NCBI GenBank assembly: GCA_951406725.2
Contig: OX597823.1
Coordinates: 75,268,001-75,332,000, forward strand
Reading direction: 5' to 3'
DNA: 64,000 bases
Origin: Octopus vulgaris
Lineage: Eukaryota
Position numbers and translations under genes: made by a program. The notes beneath the pieces are model-generated. The model was not told where the DNA came from. It saw only the letters and a list, made by a program, of their open reading frames with translations, and did not search any database. Numbering within the stretch: position 1 is the stretch's first letter; every line of letters starts with the position of its first letter. Positions 1 through 64,000 of the stretch are shown here, piece after piece.

Positions 1-1102
1 TGAATTTCACTATTTTTGACAGATAATTGTAAGTGGAAAATAAAAAGAAAATTGAAACAAATCAGCATCAACATTTGAGAAGAGACCTGCTTTAACTACA
101 GTTCACAAATATTGAAGAAAGGATGACAACAAATATAACTAATTTAAAATGATATGAAAAGAGAATATCTCTTTTTACAGAGAATATTGTCCTTTTCAAT
201 TGATCACAAGGAAATGTTCGAAAACTTGGTGTAAAAAAAATAAACAAAATGATTAAGTACCAGACGCCAAAAGGAGAAATAAAATATTACGTATATACTG
301 TGAGAGAACATACCCATAACGAGTAGACATATGTTGGATGAAGTTGCAGACGAATTAAAATGCGTAAAAAGTGACTGTTATTGCTGTTAATGATAGTGAC
401 TTGTTTTGCTTTGTTAGTGAGAGGTGTTTTAGAGAAAATTATACTGACAATATTTGGGGCCATGTTAGCGTGTAGAATTATTTCATGTATGGCGATATTT
501 GTAAGCAAGTGAGTTTCCTTAGGTGTGTTCGTGTGCTAAGTAGGCACCGGTTGTGTTCGTAGTTTAGTTATTTTTGGTTTTATTGAATTTTAGCGATTGC
601 TTTGACAATGAAAATATGAATGTTACAAAATCTGTTATTTATTTAAATCATTAATAACAGGGTTTGTCAAACTTTTTTAAAGTCCCACTTTCTCATGTAT
701 TCAGTGACCTAAATAATTATAAAATACCCACTTTTGAAATAGAATGGAAGAAATATTTATAAACACACAGTCCACGAACATAGCCTTCATAAAAGTCAAG
801 TGTTAAAATGCTTCTATACTAATTAAATATCTCCAAAACACCGCTCCGTAACAACCTAAATACTGCACCACAAGTAAAGAAGACGAAACAAAGACTATAT
901 AAAGTCAAAAGTTAACTCTAATGCATCACAATCTCAACATGCTTTGACGGGGCAAAACTTCGAAATCACAGAAACAACAATATTCTTTGATGAAGAATAA
1001 CCACATACTCTACTAAACTATAACTTATCCCCCCAGAATAATGTAAATTTTGGTTTATAGAAACAAATATTTCTCTCTCTCTCCCTCTCTCTCTATCAGT
1101 CT

Positions 1103-1164
<62 letters not shown>

Positions 1165-1315
1165 AAAATTTATCTCTCTCTCTGTATATATATATACAGA
1201 GAGAGAGAGAGAGGGAGAGAGAGAGAAAAAGAAATAGAGAGATACGTATATATGTACATGCATATATACACACAAACATATGTACATGATTACATACACT
1301 CACATACTCATGCAC

Positions 1316-1373
<58 letters not shown>

Positions 1374-1953
1374 AAACATATTAAGTATAGATTTTTCTCT
1401 TTTCACTATTTTTATCATCGTTTATATTACATATTGACTCGCCGTATTCCTGCCGCAAGGAGAATTAGTGAAATAATTAGGTGAATGTAAGGAAATGGCA
1501 TTACACGTACTTACAACGCAATTGTAAACCAAATGATATCACCACACACGCACACACATACACACACACACTCACACACACATACATACATATCACAAGT
1601 GTGGTTTCTCCATGTGAAAGATTCTGATTTTCACAGGTGTCGTATTAGTTTCAGGAAAAATATCTAGAGAAGACATTACAGTACCAAATGATATCTACTT
1701 AAAAAGTGATGCATATGTATGTGTGTGTGAGTGTGCGCGTGCATACGTGTCTGTATGTGTGTGTAGGCGCATGTGTGTGTATGTGTGAATGCACGCGATG
1801 TGATGGAAATAGAGTTTACTTCCGTGTATCACCTTAAGTGTATGAATATATCTACGATTCAAGTGTAAGTATGCATATAACTGCTTATAGACTTAGACAC
1901 ACACTCACATATCTGAATAAATACACACATACACACACACACATATATATATA

Positions 1954-3468
1954 CAGTTTCGGCCAAAATGTTCAGAACGGCATTGTTTTCGTCAGAAAAG
2001 TAGATGTACTTTTTTATCAAAGTTGTTTTATATTCTCTAATTTTCAAGACAATCAATACAATAGTATGTGTTATTGCCTGCGATTTTAGTGTAATTTGAG
2101 AGGATAATACAAAAGTTATGGATGATTTAGGGATTTACTGCAAAACCCATGGCGGCCAAAATGATCAGAACGGTTGCTTTTACTCCGTGTTTTAGTATAT
2201 TTAACCGGTGAACTCTAATGTTTTGAATTTATTTACCTGACGGTTCGTTTACTAAACATGAGTAATAATATTTGCAGTGTACTTTGTTAATATAATGCCA
2301 CTTACTCCGTTACCAATTCGTGAGCAGATTATTAAGCTTCGAAGGAAGGATAATGTAAGTATTGAATCTATTGCAAAGATTGTTAACAAGTCAAAAAGTG
2401 TTGTACACGGTATTCTTAAGGTTTACGATGATTGTGGTTCGTGTGAAGCAAGAAAGTTTACAGGAAGACCAAGAAAAACGACCAAGAGAGAAGATCGTGC
2501 TATGGTAAAGTTGGTTAAAAAGGACAGATTTAAAACTGCTGCTGCTGCTGCTTCTCGGAAAATGAGCATTGTATTGAAGAAAAGTTTATCTCGAAAAACT
2601 GTCTCGTCGTTTAGTTGATCATGACCTACAAGCAAGAGCACCTGCACTGAAGCCATTGATCAGCTCCAACAATCAAAAGTGTCGTCTTACCTTTGCAACC
2701 GAACATGTGTAGTGGTCTCAAGAAAAATGGCAAATGGTGCATTTCAGTGATGAATCTAAGTTTATGCTATTTGGCTCAGATGGGAAAAAGGTACGTTCGT
2801 AGAAAAGTAGGTGAAAAATGGTCGCCTAAATGCCTTAAGACTACTGTTAAATTCGGTGGATGAAGTGTCATGGTTTGGAGAATGATATCTGGAGATGGTG
2901 TGGGCCCTTTGGTGCGATTACATGGAAAGTTAAATGCAGGAGTTTATAAACAACTTGTAAAAGATCATGTCTTGCCTGTGCTGGGAAATTCAACTAAGCG
3001 ACCACCCATATTCATGCAGGACAATGCCCCATGTCACAAGGCTAAGGTGGTCATGAACTTCCTCAAGGCTGAAAAGGTTATTGTTATGGATTGGCCAGCT
3101 CAAAGCCCAGATCTCAATCCTATTGAAAATGTGTGGAATATTCTAGGAGAACATTCGAAAGCCAGAAATCCTGAAACAACTGAGCAATTATGGAATGCCC
3201 TTCAGGAAGAATGGAATAAGATCACCCAGCAAGAAATTTAAAAAATTAATTTCCTCATGCAGTCGAAGATGTCAAAGTGTGATTGAAGCTAAAGAGCTTT
3301 TCACGAAATGTTAAATAATTCCAGTATTCTCTGTCATTTTTGATTATTTTGTTATTTTTTCAACCGTTCTGATCATTTTGGCCACCATGGGTTTTGCAGC
3401 AAATTACTAAATCATCCATAACTTTTGTATTATCTTCTCACATTACACCAAAATCTCAGACAATAACA
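1954..3468 (+). mobile_element. Tc1-family DNA transposon (IR/DR type), degenerate, with the outer half of the right TIR missing
   Basis: Starts TA|CAGTTTCGGCCAAAATGTTCAGAACGG. An inner direct repeat GGCCAAAATGATCAGAACGG lies at ~2154-2173. Positions 3361-3468 are the reverse complement of ~2070-2176. A transposase lies between the TIRs. Confidence 0.92.
2295..3314 (+). pseudogene. Tc1 transposase pseudogene (DD34E)
   Basis: N-terminal HTH region with GRPRKTT, then FSDESKF, QDNAPCH and WPAQSPDLNPIENVW. There are 34 residues between the second D and the E. Broken by frameshifts and stops (ORFs 2277-2618 and 2870-3241). Confidence 0.93.
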
Positions 3469-3750
3469 ATTAATATTACCATTTTGTAAGAAACATATCC
3501 GTTAGATTCTAATTCTTATTTTTATATTGTAGTTTACTGCACATATAGACGTGCATGCACATTGTTATGTTTGTCTATTTTTTTCTTTCGTCTCTCTCAC
3601 TATTATTATTACTGTTAATTTTTCCGTTTTACAACTTGCTTGTAAGTGTCCGGTTTTCCCTTTTACCCCATTTCTATACTCCCTTATTGTCTCTTATTTT
3701 GATTTACTTTATTTTATTAAACTTCTTTGATGTCCTTCCAAAAATTCCTC

Positions 3751-3840
3751 ACACTGATGAGAATGAAAATGCAACAGTTTAATTATAATTACTATGATTA
3801 AAATTATATATTTGTTTTGTCCTTTGAAACGCACGTATAT
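3751..3840 (+). ncRNA. Degenerate type-I hammerhead-like motif with long stem II (probable PLE terminal-repeat relic)
   Basis: CTGATGA (3754-3760) and GAAACGCACGTA (3826-3837). The intervening sequence folds back (TTTAATTATA/TATGATTAAA). Stem I is imperfect. Confidence 0.4.
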
Positions 3841-4062
3841 ATTGAATGCTATTTCGGATTAAATCTAATTGATTCTAATAGTTTATGGTATATATATGCC
3901 TATGACGATACTTTTCTATTACCATTTTCCTATTCATTCTTATTAATTTATCTAGCTGTTTTTATGAATATGATGAATCTTTATTAGAAATCATTCTTTC
4001 TCTCTTTTTGGACCGCTCAAAAAGTTTGAATTATTCTTTTTTGAACTTAATATTTTCCCACA

Positions 4063-4155
<93 letters not shown>

Positions 4156-5562
4156 GTGTGTGTGCGTGCGTGTGTGAAGATATGTGTATGTGTATGTTTT
4201 TGAATTTTGTGTATTCGTGTATGCGTGTCTGAAATTAAAATTGAATATTCAGATTGAATCACGCCATGACTGTGTCTATATATAATTGAACAAACGGTTG
4301 AAGAAATTTCTTAACCATCCAATATCTGTACTCGTCAATTCAACCACGTATTTATGCTGTGTATTTATTCTGTGATCCAAAACTCTATATCACTTCAATT
4401 TAACAAGCTATTTCAATTATTTAGCCCAATCTCTCATTCTATCTCACGCACTTGCTTTCCTTCTCCGTCTCTCCTGTGTATAAACATATATATATGTATA
4501 TGTGCGTGTTGCTTCATGACTGCAGTTTATTTTCAAGAAATAAATGCCCATTATTATTCGGTGTTAACTGTTTGTGGGTATAACAACTGGCAGAATAGGG
4601 AGAGTTACCTGTGTAACATACAGTTTCTTTTCATCACTAGATGAGAACACTTTAAGTTTCTGTGCTTGTATTAGTATTTCAGCGCTGTTACCAGTTTACT
4701 CCAATAAATATTCATGGAAGGGTCGCAATAGTATTTTAGATAAAGGGAGGACGTGTAGATTTCCGGGAAGACAGTTATATCTGAGATACACACCAAAACT
4801 AATTCCCTTGAGTCAAATATATATTTCAAGTTTCTTTACTAATTCTAGAGCAGTGTCATCTGCGTCATCTGTTTGTAAGGAAAAAAATATATAATATTTT
4901 TGAGACGAAAATATGCGAAAGTATGGGAGTCTTGCAGCAACTACGTTAATGCACTAACTAACCAGTAAACATACTGCTGTGTTTGATAAACCTGAACGAT
5001 AGATCGAACAAACTCTCATCTGGATGAAAAACTTTAAGTAGTCACGTGCGTTATTTGTACATATGAAATACCCATGTAGACAAGACACATATCTTGTAGA
5101 CAGAAATAATTTCCATACAGATTTATTTCCACAGGAGCCTCTGCCTGGATTCATATACCGTTGACATACAATCGCAATGTAAACCATTAATTACATAGTA
5201 ATCTTGATAACCAAACGACGTATCTTTCGTCACCTTTTTGTTTTCCGGTTTCACTCCATATACAAATGACTTAGATGAAGAATACAATAATAGCGAAACA
5301 ATTAATCTAAAGTATATGTGGAAGGAGTTTTATTGAAATTTCAGTCCATCCGCAAGTAAAACGCCCAAATACAATTACATAGTTTAGCAGTACTGTTGAG
5401 GGATGAGATAAATATCATATAAACAGGGTGCACGAGTGGAAAATGAGGAAAATGAAAAAAAAACATGTCAGAGTGTAAAAGACTCCTTTAAAGCAGAACG
5501 GGATTATGGGAACAATCTGATTTTCTGATGTACCGAAAAATATCTCAAAATCATCGAGCACA

Positions 5563-5612
<50 letters not shown>

Positions 5613-5680
5613 TTTATATATATATATCAGTAAGTATATATATGTAGGTGTATAAACATATATACATATATAAATATATA

Positions 5681-5713
<33 letters not shown>

Positions 5714-5714
5714 T

Positions 5715-5766
<52 letters not shown>

Positions 5767-5788
5767 TGTGTGTCTGTGTGTGTGTGTG

Positions 5789-5826
<38 letters not shown>

Positions 5827-6169
5827 TTCGCACATATATGACCAAGTAATGTTCATAGAAGTGTCTAGCAATCCAGGCATTGTGAGTGATGAATCAAAAT
5901 AGTAAATAGGGCAAATTTTCCTACGGGTAATGAGGACCATATTTAACCATGGCGAACAATTCAAAACTCGACAGAGACTATTTATCTTGCTCTTTGTCAT
6001 TGTCAATCTATCGCTTTCCATTTTGATTCTATTTCGTTTAACACGTACAGGAAGAACCGTGCACTCACAAATACAAACACCAAATTTATTTGTGCGTTTC
6101 AGCGTATGCAAGTTTAAGCATCTGTCACAATGTGCATGTGTATGTGTGTATGCGTTTGGTTTTGTGTAC

Positions 6170-6230
<61 letters not shown>

Positions 6231-6790
6231 AAGAAATGCACACGAATTGTACATGTCATTATGTTTACTTCAATGCCTCAGCTTTATATATTTTTTCTGC
6301 GGTATTACACTATACCTTCCATTTCTTGCTGCAGGACTTTACCGTAATATCTCTTCAGCTTATCACTCTCATAATCTCTCTCAATCACAAGTTGGCTTCT
6401 TCTATCAGGAGACAAGATGGACCAATGCCAAATGAACAATGCGTGAAATTCCAGTCTATATTCTTCAGTAAATGACTTATAGGATATTTAGATTTTAGAT
6501 TCATTCAGTGTGAAGGACCTCAGCTTTTGATTGAAACTAATTAGATTGCTACGTACTTTTCTCTGAAATGGAAATGGCTAACAACAGCTTGAACACAATT
6601 TCATTTGAAAAGAATTTCTTTGAGAAATGGCAAATACATTTCTTTACTTTAGCTTAATCTATGTGATCTTCTTTATGAAGATCATGTATTCGTAACACTT
6701 CCTCCAGATCCCCTGTGTGTATGTGCGTATATATATATATATATATATATATATGTAAATATACATGCGTGTTTGTGTATATATAAATAC

Positions 6791-6834
<44 letters not shown>

Positions 6835-6876
6835 TATGTATGCATATATAAATATATATATATGTACATATAAATG

Positions 6877-6934
<58 letters not shown>

Positions 6935-6937
<3 letters not shown>

Positions 6938-7581
6938 TCAAGGAAGAGACAAAATTATGCACACTTCCTTTTTACAATGTATTTACACAACAGTAGGGAC
7001 AAGATGCACTTGGTCAAGCGATCCACAAGCTTGCGCATTCTCTCCAAGAAGAAGGATTTTGATTGGGCGTGCAACAATATATACAACGCTTGTTTCACAT
7101 CTTCATCCGTAGGAAGTCGACTACCTCGTACAGTCCAAAGATATGATAATCGCAAAAGGCGGAATCTGAGTTGTAGGCAAGATTTTCTAGCACCTCAAAA
7201 CCCAATTGGTTAATGGTTATAACGGTCTGGTTCGCCGTGTATAGCGCGCATTGTCAGGCAACAACAAAATTATCTTTGACAATAGAATTTGGCGTCTGAA
7301 AGCTTTATAATTTGGCCAGCAAAGCCATGTATCTTACACTGTTTATCGTACACCCTTTTCCTAGAGAAATCGGATCACTGCACTTTGTTATTGATGCATA
7401 TTACTAGTGGGGTGTCAATGCTTATACTGCAACGCCCGGAAGAAAAATTGGCGCGATCAGGCTCAAACGTTGATTACGTGACCTCAATCGTACCAGCTAT
7501 GAGCACGCTTGCGCAGAAGTCAGTGTGACAATAATAAGGATATGTTATTGCAAAAGTGCCGGTGACATATTACTTCCACTC

Positions 7582-7584
<3 letters not shown>
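6935..7584 (-). mobile_element. mariner transposon relic, internally deleted
   Basis: The minus strand encodes a mariner C-terminus ([15 protein letters not shown]...[16 protein letters not shown]) and an 'ILLLPDNAR' motif near 7245-7270. It ends in a TACGAG-type TIR abutting (TA)n at 7584. Confidence 0.8.
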
Positions 7585-7630
<46 letters not shown>

Positions 7631-7906
7631 AAAATTGTAGCGCGTACGGTGTTCATAAGTTATTTAACATCTCAGAAAAACCGTTATATTCACTTCAACA
7701 TTTAAATTTAACCTGCCAAAATATTTTTGTCGCTTTGAAACCGCGACAAGTTCACTGACACAATTTCGTGGTGCATATGAGAAAGTAACAATTAGTTTAT
7801 GATATGTATGTATGTATGCGTGCATCAAAGTATGTATGTGCGTATGCATATGTGTGCATGCGTATATATGTATACATGCATACGTATGTGTGTGTTTGTG
7901 TAAGTA

Positions 7907-7939
<33 letters not shown>

Positions 7940-10900
7940 GTAAATATATATGTTTGTGTGTGTATGTGTATGTACATATATGTGTGTTTGTGTGTGTGTG
8001 TCTATATGTGCATGTATGTTGATACATAAATACCTACGTACATACTCGTAAATATATAGAAGGAAATTGAAAGAAAGCAACAGGAATCTTATTGTTAAAA
8101 TCTCCAATAACGTCACTTCTTTTATCAAAAATAACTGCAGGGAAAATCTATCAAATAAATATTTGTTTTTATCATTTTGAATTTATCGTCGATATGAGAT
8201 GATAAAAGCTTGTATAATAGAATCATTCTAATTATTACTCACTGTTATATAATTCATATACACTTTTGCATATGTGTTATTGGTTTACAGTTCGGCTCAT
8301 ACTTTAAGCATCACTATGTGTCTTCTTTTTCATAACATAGTCACAAGAATGACAGCATCCATTTAGACTCGAAATCAGGCTATACACCATATTAAATTAT
8401 TTAATTAAATAATGTGTTAAATTGATAAGCCACAACACTTCACACCATTGGGTCAAACTGTGAATGACAGCATATTTCAGTTTGCGCTTTTCATTAAAAA
8501 ATAAACATTCTCTAAAATTCATGATCACAGTTTCATAGGAGAAGCGTTATGTTATAGCAAATAAGTCACTTCTTAAACTATTCAGTAATAAGCTATTTCC
8601 AAAATCCAGGTTTTCACATCGGATAAATTTTGATGTTGAAGCATTTAAATTTGTCAAACTTTAGTTCTAATGTGCATAATTGTTATTCATTTCTCTTTCT
8701 ATGTATATAATTATATGTATCAGTTCAATACTGGTGTCAGTCTAGTCGAATTAACCACTACCCAAGCAGTTATATATACATATATAAATATATATTTATA
8801 TATGTATATATGTATTTATGTATGTATGTACAAATACATATTTACAAATGTATGTTTGTGTGTATCTGTAATCATATAAACAGTAAAGACAATGGAAGCC
8901 CTTTCTATAGCACCGTATAAAATCTAAATATGATGCTAAGAACTATTGAGCGCCATCATATTGAACTTGTTCATGTAGCGCTGTCGTCTATTATATTGCA
9001 AGTATTAAAATGATTGTCGTTAATGATGTTTCGTAATTGAAACATACTAATAGCTTTTAGAATATATACACATATAAATACGGTGCAGTGTGTTGTTTCA
9101 TTATTGTATGTATGCCATATGGAAAAGTAAACAAAAATTCTATTAGTGGAAATCTTGTGGAATAAGTATAACATGTACTTGAAGAAAATGAAATAGTGAA
9201 TTTAATACAGATAAGTAAACGTCACGTACATATCGCATTTGTCAATCATTTGAATATTATCTGTAGATATTTTGGAACTAGTGTGAAAATATCAATTCAC
9301 GAAAAAAGAGAAATACGACTTAAAATAATGCAGATAATGTTTAAATCTAGTTTAATCTCAGATGAATTCTCGACATTGTAGGAGTTTCATTTAAATAGCA
9401 ATGTATATATCATTATTGAAAAATTACAAGAATGCTTAACGTATGCAGTCTTTTAGTATGTGCACTGTTAAGACAATATAGTTTTACTGTATAACCTTTA
9501 TATTAATCATTACTTTGTCTCAATTTGTAGAACTATATAGAATAGTAATACAACTCAGAGAAATGTGATATAGAATTGCAGTTTCCCTGTGAATTACTGT
9601 TTTTCAACCACTTGAGCAGAGAAACGCGCAATACCATTATTTACAAATAACTAATCAACTAATTTTTAGATGACCTATTATCTATAACCATATATATCTA
9701 TAACCATATATATATAACCATATAGATATATAACCATATATATTATCTATAACCATATATGTCTTTATCCGAGCGGTGCTTTAAATCACTTTTGTGTTAG
9801 TATCTTTATAAATTTATGACGGATATTGTAAGGTGGTTTTATTTCCTCTAATACCAAACCGCATTCTTTTACACTTTTTGAACCGTTATTCCTAATTTTT
9901 CACCATCATATTTCTACATCCCATATTTTATATTTCACTAAATTACCAGTCTGCGTTTACGTTCTCAACCACTACATTGCATCACTTACAGCACACCAAG
10001 TCATCAAAATATCCACTATAACCTCAGCCTTTTAAAATTCTAGCTCTAAAAAACTGTAATTATTTTCGCATCTGAGCGTCATAACTACAATAATTTTCAA
10101 ACTATTTCAGCTCCTCGACAAAGCACAAGCAGTTTCTTCTTTATTACACTAACAGTAACATGTCTCCTACTAAAAAAAGTAAGCTATAAACTTATTTAAC
10201 TCCGTACACCATTTTCAAGATATTAGAAGAGTATTAAGTAAGATATGCAATGAATGTAAAGAACAATGATTATATTATAGTTCTAAATTGAAAATAAATA
10301 CAAACGAAATGATGAGTTTCACGGTTATTAACACTGCTAGGAAATTACGGGTAACATCGAATGGGATGTATAGAATCGTGTGTAGAGTAATTCAATTCTT
10401 TTGTGTAATCAGTTTTATTTGAGAATCCAGGATTATCTTTCTAGTAACAATTTTGATTAAAATGATAAAAGAATCTAAGTAAAACAATTCTGTCTTAAAC
10501 ACGCTTACATTTGAGTGAGCGTGAAAGCAATTAAGGAGCAATATTTTTCTGCGAAAATAATTCAATTCACTTATCTTTCGTTAGCATAAATAAATCTTGT
10601 TTCACGACACTGAATTAGTATCGAAAACACAAAGCTGTATTATATAGCACATAGATGTTGCCGTGAATGATTTAATGCAGTTTGATGTATTCCAAAAATA
10701 ATTTTTTATGCATTCATATCACTCTTCGTTAGTCAGATATCGATGTTATACGTACAATTTTTACATTTTAAATATTAGTCATTTCTTCAGTTACGATTCT
10801 GTACATTATCTATTGTACGATGTTTTTGCATATAAAAACACTATTGATAAAAAGTAATAAATTCTCTACATTTTCTGGGTAAACTGTATTAAATATAATC

Positions 10901-11129
10901 TATGAGTGTCGAAGGACTTGATGACCAACACATATTTGCAGATGTTTAATGGGCATTGCCTACAAAGGTTTTCAATGTGTTACGGATGTATTATATACAA
11001 TGAATGATTCAATGAGTGGATACAAAACATTTTTAAACAACCATTTTAATACTCGGATTTAAGTAACTAAGATAAACAAAGAAATATCCTGCCAGAAAAA
11101 ATGATCGATATAGAAGGAATTAAATATTG

Positions 11130-11325
11130 TTTCAAATTTTGATTCAAGTCCAGTAATTTTGGATCAGAGGTATATCGATTACATCGACCTCAATCCTAAA
11201 TTGGTACTTATTTTATTGATGAAAGGCGAGGTCGACCTCTGTGGAATTTGAACTCAGGACATAAAGACGTACGAAATGCCGCTAAGGGTTTGAGCCTGAT
11301 CGCGCCATTCTGCTAGCCCATCGCC
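11130..11325 (-). mobile_element. tRNA-derived SINE (Nin/Deu-domain-like family), degenerate
   Basis: The minus strand has the B-box-like GAGTTCAAATTCC followed by GAGGTCGAC..GCCTTTCATC..AAGTACCA. Homologous to the copies at 21.8, 30.6-30.9, 53.0 and 59.7 kb. Confidence 0.8.
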
Positions 11326-13071
11326 TTATCGAGGAGTTAACTATTAAGATTTAGACATGGTTGTGCACGTATTTTCAGCTAGTGACTTATTTCAAAACTT
11401 TGCTAAGGAATTAGCAAAATTGTTATAGACACATAAAATATTAGCGAGAATATATTTTTGTAATCCATTTACATTTTATGAGTCCTAAAGTCATTTGAAA
11501 CTGAAGTCCATTGTATTATCTTTTACTACTCTTTTATCGTATAAAGGCATCTACAATTATTCTATATTCGAAACGTTTGCACATCATTTTCTAACGTACT
11601 TTCTCACTGTTACTTGAATGATCATGTACAATGGCCTAGTTTCTTCAGTTCTCTTCTATTTCAATTCCCATCAGCTTTTATCGGGAAGATATCTATTGCG
11701 TTTCCAACAATAAAAATAAACCAGTGCATGTCTTGTTCTATCACAGCCAACGTATCTACCAGTTTTTTAAGGGATACTGTCTGCCCTTAGCGATTTATTT
11801 TTTGTTCGTGGATGATAGAGCCACACTCTAGTTACGTCACGTAACGTAATGCATGTTACTGCTTGTGACTACGCTATAGAGGATAATTTTGATTTTATGT
11901 AATTTCGAATAAAATTTTATTTTCATCTGTGTAATATAAGGTAACGTACGATCATAGTACATAAAGAACTTGAGGGGGAATTCTAGCTATAAATAGACAA
12001 AAAGTGAATTTTCCTACGCACAAAATGAATCTAGATGAAGAGATTTCTATATGCTATAGATAAAATGACTATAAATATAAAAACACGAATATTGAATAAT
12101 AAATTATGTACATTTTACACTGGAAGTATGACGTAAAGCAAAAGGCGCATAAAATTTCAAAGATACCTCAATACATTTCTACGATAAATGTTTGTTTTTA
12201 TGTATCTATTTATTAATACTTTGTGAGTCTTTATTGAATTATGATATGTTATGATATGATTGTAGCAGTGAAAATAATGAATATTGTAGGCGTCACGTTG
12301 TAACTCTTCCATAAAGTGATTCAAGAATATTTAAGATGAACTTACACCAATGACTGGCTCTCCGAGTTAAATCTATGTAGCATACAAATTCCGCAGGAAG
12401 ACATGTTTTCTTAAATACTAGCGGGCTATCAGCTTTGTATCCAGTATATCTCTTGATCATTTTGTCAGGCACTCTTTTTTATAAAGTTAGTAACTACAAT
12501 ATATTCACATATAACTATATTACTTGTAAATTGATTTCGTCATATTGGCCCGGCATTTAACAACAAAAATGCATATATTTTATGTTTGCATTATATTTTA
12601 TATATTTTTGTGTCAGCCTTATCCATATTTTGCATAGTGCAGACTTCTCTATAACTCAGCCTATGCCATGCAGTTTAAGTTATAAATGCAAGTCTCGTGA
12701 CATTTTCTTTTTGTTTTTACTTTGTAAAATCAAAACAACAAACAGGAATGTAAAACTCAAAATATCATGCAAATGTTGCAATGAAAAAATCTGAAAATAT
12801 TTTTAAAAGGCTCTAATTTTCATGAGAATGAAACACTGATGCGAATGTTTCATACCTTATAAAATTTAACGCAAGTAAATGTTGTAAAATGTAAAAATCA
12901 CCCATGAAAAGGTTTCTTGGGACAACAACCTATCCTGTATCGCTCCAAAATTTCTATTTCGATACATGTTAAAAATGGTGTGCATTAATGTACACACATA
13001 TACAAACAAAAGATGAAACATTATTCCTATTTAGACGAACAGGATTAGATTTATTTAACCACAATTGTTTC

Positions 13072-13122
13072 AAGGCGGTGCTCCAGCTTGGCCACAGTCT
13101 AACGTCTGAAACAAGTAAGAGT
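13072..13122 (+). mobile_element. 3' fragment of the OR/CORE-type SINE family
   Basis: AAGGCGGTGCTCCAGC.TGGCCACAGTC....CTGAAACAAGTAA matches the 3' ends of the copies at 36.55 and 37.72 kb. Confidence 0.7.
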
Positions 13123-13984
13123 TAAAAAAATAAAATACACTCTTAAATTACATATATTCCTGTGAAAGTACTTGAGCAGCATGGAACACTTCATTCCCCT
13201 TCACAAAGATGTTTTCTGAGAAATATTGTCACCGAAGTTTTTTGTGTTTATTTTGATCAACAGTGATTTCCATATGCGAAAGTATGAAAAAATGGATTGA
13301 TTTATTCATGGAATCCCAATGCAGGGAAATATTTCCCTTATTTTACTGTTCAATGTAATTCTCCCAGGGAAATCTAGTTTATGAGATAAAACACTTTATA
13401 GAATAGTGTCTAAATAAATCTCATACTTCACTGCATGAAAATCACAGAAACATTCATGCATCTATTGTAAATTAGCCCGACTATATTTATCGGTTTCTCA
13501 TTTATGCAAAATCCAGGCGATGTATTATTGAACTTGCCTCTGGATTTGAAATATTCTTTGCGATTTCCTGCATATTTCGGATTATTGCATCAAAATTACA
13601 AGGGTTTTATTATGAAATATAATATTCGCTGAATGAGTTTTGCTTTGAATTTTACTGCACACCATATCTCAAAACATTCATCTTAATGTACTAACCATTG
13701 AATTTTACGTAATATATAGGATATAACAATTATTAAATTTAAACGTTTCACTCTTGTTTTGCGCTTATTGTTAATAACGATATGGATACACACACACACA
13801 CACACACACCCACACACATACTCACACACACAGACACATACATATATAAATGAGGTATGAGAGGGGAATATATTTAATTAACTACTTCATATCCGCTTCA
13901 TATACATTTACGTTTCGCAATCTTCATCGTAATATAATTTCCTTGTACGATAAATTATAAAATGAAACATTTTTTAATTATCAG

Positions 13985-15714
13985 AGTTACTGATTGACTT
14001 TTATGGGTAAATTGTTGAAGCTGGTTACGAATCTGAAGTCTGATTTCCTCTATTAGGTCACCTTTGTATGTGAATGATACCAGCTGTTTGACATTATAGG
14101 ATATGTAAAGTATACTATATAAAGTATATTGAATACAAGATACGAAAATTTCATGGATTTTTATTGTACGATATTGAAATCATTATTTACAAATACGTTA
14201 GTATAGCTCAAATGCATAACAACCTAAAATCTTTAGGATTTGGATTTTCAATGGTGCTTTGTCTCAGGTTCATCCCTGTATAACATCCACCAACAGTAGT
14301 CAGTTAACATTCCTGCATTCCAAAATCCTTTATATCCTTGTTCCATCGATGCCATATATTGATGAAAGCGTTCCCCTTGCTAATCTTGCTCATTAGACAC
14401 TGCTTCAAGATTCTCTGCAGAAACGTCCAGATATGAATCAATGAAATGAACTTTTAGTGACATCCGACAGACAATTTCAACGTAGGAGTCTAGAAGACAT
14501 TTCACACCCTTTCTAAACTCTAGAGATCTCTTGTGTAGGAAATTTTCACAGGGCCATATGAAGGATTCCCAGGTTTTAAGCTCAATCTCATCAAGTTCTG
14601 GCTGTGAGGAAGTGGTTGTTCTTCAGGAGTTCTTTTTATCTGCGGATCTATGAATACGCGCTCCTTCAGTATTGCCTTGGTGATTTTTGGAAATTTGTCC
14701 TTCACATATTCAAAAACTCTTGAGCTTTTTCCTGGCAGGTGTTTTTACGAATTTTTCCATGAGGCCAAGCTTTATGTGAAGAGGGAGAAGAAGATTTTCT
14801 GGGTTTAAAAGTGGCTTACACTGGACGCTAGAACTCCCGGCTCATGATTTTCGCAAAGGCCAATCTGATTGCACATAATGCCTGTTAGTTGCACGACTGT
14901 CCCATAGGCATAAAAAGCAACAATATTTCGTGAACCCAGATTGCATTCCCATCAACATTCCAATCAGCTTCAAGTCTCTACATATTTTCCAGCTGTAGTT
15001 TGTATACTTTATGGCATTGAGGAGTACTTGCATGTTTTCATAACACTCCTTCATGTGCACTGAATGTCCTAAGGGAATGGATGGTTTCTTATTGTCATTG
15101 TGCAGTAGTACTGCCTTGAGGCTTCTCTTAGAGGAATCAATGATCCATTGGCTATCTCCATATCATAGGTATTGCAAACAGCATTGTTCTCTTCCTATCA
15201 TTTAGCCAATCCCTTAGTCCATTTGAACAAGCTGAGCAGATGATGTGCGGGGCCAAACTCTTATTTTGATCCCCGAGAGAGCAGCCAAAGTGTAACTTGT
15301 AGATCTTGATTTCACATGTGATGGCACGTTGCTGAGTTTCGGTGGTAAATGAACTACAGACATGACAAAATATATCAGGAATGTTGTTGCAATGCCTTGG
15401 CATCTTGAGTAGGATATGATGATGATGATGATGATGACTTGGTAACTTAAACCGATAAAAATTGGTAGTTGACCACTGTTATCTTACATGCCTGTATGAA
15501 TATGTTTGCTATATAGTGCCCAATAAACTTGTGGATTTGCAAATAAATGCAAACAATAGGTTAGCTCTTCAGATCACCCGACCATAATGATTACGCAAAT
15601 CCTTAAACTCGCATGCATGATTAATATACTAAAGTTATTATTACATAATGAGGATTCCGAAACGACCCTGGGAAAATGAATATATATATATCTTTCATGC
15701 CTACTGATATAGTG
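13985..15714 (-). mobile_element. Chapaev3-type (CMC superfamily) DNA transposon, degenerate and internally deleted
   Basis: Transposase fragments on the minus strand, with a CACT-type start at 15714. The subterminal motif GCTG.TTACGAATCTGAA near 14020 resembles this family (from memory). The left boundary is approximate. Confidence 0.75.
14230..15403 (-). pseudogene. Chapaev3-like transposase pseudogene
   Basis: Motifs include MPRHC..PDIFCHVC...GDQNKSLAPHIIC...FAIPMIWR, IDSSKRSLKAVLLHN, GMQSGFTKYCCFLCLWDSRA, LHIKLGLM, KFPKITKAILKERVF and MSLKVHF. Many stops and frameshifts. Confidence 0.85.
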
Positions 15715-15825
15715 AGAGAGACAGAAGTAGGAAATTACGAGATTCTTTACTGATTACTAAAATGAACGCAGAGCCTGAACGTGCTTTACCGGTAAACCAA
15801 CAGGGGTATACAATTTATTAGCATA

Positions 15826-15871
<46 letters not shown>

Positions 15872-17092
15872 GATAGATAGATAGATATATCGATATATAG
15901 ATAAAAACTGCGTGTGTATAAGTATGCATGTAGTGTTAAATGCTAAGTATAATATATAGAGAAACTATGAGGACAATATGTAATAAATATGAACTTAGAT
16001 TAACATGTTCACTACAAGAAAAATAGTTTCAGAATTTCAGCCTTTGCAACTTCATCAGAATAAATAGTAGAAATAGTTGGGTATAAAGTAGAATAATCCA
16101 TTAAGTTGTGGGAAAGATTCCCGTATGCTCCGTAGCCGTAACGGGGAATTAAGAAGGGAATAATAGGCTTGAATATTTACGTAAATATAGAATATAGCCG
16201 TAGCATGAAAGGGTGATACGTAGGCTTTTTGTGGATGCGTTAATATTTTAGAAATGTGCAAATCCTTAGAGTTGTAATGTAGACTGGGAGGATTTTGTCT
16301 GTGCAGATGGCACATGTTTAAAGAAAACCTGAATGTAACGCGGCGAGAGGAGGCGCAAGTGTGAGTCAAATGGAACGGCAAGATAAATATGTAGTGTTTT
16401 ATGTTTTACGTGTATAAGGGTAAACGTTTAAGAGGATTTTCAAGAGAGGAACATTTGAATTAAATAAGGAAAACAAGGTTACAAAAAGTTTGAATTTGTA
16501 AGAAAAAAATGTAAAGAAAATTTACAGAAAATTTATAAATCACTTCAAAATTTTCTGAAGGATTTACAAGAAGTTTTAAAATTATTGTGAGATACTTGCT
16601 AAAGTATTAAAACACAAATCGAAGATGGGTCTGTTGAAAAGCTGAAGCTTATTTGAGGTGTGATAGATATGTGCGCAAATATACTAAGCGAGAAAAAGAA
16701 ATTTTAGTAATTTAGGGAAAAAAGTGAAAAACGTTTAAAACTATTAACAAGACACAAAACTGGTACAAAATCATAAAAGATTTTGTTAGATTTACTTACA
16801 CGTCTTTATGTATGTAACTGATTATGTATATATGCGTATGTAAATGGGTATACGAGTATATATCTGAGCAACTGTACTAAATCTAATAAATTGATGAGAC
16901 TTGTGCGCTAAGTAACAGTAGGTATTGCTGAGAGGGTGGTGCAGTTTCTTGTTCTTAAATCCGTGATAAATATAATAGTCACGGTATTATTCTAATTTGT
17001 TTTAAGTTACGTATATTACATGTTTCCTAGCCTGCAGTAAATGTTCTGCTTAGGGATTTCTGCAATAAACATATATACATGTGTATATATAC

Positions 17093-17151
<59 letters not shown>

Positions 17152-18350
17152 CACACACACAGACACACAGACACACACACACATATGTATACATATGCGT
17201 ATGTGTGAGTGTTTGTGTTTGTGTGTATATATATATATTTATATACACACACATACAGACAGACATGTATATATATATATATATATATATGTAAGTATAT
17301 ACACATATATACATACATGTATACATATATATATATACAGGTATACAATCACATATACGCACACACACACACCTTTATGTATAAATATAAAGTCTGAATA
17401 GCAGTAATTGATGATGCAAAAATAAAAATATACCAGTAGACATGGAACTAATTTTATTTACTTTCAACTTAATATTATCTCTTATATTTAATTTGAGTTA
17501 TGTTTTTGCACATCAATTTAGAGCCTTTCCGTTCTATGTCTAATCACATCTTTAAAACATCTCACTTAATTCCTTTCTGTTTTTCTCATTTTATTTGCGT
17601 TTTTCTCCTTTATCACCAGTTTCTTGTCTTTATTTTCCCTCCTACTGAAGTGAAATAATCTGAGAAAATGTTTATCACATAACAAGTGCTTTTACCTGCA
17701 AGGCATTAAATGGCAAATCTATTCTCCACTTTTCAACGTTTGGCACGTACAACTCATCTCAATTTTCATTCTAGTTCTGGATTTCTATGTATTAAAATGG
17801 CTTGAGGGCAAGTGGCTTAGGGCTGCGTCAATAAGGAGAAAAGCACGTTGATTATTGGATCAATCACCAGCATTTAACTCATAAAAAATTATTATAGAAA
17901 TTCGTGCAATGTAGTAATGATTTAGAGCCTGAAAATATATATTTTTTCATTTGCATATATATTTGTATGAATTATCATATTTCTCTGTGCGATAATATAC
18001 ATTAGATATCTTCAGCGATTCTGGGTTATGAAATGAGTGAGTTTGGGGGTAAGAAAGTGATTTAATGCTATATTGGTAAGTAAAAAAATGATACAACGAA
18101 ACGATAATATACGCATTCATTTATGAGCGATATTATAAGTTTGAGTTTAAACACGTAGTTTGATATCGCTTTTGCAGTCTTAGTAAAATTTACTTGTATT
18201 TAATTAAGAACAAGTATAGGAGAAATAACTAACATATGCACGAATTTAGGTTGCTGAATTGCAGCGTAAGACAAGCATACTTTTGATATATCCGCAATGG
18301 GATATGTACAATGTGACATACACACACGCACGCACAAACACACTCAAACA

Positions 18351-18391
<41 letters not shown>

Positions 18392-18479
18392 TTCAATACA
18401 AGTCAAGAAAGTGACTCAAGTCACATATATATCTCTGTGTGTGTGTGTGTGTGCATGTGTATGTGTGCTGGTCGCTTAG

Positions 18480-18582
18480 CCAGCGGGGTGGCGTCATTTG
18501 AAGGCTAAAACAATGCGAAGCGCATTGTGACCACGGATGTGTAACGACATCTGATAGTCTAGTCGGTCACTTGATCACGTGA
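18480..18582 (+). mobile_element. Probable SINE 3' fragment
   Basis: GGGGTGGCGTCATTTGAAGGCTAAAACAATGCGAAGCGCATTGTGACC... resembles a recurrent octopus SINE tail (recognition from memory only). Confidence 0.45.
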
Positions 18583-18690
18583 TATATATATATATCCGGC
18601 TCGTTCCCCTACTCCCGCCCACGTTGCCGCACTTGCCCTTACCTCTCCAACACCACCCGCCTCACTAGCACCCACCATCGACCCTATCCC

Positions 18691-19000
18691 ATCATCCACT
18701 CATTCACCTGCACCTCCAGCAATATTATCTATTGCATCTCTTGCTCTCTCTGCAATTCCTTGTACATCGGACAAACGGGACGCCGCTTGGCTGACCGGTT
18801 CGCGGAACACCTTCGTGACATCCACCTTGCGAACGACACACCGGTCTCACGCCATTTCCGCTCCACCGGTCACTCCTTGCAACACCTATCTGTGTTCGGT
18901 TTGTCCTTACACAGAGGCCATCCGGATTCCCGTTTGCGCCGTGAACAAGAATTAATCTTCTCTCTTCGCTCTTATACGCCATTTGGTCTCAACTCTCCCC
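18691..19000 (+). pseudogene. PLE GIY-YIG endonuclease domain fragment
   Basis: FTCTSSNIIYCISCSLCNSLYIGQTGRRLADRFAEH...VSRHF..TGH...RLRREQELIFSL...PFGLN shows the PLE GIY-YIG pattern with CxxC and His residues. Confidence 0.92.
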
Positions 19001-19598
19001 CTCCTCATCTAACCCCCTCTCCCCCCCTCCTCACCTATCCTTCCCCCCGATCCCTACTTCCTCAGTCCTTCATCCTTTCACCCCTACTCCCCTTCCCTTC
19101 TTCCCTCTTTCTCTCTCCCTCCTTCCCTCTTCCCCTTCCCTCTGCTCCCTCACTCCCCTTCTCTCTCCCCCTCTCCATATTTCCTCCTTCCTCCCCCATC
19201 CTCCCCTTCCTTATCCCATCCTCTCTCTCCCCCCTCCTCTCATCTTCCCCCCTCTCCTCCCCCTCTTCTTCCCCCCTTCTCTCCCCTCTCTTCTCCTTCT
19301 CCCCCTCTTCTCCTCACTACACCACACGACTTTACACATCACATCATATATGATGTGCCATACTAATACATACACCAACTAATACATACTAATACGTACT
19401 AATACATACTAATACATACACCAACCCTATACATACACACGTCCAGACCCCTCATACGCACTTATACTCTCTCATACACACACACACACATACACTTATA
19501 CATACTAATACGTACTAATACATACTAATACATACTAATACATACACCAACCCCATACATACGCACGTCCAGACCATTCCTACGCACTAATACTCTCT

Positions 19599-19633
<35 letters not shown>

Positions 19634-19708
19634 ATACATACTAATACATACACCAACCCTATACATACACACGTCCAGACCCCTCCTACGCACTATTAGC
19701 TGGTCCTT

Positions 19709-19792
19709 CAACCCTATTATCAACCCTATTATCAACCCTATTATCAACCCTATTATCAACCCTATTATCAACCCTATTATCAACCCTATTAT
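19709..19792. repeat. Perfect 12-bp minisatellite (CAACCCTATTAT)x7
   Basis: Seven exact units counted. Preceded by 10-bp TACATACTAA repeats and longer degenerate duplications at 19360-19700. Confidence 0.95.
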
Positions 19793-19925
19793 CTCCCCTT
19801 ATTTCGCTCTCACGTCTCATGTTTGATCTTTGACCTCTGGCCGAAATCAGATCGTCATGTTGATTCGTTAGCTACTGCACGCATTTTTTTCTCTCCTTCT
19901 TTCTCTGTTTTTTTCTCTCTGTGTA

Positions 19926-19963
19926 TCTTTCTGTTGAAGAGCGTAGGCTCGAAACGTTAAAGA
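19926..19963 (+). ncRNA. Minimal type-I hammerhead ribozyme motif (variant core CUGUUGA)
   Basis: TCTTT-CTGTTGA-A-GAGC-GTAG-GCTC-GAAACGTT-AAAGA: stem I TCTTT/AAAGA, stem II GAGC/GCTC, palindromic AACGTT for stem III. Located in the PLE terminal region, where minimal hammerheads are known. Confidence 0.72.
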
Positions 19964-20060
19964 CTTGTTTTATTTATATTTCCTGAGCGCCATACTAATA
20001 CAATTGTTCGTTTGTTTTCCACCTGCCTTCGTCTTTTGTCTATTTTCATAAAGCTTCCCG

Positions 20061-20108
<48 letters not shown>

Positions 20109-20139
20109 ATGTGTGTCTGTACGTGTGTGTGGGGGGCGT

Positions 20140-20325
20140 GTTTGTATGTCTGTGTTTGTCCTCGGATGCTGGTGTGTTTATGATCCCGCAACTTAGCGGT
20201 TGGGCAAAAGACAACCGATAGAATAGATACTAAGGTTACGAAGAATAAGTCCTGGGTTCGATTTGCTCGACTAAAGACCGCAGTCAAATGACTGAAACAA
20301 GTAAAAGAGTAAAAGATTAAGAGAA
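20140..20325 (+). mobile_element. 3' half of an OR/CORE-type SINE
   Basis: GATGCTGGTGTGTTTA...CTTAGCGGTT.GGCAAAAG...CCGATAGAATA...CAGTCAAATGACTGAAACAAGTAAAAGAG, as in 36430-36600. Confidence 0.85.
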
Positions 20326-21247
20326 TATATATATGAGCGAAATACATATTAATATAATGTAAATATTTATTCTATTAGGCAATGCAGGATGAGTGTCTCA
20401 TAGTAAATAAATATATAAGTTTTCAAGTTGGAGCATTTAAAAGTGTGATTGCATTAGTATTGTGCAACAAAATTGTATTATCATGTATTGGTATTCAAGT
20501 TGTTAATTTCGAATTAATTATATTTCAAGTCAATTGAGGAAACAAAATATTTTAATTTCATATTGGCATGTCATTCCTTTAATTTCTTTCATTATTCCTT
20601 CACATTCCTTCTGGAAACCAGTGTGTGTGTGTGTTTGTGTGTATCTGGGTGTTTGTGAGTGTGTGTGTATTTGTGTTTGTGTGTGTGTGTGTGTTTGTGT
20701 CTGTGTGTGAATATATGTTTTCATGTTCTTATTATGTGTAGTGGGCGAACAAGTTTGATTGTGTGGGTGTTTTGGTATAAAAGGTGCATTCATATTGTTT
20801 AAAAGACACAATAAGACATAGGTCCACACCAATAGATGTGTACGTGAGTTCACATACGTATACGTGTGACTACTTGAGTGTCATAACATGAAAAGAAACA
20901 GAATTATTAATGGGACAATATTTCTTAAAGAACGTCCTTAGGAAGGCGAATGACACACTCCATGGTGCTCTGAGCACTATTTTTAAGAAGTTGTGTGAGC
21001 ACAAAGATATATGCAGTCTGAAACATACAAAGATACACTGCTGTGCATGTGTGTATGCGTGATTACGTATCTGTTTGTTTCTCTCTGTGTGTGTATGTGT
21101 GCATGTGTTTGTGCGTGTGCATTGTATAGACTATCAAAATATTCAGACTCCCGATGATCAACAGAATGCGAGGCTCTATTTACCAGTTAATGATCGGAAA
21201 ACCGTACGGGAGAGCGGAGATTTTCAATCATAGCGATCATATTTATA

Positions 21248-21319
21248 TGAAATGATAGAGAAGGTGAATGGAATTCATATATATATATATGAATTCCATT
21301 CACCTTCTCTATCATTTCA
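21248..21319. repeat. Perfect 72-bp palindrome centred on (AT)7
   Basis: TGAAATGATAGAGAAGGTGAATGGAATTC-(AT)7-GAATTCCATTCACCTTCTCTATCATTTCA. Confidence 0.97.
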
Positions 21320-21777
21320 CTTTCGCTGTTTACAGCACTGCTTAGAAGGAAGGTGTGTAGCGTGTGATCCTGACTACTATAATTACCGCTGCATTCACCA
21401 CAAGTGCTGAAATCTCAGTCAATCTTCCACCATCGTCCAGAATGTCATCACTAGGGCACTCACAACACAAGTATTTGGTAGAACGGGGTCACTGGACATT
21501 TGCCTATCCTTCAATGGCAAGGGCTATATTATCACAGATTCGTTTCACTGTATTCCTCTGAAGATAGGTATTTGCACCCAATTTAAAATTTTTTTAAAAA
21601 ATCATTCTGCATTATTAGTAGATTACATTATTTCTTATTTCATTTATTACTCTGCCTCTTCATTACAATGCTTTCAGTGAATTTTTGCTTTAAGTCCACT
21701 TTTGACTAACTTTTTTTCTCTCTCTCACTCTCTCTCTTTCTCTGTATACAAACATAGACACACACACACATATACTT

Positions 21778-21982
21778 TTCTACTGTAGGCACAAGGACCC
21801 AAATTTTAGGGATGGTGCTAGTCAATTAGATCGAGCCCAGGACGCAACTGGAACTTAATTTATCGACCCCGAAAGAAGGAAAAGCAAAGTCGACCTCGGC
21901 GGAATTTGAATTCAGCGTAAACACAGACAAAATACCGCTGAACATGTCATTCGGCGTGCTAACGTTTCTGCCAGGTCGCCGT
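21778..21982 (-). mobile_element. tRNA-derived SINE (Nin/Deu-domain-like), near full length
   Basis: Minus strand reads GGCGACCTGGCAGAAACGTTAGC (A box), GAATTCAAATTCC (B box), GAGGTCGACTTTGCTTTTCCTTCTTTCGGGGTCGATAAATTAAG, then a tail CCTTGTGCC. Confidence 0.88.
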
Positions 21983-22006
21983 CGTACACACACTCGTATC
22001 AATATA

Positions 22007-22504
<498 letters not shown>

Positions 22505-22505
22505 A

Positions 22506-23083
22506 ACAAGAAATCCCCAAATATGCCGCTATTCACTGCGCCAGAGACTCTGCACAAATAGTGACTGCATCTTCACGCATCTACCCGGCACTAGACGCAC
22601 TACTGGCCAAGGCCAAAGCACGCACCCACAATAACATCAACACCACCAAATAGTAAATCGAAATTCAAAACACACACAACTCGGAGTCCCAAAATCTGCC
22701 GGTATTCCCAACGTGAGAGAACATGTCTACTGAGTGACTGTCCCTTCACTCATCTTCCAGGGACCCGACGCACAAACAGAAACGGGGCCTCAAGCCAACA
22801 CACAAACCTGAATAACAATAAAAATAGAAACACACCATGCTGCAGTAATGCTGGTCCAGTCTTTTCAGGAAGACACAAAAACAACAACAACAAAAGTGGA
22901 AACTACAACCCTATCCAACAGTGCAACCACACCTCCAGCCAAAAACTGCTCCCTAAGCAGGAAAATTCTTTTTTAGCCATGTTGAACATGGCAAAAGAGA
23001 TACACAAAAACATTCTAGCCATCACTCAACACCATCCTATGCTATTACCCCAGTGCACCAATTCCCCACATTGCTGCCACTAA
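22506..23083 (+). pseudogene. LINE ORF1 C-terminal part with two CX8CX4CX3H zinc fingers
   Basis: Manual translation gives [25 protein letters not shown] (from 22524) and [25 protein letters not shown] (from 22697). The second frame is open to TAA at 23081-23083. One frameshift lies between the fingers. Confidence 0.8.
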
Positions 23084-25945
23084 CACACACAAAAAATCCA
23101 AGCCCCCTGCAACAGTCAAAACCAGCCACTACACTAACCTCCACATTCCTACTCAATGCACAAGGTGTCAGCCCTTCCATCAATACACAAAAATGGAAGG
23201 TCCAATTCATTGAAGACTGGGTTGGTAACCATTCACACCACATCCCTTTCTTCATTCTCACTGAGACCCACCTTGACAACTCCCACTTGGAAGCCGAAGT
23301 GAGAGTGAAGAATTTCACAACCATCCGCGCGGATCGTATCGGCAGGAGGAAGGGTGGAACTGCCATTTTCCTGCATGATTCATTTACGGCAGATGGAAAT
23401 AGTATATTCTCCAACGGCTACTGTGAATCAGTCACCGTGCACAACAAAGCCAATGATCTGACAGTAATTGGGCTCTATAGGCCGCCCCAAACACCCATAC
23501 TGTGCTTTAAAGAATGCCTCAACAGCATTAAGTGCTTTATTCAACAGTGCCATTCTAGCAACATACTCATGATGGGAGACTTCAATCTACCCTGTGTTGA
23601 CTGGACTACAAACTGTTTGAAACCAAGCACTCCGCCTCAACCGCTGACAAAGAAGCAGCAGAGTCACTTTTCGACTTTACGAATGAGTTTTTCTTGTCCC
23701 AACTTGTCCTTGCACCAACAAGACATCAGAACATTTTGGACCTAGTGTTTAGTAACCACACTAACACTATACATAACGTTACAGTGGAAAAAACCCTTCT
23801 TTCAGACCATGACATGGTTCTCTGTAACATGAAATTCCACCAGCCGAAAGCTAATCCTAGTGACCTTCCTCCAGCCCACCCATTTGACAACATGGATCTC
23901 CATAAAGCCAACTGGGATGCAATCAGGAACGAGCTATCAAATGTTGACTGGTCCTTTACACATACACACATCTCCACCAACCATAAAACATCTTGGCAGA
24001 TCTTTGTAGACACCGTCACAGACATATGTGCAAAACACTCCCCACCAAGACCTGTGAACAAAAAGTGCAGAATCCCCCAAAACAGAAAAACCATTATCAG
24101 AAAAATAAAAAGAACAAACAAAAAAATTAACAAACTAAAGTACTGCCAACAGCAACACACACATTCGACGGCTATCGCACTGCTTGAATCCAAAAAATAT
24201 AACCTCCAACAATGCATGAAGTCCCTCATCAATAACCAAAGATCAGCTGAGGAGAAGTGGGCCATTGAAAAAATCAAACTCAACCCCAAAGTGTTCTTTT
24301 CATTTGCGAGGAAACGCAGGGTCACTGTCTCCACTGTAGGCCCTCTAATTGACGAAACTGGCACTCTCCAAGATAATGCCAAATCCATGGCCGAGATACT
24401 GCAGAAACAATACTGCTCTGTTTTCAGCAATCCTGATATGGCCGATCTGGGCTGTATCAGTGATGTCAACCCCCAACACACTATATCGGACATAACGTTT
24501 AGTGCCCCTGATGTCTTAGCGGCGATAAACGAAATAAAACACAATTCAGCAGTAGGCCCCGATAGGTTCCCTGCTTGTGTCCTGAAGGTGTGTCGACACC
24601 AACTTGCATCTCCCCTTGCTAATCTGTGGAGAAACTCACTGGATGCTGGCTATATTCCAAAAAACCTTCTGTCCCAGTCTGTTGTCCCAGTTTTCAAAAG
24701 GGAAACAAGTCCCTTGCAGTGAATTACCGTCCGATCTCACTCACCTCTCATATCATCAAGGTATTTGAGAGGGTGGTGAGATCTCAAATAACCCAATTTC
24801 TGGAAAGCAACAGACGGCTGATCTCCAACCAACATGGGTTCCGTAATGGAAGGGACTGCCTAACGCAGCTCCTGCATCACTTTGAGGACATTTTGAGAGC
24901 TTTGGGAGAGGGCTCCAACACCGATGTCATCTACCTTGATTTCAGTAAGGCCTTCGACAGGGTCGATCACAAGATCCTATTGAAAAAACTATCCAACATT
25001 GGTGTCTCTGGAAAGTTACTGAAATGGATTAAGTGTTTCCTGACAGACAGATCTCAACATGTTGTAGTTGAAGGGGTAAAATCAAGCCCAGCCAAAGTCA
25101 GTAGTGGCGTTCCGCAAGGCACTGTGCTGGGCCCACTTCTTTTCATCATTTACATTAATGACATTAATGACATCATCAAGCACAGCAACATAAAAATCTT
25201 TGCAGATGACTCCAAGCTACAGAAGGTCATAAATGAGGCGAGTGACCGGACATGCCTTCAGTCAGATCTACTGGCTGTTATCCAATGGGCAGAAAAAAAC
25301 AATATGCTGCTGAACGAGGATAAATTTGAGCTAATCCACTTTGGAAAAGAGGATGGCCTGAAACTCCCATACTCCCTTCCTTCAGGTGAAACTCTCGCGG
25401 CGTCCAACAACATCAGAGACTTGGGAGTAATTGTGGACAACAACGTAAGCTGGGCCACTCATATAAACACCAAAGTTGACATGGCCCGCAGAATGTGTTC
25501 CTGGATTCTCAGAACTTTCCAGTCGAGAGATATCCACACCATTATCCTTCTCTTCTCCACTTTTGCCCGACCCCACCTTGAATACTGTTGTCCACTGTGG
25601 TCTCCCCACACAATACAAGGTATCAAAAAAGTCGAAGCACCTCAAAGGGCAATCACAAAAAAGATAGATGGCATGACAGGCCTCGACTATTGGGGTCGAC
25701 TAGAAAAGCTAAAACTCTATTCTCTCCAACGTCGTCGTGAGCGCTACATCATCTGCATGATGTGGAAAATATTCCATCAGCATTGCCCAAATGATGTTGG
25801 CATCACCTTTAAGGTACATCCAAGGCTTGGGCCCCGTGCCATCCGCCCAAAACAAAAATCGGACTCTCATCTCATAACAACAATACGGCACAATTATTTC
25901 ACCTCAATTGGCCCCGCTCTCTTTAACATTACACCAAAACACATT
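22957..25945 (+). pseudogene. LINE ORF2: AP endonuclease plus reverse transcriptase, split by two frameshifts (~23630-23700, ~24700)
   Basis: APE motifs LLNAQG, LTETHL, RADR..RKGGTAI, YRPP, GDFN, ILDLVF and SDH. RT motifs YRPISLTS, QHGFR, YLDFSKAFDRVDH, SGVPQGTVLGPLLF and FADD. Confidence 0.96.
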
Positions 25946-26045
25946 NNNNNNNNNNNNNNNNNNNNNNNNNNNNNNNNNNNNNNNNNNNNNNNNNNNNNNN
26001 NNNNNNNNNNNNNNNNNNNNNNNNNNNNNNNNNNNNNNNNNNNNN
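25946..26045. other. Assembly gap (100 N)
   Basis: Exactly 100 Ns, typical of a scaffolding spacer. LINE sequence lies on both sides, in opposite orientations. Confidence 0.99.
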
Positions 26046-26220
26046 GAATCCAGCCAGCCAGCCGTCTACATTTCACTGTCAGTTTAGCAACATGTACATG
26101 AAAGGTCGCGTCATCACTCATGTGAATACCCAGGTCACGCACTGATTGTGGCAGTAGTTGCTTTGCGCATTTCTCAATGTGCTCACTAAAAGGTATCATT
26201 CTATATACTGGGAATGCAAT
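26046..26220 (-). mobile_element. Fragment of a second, related LINE (RT C-terminal region), interrupted by a 64-bp PLE-derived patch
   Basis: Minus-strand [35 protein letters not shown] is homologous to, but distinct from, NNIRDLGVIVDNNVSWATHINTKVDMARRMCSWI of the + strand LINE. Confidence 0.8.
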
Positions 26221-26232
26221 CTGTATATATAC

Positions 26233-26428
<196 letters not shown>

Positions 26429-26558
26429 GATTGATATGATTGATTCTAGTTTCATATGATATGCTGGGGCACCGCCATTTTGTGTGTTGCTACTTGTTTA
26501 CTTATATAGCAGCTGCTATTTGGTGCATGAGAGAGTTCGATGCAGCTCCCTATCTGCC

Positions 26559-26637
<79 letters not shown>

Positions 26638-26639
26638 GA

Positions 26640-27145
26640 ATTGTATATAGAATGATACCTTTTAGTGAGCACATTGAGAAATGCGCAAAGCAACTACTGC
26701 CACAATTTTTAATCTTCCCATTTTACCAATGTGCTTTCGGATCATCAACACAAATGAGACTGAACAAGGAAACATTCTTCATTGAAAAGTACAAACCCAG
26801 AATCAACCATCCCAACATACTGACACAGAGAAATTAACAAGGAAAAGGGAAAAGAAATTTTAAGCGATTATCTCCCCTACACCGGAAAAAATCACTCACT
26901 ACCTCCCCTTATTTAGAAATCTCCTGAAATAAAAACAACGATAATTCCATGCAATATAAACATAACGTCACAAGAAATTTGAAAAGCTACACGCGAAACC
27001 GGTAATTTCTTTAAAAATTTTAAAATTATGTCATTTTAAGGAAAGGGAAAAAATTTTTCCACTATTCTCCAGACATTTTGACACAAATATATATATTTTT
27101 TAACATTTAAGCCTTCTGTGGTTTTTTCACACTTTACTATTTTCT
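26640..27145 (+). mobile_element. Penelope-like element 3' fragment (GIY-YIG C-terminus plus terminal repeat with degenerate hammerhead)
   Basis: [11 protein letters not shown]...IFPFYQC...RLNKETFFIEKYKPRIN resembles a PLE endonuclease C-terminus. A hammerhead-like motif lies at 26972-27011. Flanked by (TA)n. Confidence 0.7.
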
Positions 27146-29093
<1,948 letters not shown>

Positions 29094-30554
29094 GTGTGTG
29101 TGTGCGTTTGTGTGTGTGAAGAGATAGGGAAGGAGAGAGAGCTAGGCTAGAGGTAGTTATGATGTTGGTCTTTCAAACCTTGAGCAATTAATGTTTCAAC
29201 CATGTGGTCGTTCGGGTGTTGCTGTTGTTATTTCAGTTTTATTACATGCGCGTGTTCATGCTTACGTTCTTAGATATCTTTTGTATGTTTGATACATGTT
29301 TTATAGTGCTTCTTCACGTTGTTTTATTGTTAATGGTGATTTAGATCATGGTGTTTTGTTTTTTTCCTATGCAGCTTCCGTGATGTATATAGAAATTTTA
29401 CTTTAAACTCGTTACCCATTGTGTAACGAAACATTTGGCATCGAATATATCCAATGAGTCGTATGAAAATGTCTAGTAGACAATGGTGGTGAGAATGCAG
29501 AGATAATGGTTGCCAAATTAAAGGAGAAAACATATCGTAGGGTAACGTATTTAAGCTTTTGAATTGTTGTCTCTTGTTATCATAGGAACCCATCTTCAAT
29601 ATTCCTTCAACTATATTAATGCCGGATTGTATTTAAGGAAATCATGAAGAATATCCTATAGACCATAGAAATTATAATTTGTCAGAAGTAAAATTTAAAA
29701 TATTTAACATAATACATCTTTGTGTATTATGGAGAGCTGAAGGCGCTGCAATATAGTTTATATTTCTAAATGAAGACTAGGTATGATTTATTATTTCATA
29801 ATAATTTCTAATATTGTACTGAAAATATAAAATAATTTTTAGATTAACATCAATTGCATGCCTAATTTTCTATCACATCATTTACTCTCACGTCGAGTTC
29901 TCCTTCGTTGATTAATCTTCAGTAGCTCCCAGTTAGGTGAACCACGTTTTATTAAAGTTCACTCACTTTACGGAACTCTTTATGGCGCTTTTCTTTTGGG
30001 TGTAACTATTTTCATTTTTTTACTTCCTATTGTATCTATTCCCATTTCATAAACATTCTTTCGTTTCTACACGCTCTCCTAACTAGAGATATTTTTTCAG
30101 TAAACTGTTACTGTAATATGAAACAGAACTCTTCCAATTTGTAAATGGTATTTTCTAATATAGCCTGAGTTACACTGTCTGAAAACAAAATCACAAGGAA
30201 GTCTTAGGCAGAAATGGTTTTGTTCTTGATCGGTTGGGAAAATATCAAATAGTGATCATCTGCAAATAATATGAATGGACGAGACAAAATAATAGATTGT
30301 CATTTTGAATTTCTTTGAGAATGAAAAGATTATGCTCTAATTAAGGGTCAGTATCAGTTTTATTAAACGAACGTCAAGTAAGATTCATGAACAAGCGATT
30401 GTGATAAAACTTACGTATTTATTTATTATTTTTAGCAAGGTATGTTTTGAGATTATCAGCAACTTGTTGATAAGTGGATGGATATTGAATGTGAAATGAC
30501 ATTATAAACCCAATTGTATGACAGTATATTTTGTCTAAACGTAATACTATATTC

Positions 30555-30895
30555 TTTTCTACTACCGGCACAAGGCCCGAAATTTTGGAGGAGGGAGCTG
30601 GTCGATTCAATAGACCCCAGTACGCAACTGATACTTAATTTACCGACCCCGAAATTATAAAAGGCAAAGTCGATCACGGCAGAACGACGAAATACCTATT
30701 TGTTTACTACCCACAAGGAGCTAAACACAGAGAGGACAAACAAAGACAGACAACCGGATTAAGTCGATTATATCGACCCCAGTGCGTAAATGGTACTTAT
30801 TTAATCGACCCCGAAAGAATGAAAGGCAAAGTCGATCACGGCGAAATTTTAACTCAGAACGTAGCGGCAGACGAAATACCGCTAAGCATTTCGCC
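30555..30895 (-). mobile_element. Nested/dimeric tRNA-derived SINE (Nin/Deu-like): two bodies with different tails
   Basis: Two copies of AAAGGCAAAGTCGATCACGGC. The 11-mer GACGAAATACC is repeated at 30686-30696 and 30870-30880. Confidence 0.85.
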
Positions 30896-31905
30896 TGTCC
30901 TGAAACGCAATATTGCATCATGAAATTTTTGATACTGATTTTACAGAATATTTATTTAATCGATTAATGCTGACCTGGATATAACATTGCTTCCTTCCTA
31001 CAAATTTATGAAGTCAAAGGATGTCTGAATCAGTATAGTCATTGCCATAATATTTTAATATATTTTCATATATCGTTATGTCCAATGTTAAATTATAGTC
31101 ATTATATAGAACCAACCTCGAAGAGCACTAGTACCGTCAGACAGATCTACATTTTGAACATGTATTTAACAAAATCCTATTATAGGAACTATGAGAAGAA
31201 GAAATATATGACGGTTATTAATAAGAACCTTTATGAATTTTTAAATAACGTTTAGAGTGAGAACTAAATATTAAAATCGATAATGTAAAAAAAAAAAAAA
31301 ACAATAACAAAAATTCTCTGCATGACGAAATGAAGGAAATAAAAATACGAAAGAAAAAATAAAACTATGGAAGCGCTGATCCCTCTATAATATTGTGTAT
31401 AATATTTAAAATTATTGATCGATATAAAGAACAATATAGCTGGGAATATTAGATGCATTTAACCCCTTTAAATATTACAGAAAATAATAATTAAATATCG
31501 ATCTTTATAGATTAGTGAAGAATCCATATGCTGTGCATTGGAACGATAAATTGAACGAAAGTGTTGGAAACTTGTTGGTGAGAAGTGAATAAGGAAAACA
31601 GTGATTAATAAACAAAAATAACAATAAATCTGTATAAAATGGAAGAAGTAAATGTGTTTCTACTGAATGTGTGAGCAAATGAAGGAAATATATAAAGGGA
31701 TAGACTAAATTGAAAACACTTCTGAAATGGAAAGTCGAGTCAATGAGAAAGTATATATATTGATGAATTGAAGCACTGCAAGAAACAGAGGTCCGTGTAT
31801 TTATAATACTACAATCAAGAATTGTCAGTAACGTACAGGGTAATATACATAATTTGGTTAAATGATGGCCCTAAAATGACAAGGAATACAACTGATGTTG
31901 GTCTA

Positions 31906-31942
31906 GCGCAGGAGTGGCTGTGTGGTAAGAAGCTTGCTAACC
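31906..31942 (+). mobile_element. 5' head of an OR/CORE-type SINE, interrupted by a 4.27-kb insertion
   Basis: GCGCAGGAGTGGCTGTGTGGTAAGAAGCTTGCTAACC matches the start of the uninterrupted copy at 37391. The SINE resumes at 36213. Confidence 0.9.
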
Positions 31943-33880
31943 TTGAAAGTGTTCGGACGTGTTTTTTAGCTGCTGCCGGATGTCACGTCTTTCGGCGTGA
32001 ATTATTGAATTTTGAGACTCGACTACAGGTAGGCGTTTGCTGTACATTTTTAGGGGCTTAGTGAAGTTTATTGCTCTGTATTTATTATTTTTTGGAGAGT
32101 AATAGACTCCACTTTGCTCCTCATATTTTTCTGTCTGTGGTCGAGCGTAAAGACTCACTTTGCAGTGAGAATTGTGGTTTTGAGGAGGCGTAGCCCCCCC
32201 TCAAAAATTAATTGCCTTTCTGTTGGATTTACCAAGAAGTACCAAGGATAACCAAGAACTGTTTTGGACGTTTGGCCAGGAGTGCCTTTTCGGCCATAAA
32301 AATTAATTCCTTTGCTGAATTTGAACTCTCTTCTTTCAGCTATCGTTTATTTTAAAAATAACTCTTCTGAACTGTTATTTTATTGTAATTCTTCTCTACT
32401 GTTATGTTTTCCCTTCTCCCTTTTGTATCTTATTTATTTCTTACACTTTTGAACTTTAATTGAATTCCGTTTCGAAATGCCAAAAAATATTTAAAAGAGC
32501 TGGAAAGGAAGACCGTGGTGTTGAGGACTTATTCGAAGTCGCTCGACAACATAGCTGTCTTCCCAAAGGTCACAATTTAAAACGAGCTGGCGGACTACAT
32601 GCAAGCCGTTAAATTTATCTCACGGGGAGTGAAATACGCAACGGTCTGGTTGCTATTTGACTCCCCAAAAGAAGCTTGCGACTTTCCAAGCCATCCCCTT
32701 GAGGGCAAAGAAATATTGTTTCTCCCAAACTATATGGGAGAAAAAACTATTGAGGGCTTGGATCTGCGGCCTACCACCCGGAGTTGAGCCGGAGTGGATA
32801 GAGGACTCTATCCGCCGGGGTCTGGGTGGTAGCAGTGCAAAGCTGCTAAATGTAAAAATGTTGCCTGCGGCTGATTGGGAGGGGTCGAAAGCTGTTTTGA
32901 CCCTATGGAACCAATCAGCCAAAAGTCTGGTTTTTCCAGATTTCTTGAGGATGGCCGGGTCCAGGTATCTGGTGATGCTTGAGGGCCCCCCACAAGTGTC
33001 GCTTGTGCCTGGAGACCGACCACATTAAGAAGAACTGCCCCAGGGACCAAAGTAGGATCCTGGAGCAGTTAATGTTGGAATCTCTCCCTGCTCCCCCAAT
33101 GGAGTGAGAGAAACAGAACGAGGAAATTGCTACATCATAAGAAAAAGGAAAGATGGGCAATAATGGTGACCCACAGAAAGACCCGGGAGCTGCGGGAGAA
33201 AAAGAGGACCCGTTGTGTGCAACACGGGAGCCTCACCCTCCCGCGGCCCAGGAAAAAAAAGAAGAAAGAGAAACAGGACGCCGCCGGCGGATTGTAACAC
33301 GCAGACGGCGTCTCCCAAGCTTCCTCAGGCGGGTATGCCGCCGGAGGATCAATATGTGGTCCTCTTCCACAAAGGACGAAAGCTTGAAAACGAGATAGGT
33401 AAAATGAAAGAGAAAGGCCAATGGGAGGGACTTTGGTCCTGCACGGAGGACCCTGAGTGGCCTTCGCAAGTGGCTGCTGAGGTCCTATGGGATAGCGATC
33501 TGTGCAGGATCGTGAATTCCTTCCCGGAGGACTCCTTTCAATATATACCTGAATGGCGCGGCCCGACAAAGAATGATTGCCTCATTAAAGCACGAGCGCT
33601 GGTCGGCCGAGTGACTTGAACTTTTTGAATGTTTTAAAAAGAAAAATTGTATCATATTGAGAAAGAGGTTCATTGCCTCATTTTGACTTTTGTGAAATTT
33701 TGGACTTTGAATTTTTTGAAAAAATGTACATTGTCTTAGAGAAGCGGAAGTCGGCGGGCGCTTTCGTCTTCTCACATCACCATCTTTGTTTCATCACCAT
33801 CATTCATACCATCAATGTCTACGTCCAGTCCGCAAAGCTACATCTATGTACTGCCTTCATGGCAAATTTACTGAATAAAA
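31943..33880 (+). mobile_element. ORF1-only non-LTR retroelement, copy A (HAL1-like architecture; Tx1/L1-type gag-like ORF1)
   Basis: ~530-bp 5' leader, a degenerate ORF with a CCHC knuckle, a structured 3' tail ending AATAAAA, then the target copy GTAGCTTGTTAAC (33881-33893). No RT or endonuclease motifs. Confidence 0.82.
32477..33619 (+). pseudogene. gag-like ORF1 pseudogene (RRM-like region, CCHC knuckle, K/E/R-rich linker, C-terminal domain)
   Basis: TVVLRTY...KFISRGVKYATVWLLFDSPKEAC...RAWICGLPPGVEPEWI. The knuckle CRLCLETDHIKKNCP is in a shifted frame near 32996-33040. Collinear with copy B. Confidence 0.8.
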
Positions 33881-33893
33881 GTAGCTTGTTAAC

Positions 33894-36212
33894 AGGTTGC
33901 TTCTACGCATGTGCAAGTCAATGTGGTGCTCGACACCGAAGATGTAAGACGTGTTTTTGAAAGCCGTCTTAAATTGAAGATTTTTGAATACTCAGCCGTA
34001 AGGTAAGAATTTTGGGGGTCTTGTGGGGACCTGTTTTATGTTGCAATTTATTTTTACAAGCAACAAGTCTTCACTGAGCTCTTGTCTGCCGCAGGCTGAG
34101 TGAAAATATTATTCACTTAATTGTGAAAATTATTGGTTTGGTAGGCGTATCCTGCCAAACTTTCGTTAAAGTTGGAATGATTTTTTAACTGTTTTCTTAA
34201 ATTTTGGCCGTAACGGTGAATTGAGAATTCTTCTTGTGAATTCTAGTGGGCGTATCTCGCAAGAAAACTATAAGAATAAGCCACTTGGATTACCCTTTTG
34301 GATTACCTTTTGGACAAATTTTTGTGGAAGTTGTGTTCCAGTTGCGGCGTTCCAGGTTCAACTTAGGCCGGGAGTACCGTAAGGCCAGAAGATTTTTGCT
34401 GTGTTTTTGCTGTTTATTGACTTTCTTTTGAACTTTATTTAACACCCCTTTTTGTTTGTTTTTTTTTGTTTATTATGACTTTCCGTTGATTTCTTCCCTT
34501 CTGTTGTGCTTTCTCCCTTTTGTATCTTCCCTATTTTTTCAAAAAAATCTTTCGAATTTTATTTGGACTTTTTTCTTCTCGCGTTTTAAGTTTATTTTGA
34601 ATATATTTAAAAAAACAAAACAAAACATGGCAATGAAAAATGACAAAATTTTGGAATGGGAGATTATACCGCCTAAAATGTGGTTAAAAGACCGTGAAGA
34701 TAGGACGGTGGTGTTGAGAACCTACTACAAGCCACTCGACACCATCGCCCTATTCGAAAAGACGGCAATTGAAAAGGAGTCGGCAGGGTATTTGCCAACA
34801 ATTAAGTTCATTTTCAGGGGTGTCAGATATGCAACGGTGTGGTTGCTATTTGACACCCCTGAAGAGGCTTGCAAATTAGCTAGTAAACCCCTGGAGGGTA
34901 AGGACATTTTATTTCTGCCCACGTACCATGGGAAGAGACTGACGAAAGCTTGGATCTGCGGGCTGCCACCCGGGATAAAACCCGAGTGGATAAAGGAGAG
35001 TATCCGCCGGGGTCTGGGTAGCAGCGGAACTAAGCTTCTTAATGTGAAAGTTCTTCCTGCGGCTGTTTTGGTTGGGTCAAAAGCAATTTTGACCCTTCGG
35101 ACCCAATCAGCCAATGTGATTCTTCCAGATTTTTTGAAAATGGCCGGGTGATACTTGAGGGTCACCCCGCTAGGTGTCATCGGTGCTTGGAGTCCGGCCA
35201 TATAAAGAAAAACTGTCCCCGGGAACAAAATAGGATCCCGGAGCAGTTAAGTGAAACCCCTGTAGAAGAGGGAATGAAGACGGCCGAAGAAGCGGAGGAC
35301 TCCTCAAACAGAGGCCGAAAGGGGAAGGTGAGCAACAATGGATGCTCACCAAAGGATACTAGGGATGAGGAGCGAAAGGCGAATCTTCCGGCCGCAGAGG
35401 AGACGCACCCTCCCTCAGTTGAAAAGAAAAAAGAAAAAAGAGGAAGAGAAACGGGACATTACCGGCAGTCGGTGACATAGTACCAGAATGTCCCGGAACT
35501 ACGTCGGTTGGGGTTGTGCCACCGACAGGAGAAGAAACACCGTTGGTGGGAACTGTGCCGCCAACGAAGAATTGAATATCCAGCGCCCGAGGAAAAACGA
35601 TGTATTGATCCTCTTCCATAGAGGCGGAGAGATTGAAAAGGTGATGGAAAAGCAACATAAGGGAGCACCTTTAGCCTTCACACAGGACCGCGAATGGCCT
35701 CAGCAGGTAGCTGTGGAGGCCGTGGCGTTCGACGTGACGCTTGGGCTGAAGGAGCTCAATGAGGATTATAGCTTGGTCCCGGGCGACGCTAACACGGAAC
35801 TCGATTACATTCTGAGGGAGGCGTGGTGGATGACGGAGGGTGCGGGCACAAGTTATTTTGAGGACGAGTCATAAATTGTGATACGACTTGAGGGGCCCCG
35901 ACCTAGAGCTGACGCATTCCTAAGGGAATGTAAGCCAGGTATGTGAGGAGGGGCTTGGTGTATTGTATTTATATCATATGTAATCAAGTCCAAAAATTGA
36001 AAAGTTGTAAAAATTGTAAGAGGTTTAATATCTCGTTTTGTGTTTGTTTTTAAAAGAACAATGTTTTAGAGAAGCAGAAGTCGGCGGGCGCCTTTTGTCT
36101 TCTCCCATCCCCATCTTTCTTTCATTATCCTTCATTTCATTAATGTCCTCGTCCAGCCCGCAAAGCTAACTTACTCTATGCACTGCCTTTAAGGCAAATG
36201 TTATGAAATAAA
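33894..36212 (+). mobile_element. ORF1-only non-LTR retroelement, copy B (diverged relative of copy A)
   Basis: ~730-bp leader, ORF1, ~340-bp 3' UTR with the same structured tail ending AAATAAA, then the target copy TAGCTTGCTAACC (36213-36225). Confidence 0.82.
34627..35874 (+). pseudogene. gag-like ORF1 pseudogene with CX2CX4HX4C zinc knuckle
   Basis: ATG at 34627 (MAMKNDKILEW...). ORF pieces 34456-35151, 35148-35480 (CHRCLESGHIKKNCP) and 35488-35874. Confidence 0.85.
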
Positions 36213-36600
36213 TAGCTTGCTAACCAACCACAAGGTTCTAGGTTCAGTCCCACTGCTTGGCATCTTGGGCAAGTGCCTTCTGCTATAGCCCCAGGCCGTC
36301 CAATGCCTTGTGAGTGGATTTGGTAGACGGAAACTGAAAGAAGCCTGTCGTATATATATATATATAAATATACATGTATAGGTGTGGGTGTTTGTGTGTC
36401 TGTGTTTGTCCTCCTAGCATTGCTTGGCAGCCGATGCTGGTGTGTTTACGTCCCCGTCACTTAGCGGTTCGGCAAAAGAGACCGATAGAATAAGTACTGG
36501 GCTTACAAAGAATAAGCCTTGGGATCGATTTTCTCGACTAAAGGTGGTGCTCCAGCATGGCCACAGTCAAATGACTGAAACAAGTAAAAGAGTAAAGAGA
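36213..36600 (+). mobile_element. Remainder of the interrupted OR/CORE-type SINE
   Basis: AACCACAAGGTTCTAGGTTCAGTCCCACTG (B box), TTGGGCAAGTG core, an internal TA/TG tract, and the 3' end GACTGAAACAAGTAAAAGAGT. Confidence 0.92.
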
Positions 36601-37390
36601 GTGAGTAGACAGAGAGTTTCCGAATGGACAAAAATAATAATTTTAATGAATTATACACACACACACATATACAATCACAAACCTAGGTATATTGAAAATA
36701 AATTTAACTGATTACGTAAATATTATATGACGCAAGTGGAAAACCCTGTCTGAAATACACTGTTAGGATAGTAACTCAGATAAAAATGAAATGAAGTACG
36801 TGTAAATGAAAAATATGCTTCACTACATTTTATTAGGCGATGTAACAATAACAGTCTCAGCAATTTTAATACTAATGAACGAAATGATGACAAAGGAATA
36901 TTTTTAGAAATAAAAGAAACATTGTGACAAAGCAAGCATTTTTGACGCAGTGGAATGAAATAAATGAATACATATTCGAATACTGAAGAAAAACAGGTAG
37001 GGGAAAAATACTGTTGGTTGTAAAGGAGAAATTAGGGGAGAGATAGGAAAAATTGTTGCGTTTAGAATTAAAACCAAATAATAAAGTCTCAAAGCAGAAC
37101 TTATGAGTTGCAAATAAAATAATAGGTAAAATAAGAGGATTTGGATAAAATATAATGAAAGCATAGACGTGGAGCAAATAAAAATAACTAAAGCAATTTT
37201 TGCAACATCTAATTATTGCTGCAGTATTTCATAATTGGGTAACATATCAACTTTGATATTTTTCTTGCGTAAATGTTCATTGCTGATCGCTATGATAGAT
37301 AAACGTCTTATATTTAGAGAGATATCATTGGAGTAATGAAACAAATTATCTGAAGGTGTGAGAAAATGATGTATAAGAAAAATATAATTC

Positions 37391-37569
37391 GCTGTGTGGT
37401 AAGTAGCTTGCTTACCAATCACATTGTTCTAGGTTCGGTTCCACTGCGTGGTACCTTAGGCAAGTGTCTTCTACTAGGATCTCGGGCCGACCAAAACTTT
37501 GTGAGTGGATTTGGTAGAGGGAAACTGAAAGACGCCCGTCGTGTGTATGTATGTATGTATGTATGTATG

Positions 37570-37600
<31 letters not shown>

Positions 37601-37765
37601 TTGTTCCCTCAACATCACTTGACAACCCGTAATTTAGCGGTTCCGCAAAACAGACCGATAGAATAAGTACTAGTCTTACAAAAAGTCCTGAGGTCGATTT
37701 GCTCGACTAATGGCGGAGCTCCAGCACGGCCGATGTCAAATGACTGAAACAAGTAAAAGAGAGAG
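37391..37765 (+). mobile_element. OR/CORE-type tRNA-derived SINE, uninterrupted copy
   Basis: GCTGTGTGGTAAGTAGCTTGCTTACCAATCACATTGTTCTAGGTTCGGTTCCACTGCGTGG... through GACTGAAACAAGTAAAAGAG. Confidence 0.92.
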
Positions 37766-40569
37766 TATAGCAAAATGAGATTTGTAAAATTAAAGCAGAA
37801 GAACTTTATAAATAATACGATAGTAAAGGTGTGAAAGTAAAAACAATAAAACTGTGATTTCTAAACTGTTCTACTGAAAAGGTCAACAAAATGAAATGTA
37901 TAGTGAAACGTAAATGAAGCAAAAAAAAACAGAACGGTGATATTTAGAGTAAGAGACACACAGAAGGAATTACAAATTAAGTAGAAGGATTAAAGGAAAA
38001 TGTATGAAGAGAGTTTTCAGACATAGATGTTATTGAAAGAAAAAAACATAGCGGTAAAAATAAAACATTTACCTGAAGAACTGCAACAGAAGAATGGATA
38101 ATTAAGCGCACATTGCACAAAAGAATCAGACGATGCAGAAATTATGACTGAGGGAGAGAAACTGAAAATATAGCATGTTACTGAATTTATTAAAATGAAC
38201 ACAGATGTTTTATGCATATATATATTGCAAAAGTTATAACCAATGTGATCTTGAGGATTAGTGTGGATGCTGTTCGAAACAGACAAATTAGAATACTAAC
38301 TGACCATAGATCTCATAAATCTTGACTGGTGTAGGGACAAGAAGATGATATATAACGAAATGTTTGAATATAATTTATAGATAATAAAACAAAAGAACAA
38401 GAATAAAGTAAGGAAATAATAGATGAAGAAACGAATATGTAGAGTGGAATATGGTAAAGGAGTAATTTAGAATAAAGTTTAATAATTGTTTCATTATAGG
38501 TGAAGCCTAGGTGAATGACAACTAGAAAAACACAAAAATTTAGGGAAAAGTACTGACAGAAAATATTGATATAAAATTATAAAATATCCAATCAGTTACA
38601 AAATAATTTAGGTGGTAGAATTTGTATAATGAGGTAAAATATTTCGCAAAAATGTAAGGACAATTTAAGATATATATTAAATGATTGATAGGTAGGCATC
38701 CTTCTCAGAAGCCAGAACAGTAAGACTGTTAAAACAAATGCAGGATGGCTTCCAGATATCAGGCCACATGACACTAATGCTGTAGAAGTGATAACAGCTA
38801 CATTCTCCATTATGGGTGCCTCGTGCTGAGACAGATTTTTCACAGTTTAATGCCAGCAATTACACGGCAGCATGCAGCATATTGTATACAGTAATTTGAA
38901 TTCCTTGTATTACGGTTGGTTAGGATTTTGGCACGTGTCAGTCGTTTATGGGAGCAATCTTAACATCAATCTTTGCGTGGTAATATCTAATCACAATGTA
39001 GTTATTGCCCATAACACATCAATGTCTTTAACAATACAGCTAACAGTAATTATAAGGATCCAGGAAATATGTCCGATGATATAAGGGAGCATCACAGTGT
39101 CATGAAGAACGAGATCTCCAATGTATCGATAATATATCGAGCTTCACTCAATGGTCATGAATGCCAGTAGCAGAATATTTCATTTCACTGCCTAAATTTT
39201 GAAAGTCATTGGATACAATGCTAGGTTCATCGTGCAACTAAATGTGTATAAATATGTATGCATCTCAAAACCTCCTCGGAAACAAACACAACTGAATAAT
39301 AACTGAAAATACGCCAATTCTTCACCCTTGACTCTTACTTAATTCCCCGACTCTTTTCTTTCCCTATCTACACTGTTCCTTTCCTTACCTCCACGGCCCA
39401 GACTGTTTTCGACCCCTCCATTTATTCTTACTTTTGTCTCCTCTTTATAATTTTCTTCGGGGATCAACTTAATAATGTTCACTGAAAGTCGTCGTTTGCT
39501 ATTAATTTGCTTGTATACACACATACACACACATACATACATAAACGCACATAATCACAAACATAGATATGTATATGGATAGAGAGATAGAGATGAATAG
39601 ATTGATATGCATTTATTCTCAAACTATCACACCTACCACTTTAAAGGATGAGTTCATGGTAAAGAGCATCATCTTTCAGCGTGTCTTACATAGGATATTT
39701 GGCCACATCTATCATTTTTGCAAGCAGTGGAATATCATTAGAAATAATAAGCCTAGCAGTATTTTGCGTCACTGAAAATCGTCATTAGGTTTAATTCACG
39801 GCGTATCTTGCTTTAATCTCCTTGAAAAGAACATAATAATTTCATTTTGATTTTAGTCCACATTTAAAGATGTTTCACTTGGAAACTTTTCAATTATTAC
39901 ACATTCGGATTTTAGAAGAAATTATCTCTGACCAATAACAATATATAGCTGTTGTGATTGTTGTCATGTAGAATTATAGAATATTATCTTCTCCAGAACA
40001 GCAATATCTCCTGGATCTCACAAACTACAAAATTCTTAGACTATATTTGGTTATGATAATTTGAATAAGCGGTTTTTAATTCCAGATTGTCTAATGTTGA
40101 CATAGTGATATCCACAAACTCCTAGTGATTGGACATGCTTTATACGAAAATATCTCTTAGCATTTCTCGAAAAATGATTTGTGGATTTAAAAATGATTTT
40201 GTATTTTAGATAAATATGAAGATATTCAATTTCTTCACATTATAACAATAATCCATTTGTGAAATATATATCAATATATGCCGATATGCAAGAATTTATA
40301 ATAGAGATAATATATACTTTCCAAGTTATTGCAATTTAATGAGTGTAAAGAAATAAACTCTGTTTCATATTTCATAAGAATGCTGTAATTCATTGCATAA
40401 TCTAATTCCTAAAGGCACTAATATTAAGAGAAAATATTATGTGTCAAGATACAAAATAATTTCTCTTTACTGAAAAACATATTTTAGAACGTGTATATAT
40501 GTGTGTTTATATGTGTGTATCTACGTATATGCAAGAATGCTTACAGATACACGACATTCACTCGTACAC

Positions 40570-41990
40570 AAATATATGTGAAGGTGAGTGTGGTGGAGTG
40601 GAGGGATGTCTCTTCAAGGTTAATGTGGGTTACGATGAGGTGGGGAGGGGAGATGTGGGTGTCTTTTAGTGCATATGGTTCAGGGATTGAATGAGTGAAA
40701 TAGAAATAGAGATCTGGGGAGAACTGATAGGGTGTGTGATGGGGTGGGGAAAGTGGTTATGTGCTGTTGTTGGGTGAGTTGAATATGCGAGTGGGAAATG
40801 AGGAAGTAGAAAATGTAGTAAGAAAATATGGAGTTCCTGGTCGGAGTGAGAGTGGAAGTACGTTGTTGGAAATGTGTATGGAGCTGGAATTAGTAGTGGG
40901 GAATAGTTTGTTTAAAAAGTGGTAGAAGAATAACATATATATTAATTATATATTATTGGAAGAAGAATATATATTAATTATATATTATTGGAAGAAGAAT
41001 ATATATTAATTATATATTATTGGAAGAAGAATATATATTAATTATATATTATTACAAGAATTATTTTTGGTAATTGATAAGGGAGTCGTAGGAAGGTTTG
41101 TGGAAGTGCCTATAAAGAGAAGTAAAGGTAGAGGCGTGTAAGATCACTTCTTAGAATAGGGTAAGTTGAAGGTATGCTCAAAATGGAATGCTAGACGAGT
41201 GACAGGGAGCAGTGAGGCTATAACGGTGAGTGAATTGGATAGGATACAGAAGGATCGGGAGTATGTAGAGAAACTGAGAGGTGAATATGAATGCGTTAAG
41301 AAACGAGAGATAGGAGATGTGGAGGAGGAGTGGGAGGCTTTAAGGAGGCAATAATGAGATGTGCTTCTGAGGTATGTGGTGCACGAGTGGTTGGAATGGG
41401 TGTGAAGAATGTTAATGAGCAGGTAAGGGATGCGGTGGCAGATGGGAGGTGGAGAGTCTTATAATCGCTATAGAGAAGTGAAGAGGAATGTGGAAAGATG
41501 GGAGGTGAGTGAAATGTTCGGTAAAGGGTCGGGAGAAAGAGAATTTTGTAAAAAATAAAAGTATGTTTTGGAAAGAGATACAAAAGGTAAGAAAAGTGAT
41601 TGGAGGAAGAGAAGAAAGGGTGAAGGATGTCAATGGAAATTTGTTGACAGGAAGTGAGGATATACAAACGAGATGGGCAGAGTATTTTAGCGGGCCAACT
41701 AAATGTGGAAGATGTTAGGGAAGCAAGTATAGGGACTTTAGGAGGAGAGTGTAGAATGTCTGTTGTTGGGGAATGGAACTACGGTGCAAGTGGAAGAGAG
41801 GAGGTGGGGTATTCTTTGCGGGAGATGGCAAGCCGGAAGGCACTATGCATAGAATACCTAAAGAAATGAAGGGTGACAGTGATTGAATGGCTCGTGAAGA
41901 TTATGAATGTTTTATGGCTGGGAAAGTGCCAGAGGACTGTGGCAGTGCCTGTATAGTGCCGTTGTACAAGAGAAAGGGGATATAACACAC
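40570..41990 (+). mobile_element. RTE-like LINE relic (endonuclease through pre-RT region), highly degenerate
   Basis: SSRLMWV...SAYG, LGELNMRVGNEEVENVVRKYGVPGRSESG..LLEMCMELELVVGNSLFKK, VKDVNGNLL...RWAEYF and ACIVPLYK.KGD. Purine-rich sense strand. Confidence 0.82.
40921..41053. repeat. 32-bp tandem repeat (GGAAGAAGAATATATATTAATTATATATTATT), three exact units plus one variant
   Basis: Units start at 40958, 40990 and 41022, with a variant at 40921. Lies inside the RTE relic. Confidence 0.9.
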
Positions 41991-42094
41991 GATCTAAAAG
42001 CACATAGACCCTAGCGTACCAGTAAGAAACTTGGTGGAAAAGTTGACCATCTGTGTAGAAACTACCTAATTCAGAAAGGACACATATATATCGA

Positions 42095-42420
42095 CAATAA
42101 AGATGGTTTAGATATTGGTTCGCCTATGGAATAATTTGAGAATTTGGTTTTAGGATCAACACACCTAAAACCAACACTATGGTTGCGATATGTTGATGAC
42201 TCTTTATTCTCTGGCCCCACTAGGAAGATGCCCAAGTGCTGTTTGAACATGTGAACTCAATAAAATCATCCATACAGTTAGCAATGGAAAAGGAAAAAGA
42301 CAATCAGGTAGCATTCCTGGACGTATTAATAACACGCACCAAGTATGCATTCAAGACGTCCGTATGCTGCAAGTCGACCTTCAAAAAGATACCTCTACTT
42401 CAGTTCCCACCATCCATATG
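42095..42420 (+). pseudogene. Penelope-like RT fragment
   Basis: DGLDIGSP, LWLRYVDD, FEHVNSIKSSIQLAMEKEKDNQVAFLDVLITR and FKTSV..K.T match the PLE RT pattern. Confidence 0.82.
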
Positions 42421-44680
42421 CTTTTCATATCTCTAGTGTATTATTATACCGGAACCTCTGGTGAACACAAGAAACGAACTTCAGTATATTTTCTATAATC
42501 AGCGGTTATATGACAACTTTATAATATAGTAAGAACAATGAAAAGAGTATTCCTTCCGTTGACATCTATAAGCATATTGGAATTGAAGGAATACATGAAT
42601 CATTTCGAATGCATAAAACATACACAGGTTTATTTCGACATCATATTTGGTTGAAAAAATAACGGAGAGAAAATATGTTAAGTTTCAGAGGTGTATCATT
42701 GCATATCTCGAAATTTTCGAAATACTAGTGCTTACAATTACGGCAGACATAGAGAAAGAGAAGAAAGTTTGAAAAGATATGGGTAACAAAAAACAAAGGA
42801 ATCATCTTTGAAAATCTGCGAAAAGAAATATTTTAGCCTTATTTATTTTGCTTTCTTAAAACTGCATTTTAATAATATTCTCTTTTAACTCATCAGGTTC
42901 ACTCTAAATATTCACGAACGCCTCTGATAGCTATAAAGTCATCGGGTACACATGATACTGTATTTTATAAAACTGCACGAAGAAATTTTCAACAATAGCC
43001 TTCTTGAATAATTTGCCCTATTCATTTATTCTGAATATGACTATAAATTCGTGCAATTATGGCTATATGCATGCATGCGCAATGTGTATGCACGTGTGTG
43101 TATGTGTGTTTGTATGTGTGTGTTTGTTTATGTGTGTGTTCCTGCATGTGTATAAGTATATATGTGCGTACGCGCATATACTTAGGGTATGGATATATGC
43201 GTTGACAAAGTAAACAAATGTAAATTCTTGAACTACTTCCTAAGGAAATGACATTTGAGGAACATTGAAATATGTAGAATATATTCTTTATTTGAATACA
43301 TCGTGTTCTATCATGCTAATATCCTGTGAACATAATATTCTCAAAGATCGATCATTATCAAATGTAAACATATATTAAAAATGATTAGTGTATTTAATCT
43401 AATGCAAGCCATAACACTTAGCAATGATATCTCGATACACCTTTGCATTCATCCTTAAACATTTTATATATTTATATATTTTATATATCCCTAAATACAA
43501 AAGTCATTTTTTTTTGTCTTGAGTAATCCATTCTACCTCGTAATTGAAATTATTTCAGATATTCACTGCGTTATCTATTGACAGTACCAACGAAAGGTAC
43601 CCATCCAGGGAATGCTATTGAAGTAAGGCGCTCTAAAACATTAGTTTTAATTTTTTTTTTCAAATGTTCCCAGATATAACTATTTTATTTCGTGAGAGTA
43701 TGATTTCTGACATCCTTGAATAATTTCTCCCATTTCTATTTCTGTAAACATTTGAAAACTTAAGATTACGTTTGAGTAATACATTTCTTCAATATATATT
43801 AAGTAATGTGCTGGTTACTTTTTAATTAAAATAGTTATTCCCCAATTGTTACAGAGAATTTTTAAATAACTATCTAATCTGAACATTCATCTCTATGAAT
43901 TTTCGGAAGTGTTTGTACATATGAGGCTACCTTAAGGTTTCAGAATTATGTTTAACCTAATATTTATTATAATATCAGCTCTCTACATCCAAATTAAAAT
44001 AGTGGTATTGAACTCATTTTCTGATATCAGTAGAACTCGATTCAACTAATGTAATGTCACCATTACCTTCTAGCCGAGCCGTCAGTAAATTTATCAACGT
44101 AAAGTATGGCCAAATATACTATTTCTCCCAGAGATTTGTACCACGAAAAAGGTAAGTCTTAGGCACAGAACGTAAGTAATATATTTTTATTTTAGTGTAA
44201 TTCATTCCGGATTTGCGTCATATATTTGGGCTTCACAATGACTTCTTACTAATATTATATGAAATCATTGATTACTGAATACTAATGGAAAAATAGCAAT
44301 ACATTCACTAATATGCTGACAGATGCACAATTTAAACTATTATCAATGGTATCAGGATACTACTGATAAGCCGCCAGCAACAAACGTCATATATTACGGA
44401 TATTGGCGGTAATATTCTTTCACAGTCGAGAATGTCTTAGATGAAAGGCAATGGTATTTATTTTTACTTTCATTTTTACTGCATTCAGCCAGAGGCAGCG
44501 GCCATGCTGAGGAATCGCCATTGGCATATTGTTAAAGAATTCACGAGCAAAAAAAGGCTTTCTTTGATTTTGTAATCCACGCTTGAAGGTATGCTGATAA
44601 CTAAGAAATTGAATACAACTGACTTCGAAGAAATAAGTTCAATGCACGCAATTCTCATTATCATATACATACGTACATAC

Positions 44681-44717
<37 letters not shown>

Positions 44718-44741
44718 AGTATGTATATGCATTATATATAC

Positions 44742-44779
<38 letters not shown>

Positions 44780-44794
44780 AGTATGTATATGCAT

Positions 44795-44850
<56 letters not shown>

Positions 44851-44999
44851 TAAATATAATGGTGGGTAATGCATACATTGAAATTATTTCTTATCCATGT
44901 ATGTATGTGTGATATGTGCATGTGTTTAATCTTATATACTTACCAATATACCCCGTGGGTTGACTTTTGCGTCTACGACTACTATTAGTAGCAATAGTA

Positions 45000-45032
<33 letters not shown>

Positions 45033-45603
45033 TTAATGGTGATTAAAATAATCCGTAGAAAGCAGCAACGACCACAAGGGTAGCAACAGCAAGAACACCT
45101 TTATGTAGACGACTTTATATGGAATGAAAGCGCTATTTGTTTATTGAACTAATTTGTTTGCGAGAAAATATTTTCGTTATCGCAAGATATCGTAGACGTT
45201 CTTGCGTTGGTGATCCTCACTCATTATTCGATCCCTTGGCACTGACATGAGAAATGAGAATACATTGATAAGAGAACAAATACCTCCCTAAACATCACTG
45301 CACTGTTTCACCTTAGGATGTATAAAATAAATCTCCTTTCTATATGTATTGCTTACGACGGGGCAGCAGTTGACGCTATGAAATTCGTATTTAATAACAT
45401 AAGAATTCACGATTTCAAATCGATATGAAAAACAATTTGATTCATTTTCATTTGTTTGCAATTTAATGCTATATTGTGTTAATCAATGTTATGTGTTATT
45501 ATGCTTGCGACAACAAGGCTTACGTTTTCACATAATAATTCATTATTCTATTCACTTTAAGACTTCACTTCCTTCTCCTCTTCTTTATCATGCTCCTCTT
45601 CCT

Positions 45604-45604
45604 T

Positions 45605-45636
<32 letters not shown>

Positions 45637-45672
45637 CAACAACATCATCATATCCTCATCATTATCATCATT

Positions 45673-45703
<31 letters not shown>

Positions 45704-45730
45704 ACATGTGTATCATCACCAACAACAGCA
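45604..45730. repeat. Compound trinucleotide repeat (CAC)n(CAA)n(CAT)n
   Basis: Direct inspection. Confidence 0.9.
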
Positions 45731-48700
45731 TCAATCTCCATTGCAGCACTTTAACCATCGTTATTCTCAGCGCCACAAACGAAAATGCCATTCTATAATT
45801 AAAGTGAATTTATGCATGATTATGTTTTCCTGTTCGTTCGAATTGTATATACGATCGTTTTAAATATCCTTTTTTTATTCTTCTAAGTGAACAAAATCAT
45901 AATCATTTTATTTCATGTCAACTATAATAAACCTTCGGATATTGTTTTGCCGCTGACACTTACCATTTGATTCTACTTGAAAGCTTTGTATAGAAAATAC
46001 TTTATTCAAAGCAGATCTCTATTTGTTTTGAAAATATTAATAATATATTTGAGTTTCATGTTACCCTATTAATATTGTAAGGATAAAATCTGTAAAGATC
46101 ATAGCCTATCTCTGAAATGATGGGAAATTTCATCTTTTGATGTAAACTATGTTATAAATTATGTTCATTCTATTCATTACCGTCTACTTGTATTACAGTG
46201 TTTTCAGTTTAATTGTAAATAAACCGAGTCGTAATTCAACATTTGTTTAAATCATAAAAGCCCAGTTGAGTAAATCGTGTATATATCGTCCATGTTTCTG
46301 TCATTAGACACCTATTCTGCCAAACATTATGTACTTATTTCCCTACAGCTACATTCTGTGTCGCGAAAAAGTCGTTCTGCATATATATATCTACTCACTC
46401 CAGATTTCCCTAGTTATACATCTACAATATATTTATCTTCCTTTGTGGGGCTAGAGTTATCAGAGTATATTTTCAAGTTAATATGCCCAATCACGGAATC
46501 ATCACTGACGAGAAATTGTCAGGGTGTCATCTACTGCTCTGTACCAAATCCATGACAATTACAGCACTCCGATATCCATGCCCGCGTAGCGCACATACTA
46601 TCGACTGTAGAGATATCCAACAGCATCGAAATAATTTGTCCCGGTACACATGAGCTTTGAGTACGTTCGATTAACCTTCTTTTTCGCTATTTATCAAAAC
46701 CATGCAAATTCGAAGAAAACGACAAAAAACGCCGCCAACAGTAGAAGTTATTCATAAGTTAATGATTGGATTAATGTTGTACTGGGCTTTCCTAAATCAA
46801 AAACAGCTTTTAAGAAGTATTCCTTGGTATATCTTTGTATGTCGACTGAACAACCTTCCTTGTGCATTTTACAAACATATTCTAGTGATGAAGTGAATGT
46901 ATCTGTTAACCATTGAGCTTTCTCATATTGCAATATGCCTTCATCTATTCATATACATGTAACTCCAATCTAAGTTCTCTGTAATGCAGGTCAGGGTTAT
47001 TACTGTTCAGTAATTCAGAACAGATCTCTATTTGTTTCTAGAATGTTGATAACGTTTATGAGTTTCATGTTACCACTTTTATATTGTAAAAACCATAGAC
47101 TATCGCGTTCGAATACCGCCTTAGCAGTATTTTCTGAAATTTTGCCGATGTATACACCGAAATTCTTTATAATTTCGCTCAGAATGAATGTTCCGACGAC
47201 CATTTTAGCAGCCCTTTGAAGTAATTTTTAAAGACTTCATGATATATATTTTTAGTGGAGATTTCGGAACAATCGTCACTTTCATGGGTTTGGTAACATC
47301 GTTGTAAAGAATGTACAATTCTGATCGGATATCGATCTTCAGCTAGAGTCTGAATTCCATTCGAATTTTCTTTGCATTCGTGTATTACTGCAGCAATAAT
47401 ACATATTTGTGCAAAGACTTCGCGCTTCGAAAACTAGGAGTACCGGGCAGCAATGAAATAAGAGATTCACCTTGAATGTTTTGGACGTAATATCGCCCTT
47501 TGTATCCGAATTACTATATGGGCATTCTTCCCTGCCGAATTCAACCACTGTCTATTAATTGTAAGCAATTGGAACTGATCAAGTTTTCGGAGTGTTTCTT
47601 AAATTATATTTATGAACATGATGTGTATTTCCCGGTGAATTTTCTCTTCACTTACGTGTGTAAAATTGCGTAATCATTTAACAAGATTTGCTTTTCACAG
47701 AAAGAAACACGAATACCTGAAAAGGCCAATTAAGACGCTTTGTATTTGTATAAGAGTATGTACAAAAATCACTATTCTACCTTAACGTTATGTGAATAAT
47801 TAAATAGTAATATTTACATAAGCCTAATCTAGTTGAAAGAAAACTTCTATCCGAGCAGAAGGTAAAGAAAGAGATGAAGTTGTGTAGCAATACGATGAGA
47901 ATTATCATTCAATCCATTATTAATGTTTGAATGTGAAATATGAAACTCGCACTATTTTGTTTATTTGTACCAGCCTTGGTATTGTAATTGCTAGTATGTT
48001 GGAATATTGTATGGGAGTTATATATGTGCAGCATTCAGAGGCAGTATACGCTTGTAATTTTCATCTTGTAATGCAGTTGTGTATCTCAAATGTTTTCAGA
48101 TATGTAGTATTGTTTGGTATATATCTAATAACTATATACATAAGATAACACGCTTTCTATATCTAGTTATATATCCAATAACTCCATGCATAAGTTAACA
48201 CGCATTCTATATCCAAGTAAATACAATTTACATTTGTCAGTTTGTTTCTAATTGCATGTTTAATAAAAAGCCATGATTTTCCTGCATCCACCTGTCTGAA
48301 GGTATAAGCAGCATTGTATTGTGCACTTTATTTTAAATGTCCTTATAAATTGCCTTTATAGGAAAGCAATATTTTTCCTCTGTTACTAAATCTTAATAAT
48401 TACCTTGCTAAATCTTACGCCATGCCCCAGAATTGATTATTAAGATATCATACAAGTAATCTTCTGATTCTTTAAATACGGTCATACATAAAGCATAGTT
48501 TTTAATAGATAACGTTATGTAAGTATGGTACACGGTGAATACAAAATTATGAGCATAAGGTAATTAAGATTATTAGTAAATAGATATGAGCTACTTGTAA
48601 TTGTGAACTTGGAATAAAAAAGAATCTGTTAGTGTTCAATAATGCTAACAAATATAGGACATGTTTACTTTGATAGGGCGTGTGTTGTATTCATATAAAA

Positions 48701-49559
48701 TGAGACCCTAACAGGAAACTGTGTGCAGGGGAACTAGATTAGATGGTAAGTTTCGCAAATAATAAAAACATATAATGAATATTAACATAAAATAAATAAC
48801 GACATATTAATTTTGGAAGTACACCTAAGTTATATCTATACAACCTGGGATTTTAGGGGCTCCGTTAACCTGGAGGAGTGTCTACTTCATTTCTGCACTG
48901 CTAGCGTTATGGCATGGACACTTTGCACATGTACAAACCATTGATAGTCAAACATGTCAGCATTATAAAATAGTTGCTCACGTTATCACTTGAACCTAGA
49001 TGTGTTAAAGCATTTTGTGGTTTATTTGAAGTCGTGCGTAGGTTTCTTTGCATAATGATTAGGCAATGACATGTTCTTTCTTATGATACGTCAAAAGTTC
49101 TGCCTCATGGTATTTGAAATCTTCGCCAAAATGAGAAACATTTTTCTCTTCCACTATTGCGTTATTTCCATCTTTCCATCTCATTAATCATAGTATTACC
49201 TCCAAATATATCTTCAATGTGGTCATCACTATCATTAGAGTTCTTTCCAACAAAGTTCAAACTGTCACTTATTGGTTAGTCTGTTGTCATTTACATTCTC
49301 TTTTCCATGTTTGCTACTAGATGAATGAGGAGCAATGCTGTACCAAAACGTTTGGAAAATAGATTTAAAAAAATCATGATGACCATGCGGTTAGCATGGG
49401 AACGACATGGTTGCGATACCAACATTTTTATTCTATATCAAAAAAACATACGCTAGATAGTTAATGTTGTGTCACGATATTGTTTCGGTTACAAAGATTG
49501 TATAATCAAATTGTGTAACAAGAAAACAAAAGCAACATAATTTTATACATGTTCAACTC

Positions 49560-49717
49560 TAGCCGTTTTGAGTTTTGTGAGCGATTAACAGGATAACTTT
49601 TTAGGAACCTTTAACACATTTCAGAGAAAAATATGCTTACTTTGAAAAGTTACGGGGAAAAATACACGAATGGCTAGCTCTCAGAGACCGCCATATATCG
49701 CGGCATAATAGGGTTAA
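49560..49717. mobile_element. Possible piggyBac-like terminus
   Basis: Ends ...CCGCCATATATCGCGGCATAATAGGG|TTAA. The matching left end was not found. Confidence 0.3.
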
Positions 49718-50004
49718 AAATTAAGTATATATTCTAATTAAAAATAATGCGATTAAGATAATATGAAAATTAAGAGAGCAAATAAGACATTTTGCTAGAG
49801 ACCAATTTTAGTGCAACAAATGTGTTTGTGTAATAGACACATGTATCAAGGCTCTGCCGCACAATGTCCCGACTTGGTTCGATTGCTGTTGCTTAACTGA
49901 CTTCTGATGCATACAAGGATGTATTATATAATTTCGATGCATATAATGATTTATTAGATGTACAGTTAAATAGCACAACCTCAATTTCCATGAAACATCT
50001 TTTA

Positions 50005-50541
50005 ATCTTCCTGTTTGGTGCGATTGCACTGGAGTCATCTACTTTGAGCTGCTTCCAATTAATGCAACAATTACTGCTCACACCTATTGCGAACAATTAG
50101 AACATTTGAAGAAAGAAAAAGGACTGCTTAGGCATATTACAATTGTGCGGTGTTTCATCAGGATAATGCTCGGCCCCACACTGCAAAGATTACATCGGAA
50201 AATGAAATCGAAGAATAGGTCTGGAAAGCATTCCACGCCCGTCTTATTCCCTGGATCTCTCTCTTCTGATTACCATTTGTTTAGAAGCTTACAGAATAAT
50301 TCAGATGGATTAGTATTTGAAAGGCGGAAAGACGTCGAAACTGACCTATCGTCCCTTTTCTCATCAAAACAAAATGCAATTTTTCACCAACGCTGTTATA
50401 AAAAATACATATGATGAGTATATTGGAAGAAGTCATCAATAATGATGGGAATGATGTACAGAATTAAATTTTCATAAAATGTAAAATTAGATCACACTTT
50501 TTCCTTACACATAATTCGGACATTACAGGGATAACCTGATA
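50005..50541 (+). mobile_element. mariner (DD34D-type) 3' relic with right TIR
   Basis: WCDCTGVIYFELLP..TITA..YCEQL, FHQDNARPHTA and YSLDL..SDYHLFRSLQN. Ends GGGATAACCTGA|TA. Confidence 0.87.
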
Positions 50542-51474
50542 TATAGGTATAGTTGTATAGTTGTAAATTTACACGCACATAAATACAAACAAACACACGC
50601 ACATAAGCACATAAGCACACACATTAGATAAATGAAACTCGCAAAGTTAGAAATAATAAAGTATAGAAGATTCCAGACACGAACGGCACACATGAAGGTA
50701 ACCTAAGTGTTTCTACTCTGCAAAACTCATCAAGGAGTATTTACAGAAATGCGTTGCAATCCTCGATGGAGAAACTGCCTAGAGTCGATAGAAGATAACT
50801 AACAGATTCCATTTCCTTTTGTGTTCCGGGTTCACACACACGCTATTACATATCACACACATTTAAATTGAGAGCTCTTCCAAGTTTTGAAACGCCATTA
50901 TATTAATTAAGAAACGTTTTCTAAGACTGACTACTAATGATTCAGCAACGTATTCCTTTTTCAGACAGGTTTCTGCAAAAATCTTGTTAATCAAAATTCG
51001 TCAGTGTACAAAATAAAAGATCAACTAAGTATCTACAGATGATACATAAATATCAAGTAGAGTTTTACATTCAAAGATTTACCAGGATCATCTGTAGAGA
51101 CTGATTGATTGTCCACATAGGAATGGTGAAGACAGTGAATAATATAAACTGCCAAAATTGGAATGAATGAAATACATAGAAGCTACAGATCGACGTTCTT
51201 GATCTTGATCAGAGTATATTAATTTCAAAAATGTAATTTGTTGACATAGGCAAATATGTAAGATGATATGGAAAAACTGAAAGAGTGGGTGTATCGGAAG
51301 CTGTAAAAAGGACATGTACGCAGTCACGTACAAAAATAACATATACACACATAAGCCTCAGATGTGATTCGTGTAGACGCATATATCTAACTATTTATCT
51401 ATGTTACCCCTTTTTCTGTCTCTCTGTCTCTCTACCTCTCTCTCTCTCTGTTTATCTCCCTCCCTCTCTCTCCC

Positions 51475-51619
<145 letters not shown>

Positions 51620-52939
51620 GTGTGTGTGTGTACAAACAAAAACCCCAAAGATTCCTATGACCATGGAAATTAAAACATATCCGTATATTCCCCTTGGCCT
51701 GATTACCTATATTTTAAATGTATTTTGAACAATAGTAACAGAAAAATGTCTGATATTTCTGTAGAGTATTATTTTTCTTTTGAATATTATTGTCCTTATT
51801 GAAACCATACGCGCACATATACCCAGGAGCATAGATATAGACTGCATACATATATACGCGTGTCTGACTTCATGTATGTATTGATCTATTTGCGTTTGTT
51901 TGTGCATGCCAAGACATTTCAATACGCATGCCTATATATATATATATATATATATATATGCATGTGTGTTTGTGTTCGCTTTTAGGTTTTCGTATGCATG
52001 TGATTGCATATTGCATGAACAGTATCTATGTGTTATGTATAGATGTATCAAGTTAGAAGTAAGATAACACGTCAAATGTAAAGAAAATGTATTGCAGGAG
52101 AATAAAAAGAAATGTATCTGCTAAATTTCGCAGAACAAAGGAAACATTTGTAACTTGCAATTAAAAGTTTTATATTCCCTTAATGATGGTTCCCTCCTAC
52201 GATATCACATCATTAATTATCAGTTACAAATTAGCAATAATTTCGTGCGATTCGTTATGTAAAATGCGACTAATACATGTTAGTGTGTACTGTTCATGTG
52301 ACCGTCTGAATATGCTTATAGAAAAGAAGTCCACATGTCATGGAAATACCTTTATAATATGTCGAAATACTACATTTAAGGAAAATTTTATAAATGCTAC
52401 ATATTATTTCCATTTATGTTGTGTTCATAATATTCTGTTTAAAAGTAATAGTAAATTTATATTGTTCTACTTATTCCTTACTTGAACTTATTTATTGGTA
52501 TAGGGAGCGTCGAGACATTATACCATTTATTGTTAGGAAGAATTAATTTTTTAAGGGATAACGGTGGGCAATAGGTGACAGAAAGAACAGAACTAAGAAA
52601 ATTGAGCGATAAAGTTCACTGTTCTTCACAGTACACTTATGCAGCACAGAGTTTATAACTAATAAACTTTCGGCATGAATTATAATCTTTTTTCGTTCGT
52701 TCTTCTCACTATTGACATGAATATACAACTGTTTCTTTTAATCCCGAAGCCGGAATGGAATTTTTAAATGAAGCAATATTATTTGTTCAGTCAGTTTTTA
52801 GAACGAGTCGGGAAAATAAAACGCAAAACTTATATGTTTCATTGGGATTCATGTTTTCAAATCTGATAAGTAATCTCGTGCATGACATATGCCTATATTC
52901 TCCCCATTAACTAAATATATTCGCAATGATAGCTCCTTG

Positions 52940-53125
52940 TACTATAGGTGCCGGGCCTGAAATTTTGGGAAAGTGTGCTTCTCGATTGCATCAATGCAAG
53001 TGTTTAGCTGGTGTTTACTTAAGCAATCCGCCCCAAGAATGAAAAGTAAATTCGAGATCGGCGCAATTTGAACTCAGAACGTAAAGGGAGGTGAAATGGT
53101 ACTAAGCATTTTGTCCGGGATGACA
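52940..53125 (-). mobile_element. tRNA-derived SINE (Nin/Deu-like), degenerate
   Basis: GGCCTGAAATTTTGGG...GAATGAAAAGTAAA...AATTTGAACTCAGAACGTAAAG...CTAAGCATTTTGTCCGG. Confidence 0.75.
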
Positions 53126-54651
53126 ACATATCTTCTTTATACTAATAACGGACAATAGTATTATTGGTATCCTTATAATTATTATGGCTACAAACTATCT
53201 TACTTAAATATAATATTAATATAAATCTTACATAAATAAATTACGTCTAATTCTATATGTAAGATATATTTGTGACAACTACCAAATCTGCTTCTGGCAT
53301 ATTTTGTCTGGTAGTATACTGCAATGTGATTTATAAAATATATAACGTATTGTTTTAGTTATTTTTTGTTGAAGTTTCCCTTTGCCTTATTATATACCCA
53401 GGACGCATGTGTACGTAGAATATTAAGTGAAATTCAACAAGTTGTAGGTGGTCGCTGACATTTGCATGTGTGCTTTCGTAAAAAGCTTCTTGAAGTAAAC
53501 ATATCCCATAGAGACTTAGAATCAGCTCGTATTGTCAATACCATTAAGAATGATTTAAATATAATATTCTGTAGCCGCACTACAGTTTGGTTACTGGTAG
53601 TTTAGAAGACACAACTTTATCATGAGAATAGGGATTCGGTATGCAAAAATCAACAAGCCTATGTTTTCGTTTCTTGTCGATAGCTGATAATTTAGGAAAT
53701 GTTGCTGGCATCCGACAGGACTTTATTCAATAATTCACTTCAGAGAAAAAGTATTGAAAAGCAGAGCAGTAAAACGCTGAAGTAAATGTATTACGGAATG
53801 TAAGCTTAGATCTCTGCGTCACGAACTGCAACTCGATTAGCTACCAAAAATAATAACTCTCTACCATTACGTTTCACCAAACTACAAAACCGAGTTACAT
53901 TAGACTATTGGCTAACTATGTAGGATATTGCAACTACTACCGAATATAATGATTTATTTCGTTCACAAATGACCATCTGGCAAACTTGCATGCTTTCAGC
54001 TAGAATCTACTCTCAGTTGTATCAAGGCGGTTTCTCCCGTTAACCATATACTAGAAATTGAAAAGAAAACGTTAGGCTAAAATACTCAATCTCTGACATA
54101 AAAATACATCGTCAGGGTTATTGCTGGAACGGATTCTTTCAAAGTTATGTTCGGCATAAATACACCAGTAGAACTCTAACTTGTATATTTCTACGCATCC
54201 TATAAAATATCACATCTTCAACTATAACATAAAATATCCTGTTAGATGGTGGTTTGGAATCTATCGGAAAATATGAACAAAGCACTCTTACTAGCAGGGA
54301 AGAAACATTGCCTCGCATCATAGAACATAAAGTGAATTTGTAAACGCTGCAAAAACCTATTCCTGTAATTGGCACACATCAATAATCGAAGTCAAACTTA
54401 CTACTGTACAGGTACCATGTCCACTTTGAAATTGCATAATTTTTATCGCACTGCTTCTTCGATATGCATGTGCATTCTAGCTTCTTAATATAAATATGCG
54501 CTGATATATTTATACATACATTTCCGTATATATATATAAGCAAATAAATAAATGAATAAATATTTATATATACGTATATGAATGTAAGTATGCATATATA
54601 TATATATATATATATATATAAAGAGGGACTACATTTCCACGCAGGAAAAAA

Positions 54652-55825
54652 TACAGGCAAATTTGTCGTTGAAAATGCAAATTTGAGAAACCTGTAATTG
54701 TTTAAAATAAATGTATTTGCATTTCAACAATATTTTTTGTTCATCAATAGTAATAATTTAAAATTATGAATTTGAAAAAGACATCTTTAAAAGTTTCAAT
54801 AGTGACAAAATAAAATGTTCCTAACAGTCAATAATATTAAAACAGTTCGTATATCAATATGCTTCAACGTATCAAAGTCATTAACGTTATTAGTAGTCGA
54901 CAAGGAATGAATACCATCAAAGTTTCAGTCATACTGAGTTAAGAAAAAAAAACAAGGTAGAGATGAAGAAAGTAAAAAAAAAAGGGATTTGATTTACAGT
55001 TTCTCTGACCCTCTCTCCAACGTGTGTAGGAACTTCCGCTTGTAGTGATTGTTTTGGAATCCGGTATATTAATAATTTTTCCCCGATCGGATCTGATTTT
55101 TGATTTGTTAAAAAAATGGTGACGTCTTGCTTTTCCGGTGGTCAAGTATGTCGTTCTGCCTGGTTGGCTTCCATGTGGGGAACGGTCAACCGGTTGGTTG
55201 ATTCTCTTAAAGGTTCATTCTGTTGTATTTGCTGAAGTACGGTTTTGATTGGCCTAGATTTAAGTGATGCTAGAAACTGTTTTTTGTAAAATGTCGTTGG
55301 ACTCGAGAGAGGAGACATCGGCAAATTGTGTTAGTATGTTATTTGGAGTTTGCTGTCTCGAAAACGTGGTGGAAGACTTACTAAAAAATGTTAAACTCTT
55401 TGTGGTTCCTTGTTGTTTTTCTGTGGAGAAATTGGGTGTATTTCTTTTTTTTCTCTTAAGTGTTTTTTTCTTCTTTCTCAAGGATATTGAGCTGTGATTT
55501 ATATTTTTAAATAAGTAAGCTTTCATTATTTAAACGGAATTGGGCTGAAATGCTTCGGGTGCATTGATATAGAGGGACGATTTGGTACTTCGGGTTTATG
55601 TTCATGGGGTACTAATGTAGGTGTTTGCTTACGTGAGTAAATTTTTTGCCAAATTTAAAACTTTTAAAGATGTTTTTCTAATTCATAATTTTAAACTTTC
55701 AACACTGATAAGCGAAAAAAAATTGTTGAAACTAGTTCGGAATATATATAAATAAATTTATTTCAAACAATTACAAGATTTTCAAATTTAGGTGCATTTT
55801 CAACAGCAAATTTACTTGTCTTGTA
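54652..55825. mobile_element. Non-autonomous TIR element (~1.17 kb) with ~150-170-bp imperfect terminal inverted repeats
   Basis: 54652-54796 (CAGGCAAATTTGTCGTTGAAAATGCA...AAAATTATGAATT.GAAAA..ACATCTTTAAAAGTTT) is the reverse complement of 55657-55822. No transposase motif is recognisable inside. Confidence 0.75.
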
Positions 55826-56403
55826 TATAAATATCACCTACAACAAGAACTTAACTGTCAATTCCCAATGGTTTTAGTTCAAATGGATGTAGACTACTTA
55901 CTGCATTAGGGCTTTTGAATGTGATAATAATAAAAACGAAGTAAGCAATACGCCCATTTCTTTCTTGACCCCCATTATTTCCCTCTGCTACTCTAAATTA
56001 TAGTAGGATTTAGGAATTTTTCCCTTAAATTCATTCCACCACAATAATAGCAAAAGGAGGTAATGTCTTTTAGTCTCTAGTACTGATGAAAAATTTGCTA
56101 AAAACTTATAATATCAGATACTGTATATTGGACATCTATATGGTTCTACGCATCCAAGGAGAGCGGTTTATTTCAAATTGATGCAATGTTTGCATTAATA
56201 GATTAAATGGAGTTGTTTCAAATGGCTGTACTGCACTGATACCTGGATATCCTTGTTATTTATTTACTATTTATTCAACTTACCTCGAGTTGTGCGGATA
56301 ATACTAGATGGACGTGGTGCCTCAACTTACGTGCCTAATTCAACTGAATCTTAATCATATATATATATATCCACGCGCGCATGTATATATATGTATATAT
56401 GAA

Positions 56404-56736
56404 GGCGCATGGCACAGTGGTTTGAGCGTCCAGCTTACGATCGTGAGGTTGTGAGCTCGAATATCTGACCGGACTGCTGTTGTGTTCTTCAGCAAGACAC
56501 TTTAATTCACATTGCTTCAGTTCACTCAGCTATAGAAATGAGTTGCGACGTCACAGGTGCCAAGCTGTATCGGTCTCTGCCTTTTTCTTGGATTTCACTG
56601 GTGGCGTAGTGAAGGGAGACCGGTAAGCATGAGGGACCCCTGGTCTTCCTTAAACAGCCTTGTCTTGACTTGTGTCTGGGAGGGTAACTTTCAACGTGCA
56701 ATCCCATGGTCTCTGTCGTGACCGAAGGGGGTCTCA
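56404..56736 (+). mobile_element. tRNA-derived SINE of a third family (V-SINE-like core)
   Basis: GGCGCATGGCACAGTGGT (A box), GAGCTCGAATA (B box-like) and GTGTTCTTCAGCAAGACACTTT...CACTCAGCT core. Flanked by a degenerate repeat CACGCGCG..TGTAT (possible TSD). Confidence 0.75.
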
Positions 56737-57345
56737 GATATGCACGCGCGTGTATTTATCTTTCTATATGACAAAAATGTATTCCAGATTTCTCTTCTTT
56801 CAAACATCATTCCAAAATTTGGCTCAACTTATTTATTATTATGCAATTGGATAGGGTGAGTGTTATGTACGGTAGGTGGGAAACCAAGAGCTTACTAATG
56901 CAAAAATAAATTGTTAAAGTGAGACTACGATCAATGCCGTTGTTTTCATATTAAATTAAATAGCAGATCAATATTGGTCAGTTACCATTTTCCTTGTCAT
57001 TCTGTTGAAGCTCACTACAAGGCCAGGAGAAAAGTTTTACAAAATATTATGTGGCATTTAAATACTTTTATTTGTTAGTATCTCAATAATTTCAAAGGAA
57101 CGAATGGAAAGCGTTTGGAAATGGCATCAGATGTTACTTAGAGAATGGTCGGAATTAATGAGGTGAAGAGGAAATTGATATAATCGCAGATACTGAATCT
57201 TTCATCTGGTGTATCCGAAATACTGAACAATTAGAAGAAATCTGAACTATTGTTATGTAGGAATCGACATATGTAGATTTTATTTGGATTACATGTTTAA
57301 TTATATTTCAGCGATATATTTGAACAATAAATGTATCTGGTTATA

Positions 57346-58309
57346 TACCAGGGGTACCCAAAAGAAATCGGAATTTTGTAATATTTTATTCAAAAAGTTT
57401 TACATGTTTACACGTTTATAGCCTTCAAAATATTTCCATTTGAAGGAATGCATCGGTCCAGGCACGTTTCCCACTATTCGAAGCAGTGCTGGAACTCTTT
57501 CGGAGTGATACATTTTAACGCCTTCGTCGTTTTTCCTTCTCCACCTGCACATGCGCAAATCTCGTAGCTCCGGGTTTCATCACCAGCTATGGTCTTCGAA
57601 AAACTGGTCTGGATCAGCATTAAACTGTTCTTTTAGTTCCGACACACATTCATTCGTGATTTCTTTTGATTTTTCGTGTGCAAGCAAGGCACAAATTTTG
57701 CTGCTACTCTGTTCATTCACAATCCGTCACTCAGAATTCATTGCCAGAAGATCCGAGACACAACACTCTTTCGCCGCTGGAAGCCTCTTGATACGATCTA
57801 CTGGCGTCAGTCAGCTAATCAGCGTTGTCCGGAGATACGTGTTTGTTTTGTAACATTGTTCGGTGACGCTCCTCCAAGATCAGTTCATGAATTTCCGGGA
57901 TGTTTTCATCGTTCGGCAGGTCAACGTTCGTCTTGAACGAGGTTGGTCTTCAAGCGACCAACCTCGTTCGAGTAACCGTTCCTAAAGAGAGGAAACCACT
58001 CGTAGCCTTGTGTTTTTCTCATGGCGACATCCTTGTAAGCTGTTTGAAACATGGCAACAGTTTTGTCCGCAGTTTCACCGAGTAGGAAACAGAATTTCAC
58101 ACAAGCACGCTGTTCCTTTGTTCCAGCAGTAGCAAAAATCGAAGAACAGGTGAGAAGCACTGGAAAACAAACACGTATCACTGGACAACGCCGTTTAGCT
58201 GACTGATGCCTGTGGTTCGTATCAAGTGGCTTCAAGCAGCGAAAACTGAGCTACAACGGGCTTGCCCCACAGAAAACGTTTCTGGTTAATTTTGGGTAGG
58301 CTCTCTTAT
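57346..58309 (-). mobile_element. mariner element with both TIRs, internally deleted and rearranged
   Basis: TIRs GGGGTACCCAAAA and TTTTGGGTAGG. N-terminus EQRACVKFCFLLGETA..TVAMFQTAYKDVAMRKTQGYEWF..FRNG. C-terminus KTTKALKCITPKEFQHCFE.W..CLDRCI near 57440-57535. Confidence 0.87.
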
Positions 58310-59634
58310 ATGCTATTGATCAATAATTGATCATGCATTGTAATTTTTTTCCCTAACATAATGTTAAAATGCCATTAATATATATATCAGTTTAATAAAT
58401 GTGATATATTGAACATATTTATTTCATCATTTTGAAACGTATCGGGAGAAAAGAGAGATAGCATCATATATTTATAAAACTGGACAAAAAATATTAAAAT
58501 TTATTTTGTAATTTCAGATGTGGCAAGAACGCATTAATTTTGTTTCTCTGAATTAGTCTCATGCCATTATAATTGCTGCAGCTATTCCCCCAAGCAATTT
58601 CTCTGAGAGAGAACAATCTTGATTTCACTTCACTAAATCGTATCATAAATCTGGTAATTGCATATGTGAGAAAACAAACTGGGCTCGTAAAAGAATATGG
58701 AAAATTCTCTTTGAATCAGCTCATTTGAGAAAGTCGGGTTTGCAAACACTTAAGTGACACACCCGAATGTCTTCAGTAATTTAATATATGCTTGAATTGT
58801 CAATTGTGAAGAATAAAGCGTATTTCATTCTATGCCGCTTTTTGCTATTATTTCGGTTTTCTCTTACTTTTTAAGAAGGCAATGGTTAGGATACTCTGTT
58901 TATATTTTTCATGAGTGTGGAGAGCTTAAAGTAGAGATAGTATTATATTCCCTAGTATTAAACGACATGTGTCACTTAAAGTGAAATCCACATGATGTTT
59001 GATCACATTCCGTATCACAAAATCAGAATGTAACGAGAATTAATGGCAAAGGGATGTGCATATCATTTCAAAGAAAGCATGTTAGTTTTAGCCAATCAAA
59101 GAACTTTGCCACTTTTATTTTGTATAATCTCTATGATAAAATCGATCTCACCAAAGCTTTGGAATGCTTTATTCATTTTATCACACAAGTTAAAACAGTT
59201 TTCTATCCCTTTTATCCGCTTGCGTAAATAACACTTAAATGCAAATATCCACTAGGCGTTTTCTATTCTACTAGTCAACAAGAACGTTCCAAGCGCAAGT
59301 GAGAACCCATCTGTTATTAATATATAGTTTCAGCGATTTCTTCAAAATGGATATTTTTGTGTTGGGAAGAAAACATTGCTTTAATTGTGTCAATAGCCAA
59401 TTAGTATATGAATTTACTGCGTTGGGACTGAAGAAATATCTTTTCAAGGTCTGTTTCTCTGTCCGCTCTCTCTCAAAACGAACCAACACACATTCACTCA
59501 GTCACACACGCTCCGCTACTCAGTATGGATTCTAGGGATCCTTCGGAAAAGAAAACAAGAAGCAAAATTGAACAAATGCAGTGTCACTGCGACGTAACAA
59601 AGATAGACAAAGTATATGAAAAGGCAACGATAAT

Positions 59635-59925
59635 ACTAATTTTTAGACCAGTCTAGCAATTTCAGTGGTGGGGGTAAGTCGATTACATCAACCTCAGTAC
59701 TTGAAAGTATGAAAGGTAAATTCCACAGCAGAATTTGAACCCACAATGTAAAGACGGGTGAAATAGCACTAAGTATTTTGCCCTAAGAGCTAACGATTCC
59801 ACCGCCCAGCGTCTTAATAAGAAAGGATAATATTGTTTTCAAAGTTCTTTTACAAAGCTAGTAATTTTATCGACCACAAATACATTAAAGGCAAAGTCGA
59901 CGCTGGCGAAATTTGAACTCAGGAA
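59635..59925 (-). mobile_element. Two adjacent degenerate SINE pieces (Nin/Deu-like)
   Basis: AAGTCGATTACATC...GAAAGGTAAA...GAATTTGAAC...CTAACGATTC, and AAAGGCAAAGTCGAC...AATTTGAACTCAG. Confidence 0.72.
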
Positions 59926-62071
59926 GTAAAATACGAAACTATAATATTAACTATAAAACAAGGAGGAGTCTTTAGGATGCTGGGAAAATGCTTGTTGGCA
60001 TTTCTTCCGTCTTTTCGAGGTCGGCTTTGATATATATCCTTCTGGGTATGCACATTAAGTACCTTGTGCCAAAATTTGAAAGCAATATAAAACAACGGCA
60101 TTCATAAGAATATAAAATGTTTACTAAAACGTTTCTTTACTTGGCATGGCGCTTTTCAAATTTTCTACTTTAACGCATATATTCTGTTACCTACCTAGAC
60201 ATGCGACTTATTTTCTCTTCACTTAAAATCAGTTATTATCTTTATTGTATAGTTATAATATTTTGTAAAGTTTCAATTCAAGGAAAATCGTAAAGCTGTG
60301 ATTTTAATGGATTTGACAGCAATATAGTAAACGATATTGCTTAAACAAAATAATAATTATAATAATCAAACTAATGTATTAAGTTCAATAGAAACAGACT
60401 AATATATTAGGTTGAACTGAATTCTGGAATTTATTCAGAAGCATAAAATATAATTAAATCATTCCTCATAGTGTGTAACTTGTGTTAAATACTCCAGAAT
60501 TGTTGTCTACGAGTGACAAGAGGTAATTTTAAAGGGTTATGCCGTACTAGGATCTCGAAAATAATTAATTCCAATTTTAATTGCTCAACAACAGTAATCT
60601 TGAAAACAATTATGTTTTAGTAAATTACAAAGATACACAGCACTTCTTCAGCTATGCCTAATTATTTTAATTACGTTTTCAAATCTCACAGCATTAATAT
60701 GTGTCGCAATAATATTTCTAAAATATTTCAGGAAGATATAGTCTTTAATTTCTAATATTAACTAATTCTCATGCTTCAGATATTTAGCATTGAATGATTA
60801 CTCATACAATTTTATCAATATTTCGACAAGCACAGTGATGCATATTTTCTTAACGTATGCAGCAGGTGTATGGAAAAGGAACCGTATTTTCTGTAAGTCT
60901 AATATTAGCCATTCTAATCTGTGTTAAGAAATTACGGTTATAATTATATTGACTCGTGTATGTCATATGAACACGACACTTAGCTACTAATACACATTCT
61001 TGATTAATACATTTCACTCTTATTTATGAATAGCATCAATGTATAACTCATGTATAAAAGTATATAAAATACGTCTTTAAATAGTGTACGTGGTTGCATG
61101 TGAGTGGCTGTATGCGATTATCAGTATATTCTCTTTTATCGTTTCCTTGATTCAATTATTAAGACAGTAGCCAGGCTGCAGCTTCTCCTTGAAGAATTGC
61201 AATCGAACAAATTAACGCCTCTATTTATTTTTTTCAATACTAATACTTCTTCTATTTGATATTTCTGATATACGAGATTTTACAGCTTAAAGAAGATATC
61301 CAACGGGCATATCGTTCAATCCTCGAGTGAGAGAGAGAGATAGAGAGAGAGACAGGGTGAGAGATTACTTCTGGGTGTAAACGTTTAGATCCAGAAGGGA
61401 CTTGATACAAGCGAACTGGGCGTTTTATTGCTTTATTGGTTCGTCATAATTATTTCTATTTGTACCGTGTAAGTTAATAATTTGAAACGATGTTACATAT
61501 CTCCATGTATGTCAACATGGGTGCGCCTAGACAATCGTGTTAAACACCTTTTGGAATATATGAGGAAATGAATCAATAATTGCTTTTATATGTGTTGTTG
61601 CTGTTGCTGGTGGTGAATTTGCTATTGTTTCTCTAGCTGTTGCTGGTTGAAGTATTGTTAATAATATTGCTGGTATTTTTGTTGCAGCTTTTGTTCCCCG
61701 TTAGTTTGTTCTTTTCACAGATGTTCATGTAAGAAATTACGTTATATAATCTAAACTAGTGAATAAAATTTCGTTTTGTCCAAATTTCCTCGCGTTTGTC
61801 ACACCTTTATATCGGAGTAGGAATGAATCATAGGCACGGTTTGACATTGAATCATAGTTATTATTTTGAAAACGGAAGATTTACGTACATTGCTTTCATT
61901 CAGAGAAACATGTCCCAAAGCATTAAACAGATATGAAAAATATCTAAGATTAAGCCTCAATGACGTTGGACTAGATGCTTGCATATGAATGAAATCTGAA
62001 TTGTACTATCATTCCTATCTACATATTGGCAGGTTTATTAAAAAATCTAGGATATGTGGATGGATTGAGAA

Positions 62072-62143
62072 TTTATAGATATATAAATCATTAAAGATTT
62101 ATATATCTATAAACGCAAACCAAACGGTATTGGTTTGCGTTTA
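62072..62143. repeat. Two abutting perfect inverted repeats (18-bp and 14-bp stems, 6-nt loops)
   Basis: TTTATAGATATATAAATC-ATTAAA-GATTTATATATCTATAAA and TAAACGCAAACCAA-ACGGTA-TTGGTTTGCGTTTA, sharing TAAA (62110-62113). Confidence 0.95.
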
Positions 62144-63606
62144 GAAAGTGTCGCAAAAATGAACATCGGATTTAGAAAGACTAGCTGCTATATTTGTGGT
62201 TGTGAACGAGATGTAAAGGCTACTTTTCCCTCCAGGTTAAACCAGGAAAGGCAACAGAAAGTCAGGCAAAAATGCAACAATAGCAATAGTTAATTCACCA
62301 GGAAACGAATTCGCATCAAATTAATGGGATCGTAAATGAGAGAATGCTGAAGATGCCTTGCATATTTGGAGGAAATGCGTATAAAAGAATCAAGTAAATA
62401 TTCTTCCTTGGCATTAAGGAAAAATATGTAAAGGGGATGCCAAACGGGAAAACTTGACATTTGGTTCCGGGGAAGAACTCGTCCACTTTAAAATGGAGTC
62501 CATCTTCTGCAAGAGGAAATGTTACAAAAAAACACAATATTACAAAAACAACAGCGTTTTGTCATTTTAACTAGCATCTAATATGATATCTATATAATCT
62601 ACTCTAGTATTTCATATACGAAGAATTTATAGGTTTGAGAAAGGAGCACTTATGTAACAGCACGAAAGAGACTGAATATCTATAAATTATAAGGAGATAT
62701 TACGTTAATGTATATAATCATACTTATTGTAAACTGCATGAAAACTTCCCTGGCTGCTGTAAAGCAAATTTTCTTCGTCAAAGACTCTGGAATCTCTTGC
62801 TATGAATAACGTAAGAAGTAAATGATATCGCATGCTTATATGATTATTTGCTCTATAAGTGTTTTAATTGTTTTCACTATAATTTAATATAATCCTTCAC
62901 ATAAGTCCGTAACTGGAAAATATGTCTGAACCATACACATTTTTGAGCTTCTCTGTAGATAACACATTTTTCGTAATAGTCTTCTACGAGCTCGCTATCT
63001 CAGAAGTGAAAAACGAAATTTACTGCTATTAGTTCATCTGTTGAGTAATTATATCATTATTCACGATTACTATCCATAATACAACTTAGCTTCAAATAGA
63101 ATTTGACAAGGATTTCTATATTGTTTCAGATTTTCTGTCATTTTTCTTTTAAGTCGTCGCTTGTATGCAGATATGACTTAATATTTGAAACACACACATT
63201 TATATTATTTCATGATAACTATGTACGTCCCTCACATGGAGAGAAATTTTTACGCCATATACACACTCATTCATATAGATAGTAAAGGCCTGACATCTAA
63301 ATGTAAACACAGGAATTAAGATGAATATCATTAGAGAAATAAGCTGAGAATTTCGATTATCACAAATCGATGGAAACATGTTCAAAAATTTGGCACTTTA
63401 AAATAGGGTTTACATGCCTAAAAGGCGTGTCCTATGTCCCAAGCAAATGCGTGGCTTATCACCCATGATTATATTTTACACTTCTAAATGTTCTCGACCT
63501 TCAATACACCAAATTTGAATTATCACATTTAATTTCTTTTTTGTATCGAGTAATATAAGAAAATCATTAGTACTTTTATGTGTATTCGTTTATCAAATTT
63601 ATACAT

Positions 63607-64000
<394 letters not shown>

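Follow-up and report, generated by a model that had tools for sequence, protein, structure and literature searches.

A SINE interrupted by two ORF1-only elements

The window analyzed here is a 64,000-nucleotide stretch of Octopus vulgaris DNA (assembly GCA_951406725.2, contig OX597823.1, positions 75,268,001-75,332,000, forward strand), and all coordinates are given relative to it. Direct reading of positions 31906-36600 identified a SINE interrupted by two head-to-tail ORF1-only elements, E1 and E2, together with three copies of the target sequence (Table 1). The two SINE halves are contiguous in the copy at 37391, which bears out the initial annotation of two elements inside one SINE.

Table 1. 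Positions of the SINE, target copies and inserted elements within the window.
Feature	Position	Strand	Basis
Host SINE 5' head; A-box-like motif at 31915-31925	31906-31928	+	Alignment to intact SINE copies; box by eye
Target copy 1, GAAGCTTGCTAAC; 13-bp duplication, one mismatch	31929-31941	+	Sequence
Element 1 (E1), ORF1-only non-autonomous LINE, E1 subfamily, decayed	31942-33880	+	Genomic relatives, without ORF2
GGACGTG at E1 position 14	31955-31961	+	23 of 84 elements have it at this position
E1 broken ORF1: two predicted RRMs, CCHC knuckle (32997-33038), basic linker, C-terminal domain	32477-33619	+	Three-frame translation; intact relative L054
E1 3' tail: 4-bp hairpin TGCC-N5-GGCA, then AATAAA	33852-33880	+	Common to ORF2-bearing families
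Target copy 2, GTAGCTTGTTAAC; T variant	33881-33893	+	Sequence; junction comparison
Element 2 (E2), ORF1-only non-autonomous LINE, E2 subfamily, decayed	33894-36212	+	Genomic relatives, without ORF2
E2 TCAATG with AGACGTG 27 nt downstream	33918-33953	+	Motif comparison
E2 broken ORF1, open for 174 aa; CCHC knuckle (35175-35216) past frameshift	34627-35891	+	Translation; intact 427-aa relative L013; predicted fold
E2 3' tail: hairpin and AATAAA	36184-36212	+	Comparison across families
Target copy 3, first G absent	36213-36224	+	Sequence
Host SINE remainder: B-box-like motif (36241-36250), body, (TA)n middle, AAAAGAGT-type tail	36225-36600 (end approximate)	+	74% identical to the 37391 copy
Same SINE with the target empty, uninterrupted but clipped at its 5' end	37391-37765	+	Alignment

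Direct reading of both elements also confirmed that neither encodes a reverse transcriptase or an endonuclease. The initial annotation had credited each element with one gag-like CCHC reading frame and an A-rich 3' end. The knuckles are present, but both ORF1s are broken by stops and frameshifts. In addition, 13 nt are missing near 35149 in E2, and the E1 knuckle has a D where G is expected. Intact ORF1s of this lineage are found at other loci (L013, L054 and L069). At the 3' ends, a small hairpin and AATAAA are joined straight to the target, with no poly(A) tail. Within the ORF core, E1 and E2 are 72% identical across 585 nt; their last 164 nt are 79% identical, and elsewhere they share short matches only. 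We take GGACGTG at element position 14 to be a possible downstream promoter element (DPE) and TCAATG to be initiator-like, and TCAATG with AGACGTG in E2 to be a possible internal Pol II promoter.

A fixed insertion site in the SINE head

An exact 31-mer of the filled junction occurs 469 times in the genome and that of the empty target 57,456 times, against no occurrence of either reversed control; the junction is therefore not a chance arrangement. Among exact E2 tails genome-wide, 254 of 272 run directly into GTAGC of the target, and the flanks are thus not random. The tail-target junction is present in 27 of 30 E2 loci and in 27 of 30 E1 loci. In all families the 3' joint lies at one nucleotide, and the 3' target copies vary with the SINE copy at the site rather than with the subfamily of the element. 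The 5' and 3' target copies disagree with a bias (A/T in 10 and T/A in 1 of 64), and a pure staggered-cut duplication thus fails to explain all 5' junctions. The T variant of target copy 2 is also found in the 5' junction of L002, a relative of E2, so target copy 2 may be partly element-templated. Subfamily-specific variants of the 5' target copy occur in the pairs L001/L002 and L025/L026.

The target SINE has a very high copy number and carries A-box-like and B-box-like motifs, identified by eye, at tRNA-like spacing. These motifs suggest a tRNA origin of its head, in which ARAGORN and Rfam found no tRNA match. Old SINE heads are usually unrecognisable as tRNA. Real tRNA genes were rejected as targets: none lies at the junctions in 57 loci, and the single ARAGORN call falls inside an element. 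Octopus SINEs that have been named include OR1, OR2 and OK; PMC4758252 assigns OR2 to the CORE SINEs of octopus.

An ORF1-only lineage and its ORF2-bearing partner

E1 and E2 each belong to a dispersed subfamily, with at least 29 further copies on many contigs (77-92% identical for E1, 80-91% for E2); the nearest relatives are 92% identical to E1 and 90-91% identical to E2. Copies of the E1, E2 and C types are interstitial, dispersed and within the SINE, with target duplications, 5' truncation and no terminal repeats. These elements have spread by retrotransposition; the missing terminal repeats rule out an LTR/ERV origin. The closest relatives of E1 and E2 stand alone or adjoin other elements, which agrees with the earlier proposal of two independent insertions rather than a tandem duplication. 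A tandem duplication and a one-off deletion are both ruled out by the ORF2-less relatives, the divergence between E1 and E2 and the separate placement of their relatives.

We defined a set of 84 elements, including near-duplicate loci, by target copies at both ends; as a consequence of this selection, the set is uninformative on specificity. ORF1 is of the E1/E2/C type in 61 of the 84, most of them 1.9-2.35 kb long, and none of the 61 has an ORF2, so that its absence is indeed consistent, a point the initial annotation had singled out for checking. The partner type of ORF1 is found in 16 elements of 5.2-6.6 kb, all 16 of which have an ORF2. At 30 filled sites sampled regardless of family, the ORF1-only lineage accounts for 15. 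Full-length ORF1-only copies that are 99% identical reside on different contigs, indicative of recent subfamilies.

The partner is a 5.4-kb endonuclease-RT LINE that shares the SINE site, the 13-bp duplication and the 3' hairpin-AATAAA tail of the ORF1-only elements. At L117 its ORF1 is 467 aa long, and its ORF2 is open over 1,133 aa and contains PF03372, PF00078 and PF13966. The best PDB match of this ORF2 is human L1 ORF2p (E 1e-66, versus 1e-20 for R2), and its APE endonuclease, RT and C-terminal zinc motif place it in the L1 group. Its domains and site specificity assign it to the L1/Tx1 group, with putative membership of the Tx1 clade; searches with the partner returned no match named Tx1. 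The partner is young, 25 copies averaging 99.2% identity, and its 3' end lies at the target in 30 of 30 copies examined. It shares arrays with ORF1-only copies at L072, L073 and L105. An APE-RT element with this target and tail had been predicted from the window, and it thus exists, sometimes in the very same arrays.

The ORF1-only elements share a 3' end of ~45 nt with this autonomous LINE. In the tail hairpin, 97.6% of 84 cells are paired, both sides have changed in two of four pairs and 2 of 500 shuffles score as high, for a hairpin of only 4 bp in which each double change comes from a single family. Predicted folding of the tails is no stronger than that of shuffled versions (z 0.19, -0.40 and -1.88).

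In an ORF1 tree subject to a long-branch warning, the E1, E2 and C proteins form a single branch (support 100/100), and another ORF1-only type, D/F, branches closer to the partner, which suggests that ORF2 was lost more than once. E1/E2/C and partner ORF1s are 31% identical (E 1e-24), a divergence that points to an old ORF1-only lineage. In an older ORF2 family, partner-type ORF1 was found in all 4 of 14 genomic windows that hold an ORF1 core. Between subfamilies, the comparison proposed at the outset, dN/dS was 0.13-0.20, and it was 0.17 within E1, 0.25 within E2 and 0.33 within C; the calculation took in only copies whose core is open (17 ORF1-only E1/E2/C rows), a choice that favours low values. 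Substitution patterns thus indicate that ORF1 of this lineage is under purifying selection.

An alignment-based model of an E2-type ORF1 (pLDDT 85, versus 34.5 from a single sequence) contains two RRM-like domains, and ORF1 is accordingly predicted to comprise two RRMs and a CCHC knuckle. Pfam reported zf-CCHC but no RRM in ORF1, and a PDB sequence search with ORF1 returned knuckles only. For the partner ORF1, zf-CCHC exceeds the cut-off, and the RRMs are deduced from the modelled E2 ORF1, its homologue. An ESM Atlas lead for ORF1 pointed to ZCCHC3-like RNA-binding domains (0.91).

Mobilization, alternatives and related systems

Very probably, E1 and E2 were inserted separately and represent an old lineage of ORF1-only LINEs that uses a fixed site in the SINE head, with a same-site L1/Tx1-group LINE as the likely source of mobilization. 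Mobilization in trans is likely in view of the common target, tail and arrays. An element would be transcribed by Pol II from its internal promoter, and its own RRM-RRM-CCHC protein would coat the RNA. The partner ORF2 protein would bind the common 3' hairpin-AATAAA, and its endonuclease would make a nick at TAA|GTAGC in the bottom strand, from which reverse transcription would be primed; a top-strand cut ~13 nt downstream would then generate the duplication. Since this duplication re-creates the target, later elements of any subfamily could add on and build arrays, and if they grow as R1 arrays do, E1, which lies upstream, would have inserted after E2. With its A-box-like and B-box-like motifs split by the insertion, that SINE copy would be silenced, presumably at little cost with more than 57,000 targets. 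The initial annotation's proposal that the SINE is a safe landing site is thus plausible.

If the ORF1-only copies were short-lived deletion products of unsampled autonomous families with an E-type ORF1, selection would have acted in those parents. Such an ORF2-bearing family may have been missed, because each genome DNA search covered the best ~40 scored candidates; alignment identities between proteins show several ORF1 lineages in octopods, and the D/F type implies repeated loss of ORF2. We nevertheless consider this explanation unlikely given the 61 elements without a single ORF2, the full-length copies that lack ORF2 and are young (99% identical) and the low dN/dS inside E1 and inside E2, each of which has one ORF2-less layout. 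Moreover, none of nine ORF2-bearing elements at the 30 unselected filled sites has an E-type ORF1, a comparison in which only two reached ORF1.

Targeting might also be inherited rather than recur with each insertion, if a composite transcript carried the insert together with both SINE halves or if arrays grew by unequal recombination between target copies. Almost all copies share the same SINE context, one array contains three C-type units that are 98-99% identical, and the order C-type then E2 recurs at three loci. Yet the 5'-truncated copies L007, L047 and L141 keep the SINE head and target upstream, which is impossible by 3'-primed copying of a composite; near-identical partner copies occupy different SINE variants; and arrays mix unrelated types in many orders. 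Inherited targeting appears the least likely alternative. A choice of site by RNA-DNA pairing, with read-through transcripts annealing to any SINE and cutting done by a non-specific endonuclease from this LINE or a different one, would fit the lack of a poly(A) tail and the subfamily-specific 5' variants, which suggest target sequence on the RNA. We judge it very unlikely in light of the single-nucleotide 3' joint and of 3' copies that track the local SINE; in the available text of PMC4494074, moreover, Tx1-group specificity is ascribed mainly to the endonuclease. RNA-DNA pairing may help at the 5' joint.

Mobilization in trans can be extended, tentatively and with well below even probability, to a three-layer parasite system. 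Here the SINE would serve a site-specific LINE as landing pad, and that LINE would in turn be outnumbered by ORF1-only satellites, long-lived and derived from two or more origins. The E1 type and one partner subfamily would start their own Pol II promoter in the SINE target, with the initiator in the target and the downstream element at fixed position 14. The target would thus give the element its address as well as its promoter, and part of the 5' "duplication" would travel on the RNA.

Each ingredient has precedent, in that ORF1-only LINEs and Tx1 elements targeting other repeats are known. HAL1 (half-L1), HeT-A and Ag-Sponge have ORF1 only and depend on an autonomous LINE; those listed in the accessible sections of PMC5786205 and PMC5753468 belong to the L1, Jockey and CR1 clades of mammals and insects, none being from Tx1 or SINE-targeting. 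The octopus lineage likewise keeps a selected, LINE-homologous ORF1 and lacks ORF2 as a family trait, but differs in its RRM-RRM-CCHC ORF1, missing poly(A) tail and single insertion site. It is not HAL1 proper, which is derived from mammalian L1 and has a Transposase_22-type ORF1 (definitions from the part of PMC5203782 available), since only zf-CCHC was found and the predicted fold is two RRMs and a knuckle. Nor is it HeT-A, which inserts at chromosome ends; the octopus copies are interstitial, in a SINE and on many contigs.

Like Tx1-clade LINEs, the partner is an APE-RT LINE with a fixed target in a multicopy sequence. According to the accessible portions of PMC4494074 and PMC3706591, the clade's targets include transposons (Tx1 in Tx1D, Tx1-Mar in Mariner-N4_AMi) as well as U2 (Keno), a tRNA-Leu spacer (Dewa) and 5S (Mutsu), but the elements described there include neither a SINE-head target nor ORF1-only satellites. 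Crocodilian SINEU-3 is non-autonomous, shares the target of Tx1-Mar and forms tandems around the duplication (PMC4494074, as far as accessible), but SINEU is short and non-coding, whereas the octopus elements are ~2 kb long with a protein under apparent selection. R1 of Drosophila 28S is APE-type, with a 14-bp duplication separating array copies and additions at the 5' duplication (PMC2718515, in the text available); its target is rDNA and its array members are autonomous. A literature search that was thin on subscription papers returned no description of this family, combination or SINE-head target; the family may already have a Repbase or Dfam entry. The repeat library or supplement of PMC13282606 may hold these sequences.

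The L1/Tx1 group in an invertebrate would provide a fourth setting for LINE derivatives that retain ORF1 but have lost ORF2, and the partner a natural sequence-specific APE-type retrotransposon with a SINE as target. Satellite and partner both have young, intact copies. Because all insertions go to one defined site, why a non-autonomous element keeps ORF1 is directly testable here; possible reasons are a need in cis, partnership with the helper ORF1 or competition. Octopus protein sets list these ORF1s as host genes, and annotation calls for caution where retroelement ORF1s pass for host genes.

Two ORF1-only elements in one SINE head

Direct reading of the sequence bore out the layout proposed in the initial annotation, in which two elements (E1 and E2) and three copies of a 13-nt target split a SINE, and this observation is well supported. 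As described, neither E1 nor E2 encodes an RT or endonuclease, and terminal repeats are likewise lacking. The one ORF assigned to each element is present as ORF1, but it is broken in both window copies, and the reported A-rich 3' ends are instead a small hairpin and AATAAA, joined straight to the target. E1 and E2 share 72% identity across a 585-nt stretch of the coding core and 79% across the last 164 nt, with short matches only elsewhere.

Features of the interrupted SINE and its insert (window coordinates)
Feature	Position	Basis
SINE head	31906-31928	direct reading of sequence
Target copy (first)	31929-31941	
Element 1 (E1)	31942-33880	
Target copy (second)	33881-33893	
Element 2 (E2)	33894-36212	
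Target copy (third)	36213-36224	
SINE body	36225 to about 36600	

The window also holds a (TA)n tract of 1.9 kb (27146-29088), an 80-nt direct repeat of 84% identity (30601-30680 and 30763-30842), which probably represents a pair of copies of a different short repeat, and a pure A run of 112 nt (63672-63783), which may be an assembly artefact.

Target specificity across the genome and lack of ORF2 in the family

E1 and E2 are members of genomic families. A DNA search of the O. vulgaris genome gave 3,143 (E2) and 2,530 (E1) first-look candidates, which are not copy numbers; 40 of each were scored and 30 of each fetched, and the tail-target junction was present at 27 of 30 loci for E2 and 27 of 30 for E1. 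The flanks of other copies are not random, in line with the site specificity proposed earlier: an unranked genome-wide count gave 272 exact occurrences of the 25-nt E2 tail, followed in 254 cases by GTAGC. Exact counts of 469 filled junctions and 57,456 empty targets, with no occurrences of the reversed control sequences of either, indicate that roughly 0.8% of well-kept targets carry an insertion.

Arrays are common, comprising two to five or more units of mixed element types with the 13-mer between them. One long array (L061/L062; G000:C7:13459000-13478999) contains at least four ORF1 types (E1, C, D and F), with the variant target GTAGCTCGCTAAC between most units and D-type units of only about 1.45 kb. 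Three tandem C-type units at G000:C1:29271018-29279237, 98-99% identical and followed 2.2 kb further on by an E2-type tail, reflect either repeated insertion or local recombination. Two mini-elements, L124:1415-1507 (93 bp) and L066:5487-5829 (343 bp), consist of the two ends of an ORF1-only element, flanked by target copies, and are possibly non-coding bipartite derivatives. At locus L038, an ORF for a C2H2 zinc-finger array lies about 900 nt from an element, next to a filled SINE, and an ARAGORN tRNA-Ser(GCT) call antisense within an E2 ORF1 (L068:2817-2904, minus strand) is probably due to chance.

Lack of ORF2 is a family trait, as the initial annotation had supposed. Among 84 distinct elements with a target copy at both ends, compiled from all loci fetched with E1, E2 or the partner LINE as query and including near-duplicate loci, none of the 61 with E1-, E2- or C-type ORF1 matched ORF2, and most of these are 1.9-2.35 kb long. 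Another ORF1 type occurs in 16 elements of 5.2-6.6 kb, all 16 with ORF2; four have a D/F-type ORF1 without ORF2, and three are short and non-coding. A sample independent of family was formed from the 30 filled junctions listed first on contig C1, taken with upstream sequence of 7 kb (20 junctions) or 1.5 kb (10 junctions). The last element before the junction was of the ORF1-only kind in 15 cases, carried ORF2 in nine and was short with no coding match in six.

The partner LINE and the ORF1 lineage

The ORF2-bearing partner predicted to share target and tail was found. In array L073, a 5.66-kb ORF1-ORF2 element lies immediately upstream of an E2 copy; each of the 30 relatives examined has its end at the target, and 25 of these have a mean identity of 99.2%. 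An intact copy with a perfect 13-bp duplication, L117, encodes an ORF1 of 467 aa with zf-CCHC and an ORF2 of 1,133 aa with endonuclease (PF03372), RT (PF00078) and zf-RVT domains. The best solved relative of this ORF2 is human L1 ORF2p (E 1e-66; R2 proteins, 1e-20), and the closest named protein comes from Argonauta hians (60% identity). No match carried the name Tx1, so the basis for that label is the domain layout, the ORF1 type and the targeting. Partner and ORF1-only satellites have about 45 terminal nt in common, including a TGCC-N5-GGCA hairpin in which 97.6% of cells are paired and two of the pairs have changed at both positions; a score as high came up in 2 of 500 shuffles. With so small a hairpin, and with tails that fold no better than shuffles, this counts as supporting evidence only. 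A more distant ORF2 family was seen at L178, whose ORF2 is 59% identical to that of the partner, and at L012:4231-4983.

The ORF1s of E2 and the partner are 31% identical over 197 residues. A tree built from 32 open ORF1 cores, for which the tool issued a long-branch warning, groups E1, E2 and C on a single branch (100/100) separate from the partner. Types D/F sit closer to the partner, suggesting that ORF2 was lost a second time. In an older ORF2 family, ORF1 is of partner type in four windows, the only ones of 14 that hold an ORF1 core. For open cores, dN/dS (Nei-Gojobori) is 0.17 (E1-E2), 0.20 (E1-C) and 0.13 (E2-C) between subfamilies, 0.17 (E1), 0.25 (E2) and 0.33 (C) inside them, and 0.16 in the partner family. 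E1/E2/C is an old ORF1-only lineage, and these values indicate that it is under selection; full-length copies 99% identical at four other loci for an E2 subfamily and at two for a C subfamily indicate that it has also been recently active in copying. Related ORF1s are recorded in O. vulgaris, O. bimaculoides and Argonauta, and a protein of Octopus sinensis shares 76% identity with the E2 core, placing the window in a genome of octopus type.

A confident fold (pLDDT 85) predicted from a 121-row alignment gives the ORF1 core two RRM-like domains and a knuckle. Its top structural matches are tandem-RRM proteins, with Z up to 8.8 for single domains, and the ORF1 is of type I, which is consistent with Tx1-type elements (PMC5203782). 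ORF1-like sequence also occurs in four predicted proteins (P0204, P0121, P0331 and P0248), annotated as host proteins, one as EPM2A-interacting 1-like, or fused to WD40 and LDL-receptor domains; either mis-annotation or exon capture would account for these. ESM Atlas look-alikes of L013 ORF1 residues 1-215 include RNA-binding domains of ZCCHC3 (score 0.91), a protein reportedly restricting L1.

Relation to known elements and proposed mode of insertion

ORF1-only LINE derivatives on record include HeT-A (Jockey), HAL1 (L1) and Ag-Sponge (CR1) (PMC5786205; PMC5753468). Targets of the Tx1 clade include Tx1D, U2, U5, 5S, microsatellites, Mariner, Harbinger and LTR elements; SINEU, which is non-coding, uses such a target too (PMC4494074; PMC3706591). 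L1-Tx1 is listed as abundant (PMC8967140), and a 2026 annotation of Octopus vulgaris describes 13 recently active L1-Tx1 families, with no mention of targets or ORF1-only forms in the parts considered here (PMC13282606). We found no account of this ORF1-only family in the literature; a Repbase/Dfam catalogue entry is quite possible. The satellites resemble HAL1 and HeT-A in their way of working but belong to neither, and would depend on a LINE of the L1/Tx1 group whose target is a SINE head.

Drawing on established LINE biology, we propose that a satellite would produce its own ORF1 protein, and that the ORF2 protein of the partner would recognise the satellite 3' end, nick at TAA|GTAGC and prime reverse transcription there. 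Duplication would restore the target and thereby allow arrays to grow. Newly added copies in R1 arrays are described as entering the 5' duplication (PMC2718515); by analogy, E1 probably arrived after E2. E2 is the last unit in seven of nine arrays with the end seen, which fits this order. The insertion separates the A-like from the B-like box of the SINE. Alternatively, SINE and insert could move as one composite unit, but 5'-truncated copies retain the SINE head upstream and near-identical partner copies occupy different SINE variants, which argues against joint movement.

At the 5' end, RGACG(T/C)G occurs at fixed sites among the 84 elements: position 14 (n=23), 43-44 (n=29) and 54-55 (n=11). 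In the latter two groups the element itself contains an initiator-like A 27-28 nt upstream of the motif, and in the first the corresponding site is in SINE sequence directly ahead of the target; these sites are candidate initiator and DPE motifs. Among 64 elements followed by a SINE body, 5' and 3' copies disagree at the polymorphic 11th target base as A/T in 10 and T/A in one, and some 5' variants are common within a subfamily (L001/L002, L025/L026), which suggests that the RNA itself carries part of the 5' target copy and that E1-type elements may begin transcription in the target. Comparison of 5' ends indicates that these were swapped between families: the first ~30 bases are the same in L104, of a partner subfamily, and in E1-type L042, L048 and L066, and an E2-type 5' end is found on the E1-type bodies of L049, L052 and L053.
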